NCBI RefSeq assembly: GCF_013122565.1
Contig: NZ_CP053258.1
Length of the DNA stretch: 64,000 bases
From: Escherichia coli
GTDB taxonomy: Bacteria; Pseudomonadota; Gammaproteobacteria; Enterobacterales; Enterobacteriaceae
Strand: one strand, 5' to 3'
The position numbers were made by a program, and so were the translations under genes. This document shows, one piece after another, positions 1-64,000 of the stretch. The number at the start of each line of letters is the position of its first letter. Positions within the stretch are counted from its first letter, which is position 1. The notes under the pieces are model-generated. The model made no database searches, had not been told where the DNA came from, and saw only the letters and a program-made list of their open reading frames with translations.

Positions 1-12612: not shown

Positions 12613-15155
12613 GATTTCACCTGCGACGCGGGAACATATTCGCACTGCGCCACCATCTCCACGGGGCCGTTAAACGCCGTCACCTGCTCCACTGTTCCGT
12701 TGTACTTCTCAATTTCCACCAGCGTAGTGTGCGCACTGGTCGCCTGCGCCAGCTGCGAAGTACCGATGTCGATGGTCAACACGTTGGGGTTACCGTATTT
12801 GCACAGCGCACCAGGCTCGCCGCCTTTATCTGGATCGTACCATGCCCCTTCGTGAATTCGTGCCACGCCGGGTGCATAGCGGTCAGAAACCACTGCCCCT
12901 GCCAACACCTGACCGCGAGCGTTAAAGACGCGTACCACATCACCGTGACGAATACCGCGCGCGCTGGCATCCTGCGGGTTAATGAACACTGGCTCTTTAC
13001 CCGCTACCGTATATTGCTGACGCAGCGTTTCCGACTCACATAACTGCGAGTGAAGTCGAAAATCCGGATGCACAGATTGCAGATGCAACGGATACTTCTG
13101 CGAGCCTGGCCCACCGTGGGAGCGTTCGATTTTCTCAAACCACATCGGATGCCCCTGACAATCGTCGTAGTTCATATCGGCGATGGTTTTCGAGTAGATC
13201 TCAATCAGGCCACTCGGCGTGCCCAGCGGTTCGAGATCCGGATCTTCGCGGAATGCCTGGTGGCGAACAAACATCTGCGGATGGTCAAACTCGACGTACT
13301 CTTTGTTATTCCAGAAGTCATCAAACGCTGGCAGATGAACGCCGCGTCCTTTGCCTTGTTGTACACCTTCCTGCCAGATGCGTTTCAGCCAGCCCATTTC
13401 GTCCAGCCCTTCGGTAAAGGCTTCTTCGCGATTAAAGCGACGGCACAGCTCGCGGAAAATATCAAAGTCGTTGCGCGCCTCGAACTGCGGCGGCACCACC
13501 TGTTTCATGGCGATAATGCCACGGTTGGAGTGGTTGCCGTACTGGTCGAGATCGTTACGCTCAAACTGCGTGGTCGCAGGCAGCACGATATCGGCAAAGC
13601 GGCAAGTTGAGGTCCACTGGTTATCTATGGCGATAACCGTTTCCAGCTTGCGCCAGCCTTCAATAATGCGGTTGATCTGCTGATGGCGATGGAATGGGTT
13701 AGTTCCGGCAAAAATACACATTTTCAGTGGCGGCAGTTTTACCGATTTACCGTTCCAGTTGATCACTTTCCCCGGTTCGAGGATCGCATCGATAAAACGG
13801 GCAATCGGAATGGTGCTGCTGTAGCCTTTGTAATCACTGTTGTCGTGAACAGGCGGAATCGACGTAGAGCCGGAGAAACCACTCAGAATAACGCCTTTAC
13901 GCCCCGGCGTGCCTGCGCCGTTATAGTGCCAGCCAAAACCAAAGCCACCACCTGGCAGGCCAATTTGCCCCAGCATCGCCGCCAGAACCACAATCATCCA
14001 CGCCCACTGTTCACCGTGCTGCATACGCTGTACGCACCAGCCAGCAATAATCTGCGTTCTGTTCGCCGCCATCTGGCGCGCCAGCCCACGAATGGTTTCG
14101 GCATCAATGCCGGTCAGTTTTTCAGCCCATGCGGCATCTTTCGGCTGACCGTCTTTCTCACCCAGCAGGTACGGCAGGAACTGCTCAAAACCTACACAGT
14201 AGTTAGCGAGGAAGTTTTTGTCGTACAGGTTTTCACTGTACAGCGTATACGCCAGCGCCAGTTGCAGCGGCACGTCAGTTTGCGGGTTAACCGCTATGTG
14301 CTTCACATGCTCGCGCCCCAGATACTCATGGGTGGATGTGACAACCGGATCGATGCTGATGACCTCAATTTCACCGGCGGCGACTTTCGCTTTTAGCTGC
14401 TCGTAATATTCATAAACATCGTGATCCGGGCACCACCAGTTCGCTTGCTGGTTTTTCAGCAAATCGGAGCCCCACAGCACAATGGTTTTGCTGTTCTGCA
14501 ATACCAGCGGCCAGGAGGTTTGCTGTTCATACACTTCCATTGAGCCAACCACGCGCGGCAGGATCACCTGCGCAGCACCGGTAGAGTAATCTCCGCCCGT
14601 ACCAACGCTATTACCATGCAAGGCAATAGCTTTCGCCAGCATCCCCGAAGCGTTATGGAACATCCCCGTCGATTGCCAACCACTGGCGGTCAGCAAGGCA
14701 CTCGGCCCGTGAGTTTTCTGTACGCGTTCCAGTTCTTCATAGAACATGTCGAGGGCTTCATCCCAAATCACGCGCACAAAACGGTTATCACCGCGCTGGG
14801 AGGTATCGCTGAGATGGCGCTTACGCAGCCAGTCCACGCGTACCATCGGATAACGAATACGCGCCGCGTTGTGTACGTGATCCGGCAATCCGGCAATCAT
14901 TTTCGAGGGATATTTATCCAGTTCGAACGGTTTTGCCGCCACAAAGCGACCATCCTTCACCGTCGCGCGGATAGCCCCCCAGTGCGACCCGGTAAGAATG
15001 CCCTCTTTCGAGATGACAGCCTCAGTCGCCGCTTGCGCCGCAGTCGCACGGCGCGGCGTTAACAATGACGGCCCCAGCATCCCGGCGACGGTTAAGCCGC
15101 CGAGTTGTGCCAGAAAACGCCGACGTGATGCCTGAAAGAGATCGTTATTGTTCAT
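12609..15155 (-). CDS. torA: Trimethylamine-N-oxide reductase TorA (periplasmic molybdoenzyme)
   Basis: 848 aa [32 protein letters not shown]... with twin-arginine signal. Confidence 0.96.
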
Positions 15156-16327
15156 TATTTTTCTTCCTTCTTATCGCCGTGAGCCTTACCTGCGGTGTCA
15201 GACGCATTCATTTGCAGATATTTCAACAAGGTGCGTTCTTCACGTTTATCGAGGCTGGTAAAGCCAATCATGCCGTTGAGCGTGCCAATCCAGCCGTTAG
15301 CGTCAAAGTGAGAGATTTCCGGTGCGCCGTGGCACTGGTTACAGGTGCCGTTGTACAGCGAATCAGCATAAGCCCAGATCGGTTTGATATCGTTCACCAT
15401 GTCGCCTTTCTTCATCCACGCAGTGGCCTGCAACTTGCTCCACTCGGTATTGGTGTCGGCAACGGTGGTTTTCTCCAGCGTTTTCACCTGCTGCTGCACA
15501 TCACCACGAATCGAGGCAACAAAGATGCGTTTACCTGGGAATTGGGTGAGTACACGCTGACGTCCGGCACTTTCTGTCCAGCCGGTAATTTCAATTTGCA
15601 GCCAGTCGCCGTCACGTTTAAGGACTTTCACTTCCGAAGCAGGCAGCAGAGAACCAGAGGCTTCTTTATCACCTTTCGCCGCATAAATCGGCTTAATATC
15701 AATAGAGTACAGCGTGTCACCACTGTCATTAGCACTGGCGCGCAGCTCATCGAACTGCTTACGGAAGCCGCTACTCATATCCGGCAACTGGTGGGCAATA
15801 CCTTTATGACAGTCGATGCAGGATTGATTATCTTTCGCTGCCACCTTCATCTGACGTGCCGCTTCAGGATGCTGCTTCGCATGATCCATCGCGTCGTAGT
15901 TATGGCAGGAGCGGCAGGTTGCCGAGTTGTTTTCTTTCATTCGCGCCCATTCACGCTCGGCAAGTTCCGCGCGTTTGGCTTCGAATTTTTCAGGTGTATC
16001 AATGGAGTGAGCAATAAAGGTCTGGTAGATATCATTGCTCGCTTCCAGTTTGCGCTTCACCATGCCTGGAATATCCGGCGGGATATGACAGTCATGGCAT
16101 TCAGCTCGCACGCCGGAGGCGTTCTGGAAATGCACCGACTGTTTATATTCTTCATACACCGGTTGCATACTGTGGCAACTGACACAAAATTCGGTTGTGC
16201 TGGTGACTTTGATCCCAACGTGTGGCAATACAATCAGCGCAATGCCAATCACAATCCCAATAGCGACCAGCGCCAGTACCGACCAACGAGCACTGGGTCG
16301 GCGTAGCGCGTTCCAGAGTTTCCGCAT
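15155..16327 (-). CDS. torC: Pentaheme c-type cytochrome TorC
   Basis: MRKLWNALRRPSARWSVLALVAIG...; five CxxCH motifs (CVSCH, CHDCH, CRSCH, CIDCH, CNQCH). Confidence 0.94.
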   Translation of the reverse strand: MRKLWNALRRPSARWSVLALVAIGIVIGIALIVLPHVGIKVTSTTEFCVSCHSMQPVYEEYKQSVHFQNASGVRAECHDCHIPPDIPGMVKRKLEASNDIYQTFIAHSIDTPEKFEAKRAELAEREWARMKENNSATCRSCHNYDAMDHAKQHPEAARQMKVAAKDNQSCIDCHKGIAHQLPDMSSGFRKQFDELRASANDSGDTLYSIDIKPIYAAKGDKEASGSLLPASEVKVLKRDGDWLQIEITGWTESAGRQRVLTQFPGKRIFVASIRGDVQQQVKTLEKTTVADTNTEWSKLQATAWMKKGDMVNDIKPIWAYADSLYNGTCNQCHGAPEISHFDANGWIGTLNGMIGFTSLDKREERTLLKYLQMNASDTAGKAHGDKKEEK

Positions 16328-16375
16328 AATAGCCCCTGTAAAATTATGGTTTAGTGAAGCGATCTTAATGAGCAA

Positions 16376-16438
16376 ATATGAACAGCGGCACTGGTCAGCA
16401 TGAACGGCTTACGGCAGAATATGAACAGATATGAACAG
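16376..16438 (-). promoter_or_regulatory. TorR binding sites (tor boxes) in torC promoter
   Basis: Decamer ATATGAACAG (CTGTTCATAT on torC strand) at 16376-16385, 16419-16428, 16429-16438 plus degenerate copy near 16398-16407. Confidence 0.8.
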
Positions 16439-16456
16439 AATGAGTAAAACCCTCTG

Positions 16457-17149
16457 ATGCCACATCACATTGTTATTGTTGAAGATGAGCCGGTTACCCA
16501 GGCGCGATTACAATCCTACTTCACTCAGGAGGGGTATACCGTTTCCGTTACGGCGAGCGGTGCCGGGCTACGGGAAATTATGCAGAATCAGCCGGTGGAT
16601 TTAATTCTGCTGGATATCAACTTGCCCGATGAAAATGGCCTGATGTTAACCCGCGCCCTGCGAGAACGCTCAACGGTGGGGATTATTCTGGTTACCGGAC
16701 GCAGCGATCGGATTGACCGTATTGTCGGGCTGGAAATGGGCGCAGACGATTACGTCACCAAACCGCTGGAACTGCGCGAACTGGTAGTACGGGTGAAAAA
16801 TCTGCTCTGGCGAATCGACCTCGCGCGACAGGCGCAACCGCACACTCAGGACAACTGCTATCGCTTTGCGGGTTATTGCCTGAATGTGTCGCGCCATACG
16901 CTGGAGCGGGATGGCGAGCCGATTAAACTGACCCGCGCAGAGTATGAAATGTTGGTGGCATTTGTGACCAATCCGGGCGAAATTCTCAGCCGTGAACGTC
17001 TGCTGCGTATGCTCTCTGCGCGTCGGGTGGAAAACCCTGACCTGCGCACCGTCGATGTGTTAATTCGTCGTTTACGCCATAAACTCAGCGCGGATTTACT
17101 GGTGACGCAACATGGCGAAGGTTATTTCTTAGCCGCTGATGTGTGCTGA
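16457..17149 (+). CDS. torR: Response regulator TorR (OmpR family)
   Basis: 230 aa MPHHIVIVEDEPVTQARLQSYFTQEGYTVSV... Confidence 0.95.
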   Translation: MPHHIVIVEDEPVTQARLQSYFTQEGYTVSVTASGAGLREIMQNQPVDLILLDINLPDENGLMLTRALRERSTVGIILVTGRSDRIDRIVGLEMGADDYVTKPLELRELVVRVKNLLWRIDLARQAQPHTQDNCYRFAGYCLNVSRHTLERDGEPIKLTRAEYEMLVAFVTNPGEILSRERLLRMLSARRVENPDLRTVDVLIRRLRHKLSADLLVTQHGEGYFLAADVC

Positions 17150-18150
17150 TAAAAATAGACCGGACGAAATCCCCCTGGCGACAGCGAGCGGCGGATATGT
17201 TCACGGTCGGCATTTTTCGGCGTCAGAACTAAAATCGGTGGGCTGACATTATCAGACACCGGTTGCCCCTGTAATTGCCTGATGGCTTGCTCAACCGCCA
17301 GTTCCCCCTGCCAGACCATTTGATCGCTGGCAGCCATAATCACTCTTCCCCGCTTCAGCCCGCGATACACCTGATGTGAAAGATAAAACGACACCACGGT
17401 AAGCGGCGTTTTCAGGTTACGCCCTTCCCCCATTGCCGCCTCTGCCGCAATGGCCGTTCCGGCAACGACGTCGATTTCTGGATGGCGTTCCAGCATCTCC
17501 TGCAACAGGTTACGCTGGATTTCAATATCGTTATCACCAAGCGCAATATCAACAATACGCACCGGGCTTCCGGCAATGGCTGCGCGAAAACCCTCGACCA
17601 TCTCTTTACTGCCCCCGGCGTTATCGGGTCCGGGCATCAACAGCACGTTCAGTGGTTTACCGTGCGCCCATTGCACCAAATATCGCCCAGGTTGATAGCC
17701 CATCTGAAACCAGGGCACACCAACGCGGCTTTTCACCTGGGGATCATCAAGAGCATTTACCAGTTCGATCACCGGCAGATTTGCTACCTGCTTTTGCAGA
17801 TCGGGAAATGAGGTCGTGCTACTACCGAGTAAAATGGCCTCTGCGCCCCACTGTTTACACTGGTCGATTTGTGCTTGCTGGGTAGCCAACTGGCTGTAGC
17901 CGCCTGCCTCCAGCACTTTTAAATCCACACCGTAGCGGCGAGCAGCCTCCTGCATACCATAGTTCAACGATAACCAGTATGAATCTTTCAGGCTGGGATA
18001 AAGCGCGCACAGTTTCCATGCGCGTTTGGCTTTAAGCGGCATAGAGGCTTGCACCGTGAAATGCTGCGCATCATGCCAGCGCAACAGGTTATCAGCCGAA
18101 AATGCCGGCAACATGAAAAGGGAAAGAAGTAAAAATAGCAGTACGCGCAT
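17122..18150 (-). CDS. torT: Periplasmic TMAO-binding protein TorT
   Basis: 342 aa [31 protein letters not shown]...; 3' end overlaps torR 3' end. Confidence 0.94.
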
Positions 18151-18232
18151 GATAGCCTCATCAATAATAAGGCTTTATGCTAGATGCATTCCGCTTTGCG
18201 ACTCAACATTTTTCACCTTAAGTGCACCGACC

Positions 18233-20977
18233 GTGAATTTAACCCTGACCCGAAGACTCTGGATGGGCTTTGCCCTGATGGCGCTGTTAACCCTGACCAG
18301 TACCCTGGTGGGATGGTACAACCTGCGCTTTATCAGCCAGGTGGAAAAAGACAACACTCAGGCATTGATTCCTACCATGAATATGGCACGCCAGTTGAGC
18401 GAAGCCAGCGCCTGGGAACTTTTCGCCGCGCAGAACCTGACCAGTGCCGATAACGAAAAGATGTGGCAGGCGCAGGGGCGAATGCTCACCGCACAAAGCC
18501 TGAAGATTAATGCGTTGCTGCAAGCGTTACGGGAACAAGGTTTTGATACCACCGCTATTGAACAACAGGAGCAGGAGATCTCCCGTTCGTTACGTCAGCA
18601 AGGGGAACTGGTGGGGCAGCGTTTGCAACTGCGCCAGCAACAACAGCGACTCAGTCAGCAGATAGTCGCCGCCGCCGATGAGATCGCACGCCTGGCGCAA
18701 GGTCAGGCGAATAATGCGGCAACCTCCGCCGGAGCGACCCAGGCCGGGATTTACGATTTGATCGAACAAGATCAGCGTCAGGCTGCTGAAAGTGCACTCG
18801 ATCGGCTGATTGATATCGATCTTGAGTATGTTAACCAGATGAATGAACTGCGCCTTAGCGCTCTGCGGGTGCAGCAAATGGTGATGAATCTGGGGCTGGA
18901 GCAGATCCAGAAAAATGCACCAACGCTGGAAAAGCAGCTCAATAATGCGGTGAAAATTCTGCAACGTCGGCAAATACGCATTGAAGATCCGGGAGTTCGT
19001 GCGCAGGTCGCAACAACGTTAACTACCGTTAGCCAATATAGCGATCTGTTGGCGCTGTTCCAGCAGGACAGTGAAATCAGCAATCACCTGCAAACTCTCG
19101 CCCAAAATAATATCGCCCAGTTCGCGCAGTTTAGTAGCGAAGTCAGTCAGCTGGTCGACACCATTGAGCTGCGCAATAAGCATGGACTGGCGCATCTGGA
19201 AAAAGCCAGTGCACGCGGGCAATACAGCCTGTTATTGCTGGGGATGGTTTCACTTTGCGCACTGATTCTGATCCTCTGGCGCGTGGTTTATCGCTCAGTC
19301 ACGCGTCCACTTGCCGAACAAACGCAGGCGCTGCAACGCTTACTGGACGGTGATATCGACTCCCCTTTCCCGGAAACCGCTGGCGTACGGGAGCTGGATA
19401 CCATCGGGCGGCTGATGGATGCGTTTCGCAGCAGTGTTCATGCACTGAATAGCCACCGCGAACAGCTGGCGGCGCAGGTCAAAGCGCGTACAGCTGAATT
19501 GCAGGAACTGGTGATAGAACACCGACAGGCACGGGCGGAAGCAGAAAAAGCCAGCCAGGCAAAATCGGCGTTTCTGGCGGCGATGAGCCATGAGATCCGC
19601 ACACCGCTGTACGGTATTCTCGGCACCGCACAGCTACTGGCAGATAACCCCACACTTAACGCCCAGCGTGATGATTTGCGGGCAATTACTGACTCTGGTG
19701 AATCGTTGCTGACCATCCTCAACGATATTCTCGATTATTCCGCTATCGAAGCAGGTGGCAAGAATGTTTCGGTCAGCGATGAGCCCTTTGAACCGCGCCC
19801 GCTGCTGGAAAGTACCCTGCAATTAATGAGCGGACGGGTGAAAGATCGCCCGATTCGCCTGGCAACGGCAATTGCCGATGATGTACCGAGCGCGTTAATG
19901 GGCGATCCGCGACGTATTCGTCAGGTTATAACCAACCTGTTGAGCAACGCCCTGCGTTTTACTGACGAAGGGCAGATCGTTTTACGTAGCCGCACTGATG
20001 GCGAGCAATGGCTGGTCGAAGTGGAAGACAGCGGCTGCGGTATTGATCCCGCGAAACTGGCAGAAATCTTCCAGCCATTTGTGCAGGTAAGCGGCAAACG
20101 CGGCGGCACCGGGCTGGGGCTGACTATCAGTAGCCGTCTGGCCCAGGCGATGGGCGGCGAACTGAGCGCCACCAGCACGCCGGAGGTTGGAAGCTGTTTT
20201 TGTTTACGCTTGCCGTTACGTGTTGCCACGGCACCCGTGCCAAAAACAGTCAATCAGGCGGTACGTCTTGACGGTTTACGTTTGCTGTTAATTGAAGATA
20301 ACCCGCTAACCCAGCGAATTACCGTTGAGATGCTGAACACCAGTGGTGCGCAGGTTGTTGCTGTTGGCAATGCCGCGCAGGCTTTAGAGACACTGCAAAA
20401 TAGCGAACCGTTTGCTGCCGCACTGGTGGATTTTGATCTGCCGGATATCGACGGCATTACGCTTGCCCGACAACTGGCACAGCAATATCCGTCGCTGGTT
20501 TTGATTGGCTTTAGCGCCCATGTCATTGACGAAACGCTGCGCCAGCGTACCAGTTCATTATTCCGCGGGATTATCCCTAAACCGGTGCCGCGTGAAGTGC
20601 TCGGTCAGTTACTGGCGCACTATCTCCAACTGCAAGTCAATAACGATCAATCGCTGGATGTATCGCAACTCAATGAAGATGCTCAGTTAATGGGGACGGA
20701 GAAGATCCACGAATGGCTGGTATTATTTACACAACATGCCCTGCCGCTTCTCGATGAAATCGACATTGCCCGCGCCAGTCAGGATAGCGAGAAAATAAAG
20801 CGTGCCGCGCATCAGCTAAAAAGCAGTTGCTCGAGTCTGGGAATGCGTATCGCCAGCCAGCTATGCGCACAACTGGAGCAGCAGCCATTATCTGCCCCCC
20901 TTCCACACGAAGAAATTACACGCAGTGTTGCCGCTCTTGAAGCATGGTTGCATAAGAAAGACCTGAACGCGATTTGA
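18233..20977 (+). CDS. torS: Hybrid sensor kinase TorS
   Basis: 914 codons from GTG at 18233, (M)[22 protein letters not shown]...; HAMP, HisKA (MSHEIRTPL), ATPase, receiver and HPt regions. Confidence 0.9.
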
Positions 20978-21048
20978 ATCAATATCAGCCAGTTAAGAAC
21001 AACTAGAATAGTGGCATTTGGTATGCAACTTAACGGACTGGCAAAATC

Positions 21049-22122
21049 ATGGCAGAGAAAAAAAGAACCCGCTGGCAGCGGCGGCCAGGCACGACGGGCG
21101 GCAAATTACCGTGGAATGACTGGCGCAATGCCACGACCTGGCGTAAAGCGACGCAATTATTACTGTTGGCAATGAATATTTATATTGCCATCACGTTCTG
21201 GTATTGGGTGCGCTATTACGAAACGGCAAGTAGCACGACATTTGTCGCCAGACCGGGAGGTATCGAAGGCTGGCTACCGATTGCCGGTCTGATGAATCTG
21301 AAATATAGCCTTGCAACAGGTCAGTTACCGTCCGTCCACGCCGCCGCGATGCTGTTATTGGTCGCTTTTATCGTCATCAGTCTATTACTCAAAAAGGCCT
21401 TTTGCTCATGGTTATGCCCGGTTGGTACGCTTTCTGAATTAATCGGCGCTCTCGGTAACAAACTATTTGGTCGGCAATGTGTCCTTCCCCGCTGGCTGGA
21501 TATTCCTCTGCGCGGCGTGAAGTATTTGCTGTTGAGTTTTTTTCTCTATATCGCGTTATTGATGCCCGCTCAGGCGATTCACTATTTTATGTTGTCGCCC
21601 TACAGCGTGGTGATGGACGTTAAAATGCTCGATTTCTTTCGTCATATGGGGACCGCGACATTAATCAGCGTGACCGTTTTGCTGATTGCCAGCCTGTTTA
21701 TTCGCCATGCCTGGTGTCGTTATCTTTGCCCATATGGCGCGCTGATGGGCGTGGTTTCGCTATTATCGCCGTTTAAGATTCGTCGCAATGCCGAAAGTTG
21801 TATCGACTGTGGCAAATGCGCAAAAAATTGCCCATCACGGATCCCGGTCGATAAATTAATTCAGGTACGAACAGTGGAATGTACCGGCTGTATGACTTGC
21901 GTAGAGTCATGTCCGGTAGCCTCAACATTGACCTTTTCACTGCAAAAACCTGCAGCAAATAAAAAAGCCTTTGCGTTGTCTGGCTGGTTAATGACGCTAC
22001 TGGTTCTGGGGATTATGTTTGCGGTGATTGGTTACGCAATGTATGCGGGAGTATGGCAAAGCCCGGTGCCGGAGGAATTGTACCGACGCTTAATTCCACA
22101 AACGCCAATGATTGGTCACTAA
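21049..22122 (+). CDS. yccM: Polytopic membrane protein YccM with 4Fe-4S ferredoxin-type motifs
   Basis: 357 aa; CxxCP motifs (CSWLCPVG, CRYLCPYG) and 2x CxxCxxCxxxCP (CIDCGKCAKNCP, CTGCMTCVESCP). Confidence 0.88.
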   Translation: MAEKKRTRWQRRPGTTGGKLPWNDWRNATTWRKATQLLLLAMNIYIAITFWYWVRYYETASSTTFVARPGGIEGWLPIAGLMNLKYSLATGQLPSVHAAAMLLLVAFIVISLLLKKAFCSWLCPVGTLSELIGALGNKLFGRQCVLPRWLDIPLRGVKYLLLSFFLYIALLMPAQAIHYFMLSPYSVVMDVKMLDFFRHMGTATLISVTVLLIASLFIRHAWCRYLCPYGALMGVVSLLSPFKIRRNAESCIDCGKCAKNCPSRIPVDKLIQVRTVECTGCMTCVESCPVASTLTFSLQKPAANKKAFALSGWLMTLLVLGIMFAVIGYAMYAGVWQSPVPEELYRRLIPQTPMIGH

Positions 22123-22169
22123 ATTAGCAACAAGCGGAACATCACCTCGCACGGGTGATGTTCACAAAA

Positions 22170-22343
22170 TCACATTATTTTGATTTTGACATCATAACTT
22201 TCAAGCCCGGTCATTTTTTCTCGTGCGGTGAAGCGAATTTCAGAGACTTCTTTCCCTGTATTCTTGTTCAGCTCGGCGATTTTTTGCGCGATAAAGTCGG
22301 CGATTTCCGTTTCGGCTTGTTTTTTTAACTCTTCAATATTCAC
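22170..22343 (-). CDS. gnsA: GnsA (multicopy suppressor of secG/fabA phenotypes)
   Basis: Hand translation of reverse strand from GTG 22343: (M)NIEELKKQAETEIADFIAQKIAELNKNTGKEVSEIRFTAREKMTGLESYDVKIKIM; below the ORF track size cutoff. Confidence 0.8.
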   Translation of the reverse strand: MNIEELKKQAETEIADFIAQKIAELNKNTGKEVSEIRFTAREKMTGLESYDVKIKIM

Positions 22344-22563
22344 TGTTAACCTCGTCTGGTCTTGAAAGACAGCAACACGCCAGTAAGGTGTTGGTTCCCG
22401 GTACCCTGGTCAGGTAAGAAATGTTATAAGCCATCTCCCCGAAAGATTCAATAATCAACAGGTTATCGCTTACTATACATACAGCGTTGAAGAAAAATAA
22501 GGCAGATATAAAAAAGGCTCCACGAGGGAGCCTGATATTATTTTGTGAAATCCAGCGGCGCAT
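22333..22563 (-). CDS. ymcE: Annotated small ORF YmcE; coding status doubtful
   Basis: MRRWISQNNIRLPRGAFFISALFFFNAVCIVSDNLLIIESF... matches remembered ymcE; overlaps gnsA start and contains the cspG terminator hairpin. Confidence 0.4.
   Translation of the reverse strand: MRRWISQNNIRLPRGAFFISALFFFNAVCIVSDNLLIIESFGEMAYNISYLTRVPGTNTLLACCCLSRPDEVNSEY
22505..22532 (-). terminator. Intrinsic terminator downstream of cspG (minus strand)
   Basis: On minus strand GGCUCC-CUCGU-GGAGCC hairpin followed by UUUUUUAUAU. Confidence 0.5.
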
Positions 22564-22736
22564 GGTCAGTGCGTATTTGCAGCGCGACGTTATCAAAGGT
22601 GATCATCGTCGATTTACAAAAAATACACTTAGCGCCCAAAGGGTTTCGCTCCGTCACATCGAATGCCGATGTACGGTACTGTGAACCATGACAATATGGA
22701 CAGCGGAAATGGAGATGTTGAGTAATAACGGCAACC

Positions 22737-22949
22737 TTAGAGCGTAACAACGTTCGCTGCCGCGGGGCCACGTTGCCCCTGCTCAATAGAAAATTCAACT
22801 TTCTGATTTTCGTTCAGCGTGCGGAATTCATTGCTCTGGATGGCGGTGAAATGGACGAAAACGTCTTTGCTGCCATCATCAGGAGTGATAAAGCCAAAAC
22901 CTTTATCTGCGTTAAACCATTTTACTAAACCAGTCATTTTATTAGACAT
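22737..22949 (-). CDS. cspG: Cold shock protein CspG
   Basis: 70 aa [38 protein letters not shown]... Confidence 0.95.
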
Positions 22950-23234
22950 ATTTTACTTCCTTCATTTTGGGCCTTTCGGCAAACAGGGCTTTAATACAGA
23001 AACTACTTAGTGTTCAGGAGAGAGACTCAAAAGAAGGGGATAATGCCTGATAATGAGAACTGCTTTAGTAAACTACTTTGTATGCTGTCTGTCTTTCAAA
23101 CCGACGCAGCTATTAACGCATGATAATTGAGATTAAGCAAATTTTATTTTAGCCGTCCGGCGGTCTTAAATATCGCTGGCTTTATTTTATTAACCCCGTA
23201 TAGTGCAGCGCAGTATTTTCAGTAAGGAATTTGT

Positions 23235-23447
23235 TTGTCCCGTAAAATGACAGGAATTGTCAAAACCTTTGATCGCAAAAGCGGCAAAGGATTCATTATC
23301 CCCTCCGACGGTCGTAAAGAAGTCCAGGTCCATATTTCCGCATTCACTCCCCGCGACGCAGAAGTGCTTATACCAGGATTACGCGTGGAATTTTGTCGCG
23401 TAAATGGCCTGCGAGGACCAACAGCGGCAAATGTTTATTTGTCTTGA
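23235..23447 (+). CDS. cspH: CspA-family protein CspH
   Basis: 70 aa (TTG start) [37 protein letters not shown]... Confidence 0.88.
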
Positions 23448-35392: not shown

Positions 35393-36583
35393 ATGAGTGT
35401 ACGTTTAGTGTTAGCCAAAGGGCGCGAAAAATCATTACTTCGTCGCCATCCGTGGGTCTTTTCCGGGGCCGTTGCCCGCATGGAAGGTAAAGCCAGCCTC
35501 GGTGAAACCATCGATATTGTTGATCATCAGGGAAAATGGTTAGCACGCGGCGCTTATTCGCCAGCTTCGCAAATCCGGGCGCGCGTCTGGACGTTTGACC
35601 CGTCTGAGTCTATCGACATTGCTTTTTTTTCCCGCCGTTTGCAACAAGCACAAAAATGGCGTGACTGGCTGGCGCAAAAAGATGGCCTCGACAGCTATCG
35701 TTTAATCGCCGGAGAATCTGATGGCCTGCCGGGTATTACTATCGATCGTTTCGGTAATTTTCTGGTGCTGCAACTGCTGAGTGCTGGGGCAGAGTATCAG
35801 CGCGCGGCATTAGTTAGCGCCCTGCAAACGCTTTACCCGGAATGTGCGATTTACGATCGTAGCGATGTTGCGGTACGTAAAAAAGAAGGGATGGAGCTGA
35901 CCCAGGGCCCAGTCACCGGCGAGTTGCCGCCTGCCCTGCTGCCGATTGAAGAACACGGCATGAAGCTGCTGGTGGATATTCAGCACGGACACAAAACGGG
36001 CTACTACCTGGACCAGCGAGACAGCCGCCTGGCTACCCGCCGCTACGTTGAAAATAAACGTGTGCTGAACTGTTTCTCCTATACCGGTGGTTTCGCCGTA
36101 TCGGCACTGATGGGCGGTTGCAGCCAGGTTGTCAGCGTTGATACCTCCCAGGAAGCGCTGGATATTGCACGGCAGAACGTTGAGCTGAACAAACTGGATC
36201 TGAGCAAGGCTGAGTTTGTCCGTGATGATGTCTTTAAATTGCTGCGTACTTATCGCGATCGCGGTGAAAAATTTGACGTTATCGTGATGGACCCGCCGAA
36301 GTTTGTTGAGAATAAAAGCCAGTTGATGGGCGCGTGTCGTGGCTATAAAGATATCAACATGCTGGCGATTCAGTTGCTGAATGAAGGCGGTATTCTCCTG
36401 ACTTTCTCCTGTTCCGGTCTGATGACCAGCGATTTATTTCAGAAAATCATCGCGGATGCCGCAATTGATGCCGGCCGTGATGTACAATTTATAGAGCAGT
36501 TCCGTCAGGCAGCCGATCATCCGGTGATCGCTACCTACCCGGAAGGGCTATATCTGAAAGGGTTTGCCTGTCGCGTCATGTAA
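35393..36583 (+). CDS. rlmI: 23S rRNA m5C1962 methyltransferase RlmI
   Basis: 396 aa [33 protein letters not shown]... Confidence 0.94.
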
Positions 36584-36958
<375 letters not shown>

Positions 36959-36971
36959 TCCCTGAACAAAT

Positions 36972-37009
36972 CCCCGGAAGGTTTTTGCCTTCCGGGGATT
37001 TTTTTATTT
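36972..37009. terminator. Intrinsic terminator between convergent hspQ and yccU
   Basis: Perfect 10-bp stem CCCCGGAAGG/CCTTCCGGGG with TTTTTG loop, followed by ATTTTTTTATTT. Confidence 0.7.
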
Positions 37010-37417
37010 GGCCAGGCCCAGGCGAGGGATCTCAATAGCCGGGCAGCGATCCATCACCACATTTAACCCGGCATCCCGTGCCAGTACTGCCGCTTGCTCA
37101 TTAATCACCCCCAGTTGCATCCAGAGGGTTTTCGCGCCAATGGCAATAGCTTCCTGTGCCACGCCCCACGCCGCTTCTGAATTACGGAAAACATCGACCA
37201 TATCGACCTTTTCCGGAACGTCTGCCAGCGTGCCATACCCCTGCTGGCCCAGCAGCGTTTTGCCGGCAACTTTTGGCGAAACCGGAATGACGTGATACCC
37301 CTGGTCGAGTAGATATTTCATCACGCGATAGCTGGGACGATCGGGTTTGTCGCTTGCCCCCACCAGCGCAATGGTGTGAGTGGACGTTAAAATACCTGCA
37401 ATATCGGTTTCTTTCAT
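37004..37417 (-). CDS. yccU: CoA-binding domain protein YccU
   Basis: 137 aa [36 protein letters not shown]... Confidence 0.9.
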
Positions 37418-37589
37418 TATTTCCTCCAGACTGTTTAACAAAGTGTACGACAAAGCCGACATGCCAACCATGCAGCTAATACGAATGAATGAGAGCAAAA
37501 GCGGGAAATATGTCTATATGTTAGTAAGTATGATTAAAGAAAAATTTTGACACATTATTATTTGGGCGGTCTTTTGACAGGAGCTACCT

Positions 37590-38252
37590 ATGAAAACCGG
37601 CATCGTGACCACCTTGATTGCATTATGTTTGCCGGTATCCGTTTTTGCCACCACGCTGCGGCTTTCAACCGATGTCGATCTTCTGGTACTCGACGGCAAG
37701 AAGGTTTCCAGCTCTCTGCTGCGCGGTGCGGACAGCATTGAACTGGATAATGGACCGCATCAGTTAGTGTTTCGCGTTGAGAAGACGATTCATCTTTCCA
37801 ATAGTGAAGAGCGGCTGTATATCTCCCCACCGCTGGTGGTCAGTTTTAATACCCAGCTCATCAACCAGGTCAATTTTCGCCTGCCTCGCCTGGAGAATGA
37901 GCGGGAAGCTAACCATTTTGATGCCGCGCCGTACCTTGAATTGTTGGATGGCGATGCGACGCCAATTCCGGTAAAGCTGGATATTCTCGCCATTACCTCA
38001 ACGGCAAAAACGATTGATTATGAGGTCGAGGTTGAACGCTATAACAAATCTGCGAAACGCGCTTCACTACCGCAATTTGCCACGATGATGGCAGATGACA
38101 GTACGCTGCTTTCGGGTGTTTCCGAGCTGGATGCTATTCCACCGCAGTCTCAGGTGCTCACAGAACAACGGCTGAAGTATTGGTTTAAACTGGCTGATCC
38201 CCAAACGCGAAATACTTTCCTGCAATGGGCGGAAAAACAACCATCTTCCTGA
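37590..38252 (+). CDS. yccT: Secreted protein YccT (UPF0319/DUF2057)
   Basis: 220 aa [36 protein letters not shown]... signal peptide. Confidence 0.9.
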
Positions 38253-38347
38253 GATTTTTGTGCCTGTGCGCAGGCTTTTTCGGTCTTTATCTTGCAGCGA
38301 TAAGTGCTTACAGTAATCTGTAGGAAAGTTAACTACGGATGTACATT

Positions 38348-38806
38348 ATGGAACTGACGACTCGCACTTTACCTGCGCGGAAACATATTGCGCTGGTGGC
38401 ACACGATCACTGCAAACAAATGCTGATGAGCTGGGTGGAACGGCATCAACCGTTACTGGAACAACACGTACTGTATGCAACAGGCACTACCGGTAACTTA
38501 ATTTCCCGCGCGACCGGCATGAACGTCAACGCGATGTTGAGTGGCCCAATGGGGGGTGACCAGCAGGTTGGCGCATTGATCTCAGAAGGAAAAATTGATG
38601 TATTGATTTTCTTCTGGGACCCACTAAATGCCGTGCCGCACGATCCTGACGTGAAAGCCTTGCTGCGTCTGGCGACGGTATGGAACATTCCGGTCGCCAC
38701 CAACGTGGCAACGGCAGACTTCATAATCCAGTCGCCGCGTTTCAACGACGCGGTCGATATTCTGATCCCCGATTATCAGCGTTATCTCGCGGACCGTCTG
38801 AAGTAA
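38348..38806 (+). CDS. mgsA: Methylglyoxal synthase
   Basis: 152 aa [36 protein letters not shown]... Confidence 0.95.
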
Positions 38807-38837
38807 TATTGCACAGGTGGCAAACGCCACCTGTTTC

Positions 38838-40892
38838 TTACGGTTTTCTCGCTACCGGCACATCCAGATTTTTCAGTATTTCCACAAAGGGAGAGGGATT
38901 CTCTTTGTTAAACAGTGCCCATACCCGATGGCGTGCCCGGGTCAGCGCCACGTACATTAACCGCCGTTCTTCAGCGTCCGGGAAATCCTCAACCGGTGGC
39001 AGTAGCGCCTCTTCCATAATCGACTCCCGCGCCGCAGCCGGAAAACCATCACTCCCCTCCTGCAAGCCAACGATGATGACGTAATCCGCCTGTTGCCCTT
39101 TGCTGGCATGAATGGTCATAAAGTCGATTTGCAACTTCGGCCAGCGTGTTGCCGCTTTTTCCAGGCTGGCAGGTCTCATGTGATGGTAACGCGCCAGGAT
39201 AAGAATGCGCTCTTCCGGTTTGGCATAACCAGAGAGCTTATCCAGCAAAGCGTCAAGTTGACTCTCATCCAATAACGTGACGGCTTTTTTGTCTCCATTG
39301 GTTAAGCTGTTTAGCGGCTTTTTCAACTGGCCTGGGTTCTGCTGAATAAACCGGTTTGCCACCTCACCGATACGACTGTTAAAACGGTAAGTCGTGTCTA
39401 AATCACAGCGATCGCCTTCACCAAAGTTTTCATGGAAAGCGGTGGTGAGCGACATTTGCGCACCGCTGAATCGGTAAATCGCCTGCCAGTCATCACCAAC
39501 GGCGAACAACGTCGTCTGACTGTTTTGCTTGCGTAATGCCGCTAACAACGCTGCACGCTGCGGCGAGATATCCTGAAATTCATCAACCAGAATATGCTTC
39601 CACGGGCTGATAAAGCGACCTTTCTCCAGAATCACAATCGCCTGGTGAATAAGGCCCGAAAAATCGACAGCGTTTTCTGCCTTCAGCGCACCTTTCCAGG
39701 CTTTTAATAACGGGGCCATCAACTTGATACGTTTACTGAACAGATCGCGAATCTCTTCGGGTGCACTGGCAATCATTTCTGCCTGTGCACCGCCGTGCAT
39801 CCGCATCAGACTTACCCAACGATCGAGGCGTGAGGCAAGACGACGCTGTAATTTTTCATCATCCCAGAAGTTACCTTCTGGCACTGACCACTGCATTTCT
39901 TCCGTCAGCCATTGCCGCCAGCCCTTCGCCTGCGCTTTCTTTTCGCTGCATTGCTTGCGCCACTCAGCAATAAAGAGTTCATGACGGGCAGCGGTATCAT
40001 TTTCCAGTTTGCTGACTATCGGAACTTTTTTGCTGCCCTGCTGAATAATATGCAGCGCCAGCGCATGAAACGTGCGTGCGGTAATGTCTTCAGTATGTAG
40101 CCGTTCGCGAATACGCTCGTCCATCTCTTCAGCGGCTTTGCGACCAAACGCCAGCAATAAAATTTGCTCAGGGGACGCTTCACCACGCGCCAGCAACCAG
40201 CCTGCACGGGCCACCAGCACCGACGTTTTTCCGCTTCCTGCACCTGCCAGCACTAACAGAGAATGCTCGCCATTAACGACTGCCCGGGCCTGCGCCGGAT
40301 TCAGCGGTGAAGACTCGACCTGGCGGAAAAAATCCGCATACTCGGTAAGCATGGCTTCGGTATACGCCTGGTTATGCTGCAACCGAGCGCTTTCAATATC
40401 TTTCAACCAGGCCTGACATTTACGCCACGCCTCACGGCAGTTATCGAATTCTTCCAGTCGGTTAACCGGCAACGGCAACGCCGACATAGCCTGGCGGATT
40501 TGTTGCTGAACGCCAGAGGTTTGCTCACGCGTCAGCCATTTATTTTCTCCAGTGTGCGTGGCAATCAAATCCAGTTGCTGGCGTAAAACACCAGACGCAA
40601 TTTCGCTCATCTCGCCACTCCACCGCCGCCAGTGAGCATCAAGATGATGGTAAAAACGCTGCGTCTCGCCCCATTCGGTGCCGTGCAGACGCACCACTTT
40701 TTCATCCGGCAGTACAAACTCCAGTTCGCCCCATACCAGACCACGCTTACAGTGAATCGCCAGTAATTGATTGAAAGGAATAAGGTATTCGTGGCGATCG
40801 CCGGAGACTTTAATCCCGGCATTGAGGATCACCGCCCGATCATAAGGGTGCTGTGCCAGACGTTTTCCAAGCGTTGTCGCTTTCAGTTCCAT
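38838..40892 (-). CDS. helD: DNA helicase IV (UvrD-like)
   Basis: 684 aa MELKATTLGKRLAQHPYDRAVILNAGIKV...; Walker A GAGSGKTSV. Confidence 0.94.
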   Translation of the reverse strand: MELKATTLGKRLAQHPYDRAVILNAGIKVSGDRHEYLIPFNQLLAIHCKRGLVWGELEFVLPDEKVVRLHGTEWGETQRFYHHLDAHWRRWSGEMSEIASGVLRQQLDLIATHTGENKWLTREQTSGVQQQIRQAMSALPLPVNRLEEFDNCREAWRKCQAWLKDIESARLQHNQAYTEAMLTEYADFFRQVESSPLNPAQARAVVNGEHSLLVLAGAGSGKTSVLVARAGWLLARGEASPEQILLLAFGRKAAEEMDERIRERLHTEDITARTFHALALHIIQQGSKKVPIVSKLENDTAARHELFIAEWRKQCSEKKAQAKGWRQWLTEEMQWSVPEGNFWDDEKLQRRLASRLDRWVSLMRMHGGAQAEMIASAPEEIRDLFSKRIKLMAPLLKAWKGALKAENAVDFSGLIHQAIVILEKGRFISPWKHILVDEFQDISPQRAALLAALRKQNSQTTLFAVGDDWQAIYRFSGAQMSLTTAFHENFGEGDRCDLDTTYRFNSRIGEVANRFIQQNPGQLKKPLNSLTNGDKKAVTLLDESQLDALLDKLSGYAKPEERILILARYHHMRPASLEKAATRWPKLQIDFMTIHASKGQQADYVIIVGLQEGSDGFPAAARESIMEEALLPPVEDFPDAEERRLMYVALTRARHRVWALFNKENPSPFVEILKNLDVPVARKP

Positions 40893-41014
40893 GACTCTGT
40901 AGATCCACACGAAATTATTTCTTATCAGTGTAACCGTCAGAGAAAACGTGCTCCAGCCCAAAAAAACGTTACAATTGCCGCCCATTACTGAAAACCACAG
41001 TAAAGCGAGGTTTT

Positions 41015-41461
41015 ATGCGTACCGTTTTGAACATTCTGAACTTTGTGCTTGGCGGATTTGCCACCACTCTGGGCTGGCTGTTGGCGACTCTGGTCAGTAT
41101 TATGCTGATTTTTACCTTACCGCTGACACGATCCTGCTGGGAGATCACTAAACTGTCTCTGGTGCCTTATGGCAATGAAGCTATTCATGTCGATGAACTG
41201 AACCCGGCTGGCAAAAATGTGCTGCTGAATACTGGCGGTACGGTATTGAATATTTTCTGGCTGATTTTCTTTGGCTGGTGGTTATGCCTGATGCACATTG
41301 CAACGGGCATCGCACAATGTATTTCCATCATTGGCATTCCTGTCGGCATTGCGAACTTTAAAATTGCCGCTATTGCACTATGGCCGGTCGGTCGTCGCGT
41401 GGTATCGGTAGAAACAGCGCAAGCTGCGCGTGAAGCCAATGCACGTCGTCGTTTTGAATAA
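41015..41461 (+). CDS. yccF: Inner membrane protein YccF
   Basis: 148 aa MRTVLNILNFVLGGFATTLGWLLATLVSIMLIF... Confidence 0.9.
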   Translation: MRTVLNILNFVLGGFATTLGWLLATLVSIMLIFTLPLTRSCWEITKLSLVPYGNEAIHVDELNPAGKNVLLNTGGTVLNIFWLIFFGWWLCLMHIATGIAQCISIIGIPVGIANFKIAAIALWPVGRRVVSVETAQAAREANARRRFE

Positions 41462-41479
41462 TCCACTAATATGGCCTTT

Positions 41480-43633
41480 ATGCTAAGTCCTTTGCTCAAA
41501 CGCTATACCTGGAACAGCGCCTGGCTGTATTACGCGCGTATTTTTATTGCGCTTTGTGGAACCACAGCGTTTCCGTGGTGGCTGGGTGATGTAAAACTGA
41601 CGATTCCGCTGACGCTGGGGATGGTGGCAGCGGCGCTGACCGATCTCGATGACCGACTGGCGGGACGTTTGCGTAACCTCATCATTACGCTGTTCTGCTT
41701 TTTTATCGCCTCGGCCTCAGTAGAATTGCTGTTTCCCTGGCCCTGGCTATTTGCGATTGGCTTAACGCTCTCTACCAGCGGCTTCATTTTGCTCGGCGGT
41801 CTGGGTCAACGCTATGCAACAATTGCCTTCGGTGCATTGCTGATCGCCATTTACACTATGTTGGGAACATCACTGTATGAGCACTGGTATCAGCAGCCGA
41901 TGTATCTGCTGGCCGGTGCCGTCTGGTACAACGTCCTGACACTTATTGGTCATCTGCTGTTCCCGGTCCGCCCGCTGCAGGACAACCTGGCGCGTTGCTA
42001 TGAACAACTGGCGCGTTATCTTGAGCTCAAGTCGCGCATGTTTGATCCTGATATTGAAGATGAAAGCCAGGCACCGCTGTACGATTTGGCTCTCGCCAAC
42101 GGTCAGCTGATGGCGACATTGAATCAGACGAAACTCTCGCTGCTGACCCGCTTACGTGGCGATCGTGGTCAACGGGGAACGCGTCGCACGCTGCATTATT
42201 ACTTTGTCGCACAGGATATTCACGAGCGTGCCAGCTCTTCTCATATTCAGTATCAAACATTGCGTGAACATTTTCGCCACAGCGACGTGCTGTTCCGTTT
42301 TCAGCGGCTGATGTCGATGCAGGGCCAGGCGTGCCAGCAACTGTCACGCTGTATTTTGCTGCGTCAGCCTTATCAACATGATCCGCATTTTGAGCGCGCT
42401 TTTACGCATATTGATGCTGCCCTGGAGCGGATGCGCGATAACGGCGCGCCTGCCGATTTACTCAAAACACTGGGATTTTTGCTGAACAATTTACGCGCCA
42501 TTGATGCCCAACTGGCAACAATTGAATCAGAACAGGCCCAGGCACTGCCCCATAATAATGACGAAAATGAGCTCGCTGATGACAGCCCGCACGGATTGAG
42601 TGATATCTGGCTGCGTCTTAGCCGTCACTTCACGCCGGAATCCGCCCTCTTCCGTCATGCGGTAAGAATGTCGCTGGTGTTGTGCTTCGGCTACGCCATC
42701 ATTCAAATAACCGGAATGCATCACGGGTATTGGATCTTGCTGACAAGTTTGTTTGTCTGCCAGCCAAACTATAACGCCACGCGCCACCGCCTGAAGTTAA
42801 GGATTATTGGTACGCTGGTAGGTATCGCCATTGGCATTCCTGTGCTGTGGTTTGTACCGTCACTGGAAGGGCAGCTGGTGCTACTGGTTATTACCGGCGT
42901 GCTCTTTTTTGCCTTCCGTAACGTGCAATATGCCCATGCAACGATGTTCATCACACTTTTGGTGCTACTGTGTTTTAACTTGCTGGGTGAAGGTTTTGAA
43001 GTAGCGTTACCTCGCGTAATCGATACGCTGATTGGTTGTGCCATTGCGTGGGCGGCAGTGAGCTACATCTGGCCTGACTGGAAGTTTCGCAATCTGCCGC
43101 GCATGCTCGAACGCGCCACAGAGGCCAACTGTCGCTATCTCGATGCCATACTGGAGCAATACCATCAGGGGCGTGATAACCGTCTGGCGTATCGTATTGC
43201 CCGCCGCGATGCACACAACCGTGATGCTGAACTGGCGTCGGTGGTATCAAATATGTCCAGCGAACCGAACGTTACCCCGCAAATTCGCGAAGCCGCGTTT
43301 CGGTTGCTGTGCCTTAACCATACGTTTACCAGCTATATCTCAGCCCTCGGTGCTCACCGGGAGCAGTTAACTAATCCTGAAATTCTGGCGTTTCTTGATG
43401 ACGCAGTTTGCTATGTTGATGACGCGTTACATCATCAACCTGCTGATGAAGAACGCGTCAATCAGGCATTAGCTGGCCTGAAACAGCGGATGCAGCAACT
43501 TGAACCACGGGCAGACAGCAAAGAACCTCTGGTCGTACAACAAGTTGGGTTATTGATTGCATTACTGCCAGAGATTGGTCGTCTGCAACGCCAGATTACT
43601 CAAGTTCCGCAGGAAACTCCTGTTTCGGCGTAA
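41480..43633 (+). CDS. yccS: Large inner membrane protein YccS (YccS/YhfK family)
   Basis: MLSPLLKRYTWNSAWLYYARIFIALCGTTAFPWW...; alternative ATG at 41471. Confidence 0.88.
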   Translation: MLSPLLKRYTWNSAWLYYARIFIALCGTTAFPWWLGDVKLTIPLTLGMVAAALTDLDDRLAGRLRNLIITLFCFFIASASVELLFPWPWLFAIGLTLSTSGFILLGGLGQRYATIAFGALLIAIYTMLGTSLYEHWYQQPMYLLAGAVWYNVLTLIGHLLFPVRPLQDNLARCYEQLARYLELKSRMFDPDIEDESQAPLYDLALANGQLMATLNQTKLSLLTRLRGDRGQRGTRRTLHYYFVAQDIHERASSSHIQYQTLREHFRHSDVLFRFQRLMSMQGQACQQLSRCILLRQPYQHDPHFERAFTHIDAALERMRDNGAPADLLKTLGFLLNNLRAIDAQLATIESEQAQALPHNNDENELADDSPHGLSDIWLRLSRHFTPESALFRHAVRMSLVLCFGYAIIQITGMHHGYWILLTSLFVCQPNYNATRHRLKLRIIGTLVGIAIGIPVLWFVPSLEGQLVLLVITGVLFFAFRNVQYAHATMFITLLVLLCFNLLGEGFEVALPRVIDTLIGCAIAWAAVSYIWPDWKFRNLPRMLERATEANCRYLDAILEQYHQGRDNRLAYRIARRDAHNRDAELASVVSNMSSEPNVTPQIREAAFRLLCLNHTFTSYISALGAHREQLTNPEILAFLDDAVCYVDDALHHQPADEERVNQALAGLKQRMQQLEPRADSKEPLVVQQVGLLIALLPEIGRLQRQITQVPQETPVSA

Positions 43634-44225
43634 GAGAGTCAGCCCATTCTGCAAGCTCCTGGCGGCGTGCCACCGGGAGCGCAGCTTCATGAATACCGAT
43701 AATGGCACCTTCAAGCATAAACAGAATCTTTTCTGTCACCAGACTGTTTTGCTGCCGCAGTCGCAACCAACACATTTTTGCCCCAAGTATACGTAACGCC
43801 CGTACATCCTTAATCCCCACCTCCCCGAGAATCGCTTCCAGATGAAAAGACATATTGGGCAAATCTTTCAGTCTTTCCCGGGTATTGCGCGTGCTTTTCT
43901 CTTTCAGCGCTGCATCGAGAGAATATTTCGACAGACGCACCAGCTTCAGTTGATTTCGCCATAGACTTTCATCAACCCGATAGTAATTGAGGGTAACGGA
44001 TCGGCCACACTTTTTATATGTCAGCCAGACAGGCGGATGTTTTACACAGTACTGTGCACTTTGCTCACAAGCCCGAAGATACAACTCACCATCAGAAACC
44101 ATCGCAAACACCGTGTCGTCAACGGTCAGGCTGTAACTGCCAAACAATGATCGGTATTCAATTGTGCCCAACGTTGCCAGGTATTCTTGTGATTTATAGA
44201 TCCGCTTATAGGAGAGGCTTTTCAT
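43596..44225 (-). CDS. sxy: Competence regulator Sxy/TfoX
   Basis: 209 aa MKSLSYKRIYKSQEYLATLGTIEYRSLFGSYSL...; 3' end overlaps yccS 3' end by 38 nt. Confidence 0.93.
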   Translation of the reverse strand: MKSLSYKRIYKSQEYLATLGTIEYRSLFGSYSLTVDDTVFAMVSDGELYLRACEQSAQYCVKHPPVWLTYKKCGRSVTLNYYRVDESLWRNQLKLVRLSKYSLDAALKEKSTRNTRERLKDLPNMSFHLEAILGEVGIKDVRALRILGAKMCWLRLRQQNSLVTEKILFMLEGAIIGIHEAALPVARRQELAEWADSLTPKQEFPAELE

Positions 44226-44401
44226 AAAATTCCTTTTAAAATCATAACATAAAAGAATGATTCACATTAACGGATCCGTTAACTACGAAAATAGGCAACT
44301 TATTCTTAAGGGGCAAGATTAATTTATGTTTTCCCGTCACCAACGACAAAATTTGCGAGGCTCTTTCCGAAAATAGGGTTGATCTTTGTTGTCACTGGAT
44401 G

Positions 44402-44421
44402 TACTGTACATCCATACAGTA
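44402..44421 (+). promoter_or_regulatory. LexA box (SOS operator) of sulA
   Basis: TACTGTACATCCATACAGTA (CTGT-N8-ACAG) 23 nt upstream of sulA ATG. Confidence 0.85.
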
Positions 44422-44443
44422 ACTCACAGGGGCTGGATTGATT

Positions 44444-44953
44444 ATGTACACTTCAGGCTATGCACATCGTTCTTCGTCGTTCTCATCCGCAGCAAGTAAA
44501 ATTGCGCGTGTCTCTACGGAAAACACTACAGCCGGGCTTATCAGTGAAGTTGTCTATCGCGAAGATCAGCCCATGATGACGCAACTTCTTCTGTTGCCAT
44601 TGTTACAGCAACTCGGTCAGCAATCGCGCTGGCAACTCTGGTTAACACCGCAACAAAAACTGAGTCGGGAATGGGTTCAGGCATCTGGGCTACCCTTAAC
44701 GAAAGTAATGCAGATGAGCCAGCTCTCCCCTTGCCACACCGTGGAATCAATGGTTCGCGCTTTACGCACGGGCAATTACAGTGTGGTGATCGGTTGGTTG
44801 GCAGATGATTTGACTGAAGAAGAGCATGCTGAACTTGTTGATGCGGCAAATGAAGGTAACGCTATGGGGTTTATTATGCGTCCGGTAAGCGCTTCCTCTC
44901 ACGCAACGAGACAACTTTCCGGGCTAAAAATTCACTCTAATTTGTATCATTAA
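44444..44953 (+). CDS. sulA: SOS cell division inhibitor SulA
   Basis: 169 aa [37 protein letters not shown]... Confidence 0.95.
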
Positions 44954-45141
44954 GTAAATTTAGGATTAATCCTGGAACTTTTTTTGTCGCCCAGCCAATG
45001 CTTTCAGTCGTGACTAATTTTCCTTGCGGAGGCTTGTCTGAAGCGGTTTCCGCGTTTTTTTTCTGTAAATTGTCGCTGACAAAAAAGATTAAACGTACCT
45101 TATACAAGACTTTTTTTTCATATGCCTGACGGAGTTCACAC

Positions 45142-45309
45142 TTGTAAGTTTTCAACTACGTTGTAGACTTTACATCGCCAGGGGTGCTCGGCATAAGCCG
45201 AAGATATCGGTAGAGTTAATATTGAGCAGATCCCCCGGTGAAGGATTTAACCGTGTTATCTCGTTGGAGATATTCATGGCGTATTTTGGATGATAACGAG
45301 GCGCAAAAA
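45142..45309 (+). promoter_or_regulatory. ompA promoter (TTGTAA-16-TAGACT) and 133-nt 5' UTR
   Basis: Leader beginning GCCAGGGGTGCTCGGCATAAGCC at 45177 matches the remembered ompA 5' UTR; hexamers at 45142-45147 and 45164-45169. Confidence 0.7.
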
Positions 45310-46362
45310 ATGAAAAAGACAGCTATCGCGATTGCAGTGGCACTGGCTGGTTTCGCTACCGTAGCGCAGGCCGCTCCGAAAGATAACACCTGGTACACTG
45401 GTGCTAAACTGGGCTGGTCCCAGTACCATGACACTGGTTTTATTCCTAACAATGGTCCGACCCACGAAAACCAACTGGGTGCAGGTGCTTTTGGTGGTTA
45501 CCAGGTTAACCCGTATGTTGGTTTTGAAATGGGTTACGACTGGTTAGGTCGTATGCCGTACAAAGGCGACAACATCAACGGTGCATACAAAGCTCAGGGC
45601 GTTCAACTGACCGCTAAACTGGGTTACCCAATCACTGACGATCTGGACGTATACACTCGTCTGGGTGGTATGGTATGGCGTGCAGACACCAAGTCTAACG
45701 TACCTGGTGGCGCATCCACTAAAGACCACGACACCGGCGTTTCTCCGGTCTTCGCTGGCGGTGTTGAGTACGCGATCACTCCTGAAATCGCTACCCGTCT
45801 GGAATACCAGTGGACCAACAACATCGGTGACGCACACACCATCGGCACTCGTCCGGACAACGGCCTGCTGAGCTTGGGTGTTTCCTACCGTTTCGGTCAG
45901 GGCGAAGCAGCTCCAGTAGTTGCTCCGGCTCCAGCTCCGGCACCGGAAGTACAGACCAAGCACTTCACTCTGAAGTCTGACGTTCTGTTTAACTTCAACA
46001 AAGCAACCCTGAAACCGGAAGGTCAGGCTGCTCTGGATCAGCTGTACAGCCAGCTGAGCAACCTGGATCCGAAAGACGGTTCCGTAGTTGTTCTGGGTTA
46101 CACCGACCGCATCGGTTCTGACGCTTACAACCAGGGTCTGTCCGAGCGCCGTGCTCAGTCTGTTGTTGATTACCTGATCTCCAAAGGTATCCCGGCAGAC
46201 AAGATCTCCGCACGTGGTATGGGCGAATCCAACCCGGTTACTGGCAACACCTGTGACAACGTGAAACAGCGTGCTGCACTGATCGACTGCCTGGCTCCGG
46301 ATCGTCGCGTAGAGATCGAAGTTAAAGGTATCAAAGACGTTGTAACTCAGCCGCAGGCTTAA
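45310..46362 (+). CDS. ompA: Outer membrane protein A (variant surface-loop allele)
   Basis: [44 protein letters not shown]...; APAPAPAP linker and OmpA-like C-domain. Confidence 0.95.
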
Positions 46363-46380
46363 GTTCTCGTCTGGTAGAAA

Positions 46381-46406
46381 AACCCCGCTGCTGCGGGGTT
46401 TTTTTT
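46381..46406. terminator. Bidirectional intrinsic terminator between ompA and matP
   Basis: AACCCCGC-TGCT-GCGGGGTT hairpin flanked by A-run upstream and T-run downstream. Confidence 0.7.
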
Positions 46407-46437
46407 GCCTTTAGTAAATTGAACTGACTTTCGTCAG

Positions 46438-46890
46438 TTATTCCTTACCCAGCAATGCCTGCAGATCCTGCTTCAGAGAAGACATTTTATTCGCGTATTT
46501 CTCTTTGTTTTCCGCATCTTCAATCAGCTGAACAATCGTTTCAGAAAGCGTTTTACCGCGACGCTGCGCAAGACCAGCCAGACGTTGCCAGACAATAAAT
46601 TCCAGATCGATCGATTTTTTGCGCGTATGCTGGTGTTCCGCATTAAAATGGCGCTTCCGTCTGGCCCGAATGGTTTGCTTCATGCGATTGACCAGTTCCG
46701 GATTCATATGCTTGTCAATCCAGCCATTTACCAGCACGGGTTCATTTTCCAGCGAGAGCAACACATCGACGGCTTCCTGGGCGGCACTGGCTTCTATGTA
46801 ACGGGTGATTAACTCCCCTTCGCGGTGCTTCTTCACCAGATACTTCCATTTCCAACCGCTTTCAAGATTTTCAAGTTGTTGATATTTCAT
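46438..46890 (-). CDS. matP: Macrodomain Ter protein MatP
   Basis: 150 aa [35 protein letters not shown]... Confidence 0.94.
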
Positions 46891-47075
46891 AGCGATCTCA
46901 ATGTTACCGTGTAACTCTTTACAGAATATCAGCTTTTTAGGCCAGTGAAGAAAAGAATCTCCATCCTGTGAGCTTTAACGCTCATGCGAGGAGTATTGTC
47001 GGTGCTTTCTACGTGTGCTGTAGTGCCGGTTACGGTATAATCGCGGCTTTGACAACAGACTAAAAAACATCAACT

Positions 47076-48836
47076 TTGACCATTACGAAACTTGCATGGC
47101 GTGACCTGGTTCCTGATACCGATAGCTATCAGGAAATATTTGCTCAGCCACATTTGATTGACGAAAACGATCCTTTATTCAGTGATACTCAACCGCGACT
47201 GCAATTTGCGCTGGAGCAGTTGCTGCATACGCGAGCATCCTCCTCTTTTATGCTGGCGAAGGCCCCGGAAGAGTCTGAGTATCTGAATCTTATTGCCGAT
47301 GCCGCGCGTACGCTACAAAGCGATGCAGGCCAACTGGTGGGCGGTCACTATGAGGTTTCCGGCCACTCCATCCGCTTACGTCACGCAGTGAGTGCAGATG
47401 ATAATTTTGCGACTTTAACGCAAGTTGTCGCTGCCGACTGGGTAGAAGCGGAGCAACTCTTTGGCTGCCTGCGCCAGTTTAATGGCGACATTACCCTGCA
47501 GCCTGGTCTGGTGCATCAGGCAAATGGCGGTATTCTCATCATCTCTTTGCGTACACTGCTGGCGCAACCTCTTCTGTGGATGCGGCTGAAAAATATCGTT
47601 AACCGCGAGCGTTTTGACTGGGTTGCGTTTGATGAGTCGCGCCCTCTCCCCGTCTCTGTGCCTTCGATGCCATTGAAGCTGAAAGTCATTCTGGTAGGCG
47701 AACGCGAATCATTGGCTGATTTCCAGGAGATGGAGCCAGAGCTTTCAGAGCAGGCTATTTATAGCGAATTTGAAGATACTCTGCAGATTGTCGATGCGGA
47801 GTCAGTAACCCAGTGGTGTCGCTGGGTGACATTTACCGCCAGACATAATCACTTACCTGCACCGGGAGCGGATGCCTGGCCGGTACTTATCCGCGAAGCA
47901 GCACGCTACACCGGTGAACAAGAAACGCTGCCGCTTAGCCCGCAGTGGATCCTCCGCCAGTGTAAAGAGGTCGCCTCCCTGTGTGATGGCGACACCTTCT
48001 CCGGCGAGCAGCTAAACTTAATGCTACAGCAGCGTGAATGGCGCGAAGGTTTCCTCGCTGAACGCATGCAGGATGAGATCCTTCAGGAGCAAATCCTGAT
48101 TGAAACCGAAGGCGAACGCATCGGGCAAATTAACGCCCTTTCGGTCATTGAATTTCCGGGTCATCCACGCGCTTTTGGCGAACCTTCTCGCATTAGCTGC
48201 GTTGTGCATATTGGCGATGGTGAATTCACCGACATCGAGCGCAAAGCGGAGCTTGGCGGCAATATCCATGCGAAAGGGATGATGATCATGCAGGCGTTCC
48301 TGATGTCGGAACTACAGCTTGAGCAACAGATCCCCTTCTCAGCATCGCTGACATTTGAGCAGTCATACAGTGAAGTTGATGGAGATAGTGCCTCGATGGC
48401 TGAACTCTGCGCCCTGATAAGCGCCCTCGCCGATGTGCCGGTGAATCAGAGTATCGCTATCACAGGTTCAGTCGATCAGTTCGGTCGCGCCCAGCCGGTC
48501 GGTGGTTTAAATGAGAAAATCGAAGGCTTCTTTGCTATTTGCCAGCAACGTGAGTTAACCGGGAAACAAGGTGTCATTATCCCCACAGCTAACGTTCGCC
48601 ATTTAAGTCTTCACAGTGAACTGGTGAAAGCAGTAGAAGAAGGCAAATTCACCATCTGGGCAGTAGACGATGTGACTGACGCACTGCCGTTATTATTAAA
48701 TCTGGTGTGGGATGGCGAAGGCCAAACGACGCTGATGCAAACCATCCAGGAACGTATCGCGCAAGCATCGCAACAGGAAGGACGTCACCGTTTTCCATGG
48801 CCATTACGTTGGCTGAACTGGTTTATTCCGAACTGA
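47076..48836 (+). CDS. ycbZ: Lon-like protease YcbZ (S16 peptidase domain, no P-loop seen)
   Basis: 586 aa from TTG start, (M)[21 protein letters not shown]...; Lon Ser-Lys dyad context [10 protein letters not shown] and GGLNEKIEG. Confidence 0.88.
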
Positions 48837-48847
48837 TCGGACTTGTT
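48831..48847 (+). promoter_or_regulatory. FadR operator of fabA
   Basis: AACTGATCGGACTTGTT, match to FadR consensus AACTGGTCNGACCTGTT; overlaps ycbZ stop codon. Confidence 0.7.
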
Positions 48848-48848
48848 C

Positions 48849-48866
48849 AGCGTACACGTGTTAGCT
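48849..48866 (+). promoter_or_regulatory. FabR operator of fabA
   Basis: Palindrome AGCGTACACGTGTTAGCT immediately downstream of the FadR site. Confidence 0.6.
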
Positions 48867-48904
48867 ATCCTGCGTGCTTCAATAAAATAAGGCTTACAGA
48901 GAAC

Positions 48905-49423
48905 ATGGTAGATAAACGCGAATCCTATACAAAAGAAGACCTTCTTGCCTCTGGTCGCGGTGAACTGTTTGGCGCTAAAGGCCCGCAATTGCCAGCACCG
49001 AACATGCTGATGATGGACCGTGTGGTCAAAATGACCGAAACGGGTGGTAACTTCGACAAAGGGTATGTTGAAGCAGAACTGGATATCAATCCGGATCTGT
49101 GGTTCTTCGGATGCCACTTTATTGGCGATCCGGTTATGCCGGGATGCCTGGGCCTGGACGCGATGTGGCAGCTGGTAGGGTTCTACCTCGGCTGGCTGGG
49201 CGGCGAAGGTAAAGGCCGCGCGCTGGGCGTTGGCGAAGTGAAATTCACTGGTCAGGTACTGCCGACAGCGAAAAAAGTGACCTACCGTATTCACTTTAAA
49301 CGCATTGTTAATCGTCGTCTGATTATGGGTCTGGCAGATGGCGAAGTGCTGGTTGATGGTCGTCTGATCTATACCGCCAGCGACCTGAAAGTCGGTCTGT
49401 TCCAGGATACGTCTGCCTTCTGA
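48905..49423 (+). CDS. fabA: 3-hydroxydecanoyl-ACP dehydratase/isomerase FabA
   Basis: 172 aa [40 protein letters not shown]...; hot-dog fold His in [10 protein letters not shown]. Confidence 0.95.
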
Positions 49424-49448
49424 TTATAATCAGACAGAGTATCAAAAG

Positions 49449-49480
49449 GCGAAACCTCCGCAATGCGGAGGTTTCTTTTT
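49449..49480. terminator. Intrinsic terminator between convergent fabA and rmf
   Basis: GAAACCTCCGC-AAT-GCGGAGGTTTC hairpin followed by TTTTT. Confidence 0.65.
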
Positions 49481-49492
49481 AAAGAGACAGAA

Positions 49493-49660
49493 TCAGGCCA
49501 TTACTACCCTGTCCGCCATGGCTTCTCGCCAGCCTCCCAGCCATTGTGACCTTTGATTCAGCGTCTGATAGGGACACATTTCTTTTGAGCGTCCGGCGAT
49601 GCCGGCCTGATAACCACGTTGATGTGCCCGTTCCAGGCGATCTCGTTTTTGTCTCTTCAT
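49493..49660 (-). CDS. rmf: Ribosome modulation factor
   Basis: Hand translation MKRQKRDRLERAHQRGYQAGIAGRSKEMCPYQTLNQRSQWLGGWREAMADRVVMA (55 aa). Confidence 0.85.
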   Translation of the reverse strand: MKRQKRDRLERAHQRGYQAGIAGRSKEMCPYQTLNQRSQWLGGWREAMADRVVMA

Positions 49661-49915
49661 GCCTCGTTTCCCTCATACTGGTTTCTGGTGGAAAAGAAAA
49701 CAGTGATTACTAAATGTGCAATCACAGTTAAGCAATACCGCGAATCATAACTGCCGTCAATGCGCAAAATTCACGCCACTGTCATATTTGTGAGCTACAC
49801 GGGCATGTCAGTTGTACAAAAAATGTGAAGAGGAACAACTTTTTCTGCACGTTAGAAACAAAAAAACCGCCTCAGGCAACATACCGGAGACGGTTATATT
49901 TACAAATCTTTATAA

Positions 49916-50479
49916 TTAAGGTAGACGCTTTATCTCTTGTGCAATAGAAGCGGCTTCCTGACTCCAGACACTGGCCAGCACTTTGACCATGTCATCGTAA
50001 CCATCCTGCGTTTGCACCCCTTCCAGACGGAACGGACGTTTGATCAGTTGTCCCTGGTGGTTCAACAGCCACTCCCCACTGACAATGACCTTGCCATCAT
50101 AGCGACCGTTAAACTCCGTTACGGTAACATTGAGCGTGTCCTGGGCGCTTCCCAGAGGCTGGGAGGCAACCACCCAGCCGGGCAGTTGCGTGCTCAGGTT
50201 GGCTACCAGGGTGTTGCGCAACTGTTGATCCAACGGGCTGGCCCACAAGTTGTTGTTGGCAATCACATACTTCACATCACTGGTTTGATAAACCACACCA
50301 TTCCCCGCCAGATAGTCAGGTACAGCGACCTGCTCTACCCATAACAGGCGATTACCCTGGCTGGCGGTACTTTGTGTACCGCTCTGCACCACAGGTAACT
50401 GGTAATAGTTTTTATTAATTTCGCCGGAGCTGCATCCGGCCAGCCACAGTGCTGCAATCGTCACTAGCCACTTTTTCAT
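49916..50479 (-). CDS. pqiC: Lipoprotein PqiC (YmbA), paraquat-inducible MCE-system component
   Basis: 187 aa MKKWLVTIAALWLAGCSSGEINKNYYQLPV... lipobox LAGC. Confidence 0.92.
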   Translation of the reverse strand: MKKWLVTIAALWLAGCSSGEINKNYYQLPVVQSGTQSTASQGNRLLWVEQVAVPDYLAGNGVVYQTSDVKYVIANNNLWASPLDQQLRNTLVANLSTQLPGWVVASQPLGSAQDTLNVTVTEFNGRYDGKVIVSGEWLLNHQGQLIKRPFRLEGVQTQDGYDDMVKVLASVWSQEAASIAQEIKRLP

Positions 50480-52116
50480 TGTTTCGCCCTCTTCGGCTCT
50501 GGATCTTTTTTGTCCTTCGCTTCAAATACCAGCGCGTTACTCTTCTCGTTGAGCGTTTTCAGCACCGGTTGCAGTTCTCGCAACACCTGATCAAGGCGCT
50601 GCATATCCGCCACCATCTTGTTGTAGGCTGCGGAGCCAGGCTGGAAGCCCTGCATGCTGCGATTCAATTCACGCAACGTTGACTGCATATCCGTCGGCAA
50701 TTGCTGCATCGACTGGCTGGCGAGGATCTTGTTCATGCTATCCAGCGTCGTTTGCAGGTTTTTCATTGTGCGCTGACTTTCAGAAAGCGTACTGGTTGCC
50801 TGTTCAATCATCGGATTCAGTGGCAGTTTGTTGATCTTATCCAACGCTTCCATCAGTCGTTGCTGGATTTGCGCCAGGCCGCCGCTAACGGTCGGGATAA
50901 TCTGATAACCATTAAATTCACGAATACCGGTTATTGCAGGCGTATTTGGATAGAAATCGAGATCAACATACAGTGCGCCAGTGACCAGGTTTCCGGTTTT
51001 CAGCGATCCGCGTAAACCACGTTTCAACAATTCGCCAAGGTGCTCAACAACATCCGCATTTTCGCCAAGCTGCATTTTCAGCCGCTCTGGCTCGATACGA
51101 ATCAGCACCGGAATACGGTAATCATCGTTAAATGTCTGACGCATATTCGGCGCAAAGAATGGCACTTTGCTTACGGTACCCAGGCGAATACCCCGGAATT
51201 CTACCGGAGCTCCCGGTTGCAGACCGCGTACCGAATCTTTAAAGAACATCAGATAATCAATGTGATCGGTGTACAACGAATCCTGAATGCTCTTCTGATC
51301 ATCATACAAAACGAAAGCTGTTTTCGGTGCCACTGGCTGCCCTAAATCCAGACCTTCCGGCACATCAAAGCTGACACCGCCACTCAGCAGCGTTGTCAAT
51401 GAGCCCATCTCCACACGCATTCCCGCTGACGTCAGATCAACCGCAATGCCACTATCTTTCCAGAAGCGAACATTGCTGGTCACCAGTCGGTCATAAGGTG
51501 CATTGATGAACAGTTGATAGCTGATATTGCGTTTTTGTGTATCGAAGGTGCTGGTTTCAACCGAACCTACCCGATAGCCACGGAACAGCACCGGATCTCC
51601 TGGCGAGAGCTGCCCGGCTTTTTTGCTATCGAGAATCACACGGATACCTTTCGCATCAGGCGGGGCCAACGGTGGCGAGTCCAGCAAATCGTATTTATCC
51701 ATTTTGCTGCCTTTCGCGCCTGGCTGCAGTTCGATATAAACCCCAGACAGCAGCGTTCCCAGACCGCTAATCCCTTCTCGACCAATCTGCGGTTTCACCA
51801 CCCAAAAGACGGTATCTTTATGCAGCAATTTTTCCATACCGGAATTCAGCCGCGCTTTGATTTCAACGTGTGTCAAATCATCAGCCAGTGTGGCGCTTTC
51901 AACCACGCCGACGTCAACGCTACGGCTTTTAATGGTGGTTTTGCCACCTTCAATTCCTTCCGCATTCGCGGTGATCAGGGTCACTTCCGGTCCCTGATGG
52001 CTGTAATGATAAAAAAGAACCCAGGCCCCAATGAGCGCCGTGACGATAGGAAATATCCACACGGGAGACCAGTTCTTCACTTTCTGGATTTTGGCTTCCC
52101 CATTATTAGATTCCAT
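50476..52116 (-). CDS. pqiB: Paraquat-inducible protein B (multi-MCE-domain periplasmic protein)
   Basis: 546 aa MESNNGEAKIQKVKNWSPVWIFPIVTALIGAWVLFY... Confidence 0.93.
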   Translation of the reverse strand: MESNNGEAKIQKVKNWSPVWIFPIVTALIGAWVLFYHYSHQGPEVTLITANAEGIEGGKTTIKSRSVDVGVVESATLADDLTHVEIKARLNSGMEKLLHKDTVFWVVKPQIGREGISGLGTLLSGVYIELQPGAKGSKMDKYDLLDSPPLAPPDAKGIRVILDSKKAGQLSPGDPVLFRGYRVGSVETSTFDTQKRNISYQLFINAPYDRLVTSNVRFWKDSGIAVDLTSAGMRVEMGSLTTLLSGGVSFDVPEGLDLGQPVAPKTAFVLYDDQKSIQDSLYTDHIDYLMFFKDSVRGLQPGAPVEFRGIRLGTVSKVPFFAPNMRQTFNDDYRIPVLIRIEPERLKMQLGENADVVEHLGELLKRGLRGSLKTGNLVTGALYVDLDFYPNTPAITGIREFNGYQIIPTVSGGLAQIQQRLMEALDKINKLPLNPMIEQATSTLSESQRTMKNLQTTLDSMNKILASQSMQQLPTDMQSTLRELNRSMQGFQPGSAAYNKMVADMQRLDQVLRELQPVLKTLNEKSNALVFEAKDKKDPEPKRAKQ

Positions 52117-52120
52117 ACTG

Positions 52121-53374
52121 TCAGGACTCCTCATGCTCTGATTCAGGTTGACGATCCCACGACAAACGCGGGTCAAACGTCATAGCAGAAAACATTGTCA
52201 TTATGACGACTAAAGCAAACATTAATGCACCCATTGCCGGATAAATACTCATTAAACCTCCCATACGCACCAGCGCCGAGAGCACCGCGATAACGAAAAC
52301 GTCAATCATCGACCAGCGGCCTACAAACTCAACAACTTCATAAATCAAATGCATTCTTTCACTGTCGCGCTTGCCATGCCCTTTGGCATCCCAACACAGC
52401 CACGCGATGGCGATCATCTTTAACGTTGGCACCATAATACTGGCCAGAAAGATCACCGCAGCGACGGGATAAGAGCCTTCGCTCCATAACAGGATGACCC
52501 CAGCGAGAATCGTCGATGGCATCTTCGAGCCTAATAAATCCGTCACCATGATGGGCAAAATATTAGCCGGAAGATACAGCATGATGGACGTAACAAGCAG
52601 CGCGAGTGTCCATTGCAGGCTGTTTCTACGCCGAACGTACCCTTTGGTACTACAACGCGGGCACACGGGTTCATCAGCAGGAAGGATTGCCGTACAACAG
52701 GAGCACGAACGAAGCCCCTGACGTATCCCCGTGACGCCTGGTTTTAGCGGCTGGCGCAGTTCTGGCATCGGGGCGATATCGTCCCATAACCAGCGACGAT
52801 CAACGCACTGAAAAGCGCGCAGTTGCAGGACACAAAATAAACACCAGGGGAGAAAGCTGCTGCCTACGCCAATGCTGCCGTAAGCCATCAGTTTAACGAA
52901 ACTGACCAGCACACCAGCGAGGAAAATCTCCGCCATTCCCCAGGTTTTGAGTTGAAAAAGCACCCGTGCCAGTTGCTCTTTTAAACGGACCGGTAATTCC
53001 GCGCGATTCACCAGTAACAGAATGGTTATCAGACAAAACGCGGGAACCAGTTGCACAAACAACAGGAAAAAGGTGCCGAGGCTGGCGTAGTCCTCAGAAA
53101 AAAGCACGCCGGGAATTTCCAGTAATGTAATTTCACTGGTAACTCCTGCAACGTTCATATTCACAAAAGGAAACAAGTTGGACAGCAACAGCATGAACAG
53201 TGCAGCCAACGCATAGGCGGTAGGACGCTGCCGAGGGGCATCCCACGCCACGGTTAACGTTGTGCCACACCGGGGACATGCCGCTTTCTGACCATGCTCA
53301 AGGCGCGGTAACGCCACCAGCATGTCACACTGCGAGCACAGGATGTGCTTCGCGGCATGATGATGTTCGCACAT
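52121..53374 (-). CDS. pqiA: Paraquat-inducible protein A (inner membrane)
   Basis: 417 aa MCEHHHAAKHILCSQCDMLVALPRLEHGQKAACPRCG... Confidence 0.93.
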   Translation of the reverse strand: MCEHHHAAKHILCSQCDMLVALPRLEHGQKAACPRCGTTLTVAWDAPRQRPTAYALAALFMLLLSNLFPFVNMNVAGVTSEITLLEIPGVLFSEDYASLGTFFLLFVQLVPAFCLITILLLVNRAELPVRLKEQLARVLFQLKTWGMAEIFLAGVLVSFVKLMAYGSIGVGSSFLPWCLFCVLQLRAFQCVDRRWLWDDIAPMPELRQPLKPGVTGIRQGLRSCSCCTAILPADEPVCPRCSTKGYVRRRNSLQWTLALLVTSIMLYLPANILPIMVTDLLGSKMPSTILAGVILLWSEGSYPVAAVIFLASIMVPTLKMIAIAWLCWDAKGHGKRDSERMHLIYEVVEFVGRWSMIDVFVIAVLSALVRMGGLMSIYPAMGALMFALVVIMTMFSAMTFDPRLSWDRQPESEHEES

Positions 53375-53504
53375 TGGTACTCCTTAATGATGCGCTATTT
53401 TACAGATGACTAACAAAGTGTTGGTTTTTCATGCCTGATAAACCCAGTTCATCAGGCAATTTTACCGTTGTCAGCTGTCTCTGTTTAAATCGACTATTTT
53501 GCGA

Positions 53505-55412
53505 TCAGCCACCATTTTTTAACGCTTCAAGATACTCCCAGCGTTCAAAGGCTTGCTCCAGTTCCTGTTCTGCGGCAGCCATATCAGCGAGCACTTTTTG
53601 CGTCTGCTCATGCGGCTGACTGAAGAAGGAAGCATCCGCCACCTGCGTCTGTAGGGCTTCCAGCTTCGCCTCCAGATCTTCGAGCAATTGCGGTAGCTGT
53701 TCCAGTTCGCGCTGCAATTTATAGCTTAGTTTGCTACTGCTGCGTTTTACAGTTTCTGCTTTTGGCGCGGCGGTTTCTTCGGTTTTTTTCACCGCAGGCT
53801 GTTTGAGCGCCACATACTGTTCTTGCTGACCACGGGCATCATGATAACCGCCGACATAACGACCAATTTTACCGCCGCCTTCGAAGATCCAGCATTCTGT
53901 AACGGTGTTATCGACAAACTGACGATCGTGGCTAACCAGCAATACCGTGCCCTGATAGCTGTCGATCAGTTCTTCCAGCAGTTCCAGCGTTTCGACATCA
54001 AGATCGTTGGTCGGTTCGTCAAGAATCAATAAGTTGCTTGGTTTGAGGAACAAACGCGCCAGCAGCAAGCGGTTCCGCTCACCGCCAGAAAGCGCACGTA
54101 CCGGCGTCATCGCCCGTTTCGGATGGAACAGGAAGTCCTGCAAATAGCCCAATACGTGGCGTGGCTTGCCGTTAACCATTACCTCTTGCTTACCTTCGGC
54201 AAGGTTATCCATCACCGTTTTATCGGGATCAAGTTCCGCGCGGTGCTGATCGAAATAAGCCACTTCCAGTTTGGTGCCAACGTGAATACGCCCGCTGTCC
54301 GCTTGAAGCTGACCGAGCATCAGTTTCAGCAGCGTGGTTTTGCCGCACCCATTCGGACCAATCAGGGCAATTTTGTCGCCACGTAGAACCTGGGCCGAAA
54401 AATCTTTCACCAGTTGCTTACCGTCAACCTGGTAGCAAACGTCTTCCATTTCGAAAACGATCTTACCGGAGCGGCTGGCCTCTTCCACCTGCATCTTTGC
54501 GGTACCCATCACTTCGCGACGTTCACCACGCTCGCGACGCATCGCTTTCAGGGCGCGTACGCGGCCTTCATTACGGGTACGGCGTGCTTTGATCCCCTGG
54601 CGGATCCACACCTCTTCCTGCGCCAGTTTGCGATCGAACTCGGCATTTTGTAGTTCTTCCACGCGCAGGGCTTCTTCTTTTTCCAGCAGGTACTGGTCGT
54701 AATTGCCGGGATAAGTCACTAACTTGCCGCGATCGAGATCAACAATACGCGTTGCCATATTGCGGATAAACGAACGGTCGTGGGAGATGAAAATAATCGT
54801 CCCGTTGAAAGTTTTCAAAAACCCTTCCAGCCAGTCGATGGTTTCAATATCCAGGTGGTTTGTCGGTTCATCAAGCAACAGCACGCGCGGATTACTCACC
54901 AGCGCGCGTCCTAATGCCGCTTTACGCAACCAGCCGCCGGAAAGCGACGACAGCGCAACGTTAGGATCTAACCCCAGTTGCGCCAGCACTTCGTTGATGC
55001 GGTTTTCCAGTTGCCACAGATTATGATGATCCAGCTGTTCCTGTACTTTCGCCAGTTCGTTGAGATTTTTCTCGCTCGGGTCGTTCATCACCAGGCGCGA
55101 AATATCGTGATAGCGTTTCAGGTACTCGGCCTGCTCTTCGATACCTTCGGCAACGAAATCATAAACGCTGCCCTCAACGTTACGCGGCGGATCCTGTTGC
55201 AGACGAGCCACAATCAAATCTTGCTCGTAAATAATGCGCCCGTCATCCAGCCCCTGTTCACGGTTGAGGATCTTCATTAACGTCGATTTGCCCGCGCCGT
55301 TACGGCCTACCAGACAAACACGTTCGTTATCTTCGATATGCAGTTCTGCGTTATCGAGAAGCGGCGCGTCGCTGAACGACAGCCATGCGCCATGCATACT
55401 GATTAATGACAT
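53505..55412 (-). CDS. uup: ABC-F family ATPase Uup
   Basis: 635 aa MSLISMHGAWLSFSDAPLLD...; two Walker A motifs (GRNGAGKST, GPNGCGKTT). Confidence 0.95.
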   Translation of the reverse strand: MSLISMHGAWLSFSDAPLLDNAELHIEDNERVCLVGRNGAGKSTLMKILNREQGLDDGRIIYEQDLIVARLQQDPPRNVEGSVYDFVAEGIEEQAEYLKRYHDISRLVMNDPSEKNLNELAKVQEQLDHHNLWQLENRINEVLAQLGLDPNVALSSLSGGWLRKAALGRALVSNPRVLLLDEPTNHLDIETIDWLEGFLKTFNGTIIFISHDRSFIRNMATRIVDLDRGKLVTYPGNYDQYLLEKEEALRVEELQNAEFDRKLAQEEVWIRQGIKARRTRNEGRVRALKAMRRERGERREVMGTAKMQVEEASRSGKIVFEMEDVCYQVDGKQLVKDFSAQVLRGDKIALIGPNGCGKTTLLKLMLGQLQADSGRIHVGTKLEVAYFDQHRAELDPDKTVMDNLAEGKQEVMVNGKPRHVLGYLQDFLFHPKRAMTPVRALSGGERNRLLLARLFLKPSNLLILDEPTNDLDVETLELLEELIDSYQGTVLLVSHDRQFVDNTVTECWIFEGGGKIGRYVGGYHDARGQQEQYVALKQPAVKKTEETAAPKAETVKRSSSKLSYKLQRELEQLPQLLEDLEAKLEALQTQVADASFFSQPHEQTQKVLADMAAAEQELEQAFERWEYLEALKNGG

Positions 55413-55423
55413 TACTATTCCTT

Positions 55424-57532
55424 TCAGGCTGCGGTAATCAGCCAGCAGTTGTGGATCTGGCGGTTACGGGCGAAATCCTGAGAGAGCGTTTTTTGCGTAA
55501 TTTCTTGTGCTTTCAGTCCCAGTTTTGCCAGGCCGTCGAGATCCATACGGAAGCCACGTTTGTTGTTCGAGAACATGATCGTCCCACCTGCACGCAGCAG
55601 ACGTTTCAAATCTTTCATCAGCGCCAGATGATCGCGCTGAACATCAAACGCATCTTCCATTCGTTTTGAGTTAGAGAAGGTTGGCGGATCGATAAAGATC
55701 AGATCGAACTGTTCATTTGCCTCACGCAGCCACGCCAGGCAGTCGGCCTGAATCAGGCGATGCGCACGCCCGGTCAGGCCATTCAGACGCAGGTTGCGTT
55801 CTGCCCACTCCAGATAAGTACGCGACATATCCACGGTGGTGGTGCTGCGTGCACCGCCTAATCCCGCATGCACGGTGGCGCTGCCGGTATAAGAGAACAG
55901 GTTGAGAAAATCTTTGCCTTTGCTCATCTGACCGAGCATACGACGGGCGATACGGTGATCGAGGAACAGACCGGTATCGAGGTAATCCGTCAGGTTCACC
56001 CACAAGTGAGCGTTATATTCGGTAACTTCAAGAAACTCGCCCTTCTCGCCCAGTTTCTGGTACTGGTTTTTGCCCTTCTGGCGTTCACGGGTTTTCAGCA
56101 CCAGTTTGTTTGGCGCAATCCCCAGTACCGAAATGGTTGCAGCGATAATATCGAACAGACGCTGACGCGCTTTGTGCGCATCAATAGTTTTTGGCGGCGC
56201 ATACTCCTGCACCACCACCCAGTCGGCATAACGGTCAACGGCAACGTTATATTCTGGCAGATCGGCGTCATACAGGCGGTAACATTCAATCCCTTCCTGG
56301 CGAGCCCACTTCTCGAATTTTTTGAGGTTCTTACGCAGGCGGTTGGCGTAGTCTTCCGCTACCATCGCCGGTTTGCTGTCTGGAGTGCTTTCGGCAACGT
56401 GGTAATTTTTCTGTACACAGTCCAGCGGGCCGTTTTTCGCCTTGTACTGTTTGTCTGCACGCAGCTGCAAGCAGCTTAGCAGATCCGGCGAGGCACTAAA
56501 CAAAGAGAGATTCCAGCCACCAAACTGGTTTTTCATGATCCGACCCAGCAGGCTATGCAGCGCAATCAGCGCCGGTTCGCTGTCCAGACGTTCACCGTAT
56601 GGCGGGTTGCTCAACACTGTACCGTACGGCCCTTTCGGCAGCGGATTGGTCAGTTGCGCGACATCTTTCACCTCAAAGGTGATCAGTTCACCAATCCCCG
56701 CAAGACGGGCGTTAGTGCGCGCACGTTGAATCACCCGTGCGTCGCTGTCCGAACCGTAAAAATGAGAGCTATACTCAGCCAGGCCTTTACGGGCGCGAGT
56801 TTGCGCTTCCGCTTTCACTTCCTGCCAGATAGCTTCATCATGCTGCGCCCAGCCGCTAAAGCCCCAACGCCCACGGTGCAAGCCTGGTGCGCGATCGGTC
56901 GCCAGCATCGCCGCTTCAATCAGCAACGTACCGGAACCACACATCGGATCAAGCAGCGGTGTTCCTGGCTGCCAGCCAGATCGCATCACAATAGCGGCTG
57001 CCAGGGTTTCTTTGATCGGCGCAATACCAGCACGATCGCGATAGCCACGCAGATGTAAACCATCACCACTCAGATCAAGGGCGATACTGGCGGTTTCTTT
57101 ATGCAGCCAGACGTTAACGCGGATATCCGGCGCATCGCGATCAACATTTGGACGCGGCAGATTTTTCCGCGTGAAAGCATCGACGATCGCGTCTTTCACT
57201 TTCATCGCGCCGTACTGACTGTTGCGGATGGTGTCATTCAAACCACTGAAGTGGACAGCGAAGGTCGCGCCAGGATTAAACATCTCTGTCCAGTTGATCG
57301 CCTGAACACCGAGATAGAGGTCTAAATCGCTGTAAACCTTACACTCGCCCAGCGGCAACATAATACGCGAGGCCAGGCGGCTCCACATCAGGCTCTGGTA
57401 AACAAGCCGTGTGTCGCCCTTGAAATGGACCCCACCCTGAACCACCTGGCATTCAACGGCCCCCAGGTTTTCCAGTTCAGTTTTTAACAGCTCTTCCAGC
57501 CCACGGGCCGTACTGGCAAACAGAGAATTCAT
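55424..57532 (-). CDS. rlmL: Bifunctional 23S rRNA methyltransferase RlmKL
   Basis: 702 aa [40 protein letters not shown]... Confidence 0.94.
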
Positions 57533-57775
57533 ATCGTCACTTTTACTCTAAGAGCCCACCGCAGTAGGCGTAATTGTTGCAGTCAGTCTGAACATGGACA
57601 GCGCGGAGAAACCGGAGCGTACACAAGTACGTGAGGATTTCGAGCACAACCCAGGGCCAAACTGACAAATAAAATAGCCTAATGGGACAGGCGCTAAGAA
57701 AATTGTTGCGCATTATAGCTAATAAGCGCGTCATGTCATAAAGTTGAGGGCTTATTTTCATTTGAGGACCGCACC

Positions 57776-64000: not shown

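Follow-up and report, generated by a model that had tools for sequence, protein, structure and literature searches.

Two pairs of convergent genes on the Escherichia coli chromosome, torR/torT and yccS/sxy, share coding sequence at their 3' ends, which raises the question of where their four transcripts end and of whether such an arrangement reflects a regulatory device, a dedicated termination element, or simply the way in which the genes are packed. We followed up both junctions within a window of 64,000 nucleotides (contig NZ_CP053258.1 of the RefSeq assembly GCF_013122565.1), to which all positions below refer unless K-12 or another genome is named.

The two overlaps and the protein ends they encode

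The response regulator gene torR (230 aa) occupies positions 16457 to 17149 on the plus strand, both as an open reading frame with the Pfam domains Response_reg and Trans_reg_C and as a RefSeq gene. Facing it on the minus strand, at 17122 to 18150, is torT, an open reading frame for a periplasmic TMAO-binding protein of 342 aa (Pfam Peripla_BP_1 at residues 44 to 337). The two coding sequences have 28 nt in common (17122 to 17149, both strands), which read TTATTTCTTAGCCGCTGATGTGTGCTGA in the ORF listing and directly in the sequence. In the second pair, the gene of the FUSC-like putative transporter YccS extends from 41471 to 43633 on the plus strand (41471 is the RefSeq start, and the equivalent of the K-12 start is 41480), and sxy (tfoX; 209 aa, open reading frame with Pfam TfoX_N and TfoX_C) lies on the minus strand at 43596 to 44225, sharing 38 nt with it (43596 to 43633, both strands). 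The first-pass annotation had proposed both overlaps with these lengths and positions, and they were borne out by the ORF listing, by the sequence itself, and by the K-12 and RefSeq annotations.

The window aligns collinearly with strain PapM-32-1 (NZ_CP049204.1, positions 2886925 to 2950924), to which it is nearly identical; a single-base indel separates the two in the hspQ-yccU spacer (36958 to 37004), and the 64 kb are otherwise collinear. Its orientation is the reverse of the K-12 chromosome, where it corresponds to the region at ca. 1.0 to 1.07 Mb. Every base of the 28-nt and 38-nt overlaps is identical in K-12 MG1655, and the annotation of NC_000913.3 has the genes overlapping as in the window (torT at 1056261 to 1057289 with torR at 1057262 to 1057954, and sxy at 1021138 to 1021767 with yccS at 1021730 to 1023883). 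Both overlaps are likewise annotated in the RefSeq PGAP records of other E. coli strains, and both junction regions were found at ≥95% identity in about 5,410 to 5,425 of the 5,426 complete E. coli genomes. The wider tor regulatory region (16900 to 17400) is typically 97 to 98.8% identical to most E. coli and more divergent than the yccS-sxy region (43000 to 44400), which has ≥99% identity in 4,296 genomes; the 28-nt overlap of torR and torT is nevertheless that of K-12 despite its divergent surroundings.

All four proteins have full-length Pfam domains and hundreds of homologues. TorT has 342 aa in the E. coli homologues among the matches listed, except for one of 352 aa, and the main cluster of Sxy homologues has 209 aa. 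Thus, what characterizes a convergent overlapping protein-coding pair was found in both cases: 3' ends shared up to and including the stop codons, genuine genes, and reproducible stops.

The sequence common to torR and torT encodes residues 223 to 230 of TorR (YFLAADVC and the stop) and residues 335 to 342 of TorT (QHTSAAKK and the stop), and, as read from the sequence, the two frames place their third codon positions opposite each other. The Trans_reg_C domain ends at residue 225 of the 230 of TorR and Peripla_BP_1 at residue 337 of the 342 of TorT, and the chain in the crystal structure of Vibrio TorT stops at the equivalent of E. coli TorT residue ca. 333. The 38 nt of the second overlap specify the C-terminal 11 residues of both YccS and Sxy, in codons that lie beyond both Pfam domains, with FUSC ending at residue 685 of 720 in YccS and TfoX_C at residue 194 of 209 in Sxy. 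The alignment of a solved TfoX_C homologue reaches Sxy residue 198, the tail encoded in the overlap being further towards the C terminus, and in an alignment of 13 genera neither the sequence nor the length of the Sxy tail past residue ca. 198 was conserved. For the most part, then, the overlap codons correspond to poorly conserved C-terminal tails, at or beyond the ends of folded domains.

Convergent overlaps in the window, in E. coli, and in related genera

According to the RefSeq gene table, the window contains 13 convergent junctions, and the coding sequences overlap at five of them. The two named in the first-pass annotation are both real, but its list was incomplete. It had missed cspH/appA, with 13 nt in common at 23435 to 23447 (cspH at 23235 to 23447 on the plus strand and appA at 23435 to 24745 on the minus strand), as well as tusE/yccX and ycbX/zapC, each with 4 nt on both strands (TTAA at 35020 to 35023 for the former, and 58882 to 58885 for the latter). 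Five in 13 is somewhat above what the genome-wide rate suggests. Huvet & Stumpf (2014) counted 663 overlapping adjacent pairs in E. coli, 75 of them convergent, and convergent pairs represent about 7% of the well-characterized overlaps in the study of Palleja et al. (2008), in which artefacts dominate only among overlaps longer than 60 nt and long overlaps in databases were often misannotated through 3' extensions. The torR/torT and yccS/sxy overlaps are no statistical oddity, and a special explanation is unneeded. They resemble the convergent overlapping pairs described before (Rogozin et al. 2002; Palleja et al. 2008; Huvet & Stumpf 2014) in being protein genes on opposite strands that share their 3' ends, and the other features of that class, an overlap of less than 60 nt, an origin by movement of stop codons, and retention in related species, also fit both pairs. 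We found no difference from the class, of which they are plain members.

The third pair illustrates how such an overlap comes about. The cspH and appA genes are directly tail-to-tail in the window, in strain 042, and in 1,675 of the 5,426 complete E. coli genomes (ca. 31%). In K-12, the etk-etp-gfc capsule cluster and IS1D are located between them, and the C terminus of AppA differs; without the etk-gfc cluster, AppA ends in ...ACALHQDK and its gene 13 nt inside cspH. This polymorphism shows directly an indel creating both an overlap and a new protein tail.

Overlap at the level of transcripts is the rule among convergent operons of E. coli. According to Conway et al. (2014), 276 of 370 such operons (75%) overlap at their 3' ends, by a mean of 286 nt. 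Since this holds with or without overlapping coding sequences, what can be said of the 3' ends at torR/torT and yccS/sxy is generic. The RNA-seq catalogue ExcludonFinder 2025 names sxy-yccS, yccX-tusE, and torT-torR among 165 convergent excludons, with the listed pairs detected in at least 50% of 58 MG1655 transcriptomes, and describes a higher synteny for excludon pairs in general. Both overlaps are therefore already annotated and catalogued, and the feature is a known one.

To compare the yccS/sxy junction among relatives, we used 80 species-representative loci from the Enterobacteriaceae, following each frame strictly to its first in-frame stop; spot checks against open reading frames agreed. 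The two genes were convergent in all 80 loci and overlapping in 74. As many as 14 overlap lengths were found (4, 7, 11, 14, 16, 20, 23, 32, 35, 38, 41, 44, 47, and 80 nt), such as 38 nt in Escherichia, 41 nt in E. albertii, 14 and 23 nt in Salmonella, 11 to 47 nt in Citrobacter, 44 nt in Enterobacter, 7 nt in Kosakonia, and 4 nt in Buttiauxella. Among the six nonoverlapping loci, one has abutting stops, another a gap of 10 nt, two have gaps of ca. 250 nt and 2.3 kb, and the remaining two carry an internal stop in yccS. The latter, in frame in both cases, belong to Citrobacter amalonaticus AUH_CA_2023_1 and Enterobacter cloacae DSM 26481; they were counted as nonoverlapping and may represent a pseudogene or an assembly error. 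The tail-to-tail packing of sxy and yccS is old and persistent, with stop codons that drift. Selection for co-regulation would likewise be expected to keep the genes packed without a spacer, as they are in 74 of the 80 species. The yccS/sxy overlap had been considered the more interesting of the two, for which we found no support: relatives have lengths anywhere between 4 and 80 nt, and there is no conservation of the Sxy tail that it encodes.

The torR/torT junction was harder to follow across genera. A search with E. coli TorT had only E. coli and Shigella sequences among the matches listed, and TorT proteins from other genera were reached through the representatives of 50% clusters and a second search seeded with a relative at 62% identity. 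The overlap is 28 nt long in Citrobacter braakii and in an Enterobacter sp., and this length is thus common to three genera, Escherichia, Citrobacter, and Enterobacter. It is also 28 nt in a metagenomic lineage (L086/L087) with 62% TorT identity, in which both stops are at aligned positions and ca. 40% of the shared bases differ. Serratia fonticola has an overlap of 21 nt and Serratia liquefaciens one of 90 nt (torT at 2001 to 3119 and torR at 3030 to 3725 of that locus); in the latter species TorT is lengthened to 372 aa, apparently by loss of the usual stop. In Edwardsiella piscicida the genes are separated by a 7-nt gap, the other extreme of the junctions seen within the Enterobacterales, and next to two TorT relatives at 46 to 48% identity (L088 and L089) torR is either absent or two genes away. 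That an exact 28-nt overlap and both stops are kept at only ca. 60% TorT identity could indicate a constraint beyond inertia. The packing is old and stable and the stops wander, as would be expected if each frame simply continued, through sequence under little constraint, as far as the first stop.

A divergent tor locus was found at the same chromosomal site in E. coli 2020CK-00188 (NZ_ABACVG020000001.1, positions 4450710 to 4457950). It lacks torT, and its torR, 82.6% identical, is followed 32 nt on by torS on the same strand and then by yccM.

Transcript ends past the four stop codons

It had been proposed that there is no room for terminators between the members of either pair and that 3' ends are formed by processing or within the partner gene. 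The first point holds, as the coding sequences overlap and there is no intergenic space. Because a complete mRNA has to include its stop codon, its 3' end must lie inside the coding sequence of the partner or beyond. The second point is supported by a bicyclomycin-sensitive region of the torR strand ca. 430 nt inside torT and by the listing of both pairs as convergent transcript overlaps.

The bicyclomycin-sensitive region comes from supplementary file 2 of Adams et al. (2021), where a Rho termination region is assigned to the K-12 minus strand at position 1056830, antisense to torT. Reads upstream and downstream numbered 39 and 14 without bicyclomycin and 52 and 81 with it (Rho score of 4.34, p = 2.2e-5). 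Converted through the collinear torT alignment, the position corresponds to 17581 on the plus strand of the window, inside torT and ca. 430 nt past the torR stop, a location that is coarse given the 800-nt windows used. Many entries in the same Rho table are likewise antisense to a convergent neighbor, and at the tusE/yccX junction a Term-seq 3' end of the tusE strand was reported 86 nt inside yccX (K-12 1030252/3; Adams et al. 2021). The data of that study, with Term-seq from three growth conditions, contain no 3' ends for sxy, yccS, or torT and no Rho entries for those strands, and no Term-seq 3' end is listed in the stretches of about 150 nt around the torR/torT and yccS/sxy junctions.

A scan of base composition gave candidate Rho loading regions on two of the four strands. 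One is located at 17250 to 17370 (plus strand; C 35 to 42%, G 16 to 21%), 100 to 220 nt past the torR stop and antisense to torT, and the other at 43694 to 43873 (plus strand; C 29 to 40%, G 14 to 16%), 60 to 240 nt past the yccS stop and antisense to sxy. The C-rich and G-poor signature was weak past the torT stop and absent past that of sxy (C 26%, G 26%), where the RNA is not C-rich and Rho termination is therefore less obviously favored. Taken together, the published data demonstrate termination inside the partner for the torR strand, and we infer it for torT, yccS, and sxy. The likeness to Rho-dependent antisense termination as reported by Adams et al. (2021) is accordingly firm for torR, whose readthrough into torT rises with bicyclomycin, and only for torR; for the other three strands such termination is suggested by composition or unsupported.

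The junctions were also searched for terminators and structured RNAs. A consensus scan found no terminator near either junction and no excess over shuffled sequences. A hairpin followed by a U-tract was absent within 600 nt 3' of all four stops, with only weak, noncanonical candidates in a lenient RNAfold scan, and intrinsic terminators inside the partner genes were rejected on the strength of the two scans. Folds of 100 nt at the junctions were no more stable than shuffles on either strand (z-scores of -0.05 to -1.33), no inverted repeat of ≥6 nt was found spanning either overlap, and no Rfam family matched at either junction; on these grounds we rejected the presence of structured RNAs, or of members of a known RNA family, at these points. 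There is a small 5-bp palindrome, CAGGA/TCCTG, inside the sxy/yccS overlap. The sole Rfam matches in the window were a cspA-type thermoregulator upstream of cspG (22683 to 23105, minus strand), the PyrD leader (60603 to 60676, minus strand), and a tRNA-Ser (33650 to 33734, plus strand). Neither junction showed signs of a special element.

Tight packing as the likely explanation, its alternatives, and their meaning

Both overlaps are most likely ordinary tail-to-tail overlaps that result from tight gene packing, with mRNAs that end inside the neighboring gene chiefly through Rho. The ends of the functional cores of the proteins would be only several bases, or at most some tens of bases, apart, with neither a spacer nor an intrinsic terminator between them, and each frame would run on to the first in-frame stop that it meets, inside the short and weakly constrained tail of the partner. 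Past that stop, the transcript would continue untranslated and antisense to the partner gene, ending there heterogeneously and, most likely, mainly in a Rho-dependent manner once the ribosomes are gone. Untranslated antisense readthrough is reportedly a target of Rho-dependent termination. The overlap of sense and antisense at the mRNA 3' ends would then be a by-product common to most convergent operons of E. coli. Any interference is probably small, since torR, torT, yccS, and sxy are weakly expressed under standard conditions.

The readthrough might instead be functional, antisense interference being, as in the first-pass annotation, a potential of both junctions and no more. As convergent excludons, the antisense transcripts would lower the expression of the partner, through collisions between RNA polymerases or through an mRNA duplex that RNase III cleaves. 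The expression of torR and that of torT, or that of yccFS and of sxy, would then exclude each other or be held at a set ratio. We consider this unlikely. Both pairs, together with yccX-tusE, do appear in the E. coli excludome in at least half of the transcriptomes, but where coding sequences overlap, co-expression alone is by definition enough for an excludon call, and the listing adds no regulatory evidence; most convergent operons overlap anyway. Transcription of the torR strand reaches hundreds of nucleotides into torT before the Rho stop, and according to the literature TorT is kept very low and the TorS:TorT ratio controls the noisy expression of torCAD. Against a frequent encounter of the two transcripts, no abundant 3' ends were called near the junctions by Term-seq in three conditions, which points to low transcription and thus to rare collisions or duplexes. 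The conservation of gene order and tight packing across genera agrees with the generally greater synteny of excludon pairs, and lineages with only about 60% TorT identity still have the exact 28-nt arrangement; nonetheless, the overlaps vary freely in length and sequence.

There is a tested precedent in E. coli, arfA/mscL, whereas we found no functional study of either of our pairs in the literature. As in our two pairs, the mscL and arfA genes are tail-to-tail in the Enterobacteriaceae, with the mRNA 3' end complementary to the 3' coding sequence of the partner. They differ in having a measured effect, as deletion of arfA raises mscL mRNA more than twofold. Convergent excludons (Conway et al. 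2014; ExcludonFinder 2025) are defined, in the strict sense, by a regulatory effect, mutually exclusive expression or RNase III processing, which for torR/torT and yccS/sxy would be hypothetical.

A more specific version of the same idea, which we regard as improbable, would have torR transcription, autoregulated by TorR, read at least 430 nt into torT and help to set the low and noisy level of TorT, with the yccFS antisense acting as an extra brake on Sxy. If this were true, the torR/torT overlap would be tied to bet-hedging in torCAD expression through the TorS:TorT ratio, and a working torR/torT excludon would explain why the exact 28-nt arrangement persists at ca. 60% TorT identity.

Much less credible is a collision-driven, overlapping bidirectional terminator of the class detected by SEnd-seq, in which a shared hairpin element pauses RNA polymerase from both sides, and head-on and trailing collisions release both transcripts with sharp 3' ends. 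Such terminators are reported to occur commonly where E. coli genes converge and to require neither Rho nor a canonical terminator (Ju, Li & Liu 2019; Wang et al. 2022, a preprint); both our pairs are alike in being convergent and in lacking canonical intrinsic terminator features. The 5-bp palindrome in the sxy/yccS overlap is in favor of such an element, but the junctions fold no better than shuffles and neither overlap is crossed by an inverted repeat of 6 nt or more, which leaves the shared hairpin without a counterpart. Nor do sharp ends appear: in the published Term-seq data, limited to three growth conditions, there are none within about 150 nt, and the readthrough of the torR strand is sensitive to bicyclomycin and ends far downstream. 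The mechanism is reported to be most effective where expression of the pair is high, unlike that of torR/torT and yccS/sxy, and both pairs depart from the class in having no hairpin, no paired sharp 3' ends, and, for torR, a Rho-dependent strand.

Finally, an annotation or sequence artefact, by which one ORF in each pair would end earlier and the coding sequences would not truly overlap, is suggested by the frequency of misannotated 3' extensions among long overlaps in databases, but a stop codon, unlike a start codon, is fixed by the sequence, and this explanation is effectively refuted by the recurrence of the same stops in K-12 and thousands of complete genomes, by the uniform protein lengths (TorT of 342 aa with one of 352 aa among the matches listed, and 209 aa in the main Sxy cluster), by overlaps of 28 and 38 nt, well short of the 60 nt beyond which artefacts become dominant, and by their recurrence in other genera.

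Tight packing with Rho-dependent ends thus accounts best for both junctions, and the cautious interpretation given to them in the first-pass annotation is correct but generic. The overlaps matter little beyond bookkeeping and are part of the reference annotation. In practice, a deletion or tag at the 3' end of either gene also disrupts the other; published torT-lacZ strains, for example, carry a torR deletion as well. For the cell, no member of either pair can have a terminator of its own between the two genes, and each mRNA ends inside the neighbor, at a place probably set by Rho. If antisense coupling between the partners were true, it would add an extra layer to TMAO sensing or to the control of Sxy, as one more example of a known mechanism.

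Follow-up and report, generated by a model that had tools for sequence, protein, structure and literature searches.

yccM, the gene downstream of torS in Escherichia coli, probably encodes an NsrR-controlled membrane electron-transfer module

Introduction

What is the role of a predicted membrane iron-sulfur protein whose gene lies directly behind torS? The question is raised by yccM, which was examined within a 64-kb stretch of Escherichia coli DNA (referred to here as the window). YccM belongs to those E. coli redox proteins that still lack a characterized function. A preliminary description of the locus assigned the protein to the NapH/MauN/CcoG type and suggested, from the adjacency to torS, a possible role in TMAO or anaerobic redox metabolism. 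This interpretation holds in part, as the architecture is supported while the tor/TMAO role is not, and the present analysis reassigns yccM, placing it in the nitric-oxide response rather than the TMAO system.

The yccM gene and its distribution

The open reading frame is E. coli yccM (b0992), as the gene is annotated in RefSeq E. coli genomes. It is present in 5416 of 5426 complete E. coli genomes, nearly all at 95% identity or higher; yccM is a real gene and a core gene of the species, already known and uncharacterized. In the window it is flanked by torS on one side and gnsA on the other. torS ends at 20977, and yccM starts 71 bp downstream in the same orientation. With a GC content of 49%, its base composition stands out too little to argue for recent transfer. 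Plasmid copies in E. coli were likewise discounted, as nearly every match is to a very large record or to one the size of a chromosome. The gene and the features of its product are as follows:

21049..22122, + strand: yccM coding sequence, 357 amino acids plus stop, ATG start (from the open reading frame and its translation)
21403..21420, + strand: first CX3CP motif, C119-S-W-L-C123-P124, at the predicted cytoplasmic end of transmembrane helix 2
21715..21732, + strand: second CX3CP motif, C223-R-Y-L-C227-P228, at the predicted cytoplasmic end of transmembrane helix 4
21799..21834, + strand: first ferredoxin-type cluster motif, C251xxC254xxC257xxxC261-P262, all four cysteines invariant
21880..21915, + strand: second ferredoxin-type cluster motif, C278xxC281xxC284xxxC288-P289
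21973..22119, + strand: fifth transmembrane helix (about residues 309-332) and 25-residue predicted periplasmic tail, from hydropathy and positive-inside counts

Motifs, topology and model of YccM

Hydropathy and positive-inside counts predict five transmembrane helices with the N-terminus inside the cell, and by the positive-inside rule the C-terminus is predicted to lie outside. In the first CX3CP motif, C119 and C123 are invariant among 67 aligned sequences and P124 is 97% conserved, and in the second, C223, R224, C227 and P228 are all invariant. The second Fer4_5 repeat is followed by a predicted cytoplasmic 2x[4Fe-4S] ferredoxin domain with its cluster ligands present, in the sequences C251-IDC-GKC-AKNC261-P and C278-TGC-MTC-VESC288-P. 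Across the 67 homologues, with identity down to 28%, 11 of the 12 motif cysteines are invariant and C288 is 98% conserved. The C-terminal tail has a conserved W336 (95%) and a conserved C-terminal His357, and most of the 67 homologues have a "(G)HWxS ... HP" pattern in this tail.

An AF2 model built with the 67 diverse sequences reached a pLDDT of 94.3 and a pTM of 0.91, whereas 16 close orthologues gave a pLDDT of only 47.5. The model has a short helix at residues 117-122, at the first CX3CP motif, and helices at 312-332 and 342-354 at its C-terminal end. A search of a copy of the PDB found no solved structure matching the membrane part of the model, which could therefore, given its high confidence, guide mutagenesis.

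Of the preliminary observations, the open reading frame, at exactly 21049-22122 behind torS, and both CxxCxxCxxxCP clusters (C251-P262 and C278-P289) are correct, and the conservation of motifs in orthologues by which that description was to be judged is high. The two CxxCP motifs it reported inside membrane segments are not: the protein contains no CxxCP at all, and the actual CX3CP motifs directly follow hydrophobic segments 2 and 4 and are predicted to lie on the cytoplasmic side. Its picture of an iron-sulfur protein moving electrons across the inner membrane stands as to the type of protein, with the qualification that both iron-sulfur motifs are predicted to lie on the cytoplasmic side.

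Family placement

Judged by its sequence, YccM is a member of the NapH/MauN/NosR/CcoG (Fer4_5) superfamily. Pfam finds two matches to Fer4_5 (PF12801) at 78 bits against a cut-off of 22, together with Fer4, and both repeats, each a helix pair followed by CX3CP, score above the gathering threshold. Among the NCBIfam models, the best scores are 93.4 bits for NapH (NF007013, cut-off 234), 90.2 for NapH/MauN (TIGR02163, cut-off 213), 74 for NosR (NF046105, cut-off 1000, with model positions 481-661 alone matched) and 34.1 for CcoG/FixG/RdxA (TIGR02745, cut-off 316.7). As all these scores fall far below the curated cut-offs, YccM is a relative of these proteins rather than a member, and forms a family of its own. 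The NapH/MauN/CcoG assignment is thus sound as a statement about architecture, which BLASTP against E. coli NapH also supports (26% identity over residues 32-288, E = 3e-18), and too strong as a statement about membership.

An NsrR operator in the torS-yccM gap

NsrR is a nitric-oxide-sensing repressor, and the short gap upstream of yccM holds an operator for it:

20978..21048, + strand: torS-yccM intergenic region (71 bp), presumed promoter/operator region of yccM
21009..21031, no strand assigned: NsrR operator, 11-1-11 inverted repeat TAGTGGCATTTGGTATGCAACTT, ending 18 bp ahead of the yccM start codon

This operator is identical to the ChIP-seq-positive yccM site given for strain CFT073 (PMC5320621). 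In vivo occupancy of yccM by NsrR was found there by ChIP-seq in CFT073, and ChIP-chip in K-12 is cited in the same paper. In the whole 64-kb window, the box at 21009-21031 is the sole match of at least 16/22 to AAGATGCATTTnAAATGCATCTT. Orthologous regions were compared in 16 proteobacterial loci of 12-17 kb, counting top boxes of at least 15/22; in 13 of them the top NsrR-like box of the locus lies at most 250 bp upstream of the yccM orthologue, and the remaining three have weak boxes (13-14/22). This placement is kept though the neighboring genes differ between genera. yccM appears in the ChIP tables of the CFT073 study only and is absent from its expression tables; some NsrR-bound genes showed no differential expression (PMC5320621).

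Other signals in the gap are few. A consensus scan of the + strand of the 71 bp detected no sigma-70-like promoter, and no terminator was detected behind torS, so that read-through from torS is possible. There is no convincing FNR box before yccM; a match with two mismatches overlaps the torS stop codon, and is not meaningful given 61 such matches in the window. One paper files yccM under SOS genes, and no LexA box was found near it.

Gene neighborhoods of YccM homologues

Conserved linkage to tor genes would be expected of a Tor component, and tor genes flank the homologue at two of 86 related loci, both in Escherichia: the torS-yccM adjacency is kept in E. albertii and in one divergent Escherichia genome. 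No tor gene lies beside the close orthologues (64-76% identity) of Citrobacter, Providencia, Pragia and Pectobacterium, and tor genes are absent from the Burkholderiales neighborhoods. The position of yccM beside torS thus appears incidental. None of the proteobacterial loci shows an obvious partner gene, which agrees with the preliminary view that the partner is undefined.

Outside the Proteobacteria, neighboring NO-related genes were checked with Pfam and NCBIfam. In Ignavibacteria and Bacteroidota, same-strand arrays run Rrf2, yccM-like, (hemerythrin), nrfH, nrfA, and in Zixibacteria a yccM-like gene is followed by hcp. Genes for Crp/Fnr, RIC, qNOR, NnrS-like and Hcp proteins occur near the acidobacterial homologues. 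On pPRO1 of Pelobacter propionicus, nrfH, nrfA, yccM-like, HPP, hcp, PAS, ric and flavorubredoxin genes (as annotated) lie on one strand. At least one such NO/nitrite-type gene was found within 6 kb at about 32 of 87 loci; about two-thirds have no recognizable NO gene within that distance.

Three remote homologues (P0129, P0155, P0189) lie on short or uninformative contigs. Separately, CysE/CysK genes stand beside yccM homologues at six acidobacterial loci, and NnrS-like genes were counted near homologues at nine loci in the Acidobacteria.

Proposed role

Taken together, this evidence ties yccM to the nitric-oxide stress response. Either the NsrR operator or, in other phyla, NO/nitrite-detoxifying neighbors appear to travel with the YccM family. 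On balance, YccM is probably an NsrR-controlled membrane electron-transfer module, encoded by a stand-alone gene that is functionally unconnected to torS. In this proposal, NO would strip NsrR of its cluster and YccM would then be made. By analogy with NapH, the protein may be a quinol-linked electron-transfer module, passing electrons between the quinone pool and the cytoplasmic face, with the CX3CP cysteines serving as part of the relay or as an extra metal site. The electrons could supply NO-detoxifying or repair proteins without a known reductant, such as YtfE/RIC, hemerythrins and Hcp-type enzymes. In E. coli, Hcr serves Hcp and NorW serves NorV, so the need for YccM would be clearest only for YtfE; no reductant is known for YtfE/RIC. 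The Keio yccM mutant is heat-sensitive (PMC5828445) and sensitive to blue light and other stressors (PMC11673782).

A bolder extension, offered tentatively and with a small chance of being right, holds that YccM is the missing membrane component of NO defense, acting either as the NO-scavenging activity itself or as a quinol-driven YtfE/RIC reductase. The former could be the membrane-bound anaerobic activity still present once hmp, norVW, nrfA, nirB and hcp have been deleted, while the latter could keep the di-iron YtfE/RIC reduced and, in other phyla, Hcp or hemerythrins. If true, the YccM family would be a novel and widely distributed group of NO-stress electron-input modules. As the family occurs in nitrite/NO detoxification clusters of at least five phyla, establishing its function in E. 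coli would annotate hundreds of environmental genes.

Alternative explanations

The kinship with CcoG raises the prospect, which we consider unlikely, that YccM is a CcoG-type cupric reductase, its CX3CP motifs binding Cu and its [4Fe-4S] clusters reducing Cu(II) to Cu(I) at the cytoplasmic face of the membrane, for copper handling or cuproprotein metallation. Five predicted helices with the C-terminus outside are common to YccM and CcoG, unlike four-helix NapH, and NnrS, whose relatives are encoded near the nine acidobacterial homologues, is a haem-copper protein. Furthermore, a review of copper homeostasis describes CcoG as a membrane protein containing two [4Fe-4S] clusters as well as two Cu sites, and names YccM as a CcoG homologue without the Ig-like domain (PMC7558416). 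The CcoG model, however, scores lowest of the four while NapH scores well above it, YccM has neither a FixG_C/Ig-like domain nor a ccoGHIS context, and no copper-homeostasis genes recur in the homologue neighborhoods. In addition, the regulator site at yccM is one for NsrR, not for CueR or CusR.

A second alternative, which must be regarded as doubtful, is that YccM itself consumes NO and accounts for an anaerobic NO-scavenging activity of E. coli that is membrane-associated and induced by NO, whether as an iron-sulfur/thiol sink for NO or as a quinol-driven NO reductase. Such activity persists in membranes of an hmp norVW nrfA mutant, and the 26 candidate genes excluded as its source do not include yccM (PMC5320621). 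A membrane iron-sulfur protein with an NsrR-bound upstream region, and whose homologues have qNOR, nrfA, hcp and flavorubredoxin genes as immediate neighbors, would be a candidate. However, the activity is not constitutive in an nsrR mutant and is constitutive in an fnr mutant (PMC5320621), whereas yccM has the NsrR operator and no convincing FNR box. YccM has no recognizable catalytic metal site of the kind typical of NO reductases, and the dedicated NO reductases encoded nearby argue for an accessory role rather than redundant catalysis.

A role for YccM as redox partner of the Tor system, in which it would be expressed together with torS and would feed or regulate TMAO respiration, is very improbable. 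The same-strand position 71 bp behind torS without a detected terminator, and the retention of this adjacency in the two other Escherichia genomes, are what such a partner would show; at the remaining 84 of the 86 loci outside the window, no tor gene flanks the homologue. TorC, the quinol dehydrogenase of TorCAD, already serves that system. The window has three exact TorR boxes (CTGTTCATAT repeats), all of them at 16376-16438 in the torC-torR gap, and 20978-21048 contains none, carrying the NsrR operator instead. The TMAO role first deduced from the adjacency is accordingly set aside.

Least credible of all is a part in a sulfur-relay/tRNA thiolation system, a label given to yccM without experiment in a thermotolerance screen ("sulfur relay system, tRNA modification") in which its knockout was temperature-sensitive like tus mutants (PMC5828445), and one that we reject, as Pfam and NCBIfam find only Fer4-type domains in YccM and nothing Tus/DsrE-like, and no sulfur-relay genes recur beside its homologues, the six acidobacterial CysE/CysK loci aside.

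Comparison with known systems

The preferred reading, an NsrR-controlled electron-transfer module, can be set against four known systems. NapH (b2204), of the NapGH quinol dehydrogenase for periplasmic nitrate reductase, is the best-scoring curated family and has the same order of elements as YccM over residues 32-288: both have helices 1-4 and a conserved periplasmic proline loop, and each carries two CX3CP and two CxxCxxCxxxC motifs. NapH lacks the basic 30-residue N-terminus, the fifth helix and the periplasmic tail of YccM; at 286 residues, it ends soon after the second cluster motif, where the alignment to YccM also stops (residue 288). NapH has four transmembrane helices with both termini in the cytoplasm, whereas five helices and an outside C-terminus are predicted for YccM. 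A NapH/MauN protein would be expected in a nap or mau cluster, along with the gene for a NapG/MauM-type periplasmic ferredoxin. NapH itself is encoded in the nap operon, elsewhere in the K-12 genome, while yccM has no adjacent napG or nap operon; among the 86 homologue loci, no NapG-like neighbor recurs. Unlike NapH, YccM has an NsrR operator upstream.

CcoG/FixG/RdxA, the cupric reductase of cbb3 oxidase assembly, resembles YccM in that the C-terminus re-crosses the membrane past the ferredoxin domain. CcoG has a periplasmic Ig-like domain, whereas YccM extends only 25 residues beyond helix 5 and has no such domain by Pfam. CcoG is encoded in a ccoGHIS context, no cco genes lie near yccM, and E. 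coli has no cbb3 oxidase (PMC7558416).

The C-terminal half of NosR/NirI likewise combines a Fer4_5-type membrane part with ferredoxin motifs, and both NosR/NirI and the YccM family are linked to nitrogen-oxide metabolism. They differ in the large periplasmic FMN-binding N-terminal half of NosR, which YccM lacks (no FMN_bind match in Pfam), and yccM is not adjacent to nosZ.

Finally, yccM resembles the members of the E. coli NsrR regulon (hmp, ytfE, hcp-hcr and others) in having an 11-1-11 box upstream and an in vivo ChIP signal, with a lower box score than ytfE, hcp and hmp in the table of PMC5320621. Three members of this regulon, ytfE, hcp and nrfA, have counterparts among the physical neighbors of yccM homologues in other phyla.

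Identity, motifs and topology of YccM

The gene yccM is reassigned here from the Tor system, in which a guess from adjacency had wrongly placed it, to the nitric oxide (NO) response, where it probably belongs; the gene itself is already known, and this reassignment is the useful outcome. As the preliminary description stated, it follows torS immediately and in the same orientation; the gap from the end of torS (20977) measures 71 bp:

21049-22122, + strand: yccM open reading frame, 357 codons (ORF call and translation)

The 2.2-kb stretch around yccM is matched in 5416 of 5426 complete E. coli genomes, in which the gene is annotated as yccM, "4Fe-4S binding protein". Its K-12 counterpart is b0992, "putative electron transport protein YccM", from which the YccM of the window differs at five positions, all outside the motifs. 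The original identification as yccM was thus correct, and this is a known core gene of E. coli of unknown function. yccM and gnsA converge, and an inverted repeat, GGAACATCACC / GGTGATGTTC (window ~22136-22163), lies between their stop codons; it has no T-run, was therefore missed by the terminator scan, and may be a bidirectional terminator common to both genes. Within the first 14 codons of yccM, the minus strand carries a terminator-like hairpin, CCGCTGCCAGCGG, with a T-run after it (21069-21088), which could terminate yccM-as, a reported antisense transcript with a TadA A-to-I editing site (PMC13170351).

YccM contains two ferredoxin motifs, C251xxCxxCxxxC261P and C278xxCxxCxxxC288P, as first read. 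The two reported CxxCP motifs, however, occur nowhere in the protein and are in fact CX3CP motifs (C119SWLC123P and C223RYLC227P), so the initial observation is only partly confirmed. Among 1.84 billion representative proteins scanned, 321 clusters matched at E <= 1e-30. Conservation of the motifs in orthologues had been proposed as a test, and across 67 aligned full-length members (28-76% identity) the 12 motif cysteines are kept down to 28% identity, 11 of them invariant and C288 conserved at 98%. Also invariant are P77, G126, R224, P228 and G230, while K158, D190 and W336 are 95-98% conserved.

Hydropathy reveals five hydrophobic segments (residues ~36-56, 97-117, 157-177, 202-220 and 309-331). 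Lysine plus arginine number 10 in the N-terminus, 4 in loop 118-156, 12 in loop 221-308, and 2 in each of the remaining loops as well as in the C-terminal tail. Applied to these counts, the positive-inside rule predicts a cytoplasmic position for the N-terminus, the two CX3CP motifs and the ferredoxin domain, and a periplasmic one for the last 25 residues. An AlphaFold2 model built from 67 diverse homologues (pLDDT 94.3, pTM 0.91) has the same five long helices, each CX3C on a short helix, a compact ferredoxin domain (243-297) and a C-terminal helix (342-354); 16 close orthologues as input gave an unusable model (pLDDT only 47.5). The periplasmic tail of many distant homologues has the pattern "(G)HWxS ... 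HP", and E. coli YccM ends in ...IGH, a hint that conserved periplasmic residues might form a site on the outer face.

An NsrR operator upstream of yccM

The torS-yccM gap contains a site for the NO-sensing repressor NsrR:

21009-21031, torS-yccM gap: NsrR 11-1-11 inverted repeat, TAGTGGCATTTGGTATGCAACTT, identical to the CFT073 yccM site

The CFT073 site is ChIP-seq-positive, with its peak 36 bp from the start codon, and an earlier K-12 ChIP-chip study also had NsrR bound at yccM, according to the same paper, in which yccM appears in the ChIP tables only and some bound genes are said not to be differentially expressed (PMC5320621). TAGTGGCATTTGGTATGCAACTT is the sole match of at least 16 of 22 to the NsrR consensus within the 64-kb window. 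Sixteen proteobacterial loci were scanned. In 13 of them, which differ in their surrounding genes and span Escherichia, Citrobacter, Providencia, Pragia, Budvicia, Pectobacterium, a gammaproteobacterium and a Burkholderiales MAG, the best box of the whole 12-17-kb locus (15-18 of 22) lies no more than 250 bp upstream of the yccM orthologue; the boxes of the other three are weak. Because matches of at least 15 of 22 have a background of only ~0.05-0.2 per kb, this conservation is, on sequence comparison, not due to chance. One-base differences between strains (locus L091 4364-4434 against window 20978-21048), with ...GGTATACAACTT in K-12 against ...GGTATGCAACTT in the window and CFT073, and TAGTGGTATTT... 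in the left arm in EC416, may alter repressor affinity between lineages.

Gene neighbourhoods outside Proteobacteria

All ORFs of 86 loci were clustered and representatives checked by Pfam and NCBIfam. In Ignavibacteria and Bacteroidota, closely spaced same-strand arrays consist of an Rrf2 regulator, the yccM-like gene, in some cases a hemerythrin, nrfH and nrfA (NrfA 585 bits against Cytochrom_C552), and some carry RIC (YtfE) instead. Acidobacteria homologues adjoin Crp/Fnr regulators, RIC/YtfE (201 bits to the RIC model), quinol NO reductase (qNOR), an NnrS-like membrane protein and Hcp, and in some of these loci NO genes flank the homologue immediately on the same strand. The qNOR gene ends 83 bp upstream of the homologue in locus L068, RIC ends 85 bp upstream in L056, and in Zixibacteria hcp lies 114 bp downstream. 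A further example is found in Pelobacter propionicus:

L092 2661-12897, one strand: pPRO1 island, annotated plasmid, nitrosative-stress genes

Its order is nrfH, an IS5-like element, nrfA, yccM-like (43% identity), HPP-family protein, hcp, PAS protein, ric and flavorubredoxin NO reductase, with DUF6448 and ferredoxin as further members. At least one such NO/nitrite gene lies within 6 kb in about 32 of 87 loci, and in about two-thirds no NO gene can be recognised close by. RIC and hemerythrins are the commonest cytoplasmic neighbours. In effect, the genes around YccM homologues elsewhere correspond to the E. coli NsrR regulon, which includes ytfE, hcp, nrfA and hmp (in part from PMC5320621).

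Two other families recur in Acidobacteria:

L037:7710-9065, L047:6196-8157 and seven other loci: membrane proteins of 435-653 aa adjoining yccM homologues, RIC and qNOR
L023, L024, L041, L047, L055 and L066, opposite strand, 30-115 bp downstream of and convergent with the yccM homologue: serine-acetyltransferase-like gene (hexapeptide repeat)

The first looks like a divergent NnrS-like family; its long member alone reaches Pfam NnrS (36.9 bits, cut-off 28), and a 451-aa member has no match in Pfam or NCBIfam. The second is followed in four of the six loci by a gene that reads as CysK-like.

Published phenotypes and expression

At the critical high temperature the Keio yccM mutant does not grow, a defect that a plasmid copy partly complements (PMC5828445), and the mutant is hypersensitive to blue light and several single stressors (PMC11673782). 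A 5.7-fold increase in yccM mRNA is seen in O157:H7 EDL933 2 h after ciprofloxacin, and the gene is listed there under SOS (PMC11125564). NO is not a topic in these three papers. A box scan of the window found no LexA box within or near yccM, and the increase may instead come from damage to the cluster of NsrR. Across the 64 kb, a single LexA (SOS) box comes near the consensus, TACTGTACATCCATACAGTA (44402-44421; three mismatches to the 20-mer, chance expectation none), presumably the sulA operator.

Proposed role and alternatives

Because YccM is homologous to NapH, it is proposed to exchange electrons with the quinone pool, which would be carried via two [4Fe-4S] clusters on the cytoplasmic face; because of its regulon and neighbours, the acceptor would be an NO-detoxifying or repair protein. 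This path is tentative, while assignment and path combined as one statement appear reasonably probable. YtfE/RIC and hemerythrins have no known reductant. A further, unlikely possibility is that YccM is the RIC reductase itself or accounts for the missing membrane NO-scavenging activity.

A CcoG-like cupric reductase is an unlikely identity for YccM, which a copper-homeostasis review describes as a CcoG homologue missing CcoG's periplasmic Ig-like domain (PMC7558416), and which scores 34 bits against the NCBIfam CcoG cut-off of 317. Direct NO scavenging by YccM is less likely still. Membrane-bound, NO-inducible anaerobic NO consumption persists without Hmp, NorVW, NrfA, NirB and Hcp, and yccM is not among the 26 candidates excluded for it; this activity, however, is constitutive when fnr is mutated but not when nsrR is (PMC5320621), and a good FNR box was not found for yccM.

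Membership of the Tor system, with the role in TMAO metabolism first suggested by adjacency, is highly improbable, as yccM is without linkage to tor. A scan at one genome per species confirmed 586 yccM loci, of which 80 were kept, and BLAST searches with TorS, TorT, TorR, TorC and TorA of the window, run on every ORF of 86 loci, turned up true tor genes in two, both Escherichia. In Citrobacter braakii, Providencia and Pragia, orthologues of 64-76% identity lie among wholly different genes and appear to be monocistronic, and the same holds for those of Pectobacterium, a gammaproteobacterial metagenome contig and a Burkholderiales MAG. The TorR box CTGTTCATAT is present in three exact copies, all of them in the torC-torR gap (16376-16438, minus strand), and the box search found none ahead of yccM. 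The TorR-controlled operon is torCAD, not torS. In favour of a Tor connection, the terminator scan gave none after torS, so that transcription could still run on into yccM. Nearby, the 3' ends of the torR (16457-17149, +) and torT (17122-18150, -) ORFs share 28 bp. The "sulfur relay" label (PMC5828445), for which Pfam gave no sequence support, can be set aside as scarcely credible.

Comparison with NapH and related proteins

The electron-transfer protein proposed here for the NO response matches Pfam Fer4_5 twice (78 bits, cut-off 22) and Fer4. In NCBIfam, NapH ranks first (93 bits, cut-off 234), followed by NapH/MauN (90, cut-off 213) and NosR (74, cut-off 1000); these scores, like that for CcoG, are far under their cut-offs, and membership of each family was rejected. 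The NapH/MauN/CcoG-type architecture of the preliminary description is therefore broadly right as to superfamily, though not as membership of any of these families: YccM would work like the Fer4_5 superfamily, yet by these scores is a family of its own. NapH serves as the membrane subunit in the quinol dehydrogenase NapGH. YccM aligns with E. coli NapH at 26% identity over residues 32-288 (E = 3e-18), a region spanning helices 1-4, both CX3CP motifs and both cluster motifs. NapH ends there, whereas YccM alone has a basic 30-residue N-terminus, a fifth helix and a tail.

Follow-up and report, generated by a model that had tools for sequence, protein, structure and literature searches.

The annotated gene ymcE (sfa, b0991), as it occurs in the 64,000-nucleotide stretch of Escherichia coli DNA that we analysed (the window), is probably a phantom gene. 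We put the probability at roughly 85% that its open-reading frame (positions 22333-22563 on the minus strand, with ATG at 22563, a stop codon at 22335-22333 and 76 codons in 231 bp) is a chance ORF lying across ordinary non-coding control DNA in which one frame happens to be uninterrupted in E. coli, and we infer that no functional translated product is made from it. Read 5' to 3' on the minus strand, the interval would comprise the last 26 nt of ymcF, a Rho-independent terminator, a T-rich spacer, the gnsA promoter and the gnsA leader with its Shine-Dalgarno (SD) sequence. The terminator would end the cold-shock cspG-ymcF transcript and a sigma-70 promoter (TTGAAT-17-TATAAC) would start gnsA transcription at 22415, with cspG-ymcF and gnsA forming two transcription units arranged head to tail, such that every conserved feature could be explained without a YmcE protein. 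Each of these control elements is already contained in public genome-wide datasets.

The gene order at this locus in E. coli is yccM, gnsA, ymcE, ymcF, cspG and cspH. The first gene of the operon, cspG, occupies 22737-22949 on the minus strand (a 70-aa ORF, also annotated in RefSeq) with its stop at 22737, and is covered by a match to the Rfam cspA thermoregulator at 22683-23105 (158 bits, with the gathering score at 78), which was the only Rfam model above threshold in the region; a search of the region for tRNA and tmRNA genes returned none. The second gene, ymcF (22538-22726, minus strand), has 62 codons with an annotated ATT start and encodes a small CxxC protein, the 'cold shock small protein YmcF' of RefSeq (Pfam PF23641, E = 8e-49), which shares 71-97% protein identity across Escherichia and Citrobacter. 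Its final 26 nt include the ymcE ATG, in a different frame. Downstream, gnsA occupies 22170-22343 on the minus strand (GTG at 22343-22341, 57 aa, identified as an ORF and by Pfam PF08178), and orthologs were found in Citrobacter and Franconibacter. As the initial annotation had stated, the 3' end of ymcE overlaps the gnsA GTG, the two ORFs sharing 11 nt. The gnsA unit itself ends in a terminator hairpin (GAACATCACC..GGTGATGTTC) at 22137-22163 on the minus strand, between the convergent gnsA and yccM genes, which is visible in the sequence and in published Term-seq data, where a 'primary' gnsA 3' end maps to MG1655 1052279(+) in 3/3 conditions; its window coordinate is approximate, as the K-12 loop has one extra C. 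In one E. coli strain, IS4 replaces cspG and ymcF upstream of gnsA.

The intrinsic terminator of the cspG-ymcF operon was located by a consensus scan at 22510-22533 on the minus strand (stem AGGCUCC/GGAGCCU, loop CUCGU, U6). In the DNA, the hairpin AGGCTCC-CTCGT-GGAGCCT runs from 22533 to 22515 and TTTTTT from 22515 to 22510, the first T closing the stem; the stem has 7 bp, five of them G-C, the loop has 5 nt, the free energy is -11.8 kcal/mol, and only 4 nt separate the ymcF stop (TAA) from the hairpin. Together, hairpin and T6 correspond to nt 31-54 of the ymcE ORF, which agrees with the initial annotation of a minus-strand terminator 30-60 nt inside ymcE. That annotation had also named it the cspG terminator, but it does not lie directly behind cspG: ymcF, which had been overlooked, is placed between them, and the element is a cspG-ymcF terminator. 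By sequence-only statistics the terminator did not stand out: the scan counted 3 terminator-like sites where shuffled sequences gave 1.7 +/- 1.2, which is not beyond chance, and the fold z-score was only -1.37, which is not significant; the case for it therefore rests on conservation and Term-seq. The 3'-end mapping that the initial annotation had proposed as a check was answered by the public Term-seq data. In the published MG1655 set, 3' ends at 1051900/1051901(+) correspond to window positions 22510/22509, that is, the last U or the next base, and these are classed as 'internal to ymcE' with an intrinsic score of 8.09 (scores of at least 3 denote an intrinsic terminator), a Rho score of 0.51 and 'No' for a Rho termination region. 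The prediction that a transcript entering from cspG would stop inside ymcE is thus supported, and termination there is scored as intrinsic, not Rho-dependent.

The hairpin is also conserved across relatives. It follows the stop codon of ymcF or ynfQ in 15/15 loci (14 orthologous loci and the Qin prophage paralog) with free energies of -10 to -15 kcal/mol, lies 4-9 nt past the ymcF stop across the 14 orthologous loci, and is backed by a U-tract in 14/15 loci. Among 11 distinct hairpin sequences, with pairs tabulated by script as MAFFT misplaced the 5' arms owing to unequal loop lengths, 77/77 stem cells form standard pairs, whilst eight different loops of 4-6 nt are present. Stem pairs 1 and 5 have changed on both sides, the two changes being T-A to C-G via T-G and A-T to T-A. 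The hairpin is a real Rho-independent terminator of the cspG-ymcF operon.

Past the terminator, a sigma-70-type promoter for gnsA can be read from the sequence at 22423-22451 (minus strand), with a -35 hexamer TTGAAT (22451-22446; 4/6 matches to consensus), a 17-nt spacer and a -10 hexamer TATAAC (22428-22423; 5/6 matches). A simple promoter scan overlooked it because the scan accepts only -10 hexamers whose sixth base is T, and here that base is C. Supplementary file 2 of Kim et al. 2012 (PLoS Genet) lists a transcription start site (TSS) at 1051218(+) in NC_000913.2, with 36 reads, assigned to b4517 gnsA with a 5' UTR of 72 nt, and the upstream sequence given there (...TTGAATCTTTCGGGGAGATGGCTTATAACATTTCTTA) includes exactly the TTGAAT-17-TATAAC element. 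Mapped onto the window by sequence match, this TSS is the A at 22415 on the minus strand, 8 nt past the -10 hexamer, 72 nt ahead of the GTG and at codon 50 of ymcE. A spacer of 16-18 nt and a start 5-9 nt past the -10 hexamer are expected of a sigma-70 promoter, and both are seen here. The gnsA promoter therefore cannot express ymcE, and the same TSS table has no entry for b0991. The supplements of SMRT-Cappable-seq and Cappable-seq hold no entries at the cspG-gnsA locus. That gnsA is transcribed from its own promoter, as first proposed from the sequence, is thus borne out by the mapped TSS and the 72-nt 5' UTR. In Citrobacter loci the hexamers and the 17-nt spacing are kept (TTGAAT, TTGAAA, TTGATT or TTGAGT with TATAGA, TATAAA or TAAACA), although the spacer sequences are unrelated.

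The stretch of 'ymcE' that evolves fastest is the T-rich variable spacer (22452-22509, minus strand), which separates the terminator from the gnsA promoter. Outside its overlaps with ymcF and gnsA (window 22540-22344), ymcE carries 21 substitutions across seven Escherichia sequences; 14 of these fall in 22508-22469, and only one substitution is found from 22468 to 22406. At the spacer position, five Citrobacter loci (L007-L009, L011 and L012) carry a 75-aa ORF which is 78% identical to K-12 YnfN, and the spacer appears to mark the loss of a ynfN-like gene. The gnsA 5' UTR (22344-22415, minus strand) has 72 nt with the SD sequence GAGG at 22353-22350; an indel hot spot in this leader at 22405-22400 affects L002, L005 and L006, and a leader block before the SD (CTTACTGGCG..GACCAGA.GAGG) is kept as far as Citrobacter and Franconibacter. 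Regarding structure in the leader, a CTGG...CCAG stem ahead of the gnsA SD, which seemed compensatory in Citrobacter and Qin, was dropped as the supposed pairs needed register shifts, and RNAalifold on 11 gnsA leaders gave a trivial 3-pair helix alone, with no covariation and no supported consensus structure.

A terminator followed by an internal promoter could also be arranged so that the hairpin acts mainly as a conditional attenuator, with antitermination by CspA-family proteins in the cold carrying cspG-ymcF transcription into gnsA and the internal promoter providing basal expression only. Proteins of this family are reportedly transcription antiterminators, which counts for such a reading, and the order csp, ymcF-like gene, terminator, (ynfN) and gns is kept in the chromosome, in Citrobacter and in the Qin prophage, which suggests a functional cassette. 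In the Qin paralog, read-through is implied by the appearance of YnfR following cold shock, and according to cited literature cells that overexpress gnsA have more unsaturated fatty acids and are rescued from growth defects at low temperature. Attenuation would couple GnsA, and with it the control of membrane unsaturated fatty acids, to cold shock, and would be compatible with a non-coding ymcE. Against this, the mapped gnsA promoter accounts for the coverage downstream of the hairpin at 37 C, Franconibacter has gnsA without cspG or ymcF upstream, and the E. coli strain with IS4 in their place likewise lacks both. We consider it unlikely that attenuation is the main role of the hairpin, and prefer two separate units, with ymcE lying across the control DNA between them.

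Turning to the coding potential of ymcE itself, no Shine-Dalgarno sequence was found for it by anti-SD duplex calculation at the ATG 22563 (+0.7 kcal/mol) or at an alternative TTG at 22596 (+0.3 kcal/mol), compared with -6.4 for cspG, -4.0 for ymcF and -6.6 kcal/mol for gnsA. The ATG is missing in 4/5 other Escherichia species representatives (L002, L003, L004 and L005), a 1-nt deletion shifts the frame in L005 and L006, and a 6-nt deletion makes a TGA in L002, leaving the start or the frame disrupted in all five, yet gnsA is 93-98% identical in the sister species that have lost them. YmcE protein homologs are confined to Escherichia/Shigella, and no comparable ORF upstream of gnsA was found in any of ten loci from Citrobacter (eight) and Franconibacter (two). 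Substitutions at the three codon positions number 8/7/6 in ymcE, whereas the neighbouring genes have 14/4/55 (binomial p = 8.5e-6, Fisher p = 1.6e-4); for variable sites in seven Escherichia sequences the individual neighbours show 5/3/23 (cspG), 3/1/17 (ymcF) and 6/0/15 (gnsA). Where ymcE and ymcF overlap, five of eight changes fall at ymcF third positions, that is, they follow the ymcF frame. Within E. coli, ymcE shows six nonsynonymous and three synonymous changes, whereas cspG, ymcF and gnsA together show two and 17. The ORF is intact and annotated in all sampled E. coli genome rows, and of the 5,414 genomes that contain the region nearly all have it at 97% identity or more, an intactness which carries little weight at such divergence. 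Neither the text of the Weaver 2019 preprint nor the Stringer 2021 supplement mentions ymcE, ymcF or gnsA. Translated in full, the ORF would yield tryptic peptides such as GAFFISALFFFNAVCIVSDNLLIIESFGEMAYNISYLTR. The comparison suggested in the initial annotation, of the ymcE frame with the hairpin, gave a conserved hairpin and a frame that is not conserved; hairpin and promoter are kept from Escherichia to Citrobacter and in the Qin prophage paralog, whereas the start and frame of ymcE are not kept even within Escherichia, in support of the early suggestion that the region is non-coding.

Alternatively, ymcE could be a proto-gene, that is, a young, E. coli-specific ORF weakly translated from cspG-ymcF read-through, chiefly under cold conditions, and having at most an incipient function. 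The paralogous ynfR spans the ynfQ terminator (Term-seq 3' end at 1638226(-)), yet YnfR-SPA is strongly up after cold shock, and read-through and translation across such terminators therefore do occur. For the same reason, a terminator within an ORF is not decisive alone, as ynfR reads through a terminator confirmed by Term-seq and the tagged protein is nonetheless detected; the evolutionary evidence and the mapped TSS are the stronger arguments. The ATG at 22563 is derived, from a ymcF His codon (CAT) where most relatives have CAG, and homologs of YmcE are labelled 'cold-shock protein' in RefSeq, both of which fit a recent gene. The parallel is weakened in that the ynfR ATG lies 2 nt past the ynfQ stop, allowing re-initiation, whereas the ymcE ATG, which has no SD sequence, is located 26 nt within ymcF in a different frame and would be occluded by ribosomes on ymcF. 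Moreover, ymcE bears no signature of selection and has no entry in the Weaver 2019 text or the Stringer 2021 supplement, and we regard a proto-gene as quite unlikely. A broader version, in which csp, ymcF-like gene, terminator and gns form a cold-gated unit and Csp antitermination adds both cold induction of gnsA and terminator-spanning peptides (YnfR, YmcE), seems to us highly doubtful; if true, YmcE would have arisen de novo as a gene, within the species E. coli, out of DNA that serves as terminator and promoter. On the phantom-gene reading, the reported cold induction of 'ymcE' would instead reflect the 3' end of cspG-ymcF.

The names carried by databases imply a different role, namely that ymcE is a real 76-aa antitoxin in a type II toxin-antitoxin (TA) pair with GnsA, the stop/start overlap serving translational coupling in one operon. 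Pfam names the families 'YmcE_antitoxin' (PF15939) and 'GnsAB_toxin' (PF08178), RefSeq names GnsA a 'GnsA/GnsB family addiction module toxin', NCBIfam NF007379 also models YmcE, and ymcE-gnsA is listed as a type II TA pair in papers citing Wei et al. 2015. As in type II TA operons, two small adjacent ORFs lie on the same strand with a stop/start overlap (11 nt, typical of TA gene pairs), the downstream product is called a toxin in databases, and the ymcE ORF is intact across E. coli. Unlike such operons, ymcE and gnsA have no shared promoter: the sole mapped gnsA TSS lies inside the 'antitoxin', and an active terminator, ending 54 nt past the ymcE ATG, stands between the ymcE start and gnsA, which argues against co-transcription from a shared upstream promoter. 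Nor do the two genes co-occur outside Escherichia, as an essential antitoxin should with its toxin, since gnsA homologs without a ymcE partner are found in Citrobacter (8 loci), Franconibacter (2) and as gnsB in Qin, and sister Escherichia species keep gnsA having lost the ymcE start and frame. The 'antitoxin' lacks an SD sequence, and its neutral substitution pattern gives no sign of purifying selection. The PDB holds crystal structures of GnsA alone (4XO1, 4XO2) with no YmcE chain, which is absence of evidence only, and in the literature other than Wei 2015 we found no primary experiment showing neutralisation. We hold the TA pair to be extremely unlikely. To judge from the title of Sugai 2001 and from ASKA gnsA/gnsB clones, the suppression first ascribed to sfa/ymcE is now attributed to gnsA and gnsB, a reattribution which, so far as these sources reach, counts for ymcE being a phantom. 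The ASKA ymcE clone gives a small rise in n-butanol tolerance, which counts against it.

If ymcE is indeed a phantom, its only significance is as a mistaken annotation, still called an "antitoxin", the biology being routine: a terminator, a promoter and a leader between two small units. The ymcE CDS stands in RefSeq MG1655, is spread by NCBIfam and Pfam, and enters TA catalogues and dynamic models as a protein, as well as AlphaFold-based fold-switching predictions and interpretations of differential expression; it also leads to the label "addiction module toxin" for gnsA. Such errors would disappear if ymcE were re-classed as a phantom ORF and its place in the annotation taken by the cspG-ymcF terminator and the gnsA promoter. 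As a general caution, where other constraints act on the DNA, finding a frame intact throughout thousands of genomes from a single species is hardly informative.

Among known systems, the closest parallel is in the Qin prophage of E. coli K-12 (b1552-b1550), where the order cspI-ynfQ-ynfR-ynfN-gnsB parallels the cspG locus. There too, a csp gene precedes one for a 62-aa CxxC protein (ynfQ, the ymcF paralog), and directly past the stop of the latter comes a GGCUCC-type hairpin with a U-tract, inside an annotated small ORF, with a gns gene downstream that has a similar TTGATTATTG... upstream element, and Term-seq places 3' ends at both terminators. The loci differ in that ynfN is retained in Qin, where it separates the terminator from gnsB, and in that ynfR has 21 codons, starts 2 nt past the ynfQ stop, ends short of gnsB and has tagging evidence of cold expression, whereas ymcE has 76 codons, starts inside ymcF and spans the gnsA promoter and leader. 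A second likeness is to the Salmonella sRNA candidate STnc220 (Rfam RF02077), whose model aligns in full length to window 22580-22500(-), over the ymcF 3' end and the terminator, and whose consensus ...GAUUUUAGAAAAUAA reads D-F-R-K-stop, as does the C-terminus of Citrobacter YmcF. Judged from this sequence likeness, the STnc220 'sRNA' looks like a homologous mRNA 3' end. Membership of the window in the family itself was rejected, the match of 34.1 bits, with E = 3e-4 when 461 nt were searched, lying below the gathering score of 60 that is Rfam's rule. Finally, ymcE resembles the 61 phantom genes listed in EcoCyc, having been annotated early from sequence and a multicopy phenotype that was later given to a neighbouring gene, and being neither conserved, nor preceded by a ribosome-binding site, nor evolving as coding sequence does; it differs from them in that it is still an ordinary CDS in RefSeq MG1655 ('protein YmcE'), with Pfam and NCBIfam models of its own.

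The locus is yccM / gnsA / ymcE / ymcF / cspG / cspH of E. coli, and matches complete E. coli genomes with exactly these annotations at 99.7% identity. On the minus strand, cspG (22949-22737) is followed by ymcF (22726-22538, 62 codons, annotated with an ATT start), the ymcE open-reading frame (22563-22333) and gnsA (22343-22170, GTG start). ymcE has its ATG 26 nt inside ymcF, in a different frame, whilst its end overlaps gnsA by 11 nt, as first annotated. A terminator hairpin, AGGCTCC-CTCGT-GGAGCCT (22533-22515, minus), then six T (22515-22510), starts 4 nt past the stop codon of ymcF and falls within ymcE (nt 31-54). The initial annotation, which placed the cspG terminator in ymcE, holds for the terminator but not for its direct adjacency to cspG, since ymcF was overlooked.

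ATT is very rare as an initiation codon in E. coli; that of ymcF (22724-22726, minus, RefSeq) lies 10 nt past the stop of cspG. Its Shine-Dalgarno sequence is weak (TAAGG, -4.0 kcal/mol), and there is a GTT 3 nt upstream. Codon 11 of ymcF (22695, minus) is TAT (Tyr) in the window strain vs TGT (Cys) in 6/6 other Escherichia compared, giving CPYC where others have CPCC, with the same outer CxxC cysteines. Elsewhere, cspH (plus) adjoins appA (minus) with a 13-nt overlap (window 23235-24775), and the gfcABCDE-etp-etk group-4 capsule cluster and IS1, which separate them in K-12, are missing; this junction was found at at least 80% query coverage in 1,675 of 5,426 complete E. coli genomes, and the appA C-terminus is changed in the window (...PACALHQDK).

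From sequence alone the terminator signal was not above chance (three sites in the scan vs 1.7 +/- 1.2 expected), with fold z-scores of only -1.37 and -1.26. Published Term-seq data from MG1655 (Adams et al. 2021, PMC7815308, supplementary files 1 and 3) place 3′ ends at 1051901(+) (4,284 reads; LB, OD 0.4) and 1051900(+) (10,359 reads; second condition), both classed as internal to ymcE, 54 nt downstream of its start and 166 nt ahead of gnsA. Their intrinsic-terminator score is 8.09 (cut-off at least 3) and their Rho score 0.51, with no Rho termination region. By sequence match these ends are window positions 22510/22509, the final U of the tract and the following base, so that transcription does end inside ymcE. 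Another Term-seq end lies within cspG, 130 nt from its start codon (MG1655 1051591, 6,780 reads; window ~22819, minus). The Rfam family STnc220, a Salmonella 'sRNA', matched end-to-end at 22500-22580 (minus) below threshold (34.1 bits vs a gathering score of 60), and, because its consensus encodes ...D-F-R-K-stop, then a terminator, has the look of a ymcF-like mRNA 3′ end.

Downstream of the hairpin, ortholog conservation predicted a gnsA promoter and transcription start ahead of our meeting the data of Kim et al. (2012): TTGAAT (22451-22446, minus) lies 17 nt upstream of TATAAC (22428-22423, minus). The genome-wide list (PMC3415461, supplementary file 2) has a start at 1051218(+) in NC_000913.2 (36 reads, flanking sequence TAACCTGTTGATTATTGAATCTTTCGGGGAGATGGCTTATAACATTTCTTA), assigned to gnsA with a 72-nt 5′ UTR, and no entry for ymcE (b0991). 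This start is window 22415, 8 nt past TATAAC, and cannot serve ymcE because it falls at ymcE codon 50. The hexamers and 17-nt spacing recur in Citrobacter around an unrelated spacer sequence, and together with the mapped start support transcription of gnsA from its own promoter. Before the gnsA start, a leader block (22344-22390, minus; CTTACTGGCG(Y)GTTG...GACCAGA(A/C)GAGG) is conserved out to Franconibacter, with no supported consensus structure; it might, for example, bind a protein or an sRNA, or control translation. A G-run early in the leader (22400-22405, minus) is an indel hot spot, with a 1-nt deletion in two other Escherichia species (L005, L006) and a 6-nt deletion in a third (L002).

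Scanning one genome per species by GnsA alignment gave 15 loci (five Escherichia, eight Citrobacter, two Franconibacter), with cspG-ymcF-...-gnsA synteny in Escherichia and Citrobacter and YmcF 71-97% identical. The hairpin follows the ymcF stop in 14/14 loci and the stop of ynfQ, the ymcF paralog of the K-12 Qin prophage; its free energy is -10 to -15 kcal/mol, and a U-tract comes next in 14/15. Across 11 distinct hairpin sequences, 77/77 stem cells form standard pairs, including changes at pair 5 (T-A to T-G to C-G) and pair 1 (A-T to T-A), and loops vary in length and sequence. The ymcE frame fails even within Escherichia. Its ATG, which arises from a ymcF His codon (CAT; CAG or CATA elsewhere), is missing from L002, L003 (E. 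albertii), L004 and L005; the deletion at 22405 shifts the frame in L005 and L006 (E. whittamii), and the 6-nt deletion makes a TGA in frame in L002. In the 15-locus scan ymcE was undetectable outside Escherichia, apart from one Citrobacter locus whose DNA echoes the gnsA leader at the nucleotide level, and none of the ten non-Escherichia loci has a long ORF abutting gnsA. A protein search confined relatives to Escherichia/Shigella, among them truncated, frameshifted and ymcE-gnsA fused forms (frameshifted or fused in public assemblies: P0007, P0016, P0024, P0028). The frame is intact in all those sampled from 5,414 E. coli genomes with the region, which is weak evidence because nearly all are at least 97% identical to the query. 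In E. coli 2022S01-140-18 (L022 1-1400), an IS4 lies upstream of a match beginning only at ymcE nt 34, cspG and ymcF are unannotated and the downstream gnsA keeps its annotation; a comparable rearrangement is suggested by ORFs in Shigella whose N-terminus is foreign (P0013, 135 contigs).

Sites that vary among seven Escherichia sequences were distributed over codon positions 1/2/3 as 5/3/23 in cspG, 3/1/17 in the non-overlapping part of ymcF and 6/0/15 in gnsA, vs 8/7/6 in the ymcE-only segment, which is compatible with a uniform distribution (p = 0.87) and departs from the neighbours' third-position fraction of 0.75 (binomial p = 8.5e-6). Substitutions in the ymcF/ymcE overlap track the ymcF frame. 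Of the 21 in the ymcE-only segment, 14 lie in the spacer (22508-22469) and one in the promoter-covering stretch (22468-22406). Among six E. coli genomes, ymcE had 6 nonsynonymous and 3 synonymous changes, vs 2 and 17 in cspG, ymcF and gnsA combined. ymcE also lacks a Shine-Dalgarno sequence.

With control elements mapped inside it, the frame lost in sister species and no coding-type selection, the ymcE interval reads as ordinary control DNA and ymcE as most likely a phantom gene (probability ca. 0.85), in line with the initial view of a non-coding region. Databases and several papers name YmcE the antitoxin of GnsA, a pairing whose testable defining features fail: the two share no promoter, the TSS of the 'toxin' gene and a terminator both lie within the 'antitoxin', gnsA/gnsB occur without a ymcE partner in Citrobacter, Franconibacter and Qin, and purifying selection on ymcE is absent. 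The PDB holds GnsA alone. Multicopy phenotypes formerly credited to sfa/ymcE are now credited to gnsA and gnsB, according to work citing Sugai (2001) and ASKA clones. The terminator, TSS and gnsA reassignment are all public knowledge, which leaves little that is new; what is gained is the correction of an annotation that still misleads.

The Qin prophage offers a precedent for expression past such a terminator. There, ynfR (L017, the K-12 Qin locus, 1689-1754, minus) spans the cspI-ynfQ terminator hairpin with 21 codons, and tagged YnfR (YnfR-SPA) rises strongly after cold shock despite a Term-seq 3′ end at 1638226(-), 27 nt into the frame, apparently by read-through or antitermination. A terminator inside an ORF is thus no proof of non-expression, and low-level translation of ymcE from cold read-through transcripts is possible, as is cold-dependent read-through into gnsA; the ymcE start, however, lies inside ymcF, unlike that of ynfR, 2 nt past the ynfQ stop. 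As for how a phantom ymcE may have arisen, Qin has the order cspI-ynfQ-ynfR-ynfN-gnsB, and five Citrobacter loci carry a 75-aa ORF, 78% identical to K-12 YnfN, between the terminator and gnsA promoter. K-12 ynfN is annotated at 51 aa and appears to have lost its 5′ end through a frameshift, because the DNA directly upstream (L017 1611-1690, minus; ATGAAAAAAATCATAGTTTTTTTAAC...) resembles the MKKVIVFFN N-terminus of the 75-aa Citrobacter homologs. The chromosomal locus of Escherichia resembles the Qin/Citrobacter cassette minus ynfN, and we infer that 'ymcE' is an ORF across the junction left without it.

Follow-up and report, generated by a model that had tools for sequence, protein, structure and literature searches.

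The question raised by this locus is whether the OmpA encoded there is that of the K-12 reference or an allele that presents a different surface and, if the latter, where such an allele belongs. The stretch of DNA analysed, referred to as the window, comprises 64,000 nucleotides of Escherichia coli, and an earlier reading of its letters had proposed that the gene at positions 45310-46362 is an ompA allele with divergent extracellular loops. The identification as ompA was borne out. ORF calling and translation gave an uninterrupted reading frame on the plus strand, running from an ATG to a TAA (350 codons plus the stop), the product of which scored 675.2 bits with the NCBIfam equivalog NF008071 'porin OmpA' (cutoff 277; residues 1-350 covered), while Pfam placed PF01389 (OmpA_membrane) at residues 23-199 and PF00691 at residues 226-321 of the 350-residue precursor. 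The architecture is that of OmpA, an N-terminal barrel and a C-terminal peptidoglycan-binding domain joined by a Pro-rich APAPAPAP linker, and the gene lies at the orthologous chromosomal position between sulA and matP, in the order sxy-sulA-ompA-matP-ycbZ, collinear with K-12. A GTG-initiated ORF of 374 residues that begins upstream (45238) and the antisense ORFs within ompA were set aside as mechanical calls; in K-12, ompA starts at the ATG that corresponds to 45310. The features of the gene and of its surroundings are collected in Table 1.

Table 1. Positions of the ompA features, and of three further features of the window, with the basis of each assignment
Feature	Position	Strand	Basis
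cspA thermoregulator (cold-shock gene leader beside cspH/cspG)	22683-23105	-	Rfam gathering threshold
tRNA, at the position of serT in K-12	33650-33734	+	Rfam gathering threshold
ompA 5' untranslated leader	45177-45309	+	No K-12 differences across 45101-45440
ompA CDS	45310-46362	+	350-aa precursor plus TAA stop; ORF, NF008071, Pfam, synteny
Signal peptide, aa 1-21	45310-45372	+	Identical to K-12
Eight-stranded beta-barrel domain, aa 22-195	45373-45894	+	PF01389; gap-free alignment to PDB 9FZD chain A
Divergent haplotype tract, loops 1 to 3 (gene positions 132-415)	45441-45724	+	41 of the 44 differing alignment columns of the gene
Loop 1 codon, Pro46 (mature position 25; K-12 Asn)	45445-45447	+	Alignment; loop according to Liao 2017 (PMC5413513)
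Loop 2 codons, Asp87-Asn88-Ile89 (K-12 Ser-Val-Glu)	45568-45576	+	Alignment
Val114 (K-12 Ile), strand beta-5	45649-45651	+	Alignment, AF2; polymorphic position 93 of Liao 2017
Loop 3 variant, S129-N-V-P-G-G-A-S-T137-K-D139 (K-12 SNVYGKN)	45694-45726	+	Alignment; 12-nt insertion 45708-45719
Leu186 (K-12 Met), strand beta-8	45865-45867	+	Alignment, AF2; polymorphic position 161 of Liao 2017
Pro/Ala-rich linker (19 residues)	45895-45951	+	Same as K-12
Periplasmic peptidoglycan-binding OmpA C-terminal domain, aa 215-350	45952-46359	+	PF00691; protein identical to K-12
Intrinsic terminator hairpin after ompA	46373-46409	+	GC stem 46383-46398, U-run 46399-46406
PyrD leader	60603-60676	-	Rfam gathering threshold

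With 98.6% identity to MG1655 over the 7 kb around ompA, and with the whole 64-kb window running collinearly, in reverse orientation, with the rutR-elfC region of K-12, the host is an E. coli other than K-12, as had been predicted; the absence of the gfc-etk genes agrees with this. At 23448-23456, appA directly abuts cspH, and both the etk-etp-gfcEDCBA (group 4 capsule) operon of about 9 kb and the IS1D found there in K-12 are missing. Since 1674 of 5426 complete E. coli genomes have the same appA-cspH junction, this absence is a common presence/absence polymorphism. A second segment, 6141-11949 (cbpM-cbpA-yccE-agp-yccJ-wrbA-ymdF), is 96.7% identical to K-12, compared with approximately 98.1-98.6% for the rest of the window, and is bounded by small indels (near 6141-6163 and 11944-11949); probably it has recombined or is variable. 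The cspA thermoregulator, the PyrD leader and the tRNA are all expected for this region of K-12.

The expression signals of the gene are those of K-12. The original prediction had the 5' UTR as conserved, and alignment over 45101-45440 found no nucleotide difference at all, which leaves the promoter, the 5' UTR and the signal peptide the same as in K-12; the leader length of 133 nt was presumed from K-12, and the signal peptide cleavage site was likewise placed on the assumption that what is established for K-12 OmpA applies, solved mature OmpA chains beginning with APKDNTW. Downstream, 46400-46599 is nucleotide-identical to K-12. The ompA terminator escaped a simple scan, its stem being prolonged into the U-run by A-U pairs, but direct folding of the RNA revealed it (-24.2 kcal/mol; z = -5.2 relative to shuffles); the A-run on its opposite side faces the convergent matP.

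In the protein, the differences from K-12 are confined to the barrel. With MG1655 OmpA (b0957, 346 aa) as reference for both protein and nucleotide alignments, the changes are N46P, S87D/V88N/E89I, I114V, Y132P, an insertion of four residues, an N to D replacement and M186L, and residues 187-350 are identical. The loop differences of the original prediction thus proved real, in loops 1, 2 and 3, and the three loop peptides quoted in the original prediction (44 residues) were all found in the translation. The allele is not of the K-12 type (pattern I or OmpA-short: N25, SVE66-68, SNVYGKN, 346 aa), given that three loops differ and the precursor has 350 residues. That length had been attributed to indels; the length is correct, but the sole indel is one in-frame insertion of 12 nt, by which loop 3 becomes an 11-residue peptide in place of SNVYGKN (or, written more narrowly, a 10-residue peptide in place of NVYGKN). 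Clustering of the differences is far beyond chance: gene positions 121-420 differ at 29 of 288 aligned bases as opposed to 3 of 750 elsewhere (Fisher p = 5e-14). The conservation claimed for the periplasmic domain was confirmed, there being a single synonymous nucleotide difference in it, at 45990, and it carries the alpha C-terminal pattern (N203, G251) of Liao 2017.

An AF2 model, built from a shallow alignment of 15 sequences and of low confidence (pLDDT 40), has strands at residues 27-40, 52-65, 70-81, 95-107, 112-123, 144-155, 160-169 and 184-195, which would put P46, DNI87-89 and S129-D139 into inter-strand connections 1, 3 and 5, i.e., the external loops, and would leave V114 and L186 within strands. 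As the pLDDT is only 40, the loops were assigned from the literature and from the near-identity of the protein to solved structures. No gap is needed to align the barrel to OmpA-long (PDB 9FZD, chain A), from which it differs at four of 174 residues, and a gap of four residues, the loop 3 insertion, to align it to the K-12-type chains 1BXW, 1QJP and 9FZC; by this homology, the eight-stranded OmpA fold of the protein is near-certain.

The gap-free alignment to 9FZD also indicates the class to which the allele belongs. Two classes of E. coli OmpA have been described, and the longer has been published as ompA2 (Power 2006), as patterns II and III (Liao 2017, PMC5413513), and as OmpA-long (9FZD, PMC12259851). 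The polymorphic sites recognised by Liao 2017 (PMC5413513) are mature position 25 in loop 1, positions 66-68 in loop 2 and loop 3 from position 107, together with strand positions 93 and 161; a Pro in loop 1 was described there as co-occurring with Asp-Asn-Ile in loop 2. Both traits of the class were found in the window: P46 is linked with D87-N88-I89, and loop 3 is four residues longer than in K-12 and keeps the frame NVPGGASxKD. The E. coli sequences ST131, E7476, Z1323 and A25 share loops 1 and 2 with the window and have the long loop 3 in the same frame. Patterns II and III in the strict sense have exactly ANVPGGASFKD in loop 3, whereas the window has S129 and T137; judged by its residues, the allele belongs to the unnamed minor pattern represented by isolate 256 of Liao 2017.

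How common such alleles are was assessed in a collection of 5426 complete E. coli genomes. A 56-mer for the Pro type of loop 1 occurred exactly in 2100 of them and a 51-mer for the DNI type of loop 2 in 2213, so the class is carried by about 40% of E. coli, in agreement with the figure of 43% for ompA2 in Power 2006, in so far as it is quoted by Liao 2017 (PMC5413513), and with a published survey of about 86,000 genomes in which OmpA-short and OmpA-long were the two main isoforms (PMC12259851). The allele is therefore ordinary, and the term 'divergent' in the original prediction fits only as a comparison with K-12; it denotes no oddity of this strain, and the outgroups and synonymous distances given below make the K-12 short allele look the outlier. 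Within the class, most long alleles spell loop 3 ANVPGGASFKD. The S129/T137 form is rare (a 60-mer for it was found in 64 of the 5426 genomes, 38 of them exact) and is a minor sub-variant that has already been published.

The identical ompA allele was not found among the 5426 complete genomes, the best match being 99.0% over the whole gene. This absence is not novelty. The allele is already known, because its exact loop set occurs in isolate 256 of Liao 2017 and its exact protein of 350 residues, filed at NCBI as 'porin OmpA [Escherichia coli]', was found on 13 contigs of the NCBI and Logan assemblies, in at least three synonymous nucleotide haplotypes and several backgrounds. The same records bear on the notion that the differences are an artefact of assembly or sequencing, or that the gene is a pseudogene: with the 13 contigs being independent and one of them, Logan SRR11451224, 100% identical to the window over 7053 nt, and with reading frame, promoter, leader and terminator all intact, its probability is negligible, and nothing was found that speaks for it. 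Over 33000-57000, none of the 5426 genomes exceeds 99.0% identity across the 24 kb, and the lineage of the window seems to be poorly represented among complete genomes. Two sequences that encode the same OmpA protein (L002 and L007) share with the window a near-identical tract of approximately 1.3 to 2.5 kb around ompA (compared over 45061-47575) while their flanks differ by about 1%, which suggests that homologous recombination carries the allele from one background to another; in two others (L003 and L006), the same protein is specified by a gene with nine synonymous differences. Matches of ompA on plasmids were rejected as natural mobile copies of the gene, since they represent an Lpp-OmpA surface-display cloning vector; one of them, NZ_CP097216.1, a 4668-bp plasmid of E. 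coli BE311, is a TEM-116 plasmid with an lpp'-'ompA fusion.

The origin of the loop tract was approached through synonymous divergence. Between the window and K-12, dS is 0.31 over gene positions 121-420 and 0.013 over positions 421-1053, a 24-fold difference, although the counts behind the dS values are small (16.5 synonymous differences at 65 sites); the distance within the tract is as large as that to Salmonella or Citrobacter (0.30-0.46). A rival reading is that the tract was recently imported from another genus, such as Salmonella or Citrobacter, by homologous recombination, and the loop peptides do resemble those of both: the loop 3 peptide of one Citrobacter MAG is identical to that of the window, and the Salmonella members of the same protein cluster have the DNI and long loop 3 and also share P, V114 and L186. 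However, positions 121-420 of the window differ by 6.7-9.7% from Salmonella and Citrobacter and by just 1.3% from the E. coli long alleles A25, Z1323 and E7476, by which a recent inter-genus import is effectively excluded; the presence of the same haplotype in approximately 40% of E. coli also speaks against it, and it was judged extremely improbable.

A comparison with E. albertii points instead to the K-12 side of the divide. Over positions 121-420, dS to E. albertii is 0.14 for the window and 0.265 for K-12, whereas over positions 421-1053 the two values are equal (0.115 and 0.116, respectively). The combination of DNI and a long loop 3 was found in E. albertii, Escherichia sp. E1V33, Citrobacter amalonaticus, C. 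sedlakii, Leclercia and Intestinirhabdus, in an outgroup sample that was chosen by the long-loop-3 pattern, is thereby biased to long loops and cannot serve to count species that lack them; the Salmonella cluster members were chosen independently of loop 3. Conversely, SVE together with SNVYGKN was absent from all the non-E. coli sequences examined. On these grounds the long type looks like a vertically inherited ancestral form and the short tract of K-12 like an old or foreign outlier, with the caveat that this claim rests mainly on the dS asymmetry and the Salmonella members, because the other outgroups had been picked by their long loop 3. The opposite polarity, which the original prediction implied and according to which the long allele is a novelty derived within E. 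coli under diversifying selection from an ancestral K-12 short allele, could draw on the slight majority of K-12-type alleles in E. coli (about 59%) and on the same ascertainment of the outgroups, but it is unlikely in view of the long loops of E. albertii and Escherichia sp. E1V33, the shorter tract distance of the window to E. albertii, and the restriction of the K-12 motif pair to E. coli among the sequences examined. Loop 1 departs from the simple long/short split of loops 2 and 3, since three different amino acids occupy position 46 across genera: Pro in E. coli long alleles and Salmonella; Asn in the K-12 class, Citrobacter and one E. coli long allele; and Asp in E. albertii, Leclercia and Intestinirhabdus.

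Beyond the polarity of the change, it is tentatively proposed, as one possibility that we hold at somewhat less than even chances, that the two loop classes constitute an ancient balanced polymorphism. The long class, which E. albertii, Citrobacter and Salmonella have too, would be ancestral and vertically inherited; the short tract would either coalesce before the split of E. coli and E. albertii or derive from an unsampled donor; and the two might be held at a ratio of about 60:40 by phage-driven frequency-dependent selection. The S129/T137 form could then be a surviving older long loop with a Gp38-adhesin specificity of its own.

What the allele would do for the cell follows from the parts that changed and those that did not. 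We consider it very probable, for the explanation as a whole, that this chromosomal ompA is functional and a natural allele, of the OmpA-long (ompA2) class, in a non-K-12 E. coli. The K-12 build is kept throughout (signal peptide, eight-stranded barrel, Pro-rich linker and periplasmic domain, with identical expression signals), and only the surface is altered, by the Pro for Asn in loop 1, DNI for SVE in loop 2 and the four additional residues in loop 3, apart from two conservative changes in strands. Since its structural and regulatory parts match those of K-12 exactly, OmpA is expected to be produced in the same amount and to tie the outer membrane to peptidoglycan in the usual way, its structural role being presumably unchanged. 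In K-12, phage-resistance mutations map to mature residues ~25, 65-70, 108-110 and 154. As the loops form the contact surface for phage adhesins and antibodies, the allele would be expected to change which OmpA-dependent phages and binders recognise the cell.

The distinct surface phenotype that had been predicted receives its backing from published alleles with the same loops. Crystal structures have revealed that nanobodies contact all four loops of OmpA; Nb01 recognises only OmpA-short and Nb39 only OmpA-long (PMC12259851). For the clinical strain CS#17 (P, DNI, V114 and an 11-residue loop 3), values of 78.4% with Nb39, the lowest among the detected strains, and 0.0% with Nb01 were reported (PMC12259851). 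When eight ECOR variants of OmpA were placed in MG1655 lacking ompA, phages with type-1 Gp38 infected all of them, while phages with type-2 Gp38 infected only variants 1, 3 and 4, a restriction that the authors attributed to the types of loop 3 and loop 2; strains with long-loop variants are not infected by type-2 Gp38 phages (PMC12032242). CS#17 and an ECOR variant share the loops of the window, and the published phenotypes thus belong to same-loop alleles, from which a distinct surface phenotype of the window allele is inferred by analogy.

Against such a phenotype it could be argued that the differences are drift, neutral in both selection and phenotype. Attachment to corn stover did not differ significantly between patterns I and II (Liao 2017, PMC5413513), and in clinical strains O-antigen shields most of OmpA (PMC12259851). 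Yet Nb01 and Nb39 discriminate the two classes absolutely (PMC12259851), the host range of the type-2 Gp38 phages was determined with alleles swapped in an isogenic background (PMC12032242), and dN is 0.058 in the tract as opposed to 0.002 elsewhere, with the non-synonymous changes concentrated in loop tips. Neutral drift was consequently considered very improbable.

The allele has little significance beyond strain typing and the prediction of phage or binder specificity. In that respect the strain carries an OmpA-long surface, to which reagents specific for OmpA-short, e.g., Nb01, should not bind, and infection via OmpA by phages with type-2 Gp38 adhesins would not be expected. Diagnostics, vaccines and phage cocktails that target OmpA need both classes to be covered; K-12, the reference for nearly all work on OmpA structure and its role as a phage receptor, carries the apparent evolutionary outlier of the two loop haplotypes.

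Among known OmpA proteins, that of K-12 (PDB 1BXW, 1QJP, 9FZC) has in common with the window the signal peptide, the strands bar the two conservative changes, loop 4, linker, periplasmic domain, promoter, 5' UTR and terminator; it differs by N46P, by SVE in place of DNI and by a loop 3 shorter by four residues, with a nucleotide divergence of 10% over the tract 132-415. OmpA of Salmonella enterica and Citrobacter is like that of the window in DNI, in a long loop 3 with S...STKD, and in V114 and L186, but the whole genes diverge by 7-13% in nucleotides and the C-terminal domains carry genus-specific substitutions such as Y264F and R280K. OmpA-long (Commun Biol 2025, PDB 9FZD) corresponds to ompA2 (Power et al. 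2006) and to pattern III of Liao (P, DNI, ANVPGGASFKD, H). It resembles the window protein in the Pro of loop 1, the DNI of loop 2, the four additional residues and NVPGGASxKD frame of loop 3, the His of loop 4 and the length of the barrel; the window differs from it by I114V, A129S, F137T and M186L, of which the A-to-S and F-to-T changes fall in loop 3, contacted by Nb39. Three further alleles resemble that of the window in their loops. The ECOR 'variant 7' has T137 in loop 3 and probably the same loop pattern as the window (PMC12032242). Clinical strain CS#17 has the same residues at the four outer-loop sites and, as far as can be told from a supplement text that was machine-read, with errors, seems to carry M186 in place of the L186 of the window (PMC12259851). 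Isolate 256 of Liao 2017 (P, DNI, an 11-residue loop 3, H) matches the window at each of the four polymorphic sites of the outer loops and differs in its C-terminal pattern, which is delta (T203, A251) in place of the alpha (N203, G251) of the window.

What the first reader, a model, noticed from the sequence alone, without database searches (positions are those of the whole stretch)
47076..48836. YcbZ: Lon-like protease with intact Ser-Lys dyad context but no recognisable P-loop, TTG start
The C-terminal region has Lon S16 catalytic signatures ([19 protein letters not shown]). I could not find a Walker A GxxxxGK[ST] motif in the roughly 380-aa N-terminal region, which suggests an ATP-independent or degenerate-AAA Lon-like enzyme. 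Its substrates are unknown. It starts with TTG and sits between matP and fabA.
Basis: partly seen in the sequence, partly recalled or inferred. Interest (0 to 1): 0.35.

Follow-up and report, generated by a model that had tools for sequence, protein, structure and literature searches.

The report
YcbZ: LonC-type protease, dead ATPase
This is the E. coli core gene ycbZ, a Lon-like serine protease whose ATPase module is an inactive remnant; that type of enzyme (LonC) is already described, so the finding is correct but ordinary.

Summary
Window 47076..48836 (+) is a 586-aa ORF with a TTG start, identical to the commonest E. coli YcbZ allele, between matP and fabA.

- **Protease domain:** the Ser-Lys dyad is S438 ([10 protein letters not shown]) and K481 (GGLNEKIEG), invariant in 83 homologues.
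- **ATPase motifs:** no GxxxxGK[ST] exists. The P-loop position is A63-L70 (APEESEYL; Tyr69 replaces the Lys). The Walker B strand is ILIISL (Ser157/Leu158 replace Asp/Glu).
- **Closest structure:** Meiothermus taiwanensis LonC, an experimentally ATPase-less Lon-like protease (sequence E = 1e-57). An AlphaFold2 model (pLDDT 93.6) matches it over the full length (TM 0.83).
- **Prior description:** Lon-like proteases without AAA+ motifs, apparently including an E. coli member, were described as LonC in 2012.

What I add:
- YcbZ belongs to a near-monophyletic short clade that lacks LonC's helical-hairpin extension and all P-loop Gly/Lys residues.
- The TTG start is the only start compatible with the conserved N-terminus.
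- The order matP | ycbZ | fabA | rmf is largely conserved in relatives down to 33% identity.
- The ycbZ stop codon lies inside the FadR operator of fabA.

ATP independence and substrates remain inferred. Verdict: already known, low interest.

The parts
47076..48836 (+). ycbZ coding sequence (586 aa plus TGA stop), a LonC-type Lon-like protease
   Evidence: ORF list. RefSeq annotation of the same CDS. 100% identical to P0002, a cluster of 6079 members.
47076..47078 (+). TTG start codon
   Evidence: An in-frame stop lies 5 codons upstream. The conserved N-terminal motif L6-x-W8-xx-L11-x-P13 is kept in relatives down to about 45% identity. The locus at 46% identity (L004) also starts TTG ACx, and L002 has an in-frame TTG ACG at the matching place. 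More distant relatives use ATG or GTG.
47036..47041 (+). TATAAT hexamer 34 nt upstream of the start; a possible -10 element, function not shown
   Evidence: Read directly from the sequence. The consensus scan found no full -35/-10 promoter. [quoted passage not shown]
47076..47780 (+). AAA-like alpha/beta subdomain (aa 1-235), degenerate, with no helical-hairpin extension
   Evidence: AlphaFold2 model, pLDDT 93.6. Foldseek full-length match to MtaLonC, TM 0.82-0.83. Pfam AAA_32 matches aa 140-225.
47262..47285 (+). P-loop remnant A63-P-E-E-S-E-Y69-L70 (Tyr69 at the Walker A Lys position, Leu70 at the Ser/Thr position)
   Evidence: MAFFT columns shared with GPSGTGKT and GPEGTGKT of long relatives. 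Same register by hhalign. It lies between strand 58-62 and helix 67-80 of the model.
47532..47549 (+). Walker B remnant strand I153-L-I-I-S157-L158 (Ser and Leu in place of Asp and Glu)
   Evidence: HMMER alignment to the MtaLonC motif GGYLILDA, where D313 is the Walker B Asp (motif named in PMC3391209). Strand 153-157 in the model.
47796..48083 (+). Alpha-helical lid subdomain of the AAA-like module (about aa 241-336)
   Evidence: Helices 241-257, 265-279, 289-300, 310-324 and 326-336 in the model. Aligned to MtaLonC.
48108..48725 (+). Lon S16 proteolytic domain (about aa 345-550)
   Evidence: Pfam Lon_C. PDB matches to Lon protease domains. Model.
48387..48389 (+). Codon of the catalytic Ser438 (GD-S-AS)
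   Evidence: Aligns with MtaLonC S582. Invariant in 83 sequences. The preceding Asp437 is the LonB/LonC-type residue (PMC9569914).
48516..48518 (+). Codon of the catalytic Lys481 (NE-K-IEG)
   Evidence: Aligns with MtaLonC K625 (K625 named as the catalytic Lys in PMC3391209). Invariant in 83 sequences.
48540..48563 (+). LonC-specific insertion 1, C489-QQR-E-L-T-G496 (consensus CX3GLX(G/E))
   Evidence: Consensus from PMC3391209. Aligned without gaps to MtaLonC CKALGLSG. C489 is more than 90% conserved. The Gly position is Glu in YcbZ.
48618..48632 (+). LonC-specific insertion 2, L515-VK-A-V519 (consensus phi-X2-A-phi)
   Evidence: PMC3391209. Aligned to MtaLonC VLEAV. A519 is more than 90% conserved.
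48744..48833 (+). C-terminal tail (aa 557-586), including the published ribosome-stalling peptide ending in Pro585-Asn586
   Evidence: PMC8848927. Lowest model confidence falls here, pLDDT 57-63 for the last 16 residues (aa 571-586). A fragment of aa 565-586 was recovered as an RNase E two-hybrid prey (PMC13232886).
48831..48847 (+). FadR operator of the fabA promoter (AACTGATCGGACTTGTT), overlapping the ycbZ Asn586 codon and the TGA stop
   Evidence: The fabA FadR gel-shift probe in PMC4259882 equals window 48821-48876, and its core is shared with the fabB probe. Coordinates. The exact operator limits rest on my own knowledge of the FadR consensus.
46438..46890 (-). matP, the divergent upstream neighbour
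   Evidence: The matP-ycbZ pairing is conserved in loci L002, L005, L006 and L008.
48905..49423 (+). fabA, the downstream neighbour, reported as co-transcribed with ycbZ
   Evidence: A ycbZ-fabA operon is reported in PMC4161252. The adjacency is conserved in all six related loci.

Best explanation
YcbZ is a soluble Lon-like serine protease of the LonC kind.

Its C-terminal S16 domain carries a working Ser438-Lys481 dyad. Its N-terminal 340 residues are an AAA+ fold that no longer binds or hydrolyses ATP and most likely serves only as the structural ring that builds and gates a degradation chamber.

By analogy with Meiothermus LonC, it should assemble into rings and cleave unfolded or loosely folded polypeptides that enter the chamber without ATP-driven unfolding.

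YcbZ is a stripped-down version of LonC. It lacks LonC's helical-hairpin extension (the substrate-recognition and chaperone basket), and it lacks even the residual phosphate-binding P-loop.

Shown here: the fold, the dyad, the motif losses, the clade structure and the start codon.

Inferred: ring assembly, ATP independence, and a preference for unfolded substrates.

The physiological substrates are unknown. Published genetics point towards translation.
For: Identity and homology
- Sequence: MtaLonC is the best PDB hit (E=1.2e-57, YcbZ aa 140-547 against LonC 296-691). LonB is next (E=1e-15), and LonA matches only in the protease domain.
- Structure: AlphaFold2 model with pLDDT 93.6 and pTM 0.89. 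Foldseek TM is 0.82-0.83 to MtaLonC crystal structures over the full length, 0.72 to TonLonB and 0.4 or less to LonA.

Active site
- G436, D437, S438, T463, G464 and K481 are invariant in 83 homologues at 29-88% identity.
- The Asp-Ser arrangement is the LonB/LonC type.
- Both LonC-specific protease-domain insertions are present.

Dead ATPase
- No Walker A by regular expression.
- Tyr69 sits at the P-loop Lys column. None of 36 short-clade proteins has Lys or Arg there, against 55 of 61 long relatives.
- Ser157-Leu158 occupy the Walker B Asp and Glu positions.
- The eight aligned loop columns carry a mean net charge of about -1 in the short clade and about +0.8 in long forms (window K62-Y69).

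Biochemical precedent
- MtaLonC and the Thermus protein TTC1975 have no ATPase activity, and ATP does not stimulate TTC1975 proteolysis (PMC3391209).
- The MtaLonC P-loop binds only phosphate (PMC13069640).

Not a membrane protein
- The highest Kyte-Doolittle score over a 19-residue window is 1.54, and those windows lie inside core elements of the fold.

Physiology from the literature
- Loss of ycbZ gives resistance to erythromycin and other agents (PMC7686311; PMC6657729).
- A ycbZ mutant shows more stop-codon readthrough (cited in PMC9508795).
Against: - No biochemistry exists for YcbZ itself in the papers I could search. ATPase activity, nucleotide binding, oligomeric state and peptidase activity were not measured here.
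- YcbZ lacks the extension that mediates substrate recognition in MtaLonC, so the LonC mechanism may not transfer in detail.
- The N-terminal homology is weak by sequence alone (hhalign probability 21%, E=0.001) and rests mainly on the predicted structure.
- RefSeq and other databases still call the protein an AAA family ATPase or a putative ATP-dependent protease.
Confidence: 0.8

Rival explanations
1. YcbZ is a real ATP-dependent protease, as the database names say. It would bind nucleotide in a non-canonical way that motif searches miss.
For: RefSeq names it an AAA family ATPase, and other papers call it a putative ATP-dependent protease. The AAA+ fold is fully retained. MtaLonC, also without canonical motifs, was reported to bind ATP-gamma-S at 1:1 (PMC3391209).
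Against: All three Gly residues and the Lys of the P-loop are replaced (A63, E66, E68, Y69), and the loop is acidic. Both Walker B acidic residues are gone (S157, L158). No position of the loop is conserved across the family. Even MtaLonC, which keeps GPPSLGK, has no ATPase activity, and later structures show only phosphate in its P-loop.
Confidence: 0.04
2. The protease activity is secondary. YcbZ would act mainly as a chaperone, scaffold or adaptor on the translation or RNA-decay machinery, binding ribosomes or RNase E rather than degrading proteins in bulk.
For: MtaLonC has a dual chaperone-protease function (PMC13069640). YcbZ gave two-hybrid signals with RNase E through aa 565-586 and as the full-length protein (PMC13232886). 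Genetic links to translation fidelity and to macrolide resistance.
Against: The MtaLonC chaperone activity was attributed to the helical-hairpin extension, which YcbZ lacks. Strict invariance of the dyad and the substrate-loop residues (E428, Q429, Y431) argues that catalysis is under selection. The RNase E interaction comes from a two-hybrid screen only, and YcbZ is not among the interactors that paper validated by copurification or pull-down.
Confidence: 0.1
3. YcbZ is an inactive pseudoenzyme, or the annotated gene is mis-started and the real product begins at a downstream codon (TTG27, TTG49 or ATG59), so there is no intact N-terminal module.
For: The start is a weak TTG with no obvious Shine-Dalgarno sequence. 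The first 139 residues have no direct sequence match in Pfam or the PDB.
Against: Residues 6-57 are conserved in relatives down to about 45% identity. They include a QPRL..AL motif (aa 39-47) that aligns with the GQERA..AL motif ahead of the LonC P-loop. The model is confident over aa 1-60 (pLDDT 80-97). The locus at 46% identity also starts with TTG (L004); L002 has an in-frame TTG at the matching place. The catalytic residues are invariant. The gene is kept in endosymbiont genomes of 0.59 and 1.08 Mb.
Confidence: 0.03
4. YcbZ is a phage-defence Lon-like protein of the BrxL or CARF-Lon type.
For: There are weak PADLOC hits to CARF_LON (E=0.0038) and BrxL (E=0.037).
Against: Both hits cover only about 60-85 residues around the catalytic Ser. 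The NCBIfam BrxL model scores 9.8 bits against a cut-off of 628. The gene is a core chromosomal gene in a conserved housekeeping block, not a defence island.
Confidence: 0.01

Closest known systems
LonC subfamily (MEROPS S16.007): Meiothermus taiwanensis LonC (PDB 4FWD, 4FW9, 8K8V) and Thermus thermophilus TTC1975
   Same: - Best sequence match (E=1e-57) and best structural match (TM 0.83).
- Same domain order: AAA-like alpha/beta subdomain, lid, then S16 protease.
- Asp-Ser...Lys active site and the FEQ(S/N)Y substrate loop.
- Both LonC-specific protease-domain insertions.
- No canonical Walker motifs, and no membrane segment.
   Different: - YcbZ has about 10 residues (aa 105-114) where MtaLonC has a helical-hairpin extension of about 165 residues. 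P-loop to Walker B spacing is 89 residues against 254.
- MtaLonC keeps GPPSLGK and the Walker B Asp, and binds phosphate. YcbZ has APEESEY and Ser157.
- YcbZ comes from a mesophile and has no biochemistry.
- Identity is only about 25%.
Archaeal LonB (Thermococcus onnurineus, PDB 3K1J)
   Same: Second-best structural match (TM 0.72). Same AAA_32-type module (Pfam description 'LonB-like, AAA domain') and the same Asp-Ser active-site type.
   Different: LonB has intact Walker A and B motifs and a membrane-anchoring insertion. YcbZ has neither. The NCBIfam LonB model scores 85.9 bits against a cut-off of 516.6.
LonA (E. coli Lon, protease La)
   Same: Same S16 protease fold and Ser-Lys dyad.
   Different: LonA has a large N-terminal domain, a working AAA+ motor and Pro before the catalytic Ser. 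Its match to YcbZ is limited to the protease domain (E about 1e-4) and full-length TM is 0.4 or less.
Long LonC-like 'Lon protease family' proteins (640-840 aa) in the 50%-identity representative set
   Same: 36-42% identity to YcbZ over aa 140-550, with the same protease-domain insertions and an identical GDSAS...NEKIEG active site.
   Different: They carry 150-310 extra residues between the P-loop and Walker B. Most long forms keep GxGK or GxGR: 47 of 61, of which 5 are fully canonical GxxGxGK[ST].

Membership tests
Lon protease family (MEROPS S16) | Lon_C proteolytic domain fold | tested here: met
   Pfam PF05362 E=2.5e-10, 40.7 bits against a cut-off of 21.1. Structural match to Lon protease domains.
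Lon protease family (MEROPS S16) | Catalytic Ser-Lys dyad at the homologous positions | tested here: met
   S438 aligns with MtaLonC S582 and K481 with K625. Both are invariant in 83 homologues.
LonC subfamily | LonB-like active-site consensus (Asp, not Pro, before the catalytic Ser) | tested here: met
   G436-D437-S438. Criterion taken from PMC9569914.
LonC subfamily | [quoted passage not shown] | tested here: met
   C489QQRELTG496 (the Gly position is Glu) and L515VKAV519, aligned without gaps to MtaLonC. Criterion from PMC3391209.
LonC subfamily | AAA-like module without canonical Walker A and B motifs | tested here: met
   Regular expressions, alignment columns and retained fold.
LonC subfamily | Soluble, with no transmembrane insertion | tested here: met
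   Highest 19-residue Kyte-Doolittle score is 1.54, inside core fold elements. The model shows no inserted hydrophobic hairpin.
LonC subfamily | LonC-specific helical-hairpin extension inserted in the alpha/beta subdomain (the feature said to separate LonC from LonB in PMC13069640) | tested here: not met
   83 residues lie between the P-loop remnant and the Walker B strand. The mid and long relatives have about 150-310, and MtaLonC has 254 from K59 to D313. The model has only short beta-hairpins there.
LonC subfamily | Residual P-loop (GPPSLGK) that binds phosphate or nucleotide | tested here: not met
   APEESEYL sits at those columns, and no Lys or Arg occurs there in any of the 36 short-clade proteins.
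LonC subfamily | No ATPase activity; ATP-independent degradation of unfolded substrates | not testable with these tools
   Needs purified protein. Inferred from the motif losses and the MtaLonC and TTC1975 precedent.
LonC subfamily | Hexameric or heptameric ring assembly | not tested
   Only a monomer model was made.
AAA+ ATPase (the RefSeq product name) | Walker A Lys and Walker B acidic residues | tested here: not met
   Tyr69 at the Lys column and Ser157-Leu158 at the Asp-Glu columns. The fold alone is retained.
LonB (archaeal) | Intact Walker motifs plus a membrane anchor | tested here: not met
   TIGR00764 scores 85.9 bits against a cut-off of 516.6.
LonA | N-terminal substrate-binding domain, a working AAA+ module, and Pro before the catalytic Ser | tested here: not met
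   TIGR00763 scores 31.3 bits against 608, and only in the protease domain. Asp437 precedes the Ser.
BrxL (BREX Lon-like protein) | Full-length match to the BrxL model, and a BREX gene neighbourhood | tested here: not met
   TIGR02653 scores 9.8 bits against 628. PADLOC BrxL E=0.037 over 85 residues. The neighbours are matP, fabA and rmf.

The most novel reading that the evidence does not exclude
YcbZ-type proteins would form a distinct, nucleotide-blind, extension-less branch of the LonC-like family, fixed in the matP-ycbZ-fabA-rmf block of Enterobacterales, Vibrio-like and Pasteurellaceae genomes and kept even in endosymbionts of 0.6-1 Mb. In this reading the chamber is gated not by nucleotide but by a partner such as the ribosome or RNase E. 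The protein would then be an ATP-independent quality-control protease for translation products or ribosomal components, which would explain macrolide resistance and increased stop-codon readthrough when it is lost.
Probability: 0.2. Interest if true: 0.55.

Novelty: already known. Interest (0 to 1): 0.17.

Why it matters
The finding itself changes little. Lon-like proteases with a dead AAA module have been described since 2004-2012, and ycbZ is a named E. coli gene.

Three smaller points are worth keeping.
- **Database names:** 'AAA family ATPase' and 'putative ATP-dependent protease' are very probably wrong, because every nucleotide-binding residue is gone.
- **A natural minimal LonC:** YcbZ has no recognition basket and no phosphate site, so it could show what the bare chamber does.
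- **Unknown role in a model organism:** it is one of the few E. coli proteases with no known substrate, despite reproducible phenotypes (macrolide and multi-stress resistance on loss, translation fidelity) and retention in very small genomes.

Tried and rejected
- **Regex Walker B hits.** WVAFDE (aa 182-187) and IWAVDD (aa 527-532) matched the Walker B pattern. I rejected both. The first lies after the true Walker B strand (153-157), in the segment before the sensor-1 strand. The second is in the protease domain.
- **BrxL or CARF-Lon defence proteins.** Rejected.
- **LonB or LonA membership.** Rejected.
- **Downstream start codons (TTG27, TTG49, ATG59).** Rejected because the N-terminus is conserved and confidently modelled.
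- **Promoter scan.** It found no full sigma-70 promoter near ycbZ. Only a lone TATAAT hexamer is reported.
- **hhalign on the isolated N-terminal regions.** The result is weak (probability 21%, E=0.001). I use it only as agreement on the register.
- **Gagarinova et al. 2016.** This is the primary source for the translation phenotypes. It could not be read, so those phenotypes are second-hand.
- **Literature search for P75867, b0955 and lonH.** It returned only unrelated papers.
- **Table S1 of the LonC paper.** It is not held as text. That the E. coli LonC-clade entry is YcbZ is therefore inferred from the figure legend.
- **Model coordinates.** They were not available to scripts, so I did not compute pocket geometry or electrostatics.
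Full report
**1. Observation**

The ORF at window 47076..48836 (+) encodes 586 aa from a TTG codon. An in-frame TAA sits five codons upstream, so nothing earlier can start it. The two quoted motifs are present: [10 protein letters not shown] at aa 434 and GGLNEKIEG at aa 476. No form of Walker A occurs anywhere; I searched G.{4}GK[ST], [AG].{4}GK[ST], GK[ST] and G.{4}G[KR].

The 3.1-kb stretch around the gene matches 5425 of 5426 complete E. coli genomes. There the same CDS is annotated as ycbZ ('AAA family ATPase'), flanked by matP and fabA, with rmf beyond. The protein is identical to a cluster of 6079 member sequences (P0002).

**2. What it is**

Pfam finds a LonB-like AAA domain (AAA_32, aa 140-225, E=6e-14) and Lon_C (aa 435-539, E=2.5e-10). 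The AAA_32 match starts at profile position 35 of 133, so the N-terminal part of the model is unmatched. No NCBIfam equivalog comes near its cut-off: LonB 85.9 bits against 516.6, Lon 31 against 608, BrxL 9.8 against 628.

Against solved structures the best hit by far is the Lon-like protease LonC of Meiothermus taiwanensis (4FWD and related entries). It scores E=1.2e-57, with YcbZ aa 140-547 aligned to LonC 296-691. Archaeal LonB follows at 1e-15, and LonA enzymes at about 1e-4 in the protease domain only.

That alignment places YcbZ S438 on LonC S582 and K481 on K625, the catalytic dyad (K625 is named in PMC3391209). In an 83-sequence alignment spanning 29-88% identity, G436, D437, S438, T463, G464 and K481 are invariant, as are the substrate-loop residues E428, Q429 and Y431. 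The protease is therefore under selection as an enzyme.

**3. The ATPase module**

I searched a library of 1.84 billion representatives clustered at 50% identity and aligned the 137 near-full-length hits among the 150 listed with YcbZ.

- *P-loop.* YcbZ A63-P-E-E-S-E-Y69-L70 falls in the columns where longer relatives carry G-P-x-G-x-G-K-[T/S/H/Q/R], for example GPSGTGKT in P0196 and GPEGTGKT in P0253. Tyr69 stands where the Walker A Lys should be.
- *Walker B.* The strand is I-L-I-I-S157-L158 where MtaLonC has Y-L-I-L-D313-A. The motif GYLILDA is described in PMC3391209.
- *Independent check.* A profile-profile comparison of the isolated N-terminal regions gives the same register, but weakly (E=0.001, probability 21%).
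- *Structure.* An AlphaFold2 model built on the 83-sequence alignment is confident (pLDDT 93.6, pTM 0.89). It shows the strand(58-62)-loop-helix(67-80) unit expected of a P-loop, with the Walker B strand at 153-157. Foldseek aligns the whole model to MtaLonC crystal structures at TM 0.82-0.83, to TonLonB at 0.72, and to LonA at 0.4 or less.

The N-terminal 340 residues are thus a real AAA+ fold in which every nucleotide-contacting motif residue has been replaced. The regex hit WVAFDE (aa 182-187) lies downstream of the true Walker B strand and is a false positive.

**4. Position within the family**

Relatives fall into three size classes by the number of residues between the P-loop column and the Walker B strand: about 50-90 residues (540-600 aa proteins), about 150-200, and about 290-310.

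| Class | n | Lys or Arg at the P-loop Lys column | Notes |
|---|---|---|---|
| Short | 36 | 0 | 19 have Tyr; 2 keep an acidic residue at the Walker B Asp column |
| Long | 61 | 55 | 5 are fully canonical GxxGxGK[ST] |

(Counts.)

In a neighbour-joining tree on the shared region (aa 140-550; no bootstrap), 34 of the 36 short forms make one pure clade that contains YcbZ.

MtaLonC has 254 residues from K59 to D313. The excess is its helical-hairpin extension, described as the LonC-specific insertion that recognises substrates and carries the chaperone activity (PMC13069640). YcbZ has about 10 residues at that site. MtaLonC also still binds phosphate in its P-loop, and YcbZ has no residue left to do so.

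YcbZ does keep the two protease-domain insertions that originally defined LonC, C489QQRELTG496 and L515VKAV519. It has no hydrophobic segment that could span a membrane.

**5. Mechanism**

The best-supported reading is an ATP-independent, ring-forming Ser-Lys protease. Its fossil AAA module would be a structural collar, and it would act on polypeptides that are already unfolded. This is the behaviour measured for MtaLonC and Thermus TTC1975 (PMC3391209).

- Shown here: fold, dyad, motif loss, clade structure.
- Inferred: ring assembly, ATP independence, substrate class.

The literature gives physiological hints but no substrates.
- Inactivating ycbZ mutations arise repeatedly under erythromycin and confer resistance to erythromycin, EDTA, norvaline, 5-fluoroorotate and other agents (PMC7686311; PMC6657729).
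- A ycbZ mutant is reported to show increased stop-codon readthrough (Gagarinova 2016, as cited in PMC9508795 and PMC8848927).
- YcbZ gave two-hybrid signals with RNase E (PMC13232886).

I could not read the Gagarinova paper itself.

**6. Start codon**

Residues 6-13 (L-x-W-xx-L-x-P) and a QPRL..AL motif at aa 39-47 are conserved in relatives down to about 45% identity. The latter aligns with the GQERA..AL motif ahead of the LonC P-loop. With the upstream stop, TTG at 47076 is the only canonical start that includes them.

The locus at 46% identity (L004) begins TTG ACT, against TTG ACC in E. coli. The gene call for the 56% locus (L002) begins at an upstream GTG, and it has an in-frame TTG ACG at the corresponding place. 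More distant relatives use ATG or GTG. No Shine-Dalgarno sequence is evident.

**7. Comparison with what is known, and novelty**

[quoted passage not shown] It names the group LonC and notes that E. coli has more than one Lon subfamily. MEROPS lists LonC as S16.007 (PMC9569914).

Strictly, YcbZ passes the 2012 sequence criteria for LonC but fails the later structural criterion (the helical-hairpin extension) and lacks the residual P-loop. It is best described as an extension-less, more degenerate branch of the LonC-like family. That refinement is modest, and I found no sign that it would surprise a Lon specialist.

**8. Seen in passing**

- The order matP(-) | ycbZ(+) | fabA(+) | rmf(-) recurs, in whole or in part, in all six related loci I fetched, down to 33% identity. 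The set includes a Pasteurellaceae genome and loci with neighbours typical of Vibrio-like genomes.
- The FadR operator of the fabA promoter (AACTGATCGGACTTGTT, 48831-48847) overlaps the last sense codon and the TGA stop of ycbZ. Those are the codons where a strong ribosome stall was mapped, Pro585 and Asn586 (PMC8848927).
- YcbZ-type genes survive in endosymbiont genomes of 0.59 and 1.08 Mb.

**9. Verdict**

The feature is a real but already described kind of enzyme in a named gene. Interest is low (0.17). The remaining open question is what YcbZ degrades, and that needs biochemistry.

Noticed in passing
window 46438-49660; loci L002, L004, L005, L006, L007, L008: The gene order matP(-) | ycbZ-type(+) | fabA(+) | rmf(-) is conserved, in whole or in part, in all six related loci fetched, down to 33% protein identity. 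The set includes a Pasteurellaceae genome and loci with DUF3466, uup and rlmL neighbours. Synteny this deep suggests regulatory or functional coupling of ycbZ with fabA, matP or both.
   Followed up: partly
window 48831-48847 (FadR site) and 48849-48866 (AGCGTACACGTGTTAGCT palindrome): The FadR operator of the fabA promoter overlaps the ycbZ Asn586 codon and the TGA stop. The fabA gel-shift probe of PMC4259882 equals window 48821-48876. The orthologue L002 keeps CTGATCGGACTTGTT with its stop codon in the same place. The codons critical for the published ribosome stall (P585, N586; PMC8848927) are therefore also constrained as operator DNA. The adjacent palindrome is, to my knowledge, the FabR site.
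   Followed up: partly
window 48744-48836 (ycbZ aa 557-586): The C-terminal tail ...[15 protein letters not shown] is a published, cryo-EM-validated ribosome-stalling peptide (PMC8848927). It is also the fragment (aa 565-586) recovered as an RNase E two-hybrid prey (PMC13232886). It is the least confident part of the model, with pLDDT 57-63 for the last 16 residues (aa 571-586).
   Followed up: partly
proteins P0123 and P0127 (relatives of the window ORF): YcbZ-type genes are retained in strongly reduced endosymbiont genomes: Candidatus Dasytiphilus stammeri (contig 0.59 Mb) and Candidatus Erwinia haradaeae (1.08 Mb). This hints at a housekeeping role.
   Followed up: no
window 47036-47041, and locus L002 just upstream of its ycbZ: A perfect TATAAT lies 34 nt upstream of the TTG start, and no Shine-Dalgarno sequence is evident. 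In orthologue L002 a TGTATAAT lies inside the N-terminal extension of the automated gene call, so that call (598 aa, P0121) is probably about 10 codons too long.
   Followed up: partly
window 47076-48836, RefSeq product name: The RefSeq and PGAP name 'AAA family ATPase' and the common label 'putative ATP-dependent protease' conflict with the complete loss of Walker A and B residues. 'Lon protease family protein', used for some orthologues, fits better.
   Followed up: yes
window 49451-49475: A strong bidirectional terminator-like hairpin (11 pairs, 7 G-C) sits between fabA and rmf, with T-runs on both strands. This fits the convergent fabA and rmf transcripts. PMC4161252 reports that rmf transcription can end within the ycbZ-fabA operon.
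   Followed up: no

Follow-up and report, generated by a model that had tools for sequence, protein, structure and literature searches.

Transcription of fabA in E. coli K-12 is controlled by FadR and FabR (Henry and Cronan 1991/1992; Feng and Cronan 2009, 2011; work cited by PMC4259882, PMC11226057 and PMC3462791). At fabA, FadR sits in the -40 region, with FabR overlapping the -10 region (PMC3462791). Two fabA promoters are controlled by FadR/FabR, and fabA mRNA in a yhdP fadR double mutant is more than 4-fold below that of the wild type. The fabB promoter is organized similarly, i.e., a FadR site (GGCTGATCGGACTTGTT) is followed by a FabR palindrome, and the fabB promoter probe (PMC4259882) has the same CTGATCGGACTTGTT core as fabA. 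These two activator-type sites carry TGA where the operators of the fad genes have TGG, and they differ from each other at operator positions 1-2 (GG in fabB, AA in fabA); the fabB site is not known to overlap a stop codon of the gene before it.

Two further K-12 studies concern transcription that enters fabA from upstream. Conway 2014 (PMC4161252) used RNA-seq and annotated a "ycbZ-fabA operon" at the same locus, which is depicted in Figure 1 of that paper; the legend designates the promoter 5' of ycbZ as primary and the promoter 5' of fabA as secondary, with relative strengths not given. Xu 2020 (PMC7083825) described a third fabA start, S3, which is CpxR-dependent and located 203 bp 5' of the ATG, within ycbZ. 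This start is active at pH 4.2 (i.e., acid-induced) and needs a footprinted CpxR box. The locus analyzed here is the same as in both studies, with the CpxR box present and with upstream and internal promoters.

A further likeness is to secM-secA and tnaC-tnaAB, where, as in ycbZ, a strong stall that depends on the nascent chain and on codons occurs at the end of an ORF that precedes a co-transcribed gene. Unlike the short secM and tnaC leaders, YcbZ is a 586-aa enzyme-like protein whose stall residues are not conserved, and fabA is served by a strong promoter of its own that follows the YcbZ stall.

The fabA control region at the 3' end of ycbZ

In the stretch of 64,000 nucleotides of E. coli DNA that was analyzed (hereafter the window), ycbZ occupies positions 47076-48836 on the + strand (586 aa with a TTG start in the ORF list; a Lon-like protease family protein) and fabA occupies 48905-49423 on the + strand (172 aa), leaving a gap of 68 bp between the genes. 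RefSeq names at the matching E. coli loci are ycbZ, fabA and rmf. Of 5426 complete E. coli genomes, 5425 matched the region, and in these the ycbZ/fabA junction (48800-48910) was at least 99% identical. YcbZ matches the Pfam families AAA_32 and Lon_C (i.e., LonB-like AAA and Lon_C domains), and its nearest solved relative is the Lon-like peptidase 4fwd (E = 1e-57).

Window and K-12 MG1655 align collinearly, with their coordinates adding up to 1065375, and 20 base differences were found over 3101 nt, none of them within 48633-49161. As this interval is the same as in K-12, published K-12 results transfer to it base for base. Sequence, layout and conservation were established in the present analysis, and for binding, start sites and co-transcription we rely on the K-12 literature. 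The 17-bp operator, the FabR palindrome and the distance to the fabA ATG (-74) showed no difference from the K-12 fabA promoter.

The FadR operator of fabA, AACTGATCGGACTTGTT, is located at 48831-48847 on the + strand and the ycbZ stop codon, TGA, at 48834-48836 on the same strand, where it forms operator positions 4-6; the last sense codon of ycbZ, AAC for Asn586, forms operator positions 1-3. The sequence-only reading had the FadR site begin 3 nt 5' of the ycbZ TGA, and these coordinates proved exact. Its identification of the site as the FadR operator of fabA was borne out both by probe identity and by a unique, top-scoring match in the window. Specifically, window positions 48822-48877 are verbatim the FadR gel-shift probe "fabA-F" of PMC4259882, which was bound by wild-type FadR and left unbound by the W60G mutant (PMC4259882). 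The site fits the 17-bp FadR recognition pattern CTGGT/CTGAT-N3-AC and occurs once in the window even if up to 3 mismatches are allowed, as compared to an average of 0.13 matches in shuffled sequences. With a rough FadR weight matrix built from seven published sites in the PMC4259882 probe sequences, the fabA operator scored 20.9 bits, the best of 127,968 window positions (runner-up 14.7), the fabA site being itself included in the matrix. The operator type of fabB and Serratia, with GGC instead of AAC at positions 1-3, had an equal matrix score.

Hexamers read by eye suggest how the operator would be placed relative to the FadR-dependent fabA promoter. A putative -35 element, TTGTTC, is located at 48843-48848 (+ strand) and a putative -10 element, TATCCT, at 48866-48871 (+ strand), separated by a 17-bp spacer that holds the FabR repressor palindrome AGCGTACACGTGTTAGCT (48849-48866, + strand), which lies inside the published probe and is conserved across loci; on this assignment of the hexamers the operator centre would fall near -40. 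A consensus promoter scan of 46850-49600 with a 9-of-12 threshold returned no promoters, and thus missed the fabA promoter, as the latter matches the consensus at just 8 of 12 positions. As the fabB promoter probe shares the CTGATCGGACTTGTT core, we infer that the TGA triplet would be a feature of the activator-type FadR site rather than one placed there for terminating ycbZ. Overall, the operator, its layout and its overlap with ycbZ are the ordinary, known fabA control region.

Position of the ycbZ stop codon across species

We compared 80 fabA loci from different species and located the YcbZ stop and the best FadR-like site in each. A ycbZ 3' end was found upstream of fabA in 78 of the 80 species loci, with YcbZ homologues of 36-100% identity, and 60 of these 78 loci had a FadR-like site of at least 12 bits upstream of fabA. 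The ycbZ stop was the operator TGA (positions 4-6) in 47 of the 78, ranging from Vibrio to Escherichia, which is a comparative result new here. This layout was found in all Enterobacteriaceae (26/26), Yersiniaceae (10/10), Hafniaceae (3/3) and Budviciaceae (2/2) loci, in 2 of 11 Erwiniaceae loci, in two Pasteurellaceae loci, in one Vibrionaceae locus and in one locus from an unclassified member of the Enterobacterales (a metagenome-assembled genome). Operator positions 3-8, 10, 11 and 15 were invariant among the 47 same-layout loci, which had been chosen using the FadR matrix that itself favors those positions, and the codons before them varied freely.

Other families showed the operator and the stop codon apart, or the operator in decay. 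Among the Morganellaceae, 8 of 9 loci kept a site of 12 bits or more, with the ycbZ stop 11-23 nt upstream of it, and the ninth locus (a second Providencia) had a site of 11.1 bits. Several Erwiniaceae have the stop in the same place but as TAA, with the left half-site (CTG) destroyed and the operator decayed; in five loci of Erwinia, Pantoea and Tatumella with a TAA stop (L033, L039, L051, L054 and L056), no site of at least 12 bits was found within 260 nt 5' of fabA. Judged from these sequences, this pattern suggests that much of the Erwiniaceae may have lost or rewired the activation of fabA by FadR. In the Pectobacteriaceae (Pectobacterium, Dickeya, Brenneria), ycbZ ends eight codons earlier in 5 of 6 loci.

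A second inverted repeat was observed next to the operator. The YcbZ tail NWFNQ/H found in many Enterobacterales corresponds to AACTGGTTyAACCAG, a perfect CTGGT-N3-ACCAG palindrome with GntR/FadR geometry that adjoins the classical operator; in the window it lies at 48813-48830, and its right half is degenerate (AACTGGTTTATTCCGAA). The palindrome is present in five Pectobacteriaceae loci (L029, L031, L032, L034 and L048) and in loci L040, L042, L049 and L054, approx. 88 nt 5' of fabA. In Pectobacterium, Brenneria and Dickeya it is non-coding yet kept, and the classical operator has lost its left half; the Dickeya version, CTGGTTGGGCCAG, retains the half-sites with an altered spacer. As a second FadR site this palindrome was rejected, with scores of just 2.9-8.4 bits in the seven-site matrix and a degenerate right half (-0.3) in E. 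coli.

Overall, the comparison is in line with an arrangement that is old and compact and would give a single triplet two uses, and it suggests no obligatory coupling between them. The retention of the overlap in every Enterobacteriaceae, Yersiniaceae, Hafniaceae and Budviciaceae locus could also reflect a functional coupling.

Transcription across the operator

The sequence-only reading had also proposed that no terminator separates ycbZ from the fabA promoter, and both the terminator scan and the fold of the junction agree with this proposal. On the + strand, no terminator was found between 47135, at the 5' end of ycbZ, and the fabA start; the scan showed a terminator-like site near the ycbZ 5' end (47110-47135) and, as the next one, a hairpin at 49451-49475, past fabA. 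The RNA fold of 48790-48910 contained a hairpin without a U tract and of unremarkable stability (z = -1.45). No known RNA family was found by Rfam at the ycbZ-fabA junction. Elsewhere in the window, Rfam matches above the gathering score were a cspA-type thermoregulator 5' UTR at 22683-23105 (- strand), a PyrD leader at 60603-60676 (- strand) and an 85-nt tRNA at 33650-33734 (+ strand), probably serT as judged by its position relative to K-12.

Published 3' ends are consistent with this picture. The curated Term-seq data of Adams 2021 (PMC7815308) contain no ycbZ 3' end; the lone nearby end on the sense strand is that of the fabA terminator (K-12 1015897, window 49478). The two-strand terminator scan and Term-seq both identify an intrinsic terminator at 49451-49480 that is common to fabA (+ strand) and rmf (- strand). 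It consists of one GC-rich hairpin, GAAACCTCCGCAATGCGGAGGTTTC, with T runs on either strand, between the convergent fabA and rmf genes, and the Term-seq 3' ends are located at K-12 1015897 (-), i.e., window 49478, and at 1015926/7 (+) (PMC7815308).

The S3 start maps to approx. 48702 on the + strand when its published position (PMC7083825) is converted from the fabA ATG at 48905, and the CpxR box, GTAGAagaagGCAAA, lies inside ycbZ at 48633-48647 on the + strand (-272 to -258 from the fabA ATG in Table 1 of PMC7083825). An AT-rich, -10-like stretch, TTATTATTAA, was read from the sequence at 48690-48699. One base that differs between the window and K-12, position 48632, adjoins the CpxR box on its 5' side and is A in the window and G in K-12. 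As S3 transcripts start within ycbZ, they must traverse the FadR operator. The published operon, the Term-seq ends and the S3 start agree with the sequence-only reading that transcription from the ycbZ side crosses the DNA of the FadR operator. Such transcription is thereby established and is put to physiological use.

On the opposite strand, the Rho-termination table of Adams 2021 (PMC7815308) contains a region antisense to ycbZ, at K-12 1016556 (+), which corresponds to approx. 48819 (-) in the window; this antisense region is the only entry that names ycbZ, and fabA is absent from the table. The coordinate agrees with the observation by Conway 2014 (PMC4161252) that rmf transcripts stop before or within ycbZ-fabA. 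We considered a FadR roadblock of the antisense transcript from the rmf side and rejected it; the Rho coordinate (48819, - strand) is 12 nt past the operator and not before it, and a roadblock therefore fails to explain the antisense termination.

Taken together, we consider it very likely that this locus represents the previously described E. coli fabA control region, which extends into the 3' end of ycbZ. On this reading, a FadR dimer binds 48831-48847, centred approx. 40 bp 5' of the main start and over the -35 element, and activates a weak sigma-70 fabA promoter until released by long-chain acyl-CoA; FabR occupies the adjoining palindrome at 48849-48866. Because the fabA promoter directly abuts the gene end (68-bp gap), ycbZ takes the TGA of the left half-site of the operator as its stop codon. 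With no terminator in between, transcripts of the ycbZ promoter and of the internal CpxR promoter traverse the operator, continue into fabA and stop at the fabA/rmf terminator, and this read-through yields FadR-independent fabA mRNA that is important at acid pH. The overlap would then be a by-product of compact packing, with roadblock or occlusion effects probably minor.

The sequence-only reading had further raised transcriptional interference or coupling between ycbZ and fabA. The coupling part, in the form of co-transcription, stood, and it is already known from published work; for the interference part, nothing that we found offers support. One explanation of this kind would make the overlap functional, in that FadR on its operator would stop polymerases that come from ycbZ or S3, or in that read-through would displace FadR and occlude the fabA promoter; FadR control and transcription from upstream would then affect each other appreciably. 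The operator does stand in the path of documented read-through, the promoter is uninsulated by any terminator, and 47 of 78 loci retain the overlap. However, induction of fabA by NlpE/CpxR was reported to be unaffected in a fadR fabR double mutant (PMC7083825), and interference by or on FadR is therefore probably small. Moreover, the Morganellaceae keep the operator with the stop codon 11-23 nt upstream; the overlap is dispensable in several lineages; ycbZ transcription is, on our assumption, too weak to occlude the fabA promoter; and the literature searched reports no such effect. We thus regard a functional overlap as unlikely.

Ribosome stalling at the end of ycbZ

The codons immediately before the ycbZ stop are the site of a published ribosome stall (PMC8848927), with Pro585 (CCG) in the P site and Asn586 (AAC) in the A site, at 48828-48833 on the + strand. 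No stronger ribosome stall has been reported in E. coli. Monosome and disome occupancy at Pro585/Asn586 exceed those at Pro166 of secM, and both cryo-EM (PDB 7CPJ) and a purified translation system confirmed the stall, which needs both P585 and N586 and is independent of the 3' UTR. The substitution N586A abolished stalling in a reporter (PMC8848927). That the A-site codon of this stall coincides with operator positions 1-3 is a new observation here. In the literature searched, no paper ties the YcbZ stall to fabA or FadR or names ycbZ alongside FadR, and ycbZ is named with fabA only by Conway 2014 and by an unrelated paper on queuosine.

Pro585 is encoded by CCA in a representative E. coli genome (L002), as compared to CCG in the window. 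As tRNA-Pro(CGG) was assigned to the P site in the cryo-EM structure of the stall (PMC8848927), this synonymous variant might alter the stall.

The coincidence of stall, stop codon and operator might be purposeful, in the manner of tnaC or secM, such that ribosome arrest governs the fate of the read-through mRNA, either by shielding it from Rho or RNases or by setting the distance between ribosome and polymerase across the fabA promoter. In favor of this, the stall is very strong and falls on operator positions 1-3, and ycbZ and fabA share a transcript (PMC4161252). On the other hand, the YcbZ ending PN* was limited to 13 of 26 Enterobacteriaceae loci and was found in none of the other families, i.e., the arrest residues are not conserved, and the authors of the stall study likewise describe them as poorly conserved (PMC8848927). 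S3 transcripts begin within ycbZ and so cannot bear ycbZ-translating ribosomes, the fabA start codon is approx. 70 nt downstream and thus beyond the ribosome footprint, and the Rho table (PMC7815308) lists ycbZ a single time, in antisense, and never fabA. We therefore consider a purposeful arrest very unlikely. Because the stall residues are not conserved and S3 transcripts are without ycbZ-translating ribosomes, a regulatory link between the stall and fabA has a low probability; that stall, stop and operator (48828-48847) together form a device that sets how much ycbZ-initiated transcription enters fabA, or that sets the encounter between polymerase and FadR, is accordingly a long shot. If true, it would link the gene of an uncharacterised Lon-like protease to the control of unsaturated fatty acid synthesis.

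A chance resemblance of the motif to a FadR site, or a ycbZ ORF that is not a real gene, has practically no probability left and is refuted by the verbatim match to an experimentally bound probe (PMC4259882), the unique and top-scoring site in the window, the YcbZ homologues (36-100% identity) that precede fabA in 78 of the 80 loci compared, the Pfam and PDB matches, and the ribosome profiling and cryo-EM of ycbZ translation (PMC8848927).

If the locus is taken, as we prefer, to be the previously described fabA control region extending into ycbZ, it adds little as biology, as co-transcription and the internal promoter have already been published; the comparative result and the stall coincidence are small additions. 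The dual control of the fabA promoter by FadR and FabR is a textbook example, and fabA determines the unsaturated-to-saturated fatty acid ratio of the membrane. At this locus, ycbZ deletions or reporter constructs can lose the operator, the CpxR box or the S3 promoter, and altering the last YcbZ codons alters the operator.
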